Shown here piece after piece: positions 1 to 44,456 of a DNA stretch of 44,456 nt; positions within the stretch are counted from its first letter, which is position 1; the number at the start of each line of letters is the position of its first letter. The stretch is from Basidiobolus meristosporus CBS 931.73 (lineage: Eukaryota; Fungi; Basidiobolomycota). Location: NCBI GenBank assembly GCA_002104905.1, contig MCFE01000694.1, positions 1 through 44,456 of the forward strand. Direction: 5' to 3'. The notes beneath the pieces are model-generated. The model made no database searches and was not told where the DNA came from. It saw only the letters and a list, made by a program, of their open reading frames with translations. The position numbers and the translations under genes were made by a program.

Positions 1-595
1 CACAATTCTTTAAGATAATGTAGGATATGTATGAGTAGGTAGAATCCAAGTTTTCATGATAGGCTATGCACATACAAGTTAGACATTATCTCATAGGTAG
101 GCTATTGAGAATAGCTTAGTTAACTTGGCTTACTGTCCTACAAATGAAATGGTAGCAAGCATATTTCCAAATCACTAGGTAGAGATAAATTTAAACATAA
201 CAGATCACAATCTGGCCTAGTGACTATTCATATTTAGCTGGGTGGGTGTGGTAAATTTTGTGATTGCACCTAAGTATCTAACTAACTTTGTCACTTAAAT
301 TGTTACCTGAAAATCTTGGCAAAGCTCTGACCAAGTTCCTTATCAGGATTTACCCAAAAGTATTTTCACCAAAACATCAGGTACCCAGAACATAAAATTT
401 CTCAAGGTTGTCCCAACATCCTCACACTCTGTACACATTCTCTTGGGAGCCTTCTAAGCATATTTCAAGTGTTTGCTTTGCCATGACCATGTCAAAGTAT
501 ATATACCATGCCTATATTTGACAAACCACTAAGTGAAACCAAATAATATACCTGTTCTCTTGAGCACTTCCAATATCTCCAAAACTCTTACAGCA
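1..595 (+). mobile_element. Degenerate Ty1/copia 3' end: RNase H remnant (1-~235), polypurine tract, LTR 247-595
   Basis: Aligns by eye with the RNase H end, PPT and LTR of the element at 35638-40303. Example: 'caatatctccaaaactcttacagca' vs 'caatatctccaagactcttacaaca'. Many substitutions and stops. Confidence 0.85.
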
Positions 596-599
596 TTTT

Positions 600-885
600 T
601 GAGGTGCACAGTGGTGGCTACCATTCAGCCTATGAATCTATTGGATAATTCTTGATCATGATATTAGATCTATCCATGTCAATTATAGAACTGTTGCACA
701 TTCTGACACTATGCCTTTGCCATAGGGAGTATGGTGTAAGTCTCTGGCTTTGTACCATCAATTTGCAGGCATGATTGAAGAGCTTTGAGTTACTCCTCCC
801 ACCCATATCAGAGCAAATTTTGTTGATTTACTCAGTTTTATCACTCTCCACCTATAGTCCAGTAGAATCTCCACTGTGTACACCA
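600..885 (-). mobile_element. Degenerate copia integrase fragment
   Basis: Resembles the minus-strand integrase region at ~44040-44320 ('ggagtatggt', 'aatttgcagg', 'cagagcaaattttgttgattt'). Boundaries approximate. Confidence 0.7.
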
Positions 886-1260
886 TGCTATATTGCAAAG
901 GAGCAATCTCATGGAACTCAAGAGAACACTTTGCACCACAGAGGGAGAGTTTATATCAGTTTGCAAGGAAGCAAAGAAAATAATGTGGCTGAGAAATCTC
1001 TTCAAAGATTTAGCTCTATTATACAGATTCCATGCCACTATATTTCAAGATATATAAGGATGTTCACAAATAGATCAAAGTCCAACATTTAATGCCAGAG
1101 CTAAGCATATAGATGTTAGACACTACTTCACCCAGGATGCTATAGAGGATAACTTGGTGAAACTAGTTGAATGTCCCACTCAATAAAGCAATTGTAAATA
1201 TATTCACAAAACCAATAGTTAGAGACAAGTTTAATTATCACAACTGGGATTAGTAGCTAT
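886..1260 (+). mobile_element. Degenerate copia RNase H fragment
   Basis: Translates as YC/IAKGAISWNSR, MWLRNLFKDL and FNARAKHIDVRH, with indels. Matches 39545-39930. Boundaries approximate. Confidence 0.8.
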
Positions 1261-1273
1261 AGGTACTTATTAG

Positions 1274-1622
1274 TGTGCTAAGAGTCTTAGAGATATTGGA
1301 AGTGATGGGAGAACAAGTAGATTATGTGGTTCTCACATGATGATTTATTGAATGAAAAAGTAGTATTTATACTTTTACATGGTCTTGGCATAAAAAGCAC
1401 TTAAAATATGTTTATAAAGGTCTCAAGAACATGTGTGCAAAGTTTGGGGCTGTTTGGACAGCTTTGAGCATTTTCATGTTCTGGGTAACTGATATTTTGG
1501 TGAAAAGATTCCAAGTAAATCCCGACAAGGAATTTGGTCAGGATGCTCTGAGATTTGTAGGTAATGATCTAAGTGACTAAGTTAGGTGAATATTTAGGTG
1601 GAATTCCGAATTTTTTACAACA
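1274..1622 (-). mobile_element. Degenerate copia LTR (long variant), inverted
   Basis: TGTGCTAAGAGTC...TTTTTACAACA is the reverse complement of the family LTR. No matching TSD (attag/gattt). Confidence 0.9.
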
Positions 1623-2977
1623 GATTTTGGAATGGTCTTTGGACAGGTTCGGCCCATCGATTTTGGATGGGGAAAGCATCCCCAGGAAGAGTAGATGGTA
1701 TCACTGGTTTAGATCCGAATGGCCTCTGGTAAAGCAAAATGGAGTATTCATGGGGCAGTCTAGATGCGCCACTGTCCTAGAGACACTTACTTTGGTGCAT
1801 GGGAGCTGGGATTAGGACTGTGATTGTTTTTTGCTTGGGAGTCAGACTTACATGAGGGCCAATGGTCCAGGATCGAAGAAGGGTGCCACACACACATCAT
1901 GTAGTGCTAGTGGGCCGCATTACAGCGAACAAGACTGGGATCGTAGGGAGCTTGGGATGGGCCTGAGGAGGGATTCTAAGCATGGGAGGTCATACAGGTC
2001 CAGCAACAACCAAGAGACCAACTGATCCCTGGAGGGTAGGTTACCCCACAACTGTTACCAATCCATGCCTTACATGGTTGGTTTAAGCACCGCAAATTCT
2101 GGGATTCAACCGGAGATCCCAAGGTGGGGAAGCTTCCCGACGGGTGGTGGACAGAGCCCGCGTATGCCTAAGCTCCCTGGGGATCAAAAGTGGCGATCTG
2201 GTCAGCAGCGCCCCGGGCGAGTCCCCGAACGGCTGCCCGCTCTCTCTCTCTCCCTCCCCCCCCCCGACTACCTCCAAAAAAAATACCAACCGAACCTGGA
2301 CGTCTACCGGTCAACCCTGGTGGATTTTGGAGGGGATCGGGCTGCCACCTGGTGGATGAAGTATCTAACATCGACCCGGGGCTATTTGATCCATCCACAC
2401 TGGAACAAATCATCAGTACACAAGGAGGTAACTAACCCTAAGGTCAGACCAACGATTAACCTCATCCGCCCCCGAACCAGATCTCTGGATGGTTACCCTT
2501 CTTGTTTTCACATGACTTCATTCAGCCAATACCCCTCCTTTACCAAAGGAGCGGGTTGGTGGGGGGGGGGGAACACGCGTCATCCACCACCCGGCCAACC
2601 TTCTTGAGAGGGCACCCCCTGTCCAGGCGTTTACGGCAGAACCGGTTTATTTTTGTTTGTTTGTTTGGAGTTTTTTTCGAGAGGGAGTGGAGAGAAGGAA
2701 ATACATGTACATATAGCTATATATATTAGGTATATATCTATATAAATCGACTGAAATATGGGACTGAGAATCAAAAATACACACGAATTTCGGGGGTGGA
2801 CCAATCTCCGGGCGTGGAAGAAAGGGCGACATGGAGCGGCCGGTACGGAGCATCGCGAGGGTGGCGGTAAAAGCGAGGGGGAAGGGGGCGCGCGGGGGCG
2901 AGTGTGAGGTCAAGGTCGGGTCAAAATCGAGAGTGAAGAAAGCGGGATGACGGTGGACACCAGGTGGTGGGGGAGCC

Positions 2978-5486
2978 CTAAGCCTGGTGCTTCATGAGGT
3001 TGAAGGTGGGCTGGTTGGCCTTGAGGTTGGAATAGAAGTTGGGAACATTGGCCGGGATGGACTCGTTGGTGTTCACCGGCACCGGCACCGGGACATGGTT
3101 CCGGTTGAGGGGGACATTCTCCCCCGATTTTTCCCCGGCCAGCTCGGGATTCCCCGGGAAACGCACGTCCATCCCGCCGTCGTATTGGCCCACGTACTCG
3201 TTCCACTCGTCGAAGTCGAACGAGAGCGGCACGTTCCAGATGGGAAGGAAGTTTCCTTGGGGGTTGCTGTTGTTGAGCACCTGGGCGAAGCCGCTCTGGG
3301 AGTTGGCCGACATCTCGGTGATGGTGTTGGTGGGCACGATGGGGTTGAACCCGGCGGTGGAGATGGAATACGGCCCCAATGGGGAGATGGTGGTGGGGAT
3401 GGCTCCGGGTTGAGCGTTGGGTGCAAAGGCCATGGGAACCTGGTTGGGGAATTCCGAGGACATACGTGGCGGATACATATTGTCGGACATCTGAAGGGGG
3501 CTCACCCCCGCATCCCCCATGGAACCAGTCGCTTGGCCCAGAGGGAACTGGTTGTTTCCTGGCAGGGGGTTCGAGGCACCGTTGGCCAAAACAGGGCTCG
3601 GCTGGGTGACTTCATCGTCGTCCAGTTGCATCCCTCTGGCGTCGAGTAAACTCTTCAGCACGACGTAGTACTTGCCCGCGCTACCCCATCGGCCTCTCAC
3701 CATCTCCAGGATCTTGAGGTTCTTGCTTAGACTTTTCTTGGCGGACTTTCGTAGCCAGGGATCGTTGGAGGTGGCGTTGATGAGGTGAACGGTGCTCGAG
3801 GTGAACATGGGGAACAGCACCAGGACGAGGAACTCCTCGCATTCGGGTTTTCCGTGGCAGGCACCGGCGATGGCGGTGATGCTGTTCGCGGAGGTGGTGC
3901 AGATGTGCAAGGATGGATACGGGGAGGGAAGGACCTTGGGCTTAGGCTTGGGGATGTAGGGACGGTGAAGCAGGATCAGCGCGTTGTGGTACAGGATGTG
4001 GATGTAGGCCACAAGCGGAGCGGCAGGTGGGATGCCCGCGAAGTATTCGGACGGCTCGTACTTCATGCTACTCGGCAAGGATACTTGCCAGGTGTGCAAT
4101 GCCGAATCCAGTTCCAACAGGATCGACTCGCTTCGGATGGGGTTCTCGGTGGAGGTCCCACGAATGGCATAGATGTTGTTCAAGATCGACCCAATGATCT
4201 CATAGAGTTTCACAGACTGAACAAACACCTTCATGCAGTATCCGGCTTCTGGGTCGGACATCACCTGAGGCGAATCCAACTCGACCTGGGGAATGGTAGG
4301 ATAGTTCGTATCGCAATGCCTGTCGTCAATGCAAAGCGGTCTTCCCATCGAGGCACTGGCGGTACGATCAAGGATGTAGCAGGCCCACCAGACACGCTTG
4401 CGAGTTTCCCTGACCTCGCTAGAAAGTCGCTGGGTTTGCCACGAGTCCGGGTTTCTGTGCAATCCCAAATCCTCGGCAAGACGAATGGCCATTCCGCTGT
4501 AGATCCAGGACTTGATACCACCGTGGGTGATTCTGAAGCAGATCGAGAGTAGAACCAAAGCCTGGACGTTCGAGAGAGAGGTGACGTCGTAGGACTCGTT
4601 CAATAGCTGCTTCGCTCGACTGTAAAACACCTCGAAGCGAGCGTTCTCCTTGTGCAGCCATTCCCTCTCCCTGGACAGGTTGGAGGCCAGGGCGAAGATG
4701 GAGTTGAGTAACAGCTTGGACACTCCGTGGACGCTTTTTCGAAGCTCCCCATAGAAATGGGCCTTGTGGAGTAGGGGGAAGAACGGGTTGACGAAGGTGA
4801 AGTAGACTTCTAGCAAATGCTCGAACACCGGTCCGGAGGGGAGTAGATCGGCTCTGTCTTCGGAGTTCTCCTGGTTGGATGGCTCTTGGATGAACGACCG
4901 GAGCGAGTCGAAGGAGTCCTCGGTTTTCACGTTCTCCTGTAGGAGGTAAAACCCTGAACTGCCGCCCATATATCTCACACGGCCGTGGTCGTCGAAAGGT
5001 GAGTTGGCTCGTCTCATCGCCCAGCGAGTCTACTGCCGGGTCAGGGACCAGGCTCTCTTGAGGGCTACTCTTTGAAGAACTGCTAAGAGGAGAAGTGCAC
5101 CCCGAATCTGGGGAACCCTTGGAGCGGTTGTGTGGGTTTCGGAAGCGTTCGGTAGACTTATTGGAACGTTGTGAATGAATGATGGCTGTGGAATCGTCGA
5201 TCTCGATTTTACGAAGCTCGGCCATGATGTTTTCGGCGACGCGAGGATCACTCTGAGCGAGTCCGCCCAGCAGGTGCTCCATGCGGTGCAGGCGGTTTTC
5301 GATGGCCTCGATGTATCCTTTGGGAGGCCCCCGCTTTTTGGTCACATCAAGATATGTACATTCGATATTAAGAACTTTACAATGGCCGCAACACGGCTGC
5401 ACCCCGTCACAGCGGACCTTCTTTCGCCGACAGTGGTCGCAAGCACGGCTGACACGCTGTCGCTTGTGCTCGTCCGTATTAGTCAT
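2978..5486 (-). CDS. Zn2Cys6 binuclear-cluster transcription factor with fungal-specific middle homology domain; one +1 frame junction at 4995-4997
   Basis: N-terminal RACDHCRRKKVRCDGVQPCCGHCKVLNIECTY zinc cluster. The +1 frame holds RYMGGSSG, YFTFVNPFFPLLHK and ETRKRVWWACYILDR..ASMGRP. The two halves join only if one base is skipped at ACC TTT CGA. Confidence 0.9.
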
Positions 5487-7264
5487 TTGTGTGGGCTAAC
5501 CTTATGATGGTTTTATCTGTACAAACACTCCGGAGGATTGTGCGAAGTGGGGATGGAAGTGGGAGCGACTGGATCAAGGGGAGATGGGACGGTTCCGGGG
5601 GAAGAGAGTAGATCGTAGATATGAACAAGTGGGATCTATATCAACGAGAGTACTGGTCAAAGTACAACACTGTAGTTCAGCTGCGAAGTGAGATCTATGC
5701 GCAAAAATCCATGGGAAGCGGGAACTTATTAATCAGTCAAGCAGCCCCTCGATGTGGATTTCCCAACCCTAGAAATGAACCACTCTGCCATATGCGGTAA
5801 TTCCCGCTGATGATAGAAATTTCGGTCATGCTAATCAATGGATCCCTCGCGAATCGCCACCCAATCTCGTCGTTATGAAAGGGAGGGCTTGGGAAGCAGT
5901 GACGTCGTTTTGGAAGTGTACGGGCATCCGTGGCAGGTGAAAGGGGGAACGGTTTAACCCTAATCCAAATATAGGGCGATGATTGTGCAGCCCAGCAGTG
6001 TAGCCTCGGTGATGGAACTTCTTTGGATCGAAGCAAACCGTATCTGTACTAGCTCCCCTTGATCGCTGTTTCCAGCGGCAATTAGATTTCCCGAAATGAC
6101 GTTTCGGTACCTTCCGGCCCACGTGGGTGTTTGTGATCGAGGTCTAGATTACTCCTAGCCGATATATTAGGCACATTAACCGATGAGCACAAGCAGATTA
6201 CCGCAAGAAGGTATCTTCGCTTATAGGTAATTTTGAGGTTGACCACAAAAAGGTATCTGCGCATATGGGTAGATTTGAAGTTGACCTCAGAAATGATCCA
6301 TCCCAAAAGGCTTGTTTAGGGAATAATCCACCCTATATACACCCGAAGAATCTAGAGAGCTAGGGATGGTCCATTTTTGGCCTCCATCCACTTTGGTCCA
6401 TTGTTTGTAGACGGCTGACATGTTCGTGAGTATATGGTTAGGGGCTTCCGGTGTGCTCTAAATATGTGGCAAGCACTCATGTTACTTTTGGGAGCCGGAT
6501 CCAGGACCAATTGCTTCGCCAAAACCTTATAGCAAATACGAGGGTGTGGGTCGATTTGATGCTGCTTCACCACATTCCGTGTAACCGGACTTGAAGAAGG
6601 GTTGACCACGCGGACTCAAGAACGGACAGGGGTGATGTTCATTTTGGGATTGGGTATTGCTCTAGAATGAACTATCAATACGATCAGGGCCAATCTCTGT
6701 GTGAACCAAGATGCAAAGCCTTGGAGCTAGCACCAGTGGATGCTCGAGTCGAGATGAAAACAACACCAGGAATGGCGTAAATGCCTCGGGTCAGAAAGGG
6801 AAATGGTAGAATTGTGTGAAAATCAACCCAACTTGGGGCTAATACGGATACTTTCGCTGGTGCTGGCGGAGAAATTCGGCAAGTTGATAACGCGATTAGA
6901 TCGCGGATGCGACAACTTCTCTGAACCTTCCAGTAGCCACCATCTCATCAGATTTGGCCTTCGTTGAATGAATCTGTGCTCCAAAAACTCCCCCTGGCAT
7001 CCAATGGATCGTGATTAAGGTTACTGACATCTGCTTAGTAGAACCTTCTATATAAGCATAATGACTAGCACCGATAATGCGAATTTCCACGAAAGCGATT
7101 TAGGTTAAACCTTTCTAGCCAGAGAATTATCGTCTAAAAGTAGGTTTAGGTTCGCACTTAAAATAACCTTGAAATCTAAACACGATGGAGAAACCCTGAG
7201 GATAAGTATTTTGGACATGAAAAATTTCGCCGATTTCAGTCTTGCTGAGATACCCACCATCCCA

Positions 7265-7884
7265 ATGGCGAAAATAACTGAACTTGACAACCAAGTCAAA
7301 CACAAGCCTCGTCCACGCAAGCCTCTCATAGATGACATTCCTGAGGCGGAGAAGCATCGCATCATCGAGGAGACCGGCATCTTGAAGCAGGTGAAGATCC
7401 CGAAGCCAGAAAACCAGCCACCCCCAGAAGGCTACTTCTTACAGGCCGTGTTGTTCACCATTCCTTTCACCTTATTGTTTGGTCTTTTCGAGGCCTTAGT
7501 GTATCAACAATACAATAACGAGGTGACGATCGCTATGATCTGCAAGAAGATGGTGAAGGTGTTCCCAGGTAAAGTCCATTCTGTTTTGCTCCCACTTGGA
7601 CGACACTAAACCAACCCTCTGTAACAGGCCTGCTCTTGATCATATTCATCACTTGTCGCTTCCGTGATCTAAAGTTGATGACCCCCGCCCTGACTGTGAT
7701 CGGTGCTATCTCAGGGTGCTACCTATTGCATGTGCTCTACAACGATCCGGCCTTTGGGGTTATGATGCGTTGCCCAGGCTTGGCAACCTTCTGGATTTAT
7801 TGCATCTTTCAACTGGATCTGATCCCCTGCCTTATCAGTCTGTTGCCCGTGGGAGCCTACTATTATTTCTATTATCATGTATGA
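7265..7884 (+). CDS. Conserved-looking fungal multi-pass membrane protein of unknown function, 2 exons
   Basis: Intron 7569-7627 (GTAAAG...TAACAG) joins the two track ORFs in frame (VFPG|LLLIIF). Several hydrophobic segments. Start could instead be the ATG at 7217. Confidence 0.75.
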
Positions 7885-8413
7885 TTGGAAGACAACTCTT
7901 CAGTAAAGGAAACCATTTCCCTCTGATGTCGTGTGTTGTTCGTGCGCTGTAGGTATTTCTCTAGTAAAGGTATTTCCTTTTCTCCTTGCCACTTGGCTCT
8001 TGTCTCATATCGCTAACTCTGGTATCCAGTCCAATGATGCAGTGTGCAGCCAACTGCAGACAAGCCGCCGCCTGGGCAGATACAGACTATGGTAAGTTGG
8101 TTTCTCCACTGGATTTCGGGTTATTGAAATTGGGGACTTGCCAAGAGGAATCTTGCGTTCACTAACATTGTGAAGTCCCATCCGACGTAACCCAAGAGTA
8201 AAAGATACATGACCTGCTGAAGACCTGACATATTGAATATCGTGTTCATGGACAGATACCTGGCCAACAATCTCGTCGTCGGTTTCCACCCTAGATTTTA
8301 CTAACTTTATTCATATTTAGCTACAATTCGGAGATGCCGGTGATTAGGTTAGACGAGCAGATGCTCCCCAAACCCAACCCCCATCTTGGTTAATAAATAC
8401 TGGTTATGTGAAA

Positions 8414-9290
8414 TTAATAGCTCGCTTGCGGGACAAAAAACGGCTAATGAGGCCATAGTTAGTAGGCTGGCGAAGGGGCAGTGGGCGTTGCTTACCTCTA
8501 GATCGTCAAATGCCGACAGCCTGGGAATCTCCGGAAGCCCGAAAGGGTTGCCCAATAGAAACCCGGTCCGTAACAAGCTATTTGTTGTTTGGAATAATGT
8601 GGAGTAACGATTCGGTATATTTTTGCCCTGGTGCAGCGTCAACAGATCCTGCAGAAGTTCAGGGTTCTCCAGGAGCACATCTTTGCTTAGTTTGGGAACG
8701 GCTAGATCCGGATCCAGCGTCTATATGGGTGAGTGGGAATGGGAGATATGGGTGAGAGTGGGAATGGGAACAGCTGATGAGATTTCCATATTTCGACATC
8801 ACTCACCATCATCATTCCGGTGGAGTTGTCGAAGCTGATATGCGCGGTGTGGTTGAAGTTGGTGGGATTTGACACCCCCTTCATGGGCGATCGCTAGGGA
8901 GACTCGAGTTCAGGCTGGGGCTCAACCCTATGACAGAAGGAAAGATACCTTGTAGATGGCGTCCATCCAGGACCACATTTCACCGTCCGATTTGAAGCTG
9001 ACGAACAGCGTTTTGAGTCCAGTGACCACCTTGATGCAGTAGGCTCGGCTACCGCAGCGCTCTAGATCTCGGATCTCTTCGAAAAACAAAGTCTCCAGCA
9101 CCTTCGCCTCGTTCTAGTCAGACAGGGTGAGTCGTGTGGGAACATCGAAGGGATGAATCGGTCGAACCTGTGGTTTATGGATAGTGATACACGTGTTCTT
9201 GAGCATAACCAGGCGCTTCGACCACAACCAGCTACCCATGCCTACTCCGCGAACCGACAGATAATCGCGCTTAATCGCCTCCATGGTCAT
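8414..9290 (-). CDS. PH + CRIB/PBD protein resembling the Cla4-type PAK N-terminus, with no kinase domain (209 aa, 5 exons)
   Basis: Exons 9290-9168, 9113-8949, 8893-8807, 8720-8496 and 8443-8414, with four phase-0 GT-AG introns (the last has a TACTAAC branch point). PH-like motifs SWLWSKRLVML and FKSDGEMWSWMDAIY. CRIB motif VSNPTNFNHTAHISFD. TAA stop at 8416-8414. Confidence 0.85.
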
Positions 9291-10030
9291 GGCGGATGCT
9301 GGGAAATGGGGAGGCGTAGTGGCTGTACTGGAAGTGGTCGATGGATGTCTGTTCATCTTTGCCAGCTATCAGATAGAAGGGCCTGAGGTATGCTTGGGGT
9401 ATAATGTTTACAGACAATGGTTATGGGCAACGCTAACTCTAGATGAAGCAAAGGGAGGTTTCTGTTGAGAAATCCTCCAAACAGCGCGGCTTTTTAATCA
9501 ATCCAAATGTAGATGAAGCGTGCCACTTGCTCCAACTCCTACTTTTCTCACGCCGTTCATTCCCCACACAAAGTGGCTTGTTGGATGCACGGCGACGTGG
9601 TGCAGCATTGATTAGTTTTTACCGAGCACGCTCTGGCTGCACGTCGCTTCCTTCAAACACTTGTCCAAGTAGCGAGCTGATGCCTTCGGAGTTAGCTCAG
9701 ACAGACGACACACTTGTTTCAATTGAAAATGTCGTACGACAGTCTTGTTGGGTTCTTGGTTTGACAAACTGGTTCCGAGGGCTCTGCATATTTTTCCCCT
9801 GCTATCGTTGGTCAATGATCTCCGTTTCGAATAGACTTTTGGGTGGAATTTCATTTGGTGGGGGCCAATCAGATGAGCTCCCACTGTACAATCACTGATA
9901 TTTATGGCAATTTGACAGGTTAAGGTTGGAGAGTAATTCTATTTGAGAAATAGGAGTGTCACAAAGAAACTGTGCTGACAATGTAAATAGCTCTCCTGAG
10001 CGCATCGAATCTCACTCCTGTTCGAGTACC

Positions 10031-11280
10031 ATGGATGAGCACCAGGTAAGGCCAACAATCAGGGCCCCTTTTGCCTTGCTGAAGAACCGAAGGTTTTTGC
10101 TTGCATTCGCCCTCGGCCAATATTTGTCGCTATGCACCACTTCAACCAGCATGGTGAGCACCGAGCTTGCAACCCGGAAAAAAGTCAACATCCCAACCAC
10201 ACAGAGTTTCCTGGTTTACCTTGGATTGGCAGTGGTCTACTTCTCTTATAGTTTCTACAAGATTGGCCTTTCTGGTGTCTGGGAAAACATGAAGAAAAGC
10301 TGGTGGAAGTGTACGTTTTTCCCCAACTACCACTTGAGCCACTTCTTCCTCGCTAACCAGGTGTTCTTCACTCTAGACCTGCTGTTGGCGGTAATGGATG
10401 TCGAGGCAAACTATTTTACGGTCAAGGCTTTCCAATACACTTCTATGCTGAGTATCATGCTACTTGATGTGTGGGCTATACCTGTAGTTATGGTGCTGAG
10501 TTTTCTACTACTGAAGACCCGGTACAGACTTGCCCAATATGTGGGAGTAGCAGCCGCCTTGGTGGGTATAGGGCTGCTCATTCTATCTGATGTGCTGGCC
10601 AATCGGGTTTCTTCAGGTGGTTTTCGATTCCATTAAGCTATCAAGCAGTATATGCTAAGTTCAAACTCTTCCATTAGATGGGGATTCTGTGAAAGGGGAC
10701 CTATTTTGTCTTCTTGGTGCCACGTTGTATGGATTTACCAACGTTACCGAGGAGTACTTTATCCGCAGCCGGCCGTTATACGAGGTCATTGGGATGCTTG
10801 GATTCTTTGGGACCATTGTAAACGGAATTCAACTGTAAGTCGTTGTGAAGACTGGCCAGAAACATGGACTAAACCCGAACTTTCTTTTGCTTTAGGGTGA
10901 TTCTGGAGCGATCGGAACTGGTTGGCATCGTGTGGGATGGGGAAACTGGTAGGTTCTGTTGGCATGGGTGAGTGCAGAGCTTGGTTACTAACTACTGCAC
11001 GTCAGTTGGCTTGATCATCATATTCAGCATATTGCTATTTTCGTTCTACTCCGTTGCCCCCATATTGTTCCGTCTCAGCTCGTCCACCTTCTTCAATATA
11101 TCCATGCTGACCTCGGACTTTTATGGACTGATATTGGGCTTGATCGTTTACCACTATACCATTCACTGGCTATACCCCATTGCCTATGTAGTTATTATCT
11201 GCTCCATAATCATTTATAATTTAACATCTGCCTCCACTGACGACTTGGCCAAGAGACATGATCACACTGAACCAGCATAA
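10031..11280 (+). CDS. SLC35F1/F2-like drug/metabolite-superfamily transporter, 4 exons
   Basis: Motifs LGQYLSLC, IPTTQSFLVY, DVEANYFTVKAFQYTS, GDLFCLLGATLYGFTNVTEE and SMLTSDFYGL. Three GT-AG introns keep the frame. Confidence 0.9.
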
Positions 11281-11839
11281 CTCACTAACCAGAATCGAAG
11301 TCATAATAAACGATTGTATACCGGATCTAGCCTTGACCAAGATTCTACACGATGAAGGCGCATTTTTGCCAGCTTCATTATTATTGTATATATATATATA
11401 TGCCCTGTAAGCTTATCCTAGCTCACAGTCATCATAGCTTTGGAATTGCCGCCTTGAATTCACTTGATGCGCCACCCCACCGTCGAATAATGCTGATTAA
11501 ATTTAAGTGATTTCGTAGTTCTGGTTCTGGTACTTCTACCGGGCCCACATCACAACCAACCATACCCCCTAGACAGGTTGACACACCCCTGGTGTAACCG
11601 AAACTCCACTTAGCCAAGCAAGTTGTATCCCCTTGAGCTAGCTTGATTCTGTAAAAGATGCCATTCTATCCGGAGATATCGGTAGAAAAATCCCGCCAAA
11701 TTCGGTACCCACGGCTTCGGTACTCACGACTCGATTGGTTGATTAGTAGGTGGGATTTTGGGTGAGATTTTGGGTGGGATTTTTGATAACCTTATAACGC
11801 GCTTAACAGGGCAGCTTCAGAGGTTAACTAAATAACATC

Positions 11840-13632
11840 ATGGAGCCTAGTCAAGATTACGTCAAGTTCGAAGAAATCCCTCAAGTAACCTACATTTTGT
11901 TGGAGGAATTGGCTCCCGCTACGAAAGTGTATTGACCTCTTTTACCTTAGGCTGTGCAGGGACTTAGGGAGGTGTATCGCTCTGGTCTGACCAGGTCTTT
12001 GGCCTTTCGTAAGAAGCAGTTGAGGTCTCTCTACGACATGCTGGAGGAGAACCTGACTCTCTTTGACGAAGCCTTGATGAAGGATCTTGGCAAACCACAG
12101 GGTGAATCCCGGTTTTGCGAGCTTCACTACTCCACGAATGACATCATTGAGATACACGACAACTTTGAGAGTTGGGCCAAGCCAGATAGCGCTGCTCTGC
12201 CTCTGTTTGCCAAACTCGATAGCCGCGGAGAAATCCGCAAAGAGCCGCTTGGAGTGGTGTTAATCATTGGTGCCTGGAATTACCCTATCACGCTCACACT
12301 TGGGCCCTTGGCCGGGGCCATCGGGGCCGGTAACACAGTGGTTCTCAAGCCTTCGGAGGTTTCTGGCCACACCGCCAAATTACTGGCCGAGTTGATCCCC
12401 AAATACCTGGATCCTCGTGCGTACCGTGTGCTCAACGGTGCTGTGGAGGAAACCACGGCCATCTTGAAACAAAAATTCGATCATATCTTCTACACCGGCA
12501 ACGGTTTGGTTGGCAGACATATCATGGCTGCTGCAGCAAAGCATCTCACCCCGGTCACCCTGGAGCTTGGTGGCAAAAGTCCGGTCGTAATTTGCCAAGG
12601 CGTGGACATGTGGGCGACCTGTAGACGTATTGCTTGGGGGAAGTTTGTGAACTCCGGGCAGACCTGCATTGCCCCCGACTACATCCTGATCGAGAAGTCG
12701 ATGGAGAGCAAATTCATCGAGGAGATGGCCAACACCATCAAGACCTTCTTTGGTGAGAACGTCGAGGAATCCCCGGACTTCGGTCGCATAGTCAACGAGA
12801 GACACTTCGATAGACTCGACGGCCTGCTTAAGAACGGTCACTCCGGAAAGGTGGCGCTTGGTGGCCACTCCAACCGGGAAAAGAAATACATTGCACCCAC
12901 CCTCATTCAAGGTGTCCAGCTGGAGGACAAGATCATGCAAGAAGAGATCTTCGGGCCCATTCTTCCCATCCTCACCGTCGACAACATCCAGGAGGCCATC
13001 GATATCATCAACTCCAAGTAGGTCATCGTAGTGCAAAGCATGGACCCTCGGCTGTTCGCTGATCTTTCTTCACCCAGGGATCATCCTTTGACCATGTATA
13101 TCTTCACCCCAGACAAGAAACAAGCCCAAACAAGTAAGTGAATCGGATTCCTGGTTGTGAGCTGGGACTCTGTGGGGTAACACCATTCTGCAGTTCTAGA
13201 TAACACCCAATCAGGCGGTGCTTGTGTGAACGACACTTTGATGCAGATGGCCAGTAAGTATTGGTTTCCACGATGCACCTGTGTACATAATGCTGATGCA
13301 AGGCATCTTTGCTAGTTTCAACCCTTCCATTTGGTGGGGTTGGTGGCTCCGGTATGGGGTCATACCACGGCAAGAAGTCGTTTGACACCTTCAGCCACCA
13401 CCGATCCACGCTGATCCGGAAACTTCAGTTCGACCAGGTCAACGACATCCGCTATCCCCCTTACAACGAAACCAAGTACAAACTTGGGCTCAGCTTTATC
13501 TTCAGCTCACCCAGCTGGAAGCGCAAGTTCAAGCTCAGCTCAATCTTTTACACAGTCGTCGCAGCCTTGGGCATTGCCGCCTTCTTTCGCAAGGACGGAA
13601 TCAGCTCGATTCGCCAAAAGCTGGGACAGTAA
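11840..13632 (+). CDS. HFD1: Fatty aldehyde dehydrogenase (ALDH3/Hfd1-like) with C-terminal membrane anchor, 5 exons
   Basis: Motifs [44 protein letters not shown] and [16 protein letters not shown]. Hydrophobic C-terminus [15 protein letters not shown]. Confidence 0.92.
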
Positions 13633-13862
13633 CCCACTTCCCCCTCCCCACCCCCACAATTAATCCGAATGCCATGACATACCATGAAATAAACTTTCGT
13701 TAACCATAAGCCCGGGCTACAAAAACGATTCTCAGTGAAATCCATTTATTCCCCTCGCGACTGAAAGGGAGAAATAGACAGTAGAGTTGCGGACAGGATG
13801 AAATACAAGAAGAATGCTGGGATTTTATATGAGGCATGAACAGAAAACATGGGGAATTCTCT

Positions 13863-14315
13863 CTAAGTCTTGTCAGGTCTGGCAACAACATCCTCCAGTT
13901 TACTGCCTAATTTGATGAAGGTGTGTCGGATCACTCTGGGGTCCACTCTTAATTTGGCGTCCATGGTGGTGAGAGTATTTGGGTTGGCGTCGAAATGCAT
14001 CAACCAGTACCTAAAGAAAAATTCCCATCAACATGAGGCGCACAGAATGTGGTGTGGAATAGGACTAACCTGCCCTCGCTGTGGTAGGTTTGGTGACGCT
14101 TCATACGGTAAGGGAGCGCTTGCTCACCCATGTTCTCGAAGCCACGGACAACACCACCACGCTCCATTACCTGCGTGGCGGTCTTGCGGAGAAGATCAGC
14201 AAGATTGGGCTGGAAACAGGGAAGTGTGAGTGAAGAGTCGAACAGACAGCCATGGACTGGAATCTACCTCGGACAGACGGGCTCTGGAAATGCAAACTAA
14301 CTCGTAAAAAGGCAT
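13863..14315 (-). CDS. MRP17: Mitochondrial ribosomal protein S6 (bS6m), 111 aa, 3 exons; absent from the ORF track
   Basis: Exons 14315-14268, 14209-14070 and 14010-13863 splice to MPFYELVCISR...GGVVRGFENMGEQALPYRMKRHQ...YWLMHFDANP...DPRVIRHTFIK. Confidence 0.9.
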
Positions 14316-14773
14316 GTTTCAGGAGAGCAAACAAGAGAGGACAGTGCTTGAGCGGAATAGAAAACCCACCAAATAAAGCGTGATTTGGTATGATCAAGAG
14401 AGCTTCAATCCATTCCCTGCAAGGCTCGAAATTTTCAGGTTTCATCAAAATTTTACATGGGGGATTTTGGGGTACAGTGGCGAACCATTTGGCTCCCGGT
14501 TAATCACCAAGATAACCAGATTGGTGCAGCTGAGATAAGATCACCGAATCGAGTCAAAACTCAGTCTTTATTACTATGTAGCTTTCATGGATCGTTGGTA
14601 GCAGTCATGTTGGATAACAAGGCGCGAGTGGGTTGACCAGAATTAGTTTGGAAGAGTCATGAGAAGACCAACAAAAGATGCACATGAACAGGGTGGGTGA
14701 GATGGAGAAAAATATTCGACTTTTTGCATGGGAAAATATCATGAAGATTTATATAGGTATTGGGGTGAGCTGA

Positions 14774-15930
14774 CTATGGGTTGGACAGCAACCATTCTAC
14801 GGCACTGTTGACGTTCCCTCCGGTGGCAAGTAGGGCGCGAATGTTTTTGGAAGCATCCCAGAAGCCCATCTCGTTGAGTTGCTGAAGTTGCACTTGGAAG
14901 CGTTCCTCAGGTGGCTGTTGGTTTTGCTGTTGAGCCGCGGGGGATGCCATACCGCCCATCATCTGCTGAAGCATAGAAAGGGTAGCTGCGGGATCTGCTC
15001 CGAATGGAGAGGCTGCGGCCCCTGGGTTGTACATAGCAAATGGGTTGGCGGCTCCGGTGTTGGGCGAGGTGGGGTTGGGTGTGGTGTTAGAGTCGGCTCC
15101 GCTTCTTGGAGCTTCGGGGGTTGTGGCACCGGTAGTAGGGGCGCCGCCGAATCCGCCGAAGTTGTTCATTCCGCCAAAACCACCTCCCATACCACCAAAG
15201 GCTTGGGTCATCTGGAACATGTTGCGTAGCATGTTGGGATCGCTCAGCATTTGTCTGAATTGTGGGGTGTTGATCATGTTTCTCATTTCCGGAGGAAGGT
15301 TCTGGAATTGTGGGCTGTTGGACAGCATGTGCTCAACAAACTGGGGGTTTTGGAAAAGGGTAGACATGGAGTTCATCACCTCGGGGTTGCTGAAAAGGGC
15401 ATTCATCATGGAGGGGTCCATAGGCGGCATTCCACCAGCGCCAAAACCACCACCCATGCCACCGAAACCACCGAAAGGATCCGCACCAGCACCAGCGCCA
15501 CCGAACATATTCCCGAAGGCAGCCATAGGGTTCGCATTTTGCTGTGTGTTTGGTTGGCTTTCCGGGGTGGCGGCAGGAGTAGTTGGTTGTTGCTCCGCAG
15601 CAGGCTGAGCTGCAGCTCTAGGGGCTATGAAGGAAATAACAGTTCAGTATACTCTCTTTCGTGGAATTCAACGATATATAATCACCTTGCTGGCCGGGAG
15701 CGGCACCACGGACCATGTGAATGGTGTTGCCATCGGCAATCTTGTAGCTCTCTACCGTATCGGCATCCTTGCAGCACTCTACCGGAGAAGATGAGACGCT
15801 GACGCTCGGCAGGAGTATCGGATTTCTCAGCGATCGCTTCTTTCAGTTCCAATACGGTTTTTTCGGTATCGATGACCACGGAGTACTTGGTCTCGTTAGA
15901 ACACTTGATATTAATAGTGATTTCGGGCAT
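14774..15930 (-). CDS. DSK2: Ubiquilin (UBL-STI1-UBA); one extra base at 15771-15772 breaks the UBL frame
   Basis: UBL motif QRLIFSGRVL(K)DADTVESYKIADGNTIHMV is restored by removing one nucleotide. Met/Asn/Pro-rich STI1 repeats. UBA motif PPEERFQVQLQQLNEMGF...ALLATGGNVNSAVEWLL. One intron near 15622-15681. Confidence 0.92.
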
Positions 15931-16287
15931 TGGAGAAGAAGAGAGGAAAGGGAAGATACTGCAGTTGTATCGAGTAGTAGAGTTAAAAGTGTGTGGAAAT
16001 GGCAATGGTAAAATTAGGGGAATGTAACCAGACTTGGTGGATTGCCTACGGGTATGTATCAGATTGGCTATTGATGATAAAATAAATTCACTAATCACTC
16101 CTTAAATCTAGAACTTTCTTATTGGCTTTCGCCACTGAGTGACGCGGAAGGATTTCGCTCAAACAAGGCAGCCAATCACTGACGCTCTTCCTTGCACAGA
16201 GAGAATAGTTTTGATGTAGTTTATATTAACAATGATTGACTCAAAGAATGGGAAAGCACAACGAAGAGAGAGATGCAGTGGAAAGAC

Positions 16288-17469
16288 TTAGTTGGTGTAG
16301 TATTGCTCCCAGATGGATTTTGCGAACTGGACCAGATTGGTGTGCTGTTGGACGATCTGGCGTAGCTCCGAGTTGGGAAGGGCGGCTGCAAGAATGGTGT
16401 GTAGATATGCGAACACCACTGCATCCAGATATCCCGCACTCTCCCTGTGATTGGGAATAGGTTAACCGTGGCTTGGGCCAAGAGATCGTTGGAGTACTTA
16501 CCCAGAGAAATACTTGGCTTCACCAAGTCGGCTGGACAGCGCCTGAAGCGCTTGGGAGGCCTCGTTATAGATCTAATGGACACCGATTAGATACGCGCGT
16601 ATGCTGCTGGCTGTAAAAGTATTCGACAAACCTCTTCCTTCAGCAAGACGGGCTTCTTGGATAGCAGGAAATCGATCACTTTGGAGCGCATCTGGTGGCC
16701 GATAAGCTTATCCAGAGGCCAGATGTAGGGCTTGGTGTACTTATCTGCCGTTTGCTCCGAGTAGTTGGACGCTTCGCACCAGAAGTAGAAGAGCTAGAAA
16801 AGCATGAGTACATCACACGGAACAATCAACACGGTTGAGGGTGGAGCTTACAGTAGCCACTTTGATGTTGGTCTCAACGAGAGAGACAAAGGCTTGTCAT
16901 CGCCACTTACTAGCTCCTCCCCTTCGGCCTCGGATTTCTCGAGACCCTGCAACAGGTTAATGAGTCAGACACAGCATATCAAAACAACTTGGTGATAATG
17001 CGTATCTACCTGTCCTTTCACGTATTTCAAAATCTTCTCGCCGGTCAAACATTGCTTCTCGACAGTTACCAGATAAGGTAGTTGCTCTTGAATGGATACA
17101 CGCACTTTAGCGATGCTGGTTATTTAAGCTCGAGCAGAAAAACAAACAAACCATCGGGCGATTGAGAAGGCTCGTTGGAATAGACAACATCGTAATCAAC
17201 AGCCGATATGTTTAGGAATGTCTAAGGAGGTGTGAGAATTTGGAAGTTTGGCCGGGTTACATAAAGGAACCACCATATACCTGCCATTTCAAGCATTCGG
17301 GGTCGAACGAGGTTGGCTGGTTCTTCCAGCCTGGGCCATAGATAACTAGGCTGGGCTTGGATAGGTCGGCGGGAGTGAACACCGAAGGGTGGACGTAAAC
17401 AGGAAATTGGTCGAGACGCAATTGTTTAGCAAGCTCGGCAGCTTTTCTTGAGAAGGCAGTGGAATTCAT
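16288..17469 (-). CDS. Metaxin/Sam35 (Tob38)-like outer mitochondrial membrane SAM-complex subunit, 7 exons
   Basis: Motifs SFDPECLKWQ, SPDEQLPYL, LFYFWCEASNY, LQALSSRLGEAKYF and LDAVVFAYLHTIL. Exon 4 (16946-16852) is 95 nt, one base short of frame, unless the GTAAGT donor at 16910 is used. Confidence 0.8.
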
Positions 17470-17788
17470 GCTAATAAAACCGTATTCAACCTGTAGCGCG
17501 GCTTAACCAAGCCTTCTACTATCTGGACCATGTTGCTTTTCATACTTTGCAAAATGCTCCACCAAAAAAGATTTTTGGGGCACATAAACACATGATTAGT
17601 TTCCGAAATTCTGCATAGGATTTGACCTAATGGCCTAACCCAACTCCCTAACCCAACTCCCAAATCGTTTTGGTGTATTTATCATATGCAAGCTTTATTT
17701 GAGGAATGCCATGGAACATTGTGTAAAAGTGCTACTGTGAAGCTCCGTGTTGAATGGTAAGCTTCTGGTAGCTTTGTGGGGCGGCGGG

Positions 17789-18062
17789 TTATTTCGAGCC
17801 GGAGTCTTTTCTAGCCTCAGCCAGCATCTCGTCAATCCCCTTTTCCTTTATTACTTTCTATAAGGAGGTGTTGTTAGTAGCTGAATGCGAGCGTTTCAAA
17901 GAAGTCCCTTACCATGACACACGCTTTGTATTCTGTGAATATCTCCTCGCACTTGGGATCTGGCTTGGTTTCACCTTTCAAGAACTTCTCGGAATACCAC
18001 TTGTTAAAGCAGGTATCATAGGTGTGCTTCAGCTCTGTACAGTCTTTGCCAATGCTCTCCAT
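17789..18062 (-). CDS. MDM35: Mdm35/TRIAP1 twin-Cx9C intermembrane-space protein, 72 aa, 2 exons
   Basis: DCTELKHTYDTCFNKWYSEKFLKG...CEEIFTEYKACV. Intron 17912-17858. Confidence 0.93.
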
Positions 18063-18256
18063 ATTTTCAACAAAACGCAATGTGAGGTTTCTGAAATTTA
18101 TCACTTCACCCCCACAATACGATTGAGTGAAATTCCGGAATCCCGAGTCCAATCATTCTAGAATTAGATGTACTAAGAGCTCAATGGACCCCATGTAAAC
18201 CGCCAAAGCACTGCGGTCGTCCATAATACACATTACAAACTTGACAACACCCCCAA

Positions 18257-18373
18257 GGCTCATTGGGTACTAAGGTTGGATAGTATGGCTCATTGGGCAC
18301 TAAGGTTGGATAGTATGGCTCATTGGGCACTAAGGTTGGATAATATGGTTCATTGGGTACTAAGGTTGGGTAT
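18257..18373. repeat. 30-bp tandem repeat, about 3.9 copies
   Basis: Unit GGCTCATTGGGYACTAAGGTTGGATAGTAT starts at 18257, 18287, 18317 and 18347. No spacers. Confidence 0.95.
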
Positions 18374-18467
18374 TGAGGATATATTCAAATAGTTATGAAG
18401 GCCGCAGCAAGAGTGAGCAGAGCAGAGTGGGTGTATTAGGGAATTATTAGAGGCAGAGTAAGGTCAT

Positions 18468-20130
18468 TTACGGGTTCAGATTGTGCAAGCGCTCCACCAA
18501 ATCTCCAATGCGCATATCTATGGTCTCAATATTCCGCTGTAGGGTGATTGTGTTTTCGTCGAGACTCGCTTGCAGCTATACGCAAGAGTTAGTCCTAAAG
18601 CGCGGGTTGCGACAGCAAAAGAGAAAGACTCACATTTTTGAAAATCTCCGACAGTCCGGATTCTTCTTCTTCGATCTTCTTTTGCTCTTGCGACATCGAG
18701 CGTATCGATTCAGCAACATGGTTAACCTCAAGATGTAGGCTTTGCAAACTGCTGAGGCGGGTGAGCAGCGACGGGGTTAAGGTGACAAGAGGGTCGATCT
18801 TCTGGACAACTTGGTGAAGACGCTCGAGCTGAGAGGGTGAGTAGGTTAGCTGGCGCCGCTGTATCGAGTATATCCATGGGTCTACCTACCCTACTCTCCG
18901 AATCTTTGTTAACCACGCAGTACTCTGGATCTTTCTTTTGAATCTCGGCAAGACGCTGAAGCTCACTTTGTACTGTTTTGACTCGACGCTCCACAAGATC
19001 TAACTGAGGCCCGTCGGTGAACAGATTAAGCTGCTTTCTAAGTTGCGCAACCATTGCAACCAAATCTTGGCTAGATTCACTCTGGGTTCCCAGCAATCGT
19101 AGATGAGTAAATGGGATCTTTGGTCATGAGTCAGATATGCCCACCTCTAAACCCTGCGTCCCCACGAGTCGCTCCAAAGCTTTCAGACGTGGCTCTAATT
19201 CGATAGCATTCATCGTGTCAACGTGCTCGTCAGGTTTCCGGGTTTCCTGGTGACTACGTGATTAATGTTGGAAGAGATGCTAAATGCGTGCAGCAATTGT
19301 TTACTTCAGCCTCCTGATTCAGATCCTTTTCAAGCGTGAAGGAATCCATCTTGTCGTACAACAAACCAGCTTCTGGATTCAATGTATGCTTATCCAAACC
19401 CTGGCCAATTCGGCCAAGACCACTCTTCAGGAGTTGAACTTGCTTGAGCAAAGAGGAATGAGACAAGCCATTTCCCTTATCCATGTTTTCTTCCTAGAGG
19501 TCTCTATTAGCCGACTTCTACTTAACATCCATATTGCCAAAGCACACAAGAACCTTTGTGATGTCTTCCCCAAGCTCTTGCACCTCGAACATCAGGCGGC
19601 GTAGTTTTTGTCTAGGCGTTTCTGTTTCTATCTCCGACTCAACTTCCTCTCGATTCAGGAGAGTACTACGAACATATGCCTTATACATGGCACGGCGGTG
19701 CCGCATGACGGACTGCTTGGTATCTTATGCCAACGGAACATAAATTCGGATAAATAAGGAACTGCACAAACGTGGCTGGGAGCCAAGGCTGCTTACCTTC
19801 ATCTTCAGAGCTAGGTTTGAATTTGGCAGCAGCTTCAGTAAGGGTTATGGAGCTTTTGATGATGTCCTCATTTTCAGCTTCGTATTCCTCGTCCTGTCGA
19901 ATGAAACGTAGTGGTAAATATACACAACTATCATTTGCGATCAAATCCACTGTGTACCGTCTCTTCAGCATTCGTTTCTGTCGTGACTGAGATCGTGTTG
20001 GGAGTTTCATAGACCTCTGGTTCAGTGTCCTATCCGATTGATATTTAGTGAGTTTGTGTGTATAAATCCAGGCATAAATGAGGTATCCTAGTACAATGTC
20101 TGGTAGATTGGAGTATTTTGAAGGGGCCAT
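18468..20130 (-). CDS. DCTN2: Dynactin subunit 2 (dynamitin/p50), multi-exon
   Basis: N-terminus MAPSKYSNLPDI|DTEPEVYET. Motifs ETPRQKLRRLMFEVQEL, ELEPRLKALERLVG and TPSLLTRLSSLQSLH. All introns can be placed with the frame intact. Stop at 18470-18468. Confidence 0.88.
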
Positions 20131-20375
20131 CTGATAAAACGGACTTTGTGGCTGCAAGCCTTGCAAGTTGCTTATGATGCTACAATCACTCTGGGATTGC
20201 CGTTAATCGAATCAGATTATAGCATGATTAGTGAATCGTTATTTATCCCCTACATTTGACGTTTCCCATGATGATGGATTCTTTTGTTTAGAGTAAGCAA
20301 GAGTAAGCACTTAATCTGATCCAATTTTCAGATGTTTATCATTATTGATTTTGTCTACTTGTCAAACGGTGTACT

Positions 20376-22134
20376 ATGATCGCAGGTGTTCGAGAGGCAA
20401 AGACATTCCTGAGTTCGGTGTATCAACGCTCCGAAGACTCCTCGGGCAAAAAACCATACGTCACACTTTCCTATGCTCAGAGCTTGGATGGTAAGATTTC
20501 CGGCCCGGGTGGCAAGATGATTTCTCTGAATGGGAACGAATCAATGGCTATGGTCCACCGGTAAATGTGTGCTGCCTTCGCAATATTGGACAATACGACT
20601 AATCGCTCTCCCATAAAAGCCTACGTGTGATTAACGATGGTATTTTAATTGGCATTGGGGCGATGCTTCGAGAAGACCCACGCTTGACAGGTACTTTCTC
20701 TTTATCAGTCAGCATGCGAACCCTGAACCTAACAGAACAATGTAGCTCGAGTGGTGGAGCCTGGCGAGATCCCAGATCAGCCACAGCCTATTATTCTTGA
20801 TTCCAACCTTCGGTTTCCTTTGAAATCAAACCTGATCTTGAGTGCCTCCCAAGGTGGCGGAAAGTATCCCTGGGTATTCTGCGGTCCTGATCATTCCCCT
20901 CAACGTCGACAGGTATTTCTCCATAGCCATTGTCCATGACGAGCAAACTCCGCTAACGTTAAGAAGGCGCTTGAGGCGGCTGGGGTTCAGGTTTTTGTTG
21001 TTTCGAAGCAAGGCGATAAATTATCTATTCGCGAAGTTCTTAAAAAGACCGAGGAATTGGGCATTCGTAAACTCATGGTTGAAGGCGGCACAAATGTCAC
21101 GCGGGAATTCTTGACGTCTGGATATGTGGACCTTTGTGTGATTACCTTAGCACCCATGTATATCGGCGGGACCGGCATATCATTAATTGAAAACGGAGAT
21201 GTATGTAATTGGATTCGATCAGGGCTAGCAGCTTATGTAAATTAACTCTATTCTTTTGGATACTTGATGTTAGCATCGGCCTGCATCAAAGCTAAGCGAC
21301 GTAAGGTATCACCAGTTTGGTGCAGACATGGTCGTTACCGGATATGCCTCGCCCATTGCCCAAGGAGGACCTCAAAACCAACCAGCCACCTATCCACATC
21401 ACAGCACCCCTCCACCTTACCAACAACCAAATGGCGGGGGAATTTATCCTCCGAATCCTAGCCCTGGCTATCCGCCTACACCATTGAATAGTGGAAATTC
21501 ACAGCAAGGCCGCCACTCCGAAACCGGACCACCACTTCCTCCACGAAATAACACCAGTTCTCAACAGGGATATCCTCCGAAGAGCACCACCCCTGTGCAC
21601 CAGAGCTCGGGATATCCACCACAAGCTGCCTCAGGCTATCCACCACGCCCTGTTGGCTATTCACCCCAAGCTACTTCTGGTTATCCACCAGCTACCCCTG
21701 GATATCCACCACGGCCAACCTCTGGATATCCACCACAACCTACTTCAGGATATCCACCGCAGGCTTCTTCAGGATATCCACCACAGACCTCTTCAGGATA
21801 TCCACCACAAGCTACTTCAGGATATCCACCACAAGGTAGTTCAGGTTATCCACCCTATGTTACAACAGGCTATTCGCCACACGCCAATGTAGGTTATCCA
21901 CCTCAGGCTGCCTCGGGCTATCCACCACCAGTAAACGCGGGCTACCCACCCCACACTACCACAGGTTATCCATCACGCCAATCTACAGGCTATCCCTCAA
22001 AGCCAACGCAGGATCCTTATCCTCCTGTACATCCACCACCCAAGACAGACTCATCAAACCAAAACAGTGGAAACAAACAGAGCGGGTACCCATCCTCGAA
22101 CAACCCTCCCCAAGAAGCCACCACCACAAAGTAA
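20376..22134 (+). CDS. RIB7: Rib7-type pyrimidine reductase (RibD C-terminal fold) fused to a ~260-aa S/G/Y/P/Q repeat tail (506 aa, 5 exons)
   Basis: Exons 20376-20560, 20620-20690, 20746-20912, 20964-21200 and 21274-22134 total 1521 nt. Motifs PYVTLSYAQSLDG, DGILIGIG..L..DPRLT, LMVEGG and YHQFGADMVV run in frame into the repeat tail. Confidence 0.85.
21604..21996 (+). repeat. Imperfect 24-bp coding repeat (xxSGYPPQ octapeptide)
   Basis: Units such as TCAGGATATCCACCACAAGCTACT. The whole tail has 15 GYPP, 2 GYSP and 3 GYPS motifs. Confidence 0.9.
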
Positions 22135-22502
22135 AGCAATGATGCCAAATAAACCATGTCAACAATCAATTCCATCCTAGTCAGTAACAAGAAATACTGG
22201 TTTCTCTTGCGGAAGACCATAGCGACAGATCCTGGCGGAAACAATCATTGTCACAACGCTTAATTACCGTGACATCATTCCAGATCGATTCCATCCAACG
22301 AAAAATGCGCAGAGTTGATCCCAGACGGGATCCACCAATATGATCCTTTCTTGATTCTGTTCTCATTCCTAATCAGCTCCCTCAAGCCCCACCCCTATTC
22401 AATATTGAATTTAAAAATTCTGTCTATCGATCTTGTGGCTCTTCTCTTCTGTCCTCGCCCACATTGTCCTGATATATTCCTCTCTATTATACATATACTG
22501 AA

Positions 22503-23039
22503 ATGTCCACCCCTTCCCGTCGCCGTCTTATGAGAGATTTCAAACGCCTCCAGCAGGATCCCCCTGGTGGTGTGTTCGGAGCCCCTTGCTCTGACAACAT
22601 CATGATCTGGAACGCTGTGATCTTTGGCCCTGGTACGCTTCACTTTCAAATCAACTTTTAGTATATGCAGTCATCGCTAACCGGTATTTTAGTGGATACT
22701 CCTTTTGAAGATGGCACCTTTAAGCTTGTTCTTCAATTCGACGAAAGCTATCCCAACAAGCCCCCCGTCGTCAAATTCATCTCCACTATGTTCCATCCCA
22801 ACGTATATGCTAATGGAGAGCTGTGCTTGGATATCCTTCAAAACAGATGGAGTCCTACATACGACGTTTCGGCCATATTGACCTCTATTCAGAGCTTGTT
22901 CAACGATCCCAATCCCAATAGCCCGGCCAACGCTGAGGCCGCTCAGCTATACCGAGAGAACCGTAAAGAGTACATCCGTCGAGTTCGTGAGACGGTCGAA
23001 AAGTCTTGGGTCGAAGAGTCGCAGGCCTCCTCAAGTTGA
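22503..23039 (+). CDS. RAD6: E2 ubiquitin-conjugating enzyme Rad6/Ubc2, 2 exons
   Basis: [53 protein letters not shown] and [12 protein letters not shown]. Confidence 0.97.
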
Positions 23040-23838
23040 GCCTTCTAGAGCCCTCTCGAGGCGATATTCTTTTCAGCATCCCTTATCCCTTCGTCTTTCA
23101 GCTTGAATGTTATATGTCGCCTCGAGTCCACCCATTTCAGGTTCCACACTTTCCTTTCACTACTCCCCCCCTCCTCTCCTGTGCCACAAATATTTTTACT
23201 GCTTTCGACGAGGTTCAGCTCAACAGGCCCTGTCTTTGGTTTTCATGGTGGGTAAGAATCCTCTATTCTGCCTGTGTTGGTGCTCTACTTAACCAACCGG
23301 ATATTTACTTGAGTAGCTGCGTGGGTTCCGAACCACATTCTTTCCGATTGCGATGCCCTTGGAACAGCCCAACTTGCATGTGCTACTTCACTACTTAACC
23401 CACTCCTCGCACACAACAAAATCACCTGATTGTAGTCTAACCTCACCAAGATCCAATCTGGGCCTGTCCTGACGAACCCAAAGCAACTTGTATTTTAACA
23501 ATAAATAATCTAAAAACAAACATTCACTTTGACCTAGCACCCCTTTCCACATCCCCCGGGAATATAATTACACCGACCACGTGCAGCGCAGAGGTCGGCT
23601 CAGCAGCTCACATAAGCCGATCCTCAAGGGAATCCACATTCGAACTGATAAGCGCGATTTGGGAGAGCCGATGCGCTGGAAGATTCCACATGTTTACTTA
23701 ACCATTCTTGGCAGGCGCATACGATGGCTTCTAAATGGATCTTTATTTGTAATTACTTGGTTGGGTATTTGAGACTAAATATAATGGGGGGGAGATCAAT
23801 TATGTAACATATTGTTGATGTAAATATAGCAGAGGCGT

Positions 23839-26800
23839 TCATTGGGTTCCTTTGGATCCCCGGGAATTGGTGCTGCTCTCGCTCTCTGCCTCGCTCTGAG
23901 CGGACGACAGATTCGCCGACGAGAGTCGGGCGAGCTGACTGGGACAGTGGTAGCCCAGCTTCTCGATGGAGGTGTTCGACGAGCCGTAGCTGGAGATCTC
24001 CGACAAGGCACGACTCGTCTTGCGGCGCTTCTCCCGCTCGAACTCCGACCACCTCTTCATGGTGATCTGGGATCCGTCGAATTCACCCTCCCTCTTCGAG
24101 TGATCCCCACCACCAGCAACCTCGCCTTCCACCAGTCTGGTCTGACCCCAACTGAAATCATCGAAATGCCAGAACGCGTACGCCGGAAGAACAAGATTCC
24201 AAATCGGCAGCGAGATAAGGTAAATGACCATCCAGGCGATGTACACCAGCTTCCTCGAGGTGAGCAAAATCAAGATGGCTGGGGAACCCAGAATCAAGGC
24301 CAAGAGGGTAAGCGGGATGATGGGCGGTGGGTGGACGATGAAGGCAATCACGATCAGGTAGACGGTGAAACAAATGGAGGCGGGAAGGACGGTGGTACTG
24401 ACGAGATCCATGAAGATGACGAACTGCATGGAGAAACAGAATGTTCCACACAGGTCACGAACCAGGACCAACTCAAGAAGGTTGTGGACGGTGGAGTTGA
24501 TCCAGCGACGACGTTGCGAAAGCAAAACGCTGAATGCGTCAGGGACAACAGTCTTGCATACTGCCTGAGGCACAAACATCATCTTACGCTTCGGGAAGGT
24601 TTTCAGCATGAGGGTGGTGAGGTAACGATCCTCACCTAGCAGGAGGAGATTCTTCTTGTGCAACGTGTCCACCACATTCTCCGAGTAGTGCTCCACGATG
24701 TCGGGACTGGCCAGCACTGGCACCCAGGTGTTGCTACTCCCCTTGGGCGCTTTGATGCGATACATACAGAAGCAACCGGGCAAACAGGTCACGCTTCCAA
24801 ACACCGCCTCAAACGACTTGACCAGATGATGCGAGATGTAATACTCGAACACCTGGATCGTGGTCACCCAGCTGTCGGTCTTGTTGGCAATCTTGGTTTC
24901 ACCGCATAGCCCCATGATCTGAGGATCGCGCACCATGCACGAGATCATGCGGGTGGCAGAATCTGGATAGACTCTTGTATCAGCATCCACCATGAGGATG
25001 ATCTCGAAATTATCCGGACTGACGCCAGTCGTACTCCAGACCGCATTGAAGAGCTCGTACTCCAGCTCCGTCATACGGTCGTCAAACATGACACGCTGGA
25101 GGAAGGACATCAGGATGATCTGACTGTCACGTTTGCCTCGATTCCCTGGCTTGGCTGCGTTGGCCTCCTGGGGAGTGCCGCATTTGGAGATCAGGATCAT
25201 GGGGACCCGCTGTTGCTTCTCGATGGGAACCAGCTCGTCGTCGAACTTGTAATAGCCCGCGTACACCTTGGCCATGTTATGTCTCTTGGAGCCATCGGCA
25301 ATGGCCACGTAGGAGTAGGGCTTGACGTTCTCGGGGGCAATCACGAAATCCTTCATCATCGACAAGCAAATGTCCGGGGTGGACATGTCGTTACCGCTGC
25401 CAACAATAATACCATCAGCGATCACAAGAATCAGCTTGTGTGACTGGGGATAGTCGGTCAAGGCGAGCGAGTCGAGCGTGGTGCGAATTCCCTCGGCACC
25501 CTCGGAGTAGCATGTGACCAGCATCATGGTGTATGCCAGCTTGAAATTGAATGGTTGGAAGGACTGAGGCGGGGGAGTTGGTGGGATATGGATGTTGGAG
25601 GTAAGAGTACTTGAGGAGTACGAGGATCGACGAGAGGGGTCCTGGTTGGGCGAGATGGGTCGGCAATTAGGTGGGACTAGTGAGTTGGAAGATGCCCTCC
25701 CGTCGCTATGGTATGGATGGTTTGCCTTGACTCTCTTTTGAAGGTCGGTGCTGTGGTTGCTTGGAATGCGGCCGGTAGGAGGGAGAGCACTGTTGGTGCC
25801 TTGCTGGATGTACGAGCGTGATGCGGGAATCGCCAGGCTGGTGGGGCTCTCACTCCACTGCTCAATAGCCTCCATTCGCTTCATGCGCTCCTCGTAAGTC
25901 TCTTGGCGGAAAGTACCAAGTCGCCAACTTAACACCCATCCAAAGTAAACAGCGAAGAAAAACTTGGTCAACACAACGCCGAGGATCACAACCAAGGAGA
26001 CGTAGAGAATGATTTTCGAGATGATACAGCCCATTGTGGTCGTATCTAGTGCGCCCACGCGGAAGATCTGCATGGCGCATTTTGCTGCATCACGGTGATA
26101 ATTGTTCATTAAGTATGTGATGTCTGTTCCACCATAAATCGAGTCGGGTTGAGACAATTTGCTGAACACCGGTGTTACATCAATGCCCGGCAGTAGCGAA
26201 TGCACCAGAGAAAAATCCAGTACTTGGCTGTTGTAGACGACTAGGTTGCGTTGTTTGACATCTTTCCACTTATAATATACATCCCCGCCCAGAGGAAGAT
26301 TGCTATAGGTCTCCATGTCTGTTGAGTTGCGGAAGTAGCAGTCAGCTGGGTTGTAGTCAATATCCCCCCCAACTGCCATGTTTATCTGGCGAGGAACGCA
26401 GGGAAAGTAGATGCCTTGATCGGCTATTCCTCCTATAACACCTTGACAATGACCGCCCACGTTTTGAACAAGGAACGAAACGTCCTTTCCGCCGTCACCA
26501 CGGAACAAATCCGTATTACCAATATTCAAGGTATTACCATTGATGACGACTTCGTTAGGGCTTATGTCATCTATATAAACCCGCTGTACGCGACTCAGAC
26601 CACAGAGTACCTCCTCAAAGGCGAAAGTCAAGAATCCAACTGCACCACACATGACAAGAATAATACTACACAGGGCCATTTTCTCTCTCCATGCTTGTCT
26701 GATTTCACTGGTCTTCATTCCTAAAATTTCGAATCAGCAAAGTTTCGTACTGAGAAGGGGATTCCCCGATCTTACCGAGGCAAGCCAGTAGAGGACTGGG

Positions 26801-27043
26801 AGCATAGAAAGTTACCAGCCAGGAGAAAATGACCCAGCAGCTAGGCCGTTTCTTGGCTGGCTTTCCAGTCGTGGGCTTCGCATTCTTGTGCATGCTAACT
26901 GCCCTACCCAAGATCTCTTCTCGGTTTCGGATGTTCTGCTCAGCTGCTGGAACGCGACGTGGATGTTTTGAGGTTGGGCGACGTTCGGGGCGGATCAAAG
27001 ATTTTTGGCGACGAGGCGCATTGCTTCTGGTGCCGCTTTCCAT
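23839..27043 (-). CDS. CHS3: Class IV (Chs3-like) chitin synthase, 2 exons
   Basis: N-terminal RQKSLIRPER, intron 26775-26721, AWREKMALC, LVTCYSEG, NRGKRDSQ, MVDADT, CLPGCFCMYR, LGEDRYL, SQRRRWINST and WHFDDFSWG. Confidence 0.95.
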
Positions 27044-29016
27044 GCGATGTCCTTCAAGGCGATCCGCTGGTTAACCATTATTCTACAACCGATAGCAAAG
27101 TGTCTCACTTACCAGACATACTCTGGTTTATGCGTCGCATCTCAAGGCCCTCATGTCCTGTGCGACGGGGATCATTCACCCTCGGGGGTTGTGTTCTCGG
27201 CGGCCCTATCAACCAGGAAATGTGAGATCGAGTCCAGCAAACAACAAGTACAAATGGCAGGAAATACTTTCGGAAGCCATGTTAGGGTTGTGCCTCGAAG
27301 CCATATTTAATAAAGGGATGGCCAGGTTTCGATACTATAGTGAGTTTGACAAAGTGATGGCTGATCCTTGATACTATAGCGAGAGAGTAAGCCTTCCAAC
27401 CACAAGAACAATGAAACGGCTGGGAATTTAAAAAGGAGGAAGAATGCCACGATCAGGATTTATTGACCGGAGAGTGTTAGTGGAAATTCTTTTTAGTATT
27501 CTTATTCAGATCTTTTTAATCTGATTGATGCCCAAGTGAACAAACGTTACAACAATAGCCTTGGGTTGATTTGGTAAGTAGAGCCTCCGATTGTAGATGG
27601 AAGTCCGTGGTAAACGATAACTATTACAATCACTATTATTACTCCTAATGTAGATGGAAATCTCTCCCCGATCTACTTTCCTTCCAGTCTAGACATCTGA
27701 TCCATTCTTCGGCTGGGGATCGTCTTTTCGGCCGAAAACTCTGTCAATCGAAGGTTCCATCGTAATCGTGTTCTGGCAAATTCATCATGGAAGTGGATGT
27801 TGACTAGCGTTCCCGCTATGCGGTTCAATATATACCATGTTTCGCAAATTTCACCCACCTTAAAGGGAAAACTCGACACCAATTAAATGGTAGTTATTAT
27901 TAGCAACACCTGTCATCGCAATTGAAAACGTCCTCGTAGAAAATGATCACACCTCATAGGTAAAAGTTTAACATGATACACTCTAATCACATCATGAGTG
28001 TGTTTTTTTAATGAGAATATGTGAATCTCCAGGGGACACGTATTAATCAGGATCGAGTAAAATGCGCAGAAGTGACCGGTAAAAGTTTCTTACTCTAACT
28101 TTGGTATACTTCGATACAATATCATTGCGGGATATTTCACATCATTACGGGACACTTCACTCTAATCTCAATCATTTTTCATTTACCGCAGGGATTTTCG
28201 ATGCTTTGTTTTTACTACATTGTGCATGGGTAGGATTAACATGGGGGTACGTCATCGCCTGCTGATATAAATTTGCCAAATTGGCTCGGCAAAGAGTTAA
28301 CGCCCAGTTCCTACACTGCTCAAGACTGTCGTCTTTACCATCAACATTACAAGTTTATCTAGTCGAGTGGCCCTTCTCTGCTGATATAACCGCATGGAAT
28401 CCCGAAATCCGTAAAAAACCTAGGAGCGTTCCGATGTTGTTTTGAAGTCAACTTTCTCGAGCAAATAAATTTTAAAAACCAATGTCTTTGGCTTATTGTT
28501 GTGATGAACTTGTCTCGTACATTGAAATAGATGATGACAATATTCCATGTCGAAAGGCTGTAGCAAGGGGTATTAATAACGTAATTAATAGGATTGAAGA
28601 ATTTAAAGAAACGGCAACAATTTAGTTTTGTCTTTATATTTATGTATGTATTTCATGATTCAAAACCATTCCATTAATGGTGATGTTTGTAGTAGAGAAT
28701 TCCCAAGTCAGCAAACGATGTATCTTTGGGTTGCAATCCAAGGGTATCTGGACCGTGTTCATCAAGATTGAGTAATGTCTCCGCTTACATCACAAAGAAA
28801 ACTCTGTGTTATTTATAAAATAACAAGCAAAAGATTCCTATGGTGCATATGGCGTGTTTTTCAACAAATCCTGGGTCTCACGCTAATTATGGGATTGCTC
28901 CGAGCCTCACTAAAACTTCGAAATCAATTCCCCAGAGTATCACGTCAGTAAGCTTTAGAACGAGATTTAGCTTTAAACTTTCTATTTGAGAATCTTATAA
29001 TTTGGTGGAAAGGAGG

Positions 29017-29179
29017 CAGGAGGCGGCGCATAGCGCTCACCTCCCACAAACAAAAATTTAACAGTCGAGACACCCCGAAGGATGTTCGCGTTAAAGACCC
29101 TGAGGCGCTGTGCAATGCTCAAGTTCTAAAACGAACAGCCCGCCTACTTGATCACGAACTGTCCCTGCCAGGTAAGTAT
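29017..29179 (-). ncRNA. U1: U1 spliceosomal snRNA (~163 nt)
   Basis: 5' end ATACTTACCTGG. Loop I GATCAAG (U1-70K site-like). Loop II CATTGCAC (U1A site). Stem-loop III ACATCC-TTCG-GGGTGT. Sm site AATTTTTG. 3' hairpin GGAGGTGAGCGC-TAT-GCGCCGCCTCC. The 3' end is approximate. Confidence 0.95.
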
Positions 29180-29206
29180 GAGTTGCAACAATGACCATGA
29201 GGTTAC

Positions 29207-29212
29207 TATATA
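29207..29212 (-). promoter_or_regulatory. TATA-like box upstream of U1
   Basis: TATATA lies 28-33 nt upstream of the U1 5' end. Confidence 0.5.
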
Positions 29213-29983
29213 TGGATTAACCAGCTGCGTGCACTTATGGGATGTGATTCCGATTTATGGAGCGATATATAGTTAGGAAACATTTTAGGCGATTGGTATC
29301 TACTAGTAAATCAACCATAGTGCTAATATGAAGAGTTGCCTTAATGTCGATGTTAATGTCGATGAAAAACATATACACATAGAGCGCTTTGGTACTGAAA
29401 TATAAATGGCTGAATTTCATTTGCATTACAAATCCAAATATATCACGGTCTTACCGCTAAGGTCAAATCCACTAACGGGTAGTCTCTCTAGTAATTACTC
29501 AGACCAAATAGCATGTTACTAGCTTGGTATCGTTTGTGGAATAAATGAGTCAGAGCCTAGATCTCGAATTATACATACAGCATAGTATCACCGTCGTCTT
29601 CACACTACCACCACCACTTAGCACTTGTTCAATTGAAAGTGTGTCCAAGTATACAGAAACAGACGTTGTGTAATATTTGTCCGCTTTCATTTATCCATTT
29701 CCACTATCGCATCGAATACGAAGAAACGTTCCTGTTGTTACCGAACCGGTATTTCGCCAAAAATCGTAGCAGAATCATACCGGAACCGAACTTGAATTCT
29801 GGCTTGAATTCCCACTTGATTCTCAATATTTCATCCGAACTCTAACACTACCATCGTGTCACCAACACGCCTAAATGGTAGACTCAGCTCTTCACCAAAA
29901 TGGTTATATTTGCTCTGTGCCAGGTATAAATATGTCAGGCCGTGTTCAGAGAGTAGCCATCTCATCTCAAAGATACTTTTACA

Positions 29984-31285
29984 ATGAGGCTCAACTCTCC
30001 AATGATGCAGGTCATATTAGTTGGCTTTGCATGTTTCTGCTGCCCGGGCATGTACAATGTAATCAACAGTCTAGGTGCTGGTGGCCAAATGGATGACAAC
30101 ACCACCAAGAATGGTAATGTTGCTCTTTATGCCTGCTTCTCAGTCTTCGGCGTGTTTGGTGGCGCCATCCACAACATCCTGGGTGGGCGTTGGACTATGG
30201 TCTGCGGTGGCCTTACCTATGCACTGTACTCCGGCTCTCTTGTATACTACAGCAATACTAAGGAGCCAGCCTTCGTCATCGCCGCCAGTGCAATTCTGGG
30301 TATTGGCGCCGGTATGTTCTGGACTGCCCAGGGTACCATCATGATGTCTTACCCGTCCGAAAACCAGAAAGGCCGTGCAGTCGGAATCTTCTGGATTATT
30401 TTCAACATGGGCGCTGTTCTTGGCTCGTTCATTCCTTTCGGCCTCAACTTCCATTCCTCTGCTGGCCAGGTAAACACCGCTACCTACTACGTACTGATGG
30501 CTCTTATGGTTATTGGTGCCCTTCTTGGCTTGGGCTTGATCCCCCCGGAGAAGGTGGTGCGTGAGGATGGCTCCCGCGTGCAAGTCTCTAAATTCGAGAA
30601 TGTAGGTGGTGAGATCATTGAAATCTTGAAGCTATTCAAGAACAAAAACATGCTCTTGCTGCTACCCTTGTGCGTTACTTCCAACTGGTTCTACTCTTAC
30701 CAGTTCGGTGCTGTGAATGGAGTTCTTTTTAATGTTCGTACCCGTTCTTTCAACAGTGCCTTCTACTGGGGCGCCCAAATGATTGGTGCCTATGGAGTGG
30801 GTCTGTTGCTTGATAATCCCAAGCTTCACCGTCGTACTCGTGCTTTGTACGGACTGGCACTGGTTACCATTCTAACAATGATCATCTGGGGTGGTGGTCT
30901 TGGTCTTCAGGTGCAATACACTCGGGAGGATCATCCCAAAGATATCGATTTCATCAACGGCCCAGGATGGGGAGGCAAGTTTGTCTTGTATCTGTTCTAC
31001 GGTTTTCTGGATGCTGTTCTACAAACTTATGCCTATTGGTTGATGGGTGCCCTCTCCAATGACAGCCACGTCCTTGCTCGCTATGCCGGGTACTACAAAG
31101 GACTTCAATCTGCTGGTGCGGCAATTGCCTGGGATATTGATGCCAAGAATACTCCTTTCTTGACTCAGTTAATCATCAACTGGGTGCTATGCACAGCCTC
31201 TCTTCCTTTTGCCTACATTGTAGCCAGAGGTGTCAAGGATACCTCAGAGGAGGATGGTGAGAAGGTCGAGATGGAGAAATCCTAA
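29984..31285 (+). CDS. UNC-93-like / MFS membrane transporter, intronless, 433 aa
   Basis: QVILVGFACFCCPGM, GAGMFWTAQGTIMMSYP, AYWLMGALSND and GYYKGLQSAGAA, with many hydrophobic helices. Confidence 0.9.
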   Translation: MRLNSPMMQVILVGFACFCCPGMYNVINSLGAGGQMDDNTTKNGNVALYACFSVFGVFGGAIHNILGGRWTMVCGGLTYALYSGSLVYYSNTKEPAFVIAASAILGIGAGMFWTAQGTIMMSYPSENQKGRAVGIFWIIFNMGAVLGSFIPFGLNFHSSAGQVNTATYYVLMALMVIGALLGLGLIPPEKVVREDGSRVQVSKFENVGGEIIEILKLFKNKNMLLLLPLCVTSNWFYSYQFGAVNGVLFNVRTRSFNSAFYWGAQMIGAYGVGLLLDNPKLHRRTRALYGLALVTILTMIIWGGGLGLQVQYTREDHPKDIDFINGPGWGGKFVLYLFYGFLDAVLQTYAYWLMGALSNDSHVLARYAGYYKGLQSAGAAIAWDIDAKNTPFLTQLIINWVLCTASLPFAYIVARGVKDTSEEDGEKVEMEKS

Positions 31286-32706
31286 CTAAATATCATATCA
31301 ATTTTATTTAATTCAGTTTAATAAACCAGAGTAGTAATGCAACTTTCTAGCACTTTGGTTGGCCAAAAAGCTTGACTGGCTTATTCTCAAGTTTTGTCAT
31401 ATTTCGTGAAAGTTTCTTTATAGTGCAGTGATTACATACCCAGGAGTTCACAATAGTGTACCTGTATGGTCAATCTATGAATTGCCGAAATTCAAGAAAT
31501 ATTGCTGACATTACCAACATGCTAGAGTGAATAGAGAGTGGCGAGTATTCATTTGATCAGGAGATGGCTACAAAAGAGCTCACACAGTAGTCATACTGTT
31601 TGAAGACTCCACTGGGCTCCCCAACAGTTGTGGAACTAGCAATTAAGCCTGTTCAAGCCAACAAAATCCGGGAAGTTTCCAGGATGCATCTGAGCAAAGT
31701 TTGGCAGAGTAGCCTCAACATGCACACCCCATTTCTCAAAGATTTGCTCATTGATAGCGCTTTAATTGTGAGTGAAACTGATCCCAAGGAATCACAATTT
31801 ATAATACTTTCAGTACTACTCAGTCTTTTGTTTTCACTTAATGAGCTGTAACCTGTTGATTACAACATTTGAAAGAGCGCTAAATGTCAGTTAGATTACT
31901 AAGAGACTTTTGGTCTCTTGGCTGGCTTCTTTATCTCCGAAGGCACCTTTTGAGGCTTAGTTTATTGCATTGAAATCAAGATTTTACCAACGTGGTGACT
32001 TTCCTTCCTCCCCTTGCAAACTTTTAAGTGCCATGGGGAAGTCAGGATTATATATGCAGTGCCCACCCTCAATGTGCACCAGAGTAGTGTAATACCAACA
32101 CTATTCAGAAATAGGCAGCCTACAGCTACACAGGCTTTGATGTCAAGTATCAAGCAGGCCTAAATTTCAAATCAGATGGTAGGCCCGAAGCCTAGATTAT
32201 GCGAAGCAGGAGGGAGTGGAACACTCTTGGGGTAGTTCTTTGTCTCACCAAGTCCTGGAGCAGCCCACACTATATGCAAGATACATGATTCTGGTGGCAG
32301 AGGAGCAATCCGAAAAAGATTGCCCTGAACAAAATATTCAGTTGAGCCTGGCAACTAAACCAATGAATCAGCCTAAACAGAATATGATGGCTTGTGCAGT
32401 ATCACCGCACCAAGTAAACCAGTGTTTTTTGCTCAGGAGTCCTACTTCCACATCCTATTATCCCACAGTAGAGTCATCATCAGCAATTTGGAAGAATGTT
32501 ATAATATGGTCCACAGATCCAGAAAATGCTCACAAAGGTCCCAAGGGCTGTTGTGAGAGTCAAGGGGATATTGGCAGTAATTGGGAGACCAAGTAAATTA
32601 TGAAGTTGTTACTTTATGATTTATAGAGTCTCCAAGTATTAATAAGTGCACATTCATGTTAGGAATTTTGCTTGCAAGTCCCTAATTGCAATATTTTATT
32701 TGAGAA

Positions 32707-33026
32707 TCAAACGCAAGGACACTTAAGAGACATTGCAGCTTCAGGGAACCTGCTATACCCGGCTTTATCAACGATGTAGGAGTTACCGCCACACTTGGCC
32801 TCAGAATAAATAGTGCACTTGTGAGATCCCACCGAATATCCCGAGATGAATAGACCGCCGGTTAAGGTGATATAGGCGTTACCACTGCTGACACTAATAC
32901 ACTTGGCTTTTCCTGTCGACTTGCAAACGAACATGCTACTTCCGCTTTCCAAGGAGGACACCATGCGTTGCACTGAGTAGTAATGGTGAGCATTGTGGTG
33001 CTGAACAGAATGATGTCAAGCTTCAT
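32707..33026 (-). CDS. Small secreted Cys-rich protein (~106 aa); one base missing at the GG at 32961-32962
   Basis: Signal-peptide-like MKLDIILFSTTMLTITTQCNA-W from the ATG at 33026. The 6-Cys mature part is in the next frame. The span is 320 nt, one short of 107 codons. Confidence 0.7.
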
Positions 33027-33799
33027 AGTAACTATTTCGTGGGGAACTTGTCAGCACCTGTACTTTCAACGGTGCTTATATAGTTTGCCTGTGTGGACCA
33101 GAGTCAGGTGAAAGCTGTTGGAAGTGGATGTTATCATAATAGCATGACCGTTTGTAGAGAAATGATGTACTAATAGAATTTTCTGTTTAAGCTTTGACAA
33201 ACAAGATGATCTTGCTGAATATGGTGCCATCTAGGTACTTCAGCCAGATGCATTTACCTCGTTCATCTTTGTATTACTACAGGAAGCACTAGACTTTACA
33301 ATCTCACGCATGTGCGATGATTTTTCAATCTAGTGTTAGGCTTGCTTCCTGTCCCCATCTATACTGCACTTGCGTACCCAATGTAAGTGACATAACATAG
33401 TGGAGGTAGGGCCAATGTCAGTAGCATATATTTATCTCGAACTGGTTCATAATATTCTTGCATAGCAATATATGAAGTGGTTTCTGTCATTGCATCTAAG
33501 ATCTGGAATCATGCAGAAGCGCGATGATCCAGGGCATTCAGCAGTCATATGAGGTCATCTACTGGTCACCTTCTAATGGAAGCACTCCTAGCTAGGTCGT
33601 ACTCGAGGGTTGTAGGCAAAGATTGATATGTTTGTGATTCAGCCAAGTAACCATAGCTTCGCTCCAAACATATTAATAGATAGGATTCTTTCCTCCAATA
33701 GCCACACGTAATATGAGATATGATGTTCCAATAGCCAACCAACCTTCGTTGTCAGAAATGGACGATGAGCCTTAATCAAGTTGTCGCAACTACGATGAC

Positions 33800-34100
33800 C
33801 GTATCAGGTGAAGCTTATTTCAACCTAACCTTCATCGAATCTCCAGAAGACATCCTTTTTCACGTGATTGACGACGTTGTGTACAATGCACAAGTCTCGA
33901 TTGACCTCAATCTAGGGAGTGAACAGCCACTCCCCGTATCTGTTCCTCCCAATCCGTTGAATCCAGTTGCGTTGGGTAAGGTGAGAGCCAAACTGGCCGA
34001 TTACTTATCGCATGAGACGACCGACTATAGGGTCAAAGGTATGGTGATGTGCGTACAGATGCACGGGGATGGCGGCTTCACCGGTCAGGAATCACTCTCA
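33800..34100 (+). pseudogene. Fragment of a 2-oxoacid dehydrogenase E1 gene (DHTKD1/Kgd1-like)
   Basis: SIDLNLG..PLPVSVPPNP-LNPVALGKVRAK...VMCVQMHGDGGFTGQ matches the E1 segment leading to the TPP-binding HGD motif. SHLEA(V) appears deleted and the rest of the ~900-aa gene is absent. Confidence 0.7.
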
Positions 34101-34685
34101 ATGATAACACAAGTTATTTAATACACCTCGGGCATTACTTTTGAAGGCTTACCTTATATTATTGGAACTCCTCTTTTCATTTGAAATACATAATATGTGA
34201 TGGCTTGAAGGTATTCCAAGTGGAGCATACGTTGTCAGCCTTATCGGTTGGTTACTACAATTTCAATGACGACGCGTAAGTTTAGTTTGATGATGCTGAG
34301 TACAACGGTCAATGTTGAATTTAGAGAAATCATCCCTTGTTTGAAAGTGGAGATATTGGCTATTCAACCCGAAATTTGTGCGTGTCGAGGAAATAACTTA
34401 ATATGGTTAGCACAAAAGAGTCGTAGCAACCATATTCTCACATCTGTGTAATCACCACTTATCCTTACTGCCACTCGCTATTTATGCCATTTGTCAGCAT
34501 GCGTTCAGAGCAACTCCAGCTCTAACCATAAATGGATTGATCACTCGATTGCCAAATTGGGTTACGTGTCAGAAGAAAAACTTAGGAATTAGCCAGAAAT
34601 TTCCAAGCATTTGTCATCCAACTCCAAGAACTCAGTATAAAACGCGACACAATGGGCTAAAGTTGGTATTCAGTACAACACAATA

Positions 34686-35414
34686 ATGCCAGCCGATCTT
34701 CCACGCAGAGCACTGCTTGCCATCACCAGCTATAACGAGCCCTTCTACGCCAATGGCAGCAAGACTGGACTCTTCTATACGGAAGCGCTGCACCCATTCG
34801 AAGCACTTGTCGAGGCCGGGTTCGAGGTCGACTTCGCCTCCGAGACTGGCACTTACGGAGTGGATGAGCACTCCTTGTCGAAGGACTTTCTCTCCGAGGA
34901 TGATCAAAAAGTGCTAGACGACCCAGAGCATCCTTTCAATATCAAACTGAACTCACAGCTTCGTAAGGCGTCGGACCTCAACCCTGCCGACTATGGCCTA
35001 TTCTTTGCTTCTGCCGGGCACGCAACCTTGTGGGACTACCCTACGGCTCGTGGCCTGCAGCATATTGCCGAGGACATATATAAGCGTGGAGGTGTTGTTT
35101 CAGCTGTATGCCATGGGCCAGCCATTCTCCCTGGTATCATTGACAGCACCACAGGTAAATCCATCATCGCTGGCAAGAAGGTCACGGGGTTCACCACCGA
35201 GGGTGAGGTGATGTTGAGCCTGCTTGACATTATCAAATCAGCTAATGTGGCTACGATCGAAGAAGGTGCGGCCGCCGTTGGGGCCGAGTATGTGGCACCT
35301 CCTACTCCATTTGCCGATTTTACGCAAACTGATGGCCGAGTTGTCACTGGAGCTAACCCGGCAAGCGCAAGATCCACCGCCGAGGATGCCATCAAGGTGT
35401 TCTCGAGCCTCTAA
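34686..35414 (+). CDS. HSP31: Hsp31/Glx3-type glutathione-independent glyoxalase (DJ-1/PfpI family), intronless, 242 aa
   Basis: TGLFYTEALHPF (catalytic Glu), FFASAGHA, SAVCHGP (catalytic Cys-His), KKVTGFT and DGRVVTGANPASA. Confidence 0.9.
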   Translation: MPADLPRRALLAITSYNEPFYANGSKTGLFYTEALHPFEALVEAGFEVDFASETGTYGVDEHSLSKDFLSEDDQKVLDDPEHPFNIKLNSQLRKASDLNPADYGLFFASAGHATLWDYPTARGLQHIAEDIYKRGGVVSAVCHGPAILPGIIDSTTGKSIIAGKKVTGFTTEGEVMLSLLDIIKSANVATIEEGAAAVGAEYVAPPTPFADFTQTDGRVVTGANPASARSTAEDAIKVFSSL

Positions 35415-35637
35415 AGGGCTATATTTGTGTATAAATAATAAGTAGATAGACATTCAATAAATTCTTGTTCTTGTTCAGTATCAATTCTAACTCGCAACAC
35501 TGCACTACCTTGGAACTTCAACCGTGGTGAGCAATTCCTTGCATCTGATAATGGTATAACTGTTGAATGCCTTAGAGTACCAAAAAGAAATAGTGGATTA
35601 CACCTCTGACTTCCTGTCGCAGAATTGTACTTGTTTA

Positions 35638-35969
35638 TGTTGTAAAAATTCGTAATTCCACCTAAATATTCACCTCACTTAGTCACTTAGATCATCACCT
35701 TCAAATCCTAGAGAATACTGACCAAATTCCTTGTTGGGATTTACTTAGAATATTTACCCAGAACATGAAAATTTGATAAGTTGTCCAAACAGCCCCAAAC
35801 TCTGCACACATGTTCTTGGGACCTTCCTTAACCTATTCTACGTGTTTGTAATGCCAAGACCAGGTAAAAGTATAAATACTACTTTTACATTCAATAAATC
35901 ATTAAGTGAAAACCACATAATCTACTTGTTCTCCCAATCACTTCCAATATCTCCAAGACTCTTACAACA
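35638..35969 (+). repeat. 5' LTR (332 bp, short variant)
   Basis: TG...CA ends, TATAAATA and AATAAA motifs. Lacks a 16-bp segment present in the 3' LTR. Confidence 0.95.
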
Positions 35970-35981
35970 GGTTATGAGCCC
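35970..35981 (+). promoter_or_regulatory. Primer-binding site complementary to the anticodon arm of initiator tRNA-Met
   Basis: GGTTATGAGCCC directly abuts the LTR and is the complement of GGGCUCAUAACC (Ty5/copia-type half-tRNA priming). Confidence 0.85.
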
Positions 35982-38900
35982 CGAGCTGTCACTCTCTGCA
36001 ATGTCTACTACTGCTATTACTGGAATTTTTCCCTCTGCTGAAAAGTTGGATGGATCTAACTACCAAGTGTGGAAGGGGAAGATGAAGATGCTGCTACAAG
36101 AAAGAGGCCTTTGGGATATTGTCATGGGAGAAGAATGCCCTCCTAAAAACATGGGAGAGGAAGCCTTAAAGTACCAGAAGAAAGAACAAAGTGCCTTTAA
36201 CTGCATTTGCCTTAATGTCAAGGACAAATTGCTAATTCAATGCTCAAGACCAAAAACGGCAAAGAATGCCTGGAAGGCATTAGAAGACACCTACCAGTCA
36301 TGTTCAGCTGCCAAGAAAATGTATCTGAGAAGAAAGTTCTTTACTACAAAGATGCTGCCAGGAGAAGCAATGAAAAATCTAATTAACAGAATTACCCTGC
36401 TGGTAGATGAGATGGAATCTGTGGGCCTACCAACTACTGATGAGGATGTGATAGTTACCATCCTGAATAGCCTGACAGACGAGTTTCAGGGCCTTGTATC
36501 AGCCCTAGAGTCCAGAACTGAAGATTTGACCTTAAATTATGTATATGGAAGGCTCCTGGATGAAGAATTAAGAAAATCAAGCGCCAATAAGAAGGAAGAA
36601 GAAAATGCTTTAATAAGCAATGATAACCAGCAAAGGAGGTACTCAAGACCCTACAAAGGCAACAGCAACCTATTTTGCAACTACTGCAAAAGGAAAGGAC
36701 ACACATCAGACCAGTGTCTCAAAAAGAGAGATTATCAGCAAAAGAAGCCTGAATATGGAAATGCTGCAACAACTGAAGATAGACTATTCATATCTGCACT
36801 AAATATGACCACAAACAAGGATTCTCAGATGTGGTATATTGACTCTGGAGCATCTCAACACTTTACACACCAAAAAGAACTTTTTACCCAATATCAAGAA
36901 ATTCCAATTAAGAAGGTTTTCATGGGTGACAATAGAACACTTGATGCAGTGGGAGAAGGAACTATCCAAGTAAACCTTAGAAGCAGTGAAGGAAGCCATA
37001 CACTGACCTTTAAAGAAGTACTCTATGTACCAGAAATAGCCAAGAACCTACTCTCTGTAAGCAAGGCCACAGCAGAAGGACTCAGTTTCAGTTTTGACAA
37101 TTCTGGATGCAGGATCACTGATCAAAATGGTGCTCATATTGCTTTGGGCATCAGAGATCAGAATCTATACAAGTTGACTTATATTCCATCATATCTGGAA
37201 GCCAATATAAGTAACTTAAATGAAGAAACACCAATGCTTTGGCACAGGAGATTTGGACACATCAATTTTGATTATTTGCGCAAAATGATCAAAGATCAGC
37301 TAATTTCTGGAGTGAAAATTGATCCCCCAGCTAATTTGGAGCACTGTGAAGCCTGCATATATGGGAAACAAGCCAGACAACCGTTCAAGAGCTCTGGGTT
37401 AATCAAAACTAAGAAAAAATTAGATCTAATTCACTCAGATCTGTGTGGACCTATGCAAAATTTATCCTTAGGCGGAATGAAGTATTTAATCACTTTTATT
37501 GATGATCATACAAGATACACATGGGTCTACTTCATGGAGAGAAAGGAAGAAGCTCTGTCTAAGTTCAGGGAGTTTAAAGCCATGGTGGAGAGAGAAACTG
37601 GTGAAAAAATCAAGAAAATACGCTCTGACAATGGTGGAGTATATACCTCAAAACTCTTCATCCACTTCTGCAAAATTCATGGGATAAAGCAAGAGACTAC
37701 TGTACCATACTCCCCACAGCAAAATGGAGTAGCACAACAAGCTAACAGATCAATAATTGATATGGCAAGATCTATGATCCATGATCAAAAATTATCCTAT
37801 GATTTTTGGGCGGAATCAGTTGCCACTGCTGTATACCTTAAAAATAGGAGTTATAACAGAATACTTTGTGATTCTACTCCATTTGAAGCATGGTATGGAT
37901 ACAGACCAAGTGCAGAACATCTAAGAATATTTGGGTGTACAGCATATGCCAAAAAACTGGCCGGAAATCAGTCAAAATTTGAGCCAAAAAGTGTAAAATG
38001 CATATTTTTGGGCTACTGCAATGTGAGTAGGGCATACAGACTCTACAATACCAAAGCAAAGAAGCTGATCAAGTCCAGGGATGTGTTGTTTGATGAAAAT
38101 TCAAAATTTTCACAAAAAATGACATCAGATGATGACAAAAATTTGATCTCAAGTCCACCAATTGTCAGGATTGAATCAGAGCAAAACAATGAAAATTTTT
38201 CACTCCAGAGGACTCTACAACCATGGTTCAGCCAGAATCAGTGCCCAGGAATATCCCAGAAGTGATCATTCCAGTATCAAATGCCCGGAGATCCAATTGG
38301 ACAAGAAATAGCCCAAATTACTATATCAATGAGGGTACAAACTTAGCCTATGCCTATTCAGTCCATGTTGGTGAACCCCAGACTGTAAAAGAGGCCCTAA
38401 ATAGCCCTCAGACAAAGTTTTGGAGATCTGCAATGACTGAGGAATATCAGGCACTGATGGAAAATCAAACTTGGGACTTAGTCAAATTACCAATCAACCA
38501 AAAATCAATTGGATGCAGATGGGTCTTCAAGACAAAATACAAGGCTGATGGTACAATTGAAAGATACAAAGCAAGACTTGTAGCCAAAGGATACTCTCAA
38601 ACAAAAGGACTTGATTATACTGAGACCTTTGCACCGGTAGCCAAGTTTAATTCCATCAGATTAATTTTGGCTATTGCAGCCAAATATAAGTTGTTTATTC
38701 ATCAAATGGATGTAAAAACTGCATTTTTGAATGGAGAACTTGATGAGGATGTGTATATGGACCAGCCTGATGGGTTTGTTGACCAAAATAACCCCCATTT
38801 GGTCTGTAAGCTTAAAAAGTCACTATATGGTCTCAAACAATCACCGAGAGCCTGGAATTGCAAGATAGATTCTTACTTGGAATCTTTCAGTTTCATAAGA

Positions 38901-39944
38901 AGTAATGCTGACTATAGTATATACTATAAGCCAGATAGAGCAAATCCAGTTCTATTAGCTCTATATGTGGATGATCTTATTATAGCCGCCAATAACCTAG
39001 AAACATTGGAAGAGACTAAATCCAGCCTATCTAAGGAGTTCAAGATGTCCAGTCTAGGAGAACTGAGTTACTACTTAGGGATTAAGTTCTCCATAGACAG
39101 AAGTACCCAGACTATTACCCTAAGCCAATCCAAGTATATTCAAGATATACTAAAGAAGTACAAAATGGAAGACTGTAAACCGGCAGCCACCCCAATGGAG
39201 ACAAACCTTAACTTGGTCAAAACTCAACCAAATCAAGAGAGCTTGGTGCCATCTGAAAGCCCTGACTTTCCTTATCAATCTATGGTCGGCAGTCTGATGT
39301 ATATCATGCTTGGAACATGTCCAGATATCTCATATTCAGTGGGAGTTGTCAGCCAACATAATCAGAATTATGGATCTGATCATATTGCAGCAGTTAAGCG
39401 GATTTTTAGATACCTAAAAGGAACTGCTGATATCTGCTTAAGATACACTTATAAGGATTCAGAACAGGATCTTGTGGGATACTCTGATGCTGATTGGGGA
39501 CGAAATTTGGAAGACAGAAGATCCACCACAGGATACACCTTTCTTTACTGTAAAGGAGCAATTTCATGGAATTCAAGAAAGCAACCAACCGTAGCACTTT
39601 CTACTACAGAGGCAGAGTATATGGCAGCCTGTGAAGCTACAAAAGAAGCAATGTGGTTAAGAAAGCTCCTTACAGATTTAGGCCTATGTCAAAAAACGCC
39701 TATTACATTATTTCAAGATAATCAAGGATGTATACAATTAGGTAGAAATCCAACTTTTCATGCTAGAACCAAGCACATAGATATTAGACATCATTTCATA
39801 CGTGAAGCTATAGAGAATAACTTAGTTAGCTTAATTTACTGTCCTACAGATGAAATGATTGCAGACATATTTACTAAACCAATAGCTAGAGACAAGTTTG
39901 AATATCTTAGGTCAAAACTAGGATTAGTCAGTATGAACATTTAG
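35974..39944 (+). pseudogene. Copia gag-pol, frameshifted by a T-run one base short at 38196-38200
   Basis: CCHC knuckle CNYCKRKGHTSDQC, protease WYIDSGASQH, integrase HHCC plus D..D, RT MDVKTAFLNG and LYVDDL, RNase H YSDADW. The third integrase catalytic residue reads Q (GVAQQ) against E (GVAEQ) in the minus-strand copy. Confidence 0.9.
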
Positions 39945-39955
39945 CTGAGTGGGAG

Positions 39956-40303
39956 TGTTGTAAAAATTTGTAATTCCACCTAAATATTCACCTAACTTAG
40001 TCACTTAGATCATCACCTTCAAATCCTAGAGAATACTGACCAAATTCCTTGTTGGGATTTACTTAGAATATTATCACCAAATACCAGGTACCCAGAACAT
40101 GAAAATTCTCAAAGTTGTCCAAACAGCCCCAAACTTTGCACACATGTTCTTGGGACCTTCCTTAACCTATTCTACGTGTTTGTAATGCCAAGACCAGGTA
40201 AAAGTATAAATACTACTTTTACATTCAATAAATCATGAAGTGAAAACCACATAATCTACTTGTTCTCCCAATCACTTCCAATATCTCCAAGACTCTTACA
40301 ACA
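39956..40303 (+). repeat. 3' LTR (348 bp, long variant), preceded by PPT GAGTGGGAG (39947-39955)
   Basis: Matches the 5' LTR apart from a 16-bp insert (40073-40088) and 8 substitutions. Confidence 0.95.
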
Positions 40304-40356
40304 GTTTATTTACTCCGGTGAGGGTCAAAATAATAATATGTACTGTGGCAACAGAG

Positions 40357-40479
40357 TGTTGTAAGAGTCTTGGAGATATGGAAGTGATTGGGAGAACAAG
40401 TAGACTATGTGGTTATCACTTAATGATTTATCTAATGTAAAAGTAGCATTTGTAGTTGGAATTACAAATTTTCACAACA
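40357..40479 (-). mobile_element. Internally deleted mini-LTR (123 bp) keeping both termini
   Basis: About 95 bp of one LTR end is joined to about 28 bp of the other (TGTTGTAAG...TTCACAACA). No TSD. Confidence 0.8.
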
Positions 40480-40877
40480 GTTTTCACTTAATGATTTATT
40501 GAATGTAAAAGTAGTATTTATACTTTTACCTGGTCTTGGCATAACAAACGCGTAGAATAGGTTTAGAAAGGTCCCAAGATCATGTGTGCAAAGTTTGGGG
40601 CAGTTTGGACAACTTATCAAATTTCATGTTCTGGGTAAATATTCTAAGTAAATCCCAACAAGGAATTTAGTCAGTATTCTCTAAGGTTTGAAGGTCATGA
40701 TCTAAGTGACTAAGTTAGGTGAATATGCAGGTGGAATTCCAAATTTTTACTACACTCCCACTCAGCTAAATGTTCATACTGACTAGTCCTAATTTTGACC
40801 TAGGAAATTCAAACTTGTCTCTAGTTAATAGTTTGGTGAATATGTCTGCAATCATTTCATCTGTAGGACAGTAATCT
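40480..40877 (-). mobile_element. Truncated copia copy: partial LTR (40480-40754, short variant), PPT and the last ~120 bp of RNase H
   Basis: YCPTDEMIADIFTKLLTRDKFEFPRSKLGLVSMNI, then the PPT, then an LTR missing ~55 bp at its 3' end. Confidence 0.85.
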
Positions 40878-43800
40878 TGTTGTAAGAGTCTTGGAGATAT
40901 TGGAAGTGATTTGGAGAACAAGTAGATTATGTGGTTTTCACTTAATGATTTATTGAATGTAAAAGTAGTATTTATACTTTTACCTGGTCTTGGCATTGCA
41001 AACAAGTAGAATAGGTTAAGGAAGGTCCCAAGAACATGTGTGCAAAGTTTGGGGCTGTTTGGACAACTTTGAGAGTTTTCATGTTCTGGGTACCTGGTAT
41101 TTTGGTGAAAATATTCTAAGTAAATCCCAACAAGGAATTTGGTCAGTATTCTCTAGGATTTGAAGGTGATGATCTAAGTGACTAAGTTAGGTGAATATTT
41201 AGGTGGAATTACAAATTTTTACAACACTCCCACTCAGCTAAATGTTCATACTGACTAGTCCTAATTTTGACCTAAGATATTCAAACTTGTTGCTAGCTAA
41301 TGGTTTGGTAAATATGTCTGCAATCATTTCATCTGTAGGACAGTAAATTAAGCTAACTAAGTTATTCTCTATTGCTTCACATATGAAATGATGTCTAATA
41401 TCTATGTGCTTGGTTCTAGCATGAAAAGTTGGATTTCTACCTAATTGTATACATCCTTGATTATCTTGAAATAAAGTAATAGGCATTTTTTGACATAGGC
41501 CTAAATCTGTAAGGAGCTTTCTTAACCACATTGCTTCTTTCGTAGCTTCACAGGCTGCCATATACTCTGCCTCTGTAGTAGAAAGTGCTACGGTTGGTTG
41601 CTTTCTTGAATTCCATGAAATTGCTCCTTTACAGTAAAGAAAGGTGTATCCTGTGGTGGATCTTCTGTCTTCCAGATTTTGTCCCCAATCAGCATCAGAG
41701 TATGCCACAAGATCCTGTTCTGATTCCTTATAAGTGTATCTTAAGCAGATATCAGTGTTCTGCATCAACATTTAAAACTTAGCCAATTTCACTCTGTTAG
41801 AAAATCTAGTACCCTAACTGATTTTCCCTAACCCAATCATAACTAATCCCTGTCATGATTTATGTTATCACTTCTCAGAATCTATATTTAGCTGTCACAC
41901 CTGATCAATTTTTTAGTGGTCATTACGTCCTCAACTTATCTGCTAAGCCTTTCCAAGTGATTAGTCATCTGAGATCTGTCCAACCACTTAGTAGTTGCCA
42001 AGACATCAGCTGATTAATGATGCAATTTCTCATTTATCTTATGCACCTATCAATACCCCTACAGATTTCAATTAGTCCAGTCTCTTTGCGCTTACTAATT
42101 CAACTTGATCAGAAAAGTATAAATAAAGTTTACTGAACCTTTTGGTTTAGTGTGTGTCTCAACAAAATTAAGATTCTGTCTCAAGCAAAAATAAGAACCC
42201 AACAATTCCGTTCTAGTTCCTATCCAAGCCTAGTATATCTAACACTCCAAAGAACACCAAGCCTAGCCTGCCTAGCAAACAAATATCATTGTCTTTATAG
42301 CCAACCCAGTTATATCCAAGACCAATATTAGATCAGAATCTTTCTGCTAATATTTCCGCCACTCTCTGACAATTCTAAGATTCTGCACTTAATTGTCCCT
42401 TTGGTTCAGTTAAACCATTCAAGAGTTTTATTACACTTTCTCTTGGATACAACAATCAGCAGTTCCTTTTAGGTATCTAAAAATCCGCTTAACTGCTGCA
42501 ATATGTTCAGATCCATAATTCTGATTATGTTGGCTGACAACTCCCACTGAATATGAGATATCTGGACGTGTTCCAAGCATGATATACATCAGACTGCCGA
42601 CCATAGATTGATAAGGAAAGTCAGGGCTTTCAGATGGCACCAAGCTCTCTTGATTTGGTTGAGTTTTGACCAAGTTAAGGTTTGTCTCCATTGGGGTAGC
42701 TGCTGGTATGCAGTCTTCCATTTTGTACTTTTTTAGTATATCTTGAATATACTTGGATTGGCTTAGGGTAATAGTCTGGGTACTTCTGTCTATGGAGAAC
42801 TTAATCCCTAAGTAGTAACTAAGTTCTCCTAGATCAGACATCTTGAACTCCTTAGATAGGCTGGATTTAGTCTCTTCCAATGTTTCTAGGTTATTGGTGG
42901 CTATAATAAGATCATCCACATATAGAGCTAATAGAACTGGATTTGCTCTATCTGGCTTATAGTATATACTATAGTCAGCATTACTTCTTTTGAAACTGAA
43001 AGATTCCAAGTAAGAATCTATCTTGCAATTCCAGGCTCTTGGTGATTGTTTGAAACCATATAGTGACTTTTTAAGCTTGCAGACCAAATGGGGGTTATTT
43101 TGGTCAACAAACCCACCAGGCAGGTCCATATACACGTCCTCATCAAGTTCTCCATTCAAAAATGCAGTTTTTACATCCATTTGATGAATAAACAACTTAT
43201 ATTTGGCTGCAATAGCCAAAATTAATCTGATGGAATTAAACTTGGCTACCAGTGCAAAGGTCTCAGTATAGTCAAGTCCTTTTGTTTGAGAGTTTCCTTT
43301 GGCTACAAGTCTTGCTTTGTATCTTTCAACTGTACCATCAGCCTTGTATTTTGTCTTGAAGACCCATCTGCATCCAATTGATTTTTGGTTGATTGGTAAT
43401 TTGACTAAGTCCCAAGTTTGATTTTCCATCAGTGCCTGATACTCCTCAGTCATTGCAGATCTCCAAAACTTTGTCTGAGGGCTATTTAGGGCCTCTTTTA
43501 CAGTTTGGTGTTCATAAACATGGACTGAATAGGCATAGGCTAAGCTTGTACCCTCATTGATATAGTAATTTGGGCTATTTCTTGTCCGATTGGATCTCCG
43601 GGCATTTGATACTGGAATGATCGCTTCTGGGATATTCCTGGGCACTGATTCTGGCTGAATCATGGTTGTAGAGTCCTCTGGAGTGAAAAAATTTTCATTG
43701 TTTTGCTCTGATTCAATCCTGACAATTGGTGGACTTGAGATCAAATTTTTGTCATCATCTGATGTCATTTTTTGTGAAAATTTTGAATTTTCATCAAACA

Positions 43801-44456
43801 ACACATCCCTGGACTTGATCAGCTTCTTTGCTTTGGTATTGTAGAGTCTGTATGTCTTACTCACATTGCAGTAGCCCAAAAATATGCATTTTACACTTTT
43901 TGGCTCAAATTTTGACTGATTTCCGGCCAGTTTTTTGGCATATGCTGTACACCCAAATATTCTTAGATGTTCTGCACTTGGTCTGTATCCATACCATGCT
44001 TCAAATGGAGTAGAATCACGAAGTATTCTGTTATAGCACCTGTTTTTAAGGTATACAGCAGTGGCAACTGATTCCGCCCAAAAATCATAGGATAATTTTT
44101 GATCATGGATCATAGATATTGCCATATCAATTATTGATCTGTTAGCTTGTTCTGCTACTCCATTTTGCTGTGGGGAGTATGGTACAGTAGTCTCTTGCTT
44201 TATCCCATGAATTTTGCAGAAGTGGATGAAGAGTTTTGAGGTATATTCTCCACCATTGTCAGAGCATATTTTCTTGATTTTTTCACCAGTTTCTCTCTCC
44301 ACCATGGCTTTAAACTCCCTGAACTTAGACAGAGCTTCTTCCTTTCTCTCCATGAAGTAGACCCATGTGTATCTTGTATAATCATCAATAAAAGTGATGA
44401 GATACTTCATCCCGCCTAAGGATAAATTTTGCATCGGTCCACACAGATCTGAGTGA
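40878..44456 (-). mobile_element. Second copia copy running off the window end: IN-RT-RH plus 3' LTR 40878-41226, interrupted by a solo LTR
   Basis: Near-identical to the pol of the + element. RT/RNase H is split at GTAD|ICLR by the 41756-42454 insert. Confidence 0.95.
41756..42454 (+). mobile_element. Solo LTR (699 bp) of a different element family
   Basis: TGTTCTGCATC...GATACAACA termini. 5-bp TSD ATCAG at 41751-41755 and 42455-42459. AAGTATAAATAAAG near 42115 suggests + orientation. No coding capacity. Confidence 0.85.

Follow-up and report, generated by a model that had tools for sequence, protein, structure and literature searches.

Kinase-less PH-CRIB proteins in Basidiobolus: a short gene family derived from the PAK kinase Cla4

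PAK kinases are central effectors of Cdc42 and Rac in cell polarity, and their regulatory fragments, in isolated form, have found wide use as biosensors and artificial inhibitors. [quoted passage not shown] A selected gene family encoding just the PAK regulatory fragment would be a natural experiment in non-catalytic PAK control. The stretch of DNA analysed, referred to here as the window, is the complete 44,456-bp scaffold; full-length analyses were run on the database record of the protein, P0093 (231 aa).

Reading of the minus strand and translation of the exons one by one gives five exons between 9356 and 8414, separated by four GT..AG introns that are all in phase 0 (Table 1). Exact threading of the protein onto the DNA gives the identical five-exon model, and the product that starts at the ATG at 9356 agrees in every residue with the public protein K493DRAFT_307990 (P0093) of the same strain. 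Splicing and the 3' end are read from conservation and from this public model. The five exons, the four phase-0 introns with GT..AG ends, and the PFFVPQASY terminus had all been recognized in the initial annotation of the locus, but its product of 209 aa, begun at 9290, is too short. An in-frame ATG lies 66 nt (22 codons) upstream of that position, at 9356, and yields 231 aa; it is most likely the start of translation, because the public model starts there and because the orthologue and the paralogues have kept the added N-terminus (M..PST..S/T-rich). The gene is adjoined upstream by a divergent SLC35F gene, and 530 bp separate its stop from the end (7884) of the last ORF of the convergent DUF7719 gene. 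Intron 3 (8721-8806, minus strand) contains a direct tandem duplication of about 24 nt in its C/T-rich 3' end (CCCATTCCCACTC..CACCCATAT, twice), which accounts for its length of 86 nt as compared with 57-72 nt in relatives.

Table 1. Features of the PH-CRIB locus (positions are those of the window).
Feature	Position	Strand	Basis or remark
PH+CRIB gene, full coding region, 231 aa	8414..9356	-	Exon translation, threading, public protein
Exon 1, aa 1-63: Ser/Thr/Pro-rich N-terminal extension and first half of PH domain	9168..9356	-	
Intron 1, 54 nt, GT..AG, phase 0	9114..9167	-	Position of intron 1 of Basidiobolus Cla4
Exon 2, 165 nt, aa 64-118 (55 aa): second half of PH domain	8949..9113	-	
Intron 2, 55 nt, phase 0	8894..8948	-	Position common to Cla4
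Exon 3 (CRIB exon), 87 nt, aa 119-147 (29 aa)	8807..8893	-	
Intron 3, 86 nt, phase 0	8721..8806	-	Position common to Cla4
Exon 4, aa 148-222 (75 aa): degenerate GLPxxW segment, inhibitory-switch-like helices, disordered tail	8496..8720	-	
Intron 4, 52 nt, phase 0, branch site CTACTAAC	8444..8495	-	
Exon 5, 9 codons (PFFVPQASY) and stop	8414..8443	-	
PH domain, aa 27-118, split by intron 1	8949..9278	-	Pfam, AlphaFold model, Foldseek
CRIB core MKGVSNPTNFNHTAHISF; consensus S, P, F and both His kept	8831..8884	-	Pfam PBD, alignment
Inhibitory-switch-like segment, aa 158-177	8631..8690	-	Aligns to PAK1 K..NPQAVLDVLEFY helix
C-terminal linear motif LPEIPRLSAFDDL	8499..8537	-	LPEIP and F positions invariant in 6/6 members
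AATAAA about 103 nt 3' of the stop; fits a poly(A) signal	8306..8311	-	Hexamer frequency in the window not above chance
Last ORF of the convergent DUF7719 neighbour; bounds the PH+CRIB gene on its 3' side	7636..7884	+	

The window gene is real and has no kinase domain. Pfam finds no Pkinase match in P0093, the HRDxKxxN catalytic-loop motif occurs in none of the six frames of the 44-kb window, and tblastn with the kinase domain of Basidiobolus Cla4 has no match in the whole scaffold. The initial annotation had seen no kinase motif in the gap of about 530 bp between the gene and its convergent neighbour and had named splicing to a distant kinase exon as the alternative; the motif scan and the tblastn search are empty across the whole scaffold, and no such exon was found on it. 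The same query has no match at the loci of the five other family members described below (with flanks of 8-10 kb at most, where the contig allows) or in two Agaricales loci with tandem PH-CRIB units, and it matches strongly at the two true Basidiobolus Cla4 loci, which served as a positive control. The motif scan of the window also returned GGGFLGRV near 22125 on the minus strand, a match unrelated to kinases.

A second control for the tblastn search was provided by P0034, a 241-aa chytrid model that had been a candidate for a kinase-less PH+CRIB protein: the search finds a kinase 1.4 kb downstream on the same strand, and the candidate was rejected as a split Cla4. Irineochytrium annulatum (L010) has a tandem pair of Cla4 genes (1952-4395, 5001-5921, and 7096 onward), the second copy of which is split in the annotation, with the PH+CRIB part given as a 241-aa protein and the kinase domain fused to an ECM29-like neighbouring model. 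Clusters of PH+PBD proteins of 236-378 aa from Ascomycota and Basidiomycota in the ESM Atlas were not counted as kinase-less, since they may be fragments of the kind that P0034 exemplifies.

On the whole 231-aa protein the Pfam PH profile scores 32.4 bits against a cut-off of 25.1, and exon 3 by itself (29 aa) scores 32.7 bits with the PBD profile against a threshold of 21.3; the whole protein passes both, and the CRIB comes directly after the PH domain. In the AlphaFold model of P0093, which was built on a 40-sequence alignment, the strands and helix of a PH fold are modelled over aa 27-119, with block-mean pLDDT of 90-97 over aa 31-120 and lower values for the first residues; the tail is disordered from about aa 180. 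The best Foldseek matches in the PDB are phosphoinositide-binding PH domains, with TAPP1 at the top and PLEKHA7 among them. The PH domain has a basic pair, K47 R48, that does not vary in a 16-sequence alignment with Cla4 N-termini; at least 90% of the sequences in the 40-sequence alignment retain K47, and R48 is not among the positions listed. The last residue of the CRIB consensus, Gly, is Ser in the window gene and Asp or Asn in Basidiobolus Cla4. The Pfam matches and the alignments thus bear out the order first read from this locus, in which a PH domain, a CRIB and an inhibitory-switch-like helix follow one another as in the N-terminus of Cla4.

Further members of the family were collected by an exhaustive HMMER search with exon 2 (55 residues) and a follow-up search. 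A word-index search with the 123-aa open frame of exon 4 (region 1-75), limited to proteins of 68-215 aa and so blind to the 231-aa product, gave no match. Besides P0093 (231 aa), B. meristosporus has P0091 (216 aa), and Basidiobolus ranarum has P0092 (238 aa), P0001 (217 aa), P0090 (219 aa), and P0061 (240 aa), all consisting of PH + PBD only. The range of the family is that covered by one exhaustive search of 55 residues and by word-index searches, and in this range the short PH-CRIB family has so far been seen only in Basidiobolus. Its six proteins of 216-240 aa have in common the PH domain, a CRIB core of the form MKGVS.PTNF.H..H, in which S, P, F, H, and H are invariant in all six, an NP helix, and a C-terminal LPEIP..S.F; their alignment has 55 invariant columns, among which every one of these features is represented. 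All six thread exactly onto their loci, where exon 2 is 165 nt long and the next phase-0 intron follows 87 nt on; intron 3 is absent only from P0061. The syntenic orthologue of the window gene is P0092 of B. ranarum, which has the SLC35F, DUF7719, and Zn2Cys6 neighbours in common with it and the same five exons, the last being 27 nt long (FFMAQTSY). P0091 and P0001 also lie in shared synteny, and the two species hold at least three paralogue lineages, all of which are older than the split between them. The Zn2Cys6 fungal transcription factor gene of the window (2978-5486, minus strand) consists of two overlapping ORFs in different frames, a Zn_clus part (4419-5486) and a Fungal_trans part (2978-5017, minus strand), so an intron is required to join them.

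The exon structure points to the source of the family. In Basidiobolus Cla4 (P0140 and P0159) exons 2 and 3 are exactly 165 and 87 nt long, as in the short genes, the 165-nt exon 2 being common to Cla4 and every paralogue, and the first three introns of Cla4 and of the short genes coincide in alignment column and in phase. Because intron positions, phases, and the lengths of these two exons all match Cla4, the family must have arisen from Cla4 by duplication of its 5' part at the level of DNA, with loss of the linker and kinase exons, and not by retroposition. When the N-terminal region is placed in a tree, the six short proteins group together on a long stem, with 100/100 support for their clade. 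Two such trees were made, the first with the tandem units of the Agaricales proteins and the second without them; in the first the Agaricales units join the short family on long branches (82/82), and the best tree in their absence places the short clade beside Basidiobolus Cla4 with negligible support (46/0). The group around the short clade and Basidiobolus Cla4, which is poorly supported in the trees, includes Cla4 of Mortierellomycotina. A profile search and a tree against Cla4/Ste20 had been proposed as a check on the initial annotation, and in the tree the short proteins make up this fully supported clade.

Rates of evolution were estimated on coding sequences built from the genomic loci. 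P0093 and P0092 are 73% identical as proteins, with a dN of 0.154, and the synonymous sites between them are saturated (dS of 3.07 by YN00), which gives an omega of about 0.05. NG86 fails on saturated synonymous sites, so YN00, the identity of four-fold sites, and the alignability of introns were used in its place: identity is 32% at four-fold sites and 84% at the first two codon positions, and the introns of the two loci cannot be aligned. The CRIB (dN 0.045) and the PH domain (0.086) are the most constrained regions, and the switch region and the tail (about 0.26) the least. The N-terminus of Cla4, with a dN of 0.027, is slower; the short family evolves three to ten times faster. That the proteins are still 73% identical at a dN of 0.15, although synonymous sites and introns are saturated with change, indicates strong purifying selection on the window gene and hence its maintenance. 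The initial annotation had taken the gene to be maintained and had suggested dN/dS with an orthologue as a check, a value near 1, together with a lack of expression, speaking against it; the omega from YN00 lies far below that, and the syntenic orthologue with identical exons, the old paralogue lineages, and the invariant CRIB and tail motif agree with the claim.

The tail follows a family consensus of invariant LPEIP and then [KR]-[LM]-S-x-F-[DE]-[DE]. Outside the family, among 188 proteins retrieved, the motif was found in two Dimargaritales (Tieghemiomyces and Dispira) and nowhere else; there it lies in the linker of Cla4 and reads LPELPQRMSVLFD; LPEIP is absent from Basidiobolus Cla4. It may accordingly be described as a putative old linker motif of Cla4 that the short paralogues have kept, the link to Dimargaritales consisting of two sequences. 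Two roles can be proposed speculatively for the tail, that of a Bem1-type SH3 ligand (an aromatic residue, PxxP, then a basic residue) and that of a PAK-type phosphorylation site (R-x-S ahead of hydrophobic residues); yeast Cla4 and Ste20 have PxxP sites for the SH3 domain of Bem1 (PMC7409549). A partner of LPEIP could reveal an interaction of Cla4 that is not yet known. The Cla4 models of Tieghemiomyces parasiticus (P0081) and Dispira simplex (P0186) lack exactly the 29-residue CRIB segment, and since these 29 residues are a separate 87-nt exon in Basidiobolus, it is probable that the gene models pass over the CRIB exon and that it is not truly lost.

In Cla4 the PH domain and the CRIB act as a coincidence detector for phosphoinositide and Cdc42-GTP. 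The reading of the short proteins that we favour, and consider reasonably probable, is that they are non-catalytic binders of active Cdc42/Rac and of lipid at membranes, which either compete with Cla4 and other effectors or serve as adaptors through the tail. The PH and CRIB pair would jointly detect an acidic phosphoinositide and GTP-bound Cdc42/Rac at growth sites; having no catalytic domain, the short protein would then occupy the active GTPase, and its tail motif would engage a putative Cla4-type partner. The outcome would be competition with Cla4, with other effectors, or with GAPs, or else an adaptor role, and PAK-dependent polarity signalling would be tuned or re-routed. The short PH-CRIB proteins thus probably modulate cell-polarity signalling with no enzyme activity of their own. 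An over-expressed stand-alone CRIB fragment, the PBD of Gic2, lowers free Cdc42-GTP in yeast (PMC7409549). Against this reading count the Ser that ends the CRIB consensus, the loss of the GLPxxW segment, and a rate of evolution above that of the Cla4 N-terminus.

The segment that follows the CRIB could point to a different role, in which the protein would be a PAK inhibitor domain supplied in trans: its CRIB and switch would dock on the kinase of Cla4 or Ste20, or heterodimerise with the regulatory region of Cla4, and so keep the kinase inactive until Cdc42/Rac-GTP binds. A fragment of PAK1 comprising residues 83-149 holds the kinase off in experiments, and when the six family members are combined into a profile, it aligns with the PAK1 autoinhibitory fragment (1F3M_A) from the CRIB through the beta-hairpin to the switch helices, at an E value of 2.2e-9. 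In the AlphaFold model of the window protein, aa 137-148 are predicted to form a beta-hairpin, and the predicted helices span aa 160-165 and 167-177 (pLDDT about 75-84); the second switch helix, NP..L, is kept, with N166 and P167 invariant in the family, and the Asp that matches D126 of PAK1 is retained. However, the first switch helix, GLPxxWxxLL, which in PAK1 carries L107, has been deleted from the window gene and from its orthologue, and the other paralogues have a degenerate version of it. In alignments with Cla4 N-termini the window gene has TLDPD and a four-residue gap in place of the GLPxxW segment, so that both the decay of this hinge and the retention of the NP..L helix, noticed when the locus was first read, are confirmed. 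The Pfam PBD match of P0093 also stops at position 30 of 59 in the profile, the kinase-inhibitory segment cannot be aligned, and dN reaches its maximum in the switch region (0.26). The loss of the first helix, the lack of an alignable inhibitory segment, and the fast evolution of this part weaken the idea of inhibition in trans, which we regard as unlikely. The GLPxxW segment of PAK1 touches the GTPase as well, and by analogy its loss from the window gene and its orthologue might weaken GTPase binding.

A further reading, to which we would give equally little weight, is a division of the work of Cla4 between genes. The short proteins would be trans-acting regulatory subunits that pair or compete with Cla4 at Cdc42/Rac patches, and LPEIP would be their docking motif, present in cis in Cla4 of Dimargaritales and lost from Cla4 of Basidiobolus. 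Were this the case, nature would already encode, in three specialised paralogues, a module that regulates or inhibits PAK.

The sign of the effect could also be the reverse. CRIB binding slows both intrinsic and GAP-stimulated GTP hydrolysis, and the CRIB and PH determinants of the short proteins are intact; the protein might therefore act as a positive regulator whose CRIB shields membrane-bound Cdc42/Rac-GTP from GAP-stimulated hydrolysis and stabilises the active patch, with no competition with Cla4. This proposal leaves the invariant C-terminal motif and the three retained paralogue lineages unexplained, and a free CRIB fragment in yeast depletes usable Cdc42-GTP instead of stabilising it (PMC7409549), which makes positive regulation doubtful. 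That the locus is no working gene, whether as the decaying 5' remnant of a Cla4 duplicate or as part of a longer kinase gene that was wrongly modelled, is barely credible, and the dead pseudogene, against which the initial annotation had already argued, is rejected: duplicates are abundant in Basidiobolus genomes and the similar-looking P0034 is a split Cla4, but the open frame, the splice sites, and the tiny last exon are kept across two species whose synonymous sites are saturated, where unconstrained sequence would have lost the frame, the four splice sites, and the level of protein identity, and there is no kinase-coding DNA on the scaffold or near any paralogue, with a convergent neighbour close by and conserved synteny.

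Cla4-type PAKs (Cla4 of S. cerevisiae, P0140 and P0159 of Basidiobolus) resemble the short proteins in having an N-terminal PH domain, a CRIB directly after it, and the NP..L switch helix, and identity between the window protein and the Basidiobolus Cla4 N-terminus is about 35%. The window protein differs from these kinases in having no linker, no Ser/Thr kinase domain, and no GLPxxW helix, and from Basidiobolus Cla4 also in its added N-terminal S/T-rich extension, its C-terminal LPEIP, and its much faster evolution. The PAK1 autoinhibitory fragment (1F3M chain A) is part of a kinase, isolated for experiments, whereas the members of the short family are genes in their own right; compared with that fragment they have no conserved first switch helix and no kinase-inhibitory segment, and a PH domain precedes their CRIB.

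The non-kinase CRIB effectors (Gic1/Gic2, plant RICs, animal CEP/BORG, SPEC, and WASP) are alike in being non-catalytic proteins with a CRIB, and they bind active Cdc42/Rac, but their output regions differ from those of the short PH-CRIB proteins. We know of no Gic, RIC, CEP/BORG, SPEC, or WASP effector with a PH domain of the Cla4 type or with a PAK gene as its ancestor. Homology to them outside the CRIB is not known, and Pfam finds PH + PBD only in the window protein. Gic2 joins its CRIB to a lipid-binding element, and a review of CRIB proteins gives yeast PAKs and Gic1/2 only, with no PH-CRIB-only family (PMC8847673). From its sequence relationships the short family would thus count among the non-kinase CRIB effectors, with a PAK gene as its source.

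Literature searches found no description of a fungal family of kinase-less PH-CRIB proteins. The suggestion that the architecture had not been described thus holds for published papers, but the proteins themselves are already deposited with PH and CRIB labels, as hypothetical proteins or, in B. ranarum, under the name 'Protein kinase'. All four B. ranarum members bear that name in NCBI and UniRef (KAK9720428.1, KAK9716889.1, and the records behind P0090 and P0092; GCA_040143965.1). Since they have no kinase domain the name is wrong; it looks like an error of annotation transfer from Cla4.

A similar architecture is found in Agaricales, where uncharacterised proteins of Crucibulum laeve (TFK38767.1) and Infundibulicybe gibba (KAF8879949.1) are kinase-less and made of two Cla4-like PH + CRIB units in tandem, (PH-CRIB)x2. 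Their genes (L008, 5001-6323; L009, 5001-6387) lie in shared synteny beside a G-alpha gene, with no kinase-coding DNA within 5 kb. They differ from the Basidiobolus proteins in carrying a second PH-CRIB unit, in lacking the LPEIP tail, and in belonging to another phylum. As their grouping with the Basidiobolus family is weak (82/82) and involves long branches, the tandem form is likely to be of independent origin. Agaricales have a third tandem member, whose sequence on a Logan contig of 1.2 kb seems to have no introns and may for that reason be a transcript.

Follow-up and report, generated by a model that had tools for sequence, protein, structure and literature searches.

We found that the Rib7 reductase of Basidiobolus meristosporus is probably encoded by a single five-exon gene, in which exon 5 encodes the two terminal strands of the catalytic domain together with a 262-residue tail that would act as a multivalent interaction array. 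The enzyme itself is a known one, and its repeat tail is lineage-specific and belongs to a compositional class that is also known. Basidiobolus is a gut fungus, and if this reading is true, its Rib7 would be a rare core vitamin-biosynthesis enzyme that is spatially organised by a repeat tail. Low-complexity tails are common on eukaryotic enzymes; what sets the Rib7 tail apart is that it is regular, is conserved across copies and could easily be tested. It offers a natural test case for long, regular Tyr-Pro tails on a housekeeping enzyme, with solved relatives, a simple yeast complementation assay, a separable tail, and natural spacer variants that share one 8-residue register.

Structure of the RIB7 gene and its catalytic domain

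The exon/intron model of RIB7 was read directly from the DNA of the window, which is the entire 44,456-bp contig MCFE01000694.1 of B. meristosporus CBS 931.73 (GCA_002104905.1). The gene occupied positions 20376-22134 on the forward strand, and its five exons gave a CDS of 1521 nt, or 506 codons plus the stop (Table 1). The four introns were 51-73 nt long with 34-45% GC, and had the donors GTAAAT, GTACTT, GTATTT, and GTATGT with YAG-type acceptors. The frame of exon 5 was free of stop codons from just past the intron-4 acceptor to its TAA. The sole ATG in this frame, at 21328, was the Met within the last Rib7 strand, leaving the tail without a start of its own. Both observations agreed with the first-pass annotation, which had claimed that the last strand runs into a GYPP tail without a stop and that the tail lacks its own Met. 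In the window, RIB7 was flanked by a dynamitin gene upstream and a UQ_con gene downstream, and an intron-less MFS gene was also among its neighbours.

Table 1. Positions of the RIB7 exons, intron 4 and the segments of the exon-5 product in the window
Feature	Position	Strand	Observations
RIB7 exon 1	20376..20560	+	ATG at 20376; phase 2 at end; GTAAAT donor at 20561; RibD_C positions 1-35; ribD_Cterm 2-37; B. ranarum P0001 residues 1-60
RIB7 exon 2	20620..20690	+	ribD_Cterm 39-61; rib_reduct_arch 36-58; P0001 residues 62-84
RIB7 exon 3	20746..20912	+	47/55 residues identical to P0001 residues 86-140; TGTAG acceptor, GTATTT donor
RIB7 exon 4	20964..21200	+	LMVEGG motif; RibD_C positions 116-174, E 1.6e-10; 63/79 residues identical to P0001 residues 140-218
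RIB7 intron 4	21201..21273	+	GTATGT...TTAG, 73 nt, 34% GC
RIB7 exon 5	21274..22134	+	Final two strands, then tail; TAA at 22132-22134
Exon 5 start	21274..21345	+	Last two Rib7 beta-strands, ...LSDVRYHQFGADMVVTGY; 19/24 residues identical to P0001 219-242
Proximal tail linker	21346..21465	+	Pro/Gln/Gly-rich; one PPPY
Non-repeat island of tail	21466..21603	+	YPPxxL, PPLPPR (21529-21546), QQGYPP, K-[ST]-T-x-P-V-[HQ]
Octapeptide array GY[PS][PS]-x4	21610..21999	+	24-nt unit; 17 motifs in near-perfect 8-residue register
Distal tail	22000..22134	+	Pro/Ser/Asn-rich, one further GYPS; TAA at 22132-22134

Profile searches against Pfam and NCBIfam were carried out exon by exon, with the full-length B. 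ranarum orthologues serving as proxies for the joined protein. The families matched were RibD_C (PF01872), ribD_Cterm, and rib_reduct_arch (TIGR00227 and TIGR01508 were tested). The profile positions were collinear across the exons, covering 1-35 in exon 1, 36-61 in exon 2, and 113-178 in exon 4; individual exons fell under the whole-protein cut-offs, which is expected of fragments. The exon translations contained VTLSYAQSLDG, EDPRLT, and LMVEGG, and the family-invariant motifs (VTL.YAQSLDG, H.LR, DPRL, and MVEGG) were invariant columns of the Rib7 family alignment. Every RIB7 exon mapped onto the B. ranarum protein P0001, with 78.5% identity in the catalytic domain. Residues 1-24 of exon 5 aligned with the Rib7 family consensus in the family alignment, and matched residues 219-242 of P0001, which the AF2 model of that protein folds into strands E224-233 and E236-244. 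The closest solved structures were RibD/Rib7 reductases with chains of 219-251 aa, including yeast Rib7 (PDB 4HA7).

Judged by its sequence, the window gene is that of Rib7, the 2,5-diamino-6-ribosylamino-4(3H)-pyrimidinone 5'-phosphate reductase with a RibD_C fold. It had the fold and the conserved motifs in common with the canonical Rib7/RibD reductase domain (S. cerevisiae 4HA7 and M. jannaschii 2AZN), and the canonical Rib7 reaction step is expected to be catalysed by the window enzyme as well. However, canonical Rib7 proteins are 219-293 aa long and end about 8 residues past the last strand, whereas the window Rib7 continued for 262 residues more. The usual Rib7 length first put at about 240-260 aa was near the observed range of about 220-290 aa, which covered the solved chains (219-251 aa) and the other fungal proteins from Glomeromycota, Mortierellomycota, and Basidiomycota (258-293 aa, each ending about 8 residues past the last strand).

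The repeat tail and its relatives

The tail consisted of the 262 residues after ...DMVVTGY, with no stop between the last strand and the tail. Its composition was P 67, S 34, G 30, Y 25, T 24, Q 23, D+E 4, K+R 10, and ILVMFWC 10, so that 77% of the residues were P, S, G, Y, T or Q and 26% were proline; no Met was present anywhere in it. The description of the tail as nearly free of acidic and hydrophobic residues was borne out by these counts (4 and 10, respectively). A recount of the motifs gave the same numbers as the first-pass annotation, 15 GYPP with 2 GYSP and 3 GYPS, or 20 GY[PS][PS] in total, compared to 0.43 expected and a maximum of 4 across 10000 residue shuffles. The gaps between motifs were 34, 14, 8, 7, 8, 7, 8 x12, and 32, and the claim of a mostly 8-residue spacing held, with twelve consecutive gaps of exactly 8. 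Similarly, 14 of the 24 Tyr-Tyr gaps were exactly 8, compared to 1.15 expected from residue shuffles. At the DNA level, Tandem Repeats Finder assigned to 21610-21928 a period of 24 nt and 13.5 copies.

At the base composition of the tail, the probability of 262 stop-free codons was about 0.0006. The +1 frame of the tails was also nearly open, with 1-3 stops per tail, so the openness of the tail frame alone is weak evidence. A 133-aa 'DIHH' ORF at 21491-21892 was set aside, as it only reads the repeats in the +1 frame. The tail used A/T-ending codons (CCA, GGA, TCA, and TAT), whereas the neighbouring genes preferred C-ending codons; such a departure is expected of recently amplified DNA and not of a translationally optimised region. 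The profile search of exon 5 in Pfam and NCBIfam gave no domain match, and no further GYPP runs were found in the 44-kb window or in the B. ranarum loci L001 and L002 (about 62 kb examined).

The best word-search match of the exon-5 product was P0001 of B. ranarum, a 470-aa protein with PF01872 that is annotated as a Rib7 reductase. When the catalytic domain of P0001 was searched against proteins in the range 258-822 aa, another B. ranarum gene came up, encoding the 594-aa P0025. Both proteins come from GCA_040143965.1, are named 2,5-diamino-6-(ribosylamino)-4(3H)-pyrimidinone 5'-phosphate reductase, and have RibD_C as their only Pfam domain. The first-pass annotation had suggested looking for the tail in orthologues, and GYPP tails were present in P0001 and P0025 alike. 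The fusion, which that annotation did not recognise, is not wholly new to databases: these two automatic B. ranarum predictions already carry it, and it is mis-modelled in the B. meristosporus record.

Both B. ranarum genes had the same five-exon structure as the window gene, with catalytic domains that were 78.5% (P0001) and 76.4% (P0025) identical. The junction ...DMV[VI]xGYAS..., the YP-x6-YP register, and the QQGYPP...KTTSPV island were common to them and the window. However, the B. ranarum tails had SNNS or SQNS spacers and other lengths, whereas the window tail had QxxS spacers; the position of the island relative to the arrays differed from that in the window, and PPLPPR was absent from P0025. 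P0001 ended near the end of its contig, at a TAA within a repeat unit. This TAA replaced the expected TAT of a GYPP unit and GYPP-like sequence went on beyond it, which suggests that the length of the distal tail is not tightly constrained. The neighbouring genes agreed: L001 had dynamitin upstream, L002 had UQ_con downstream, and each of the two lies on the same side of RIB7 in the window.

When the exon-5 product was compared exhaustively by phmmer with 1.84 billion representatives, only 219 matches were obtained at E <= 0.001, of which only the Basidiobolus P0001 spanned the Rib7/tail junction; the fusion is thus unusual. The other top matches of the tail lay on proteins with unrelated domains (OCRE, SpoU methylase, ribosomal L9, DM9, and beta-propeller), and annexins were present among the word-search and the phmmer matches alike. 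The YPP-rich matches on unrelated proteins are convergent low-complexity runs. Among the matches listed by two word searches, which covered a set length range and at most 8000 candidates, and in the phmmer search, the only Basidiobolus proteins bearing the tail were copies of Rib7. A Dentiscutata Rib7 of 397 aa (P0035) was considered as a tailed relative and rejected; its extension was unrelated and its last strand was missing, which suggests a faulty gene model rather than a true tail. In the literature on GYPP repeats and on Basidiobolus and riboflavin, no description of a Rib7/tail fusion was found. The architecture of Rib7 plus tail appears to be Basidiobolus-specific and to predate the divergence of the three copies compared.

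The repeats were further compared within the window tail and between copies. Among 14 in-register units, the G, Y, P, and P codons varied almost exclusively at third positions, with an entropy of 1.49 bits for Gly and 1.43 bits for the second Pro. Their first and second positions were invariant except at a small number of Pro-to-Ser changes; in the spacers, all positions of the four codons varied. The amplified unit was GYPPQxxS in the window, and GYPPSNNS and AYPPSQNS in B. ranarum, and the YP-x6-YP count was 12 in the window and 8 and 16 in the two B. ranarum tails. The tail frame was open in all three copies, over 222-346 codons. Synonymous sites were saturated between copies (pS 0.62-0.75) and 48-59% of the aligned tail columns were identical; the tail dN/dS was about 0.2-0.35, as calculated from a protein-guided alignment of repeats that biases dN, and hence the ratio, downward. 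The order YPPxxL, PPLPPR (2/3 copies), QQGYPP, and KxTxPV in the island was common to the three tails, and tail similarity exceeded that of 8-residue block shuffles with z values of 11.9, 3.6, and 2.2. These patterns indicate that the Tyr-Pro-Pro motif and its spacing are both under selection in the protein. The central repeat units were nearly identical in DNA, which points to recent amplification. The GYPP-x4 array grew through amplification of a 24-nt unit, each copy having amplified its own variant.

Alternative readings of the locus

The public annotation of GCA_002104905.1 divides the locus in two, with a RibD_C model of 234 aa placed at 20376-21245 and another model, of 165 residues, at 21559-22053. 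If it were right, Rib7 would stop at 21243-21245 and the repeats would belong to a separate transcript or lie outside the enzyme, which we regard as very improbable. The 234-aa model shares the first three introns of RIB7 and reads through intron 4 to the TAA at 21243-21245. By leaving this intron unspliced, it exchanges the two conserved terminal strands of the family for 14 intron-encoded residues, although the missing strands lie directly 3' of a canonical intron (Table 1). Both B. ranarum genes carry an intron at the same position but of different length, which argues that intron 4 is non-coding. Moreover, the 165-residue model lacks both a start and a stop codon, exon 5 supplies the only frame in which its span is open, and the tail has no Met with which to begin. 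Judged on the DNA, the fused model of RIB7 plus tail is much the better of the two, and the single gene of Rib7 with a GYPP tail, as first proposed, is supported from the DNA by collinear profiles and matching exon boundaries. This would correct the public gene model, in which an essential riboflavin gene of B. meristosporus is filed as a truncated enzyme and an orphan fragment. A different reading accepts the fused frame as real in DNA and supposes that the main mRNA isoform drops or shortens the tail, because of early polyadenylation or an intron that was not recognised, leaving most of the enzyme tail-less. Such an isoform would suit the evolutionary lability of the tail length, but between 21340 and 22134 there was no set of donor, branch, and acceptor like those of the four RIB7 introns, and the GC content of the tail was 50-55% compared to 34-45% in the introns. 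The motif was also conserved at the protein level, which is unexpected for untranslated sequence, and we consider this isoform very unlikely to be the main one.

The main rival to a functional array is a translated tail that is only tolerated, as a by-product of 24-nt slippage that yields a harmless, disordered, Pro-rich chain with no specific role. This would account for unit variants that differ by copy and for a tail length of about 225 to about 350 aa, yet the YP-x6-YP register was kept in three copies with saturated synonymous sites. Central units nearly identical in DNA point to recent amplification and the codon usage of the tail was not optimised, both as expected of a by-product, whereas the restriction of variation in the GYPP codons to third positions was not. 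The premature TAA inside a unit in one B. ranarum copy favours a tolerated tail, while the collinear island conserved in the tails disfavours it; and although similar YPP-rich runs occur on many unrelated proteins across life, no other gene in the approximately 62 kb examined bears such a run. When these points are weighed, a tail without a role seems somewhat unlikely. Should the tail nevertheless be neutral, it would show the extent of harmless repeat expansion on an essential enzyme.

Possible roles of the tail

In the reading that we prefer, a fused Rib7 with a tail that makes contacts, the catalytic domain would retain its housekeeping job in riboflavin synthesis, and the tail, with its Tyr/Pro 'stickers' set at even intervals, would offer a multivalent array for contacts between proteins. 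These contacts might consist of self-association of the enzyme, or of docking to readers of Pro/Tyr motifs such as penta-EF-hand and SH3-type proteins, and would then set where, or in which assembly state, Rib7 works. The first-pass annotation had offered a condensate-forming, scaffolding or flavin-localising role as a possibility. Sticker-and-spacer self-association and partner docking appear equally compatible with the evidence. We propose only tentatively that the octad array is a working module, which may gather the oligomeric enzyme or tether it to a partner, and which may have been retained in gene duplicates of different Basidiobolus species.

The predicted structures fit an intrinsically disordered tail. 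In the AF2 model of P0001, which was based on a 19-sequence alignment, pLDDT was 80-98 in the domain and 38-48 in the tail, and the tail had no secondary structure. Similarly, the model of the window exon-5 product, made from a shallow alignment, averaged 47 in pLDDT and lacked secondary structure. Tyr recurred every 8 residues in this almost uncharged, Pro/Ser/Gly/Thr/Gln-rich chain.

The tails were scanned for known interaction motifs. ALG-2 binds type 1 (PPYP/PxYP-x4-YP) and type 2 (PxPGF) motifs (PMC3397542, PMC4346919, PMC5037681). The first-pass annotation had linked the tail to ALG-2-binding segments, but in a strict motif scan neither PxYPx4YP nor PxPGF was present in any of the three tails. 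Since a review of ALG-2 notes that the spacing might vary and lists annexins A7 and A11 only as '1-like', a looser binding of ALG-2 may still occur. PPxY, GYF, EVH1, NPF, and DPF/W motifs were absent from the three tails or not conserved among them. The class II SH3-type motif PPLPPR was found in the window and in P0001, but not in P0025.

GYPP repeats are regarded as a class of proline-rich interaction motifs (PMC10030403), and those of annexin A7 contact sorcin (PMC8556303). The likeness to annexins pointed out earlier was compositional only: the annexin matches were limited to the repeat part (E 1e-4 to 1e-10), they stood amid many unrelated domain families, and no annexin domain was detected in the exon profile searches. 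As in the Rib7 tail, GYPP lies within a disordered Pro/Gly/Tyr-rich segment in the N-termini of annexins A7 and A11, which have sorcin and ALG-2 as partners (PMC8556303, PMC5037681). However, in the annexins the GYPP region lies at the N-terminus, is irregular and has few copies, whereas the Rib7 tail is a C-terminal regular octad array, and there was no homology beyond composition. CYSTM tail-anchored proteins, such as pepper Bs5, also have tandem Gly-Tyr-Pro-Pro repeats, in their cytoplasmic regions (PMC10030403), but these carriers are small and membrane-anchored, whereas Rib7 is a soluble metabolic enzyme without a transmembrane segment. If the Rib7 tail is functional, a metabolic enzyme would join the few users of GYPP arrays, which have hitherto been mostly membrane-associated (annexins and CYSTM).

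Evenly spaced Tyr in a sticker-and-spacer layout is tied to self-association in the [G/S]Y[G/S] region of FUS and in the heptads of the RNA polymerase II CTD. Like these, the Rib7 tail had evenly spaced Tyr in a Ser/Gly/Gln/Thr/Pro-rich, nearly uncharged disordered chain. Unlike them, it stood outside any RNA-binding or transcription context, was far richer in proline (26%), and had a period of 8 residues.

The public RIB7 gene model

In the public annotation of GCA_002104905.1, RIB7 was divided into two models. The model of the enzyme read through intron 4 and was terminated by a TAA, while a fragment of the repeat tail was recorded separately, with neither a start nor a stop. The public RIB7 model of this assembly needs correction.

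Features of the window
Feature	Position (strand or frame)	Size	Remarks
Ubiquilin/Dsk2-like gene	14774-15526 (-)		one exon; Gly/Met/Phe-rich 'GGMGGGFG' low-complexity stretches
Public RIB7 model	20376-21245	234 aa	reads through intron 4 to TAA at 21243-21245
ORF with 'DIHH(K/R)LLQ' repeats	21491-21892 (+1 frame)	133 aa	
Public tail fragment	21559-22053	165 residues	separate model; no start, no stop
Chitin synthase gene	23839-26910 (-)	959-aa ORF	public model 999 aa, CHS4 and Chitin_synth_2 domains

The GYPP array and its reading frames

The 'DIHH(K/R)LLQ' ORF was rejected as a separate feature, being nothing more than the GYPP array in a shifted frame. The +1 frame of the tail contained just 1-3 stops in each of the three copies. 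In the 470-aa Basidiobolus ranarum copy (locus L001, region 7596-7717), the terminal TAA stood at the exact place of the TAT expected in a GYPP unit, and past it 22 further in-frame codons of GYPP-like sequence ran up to the end of the contig. Either a nonsense change arose here recently or the repeat was sequenced with an error.

YPP-rich tails of this kind recur on unrelated housekeeping proteins of other lineages. Comparable repeat runs were carried by a SpoU rRNA methylase and a ribosomal protein L9 among metagenomic proteins (P0148 and P0153).

RIB7 neighbours and copy relationships

The window RIB7 was flanked by dynamitin upstream (- strand) and a Ubc2/Rad6-like UQ_con gene downstream, and each B. 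ranarum copy retained one of these two neighbours. Upstream of RIB7 in L002, the locus of the 594-aa copy, Nup85 was found in place of dynamitin. The catalytic domains of the B. ranarum copies were 81% identical to each other versus 76-79% to that of the window, values that do not fix the order of duplication and speciation.

Elsewhere in the window, the chitin synthase gene adjoined the E2 gene tail to tail. The L001 orthologue of the ubiquilin/Dsk2-like gene contained ubiquitin and UBA domains.
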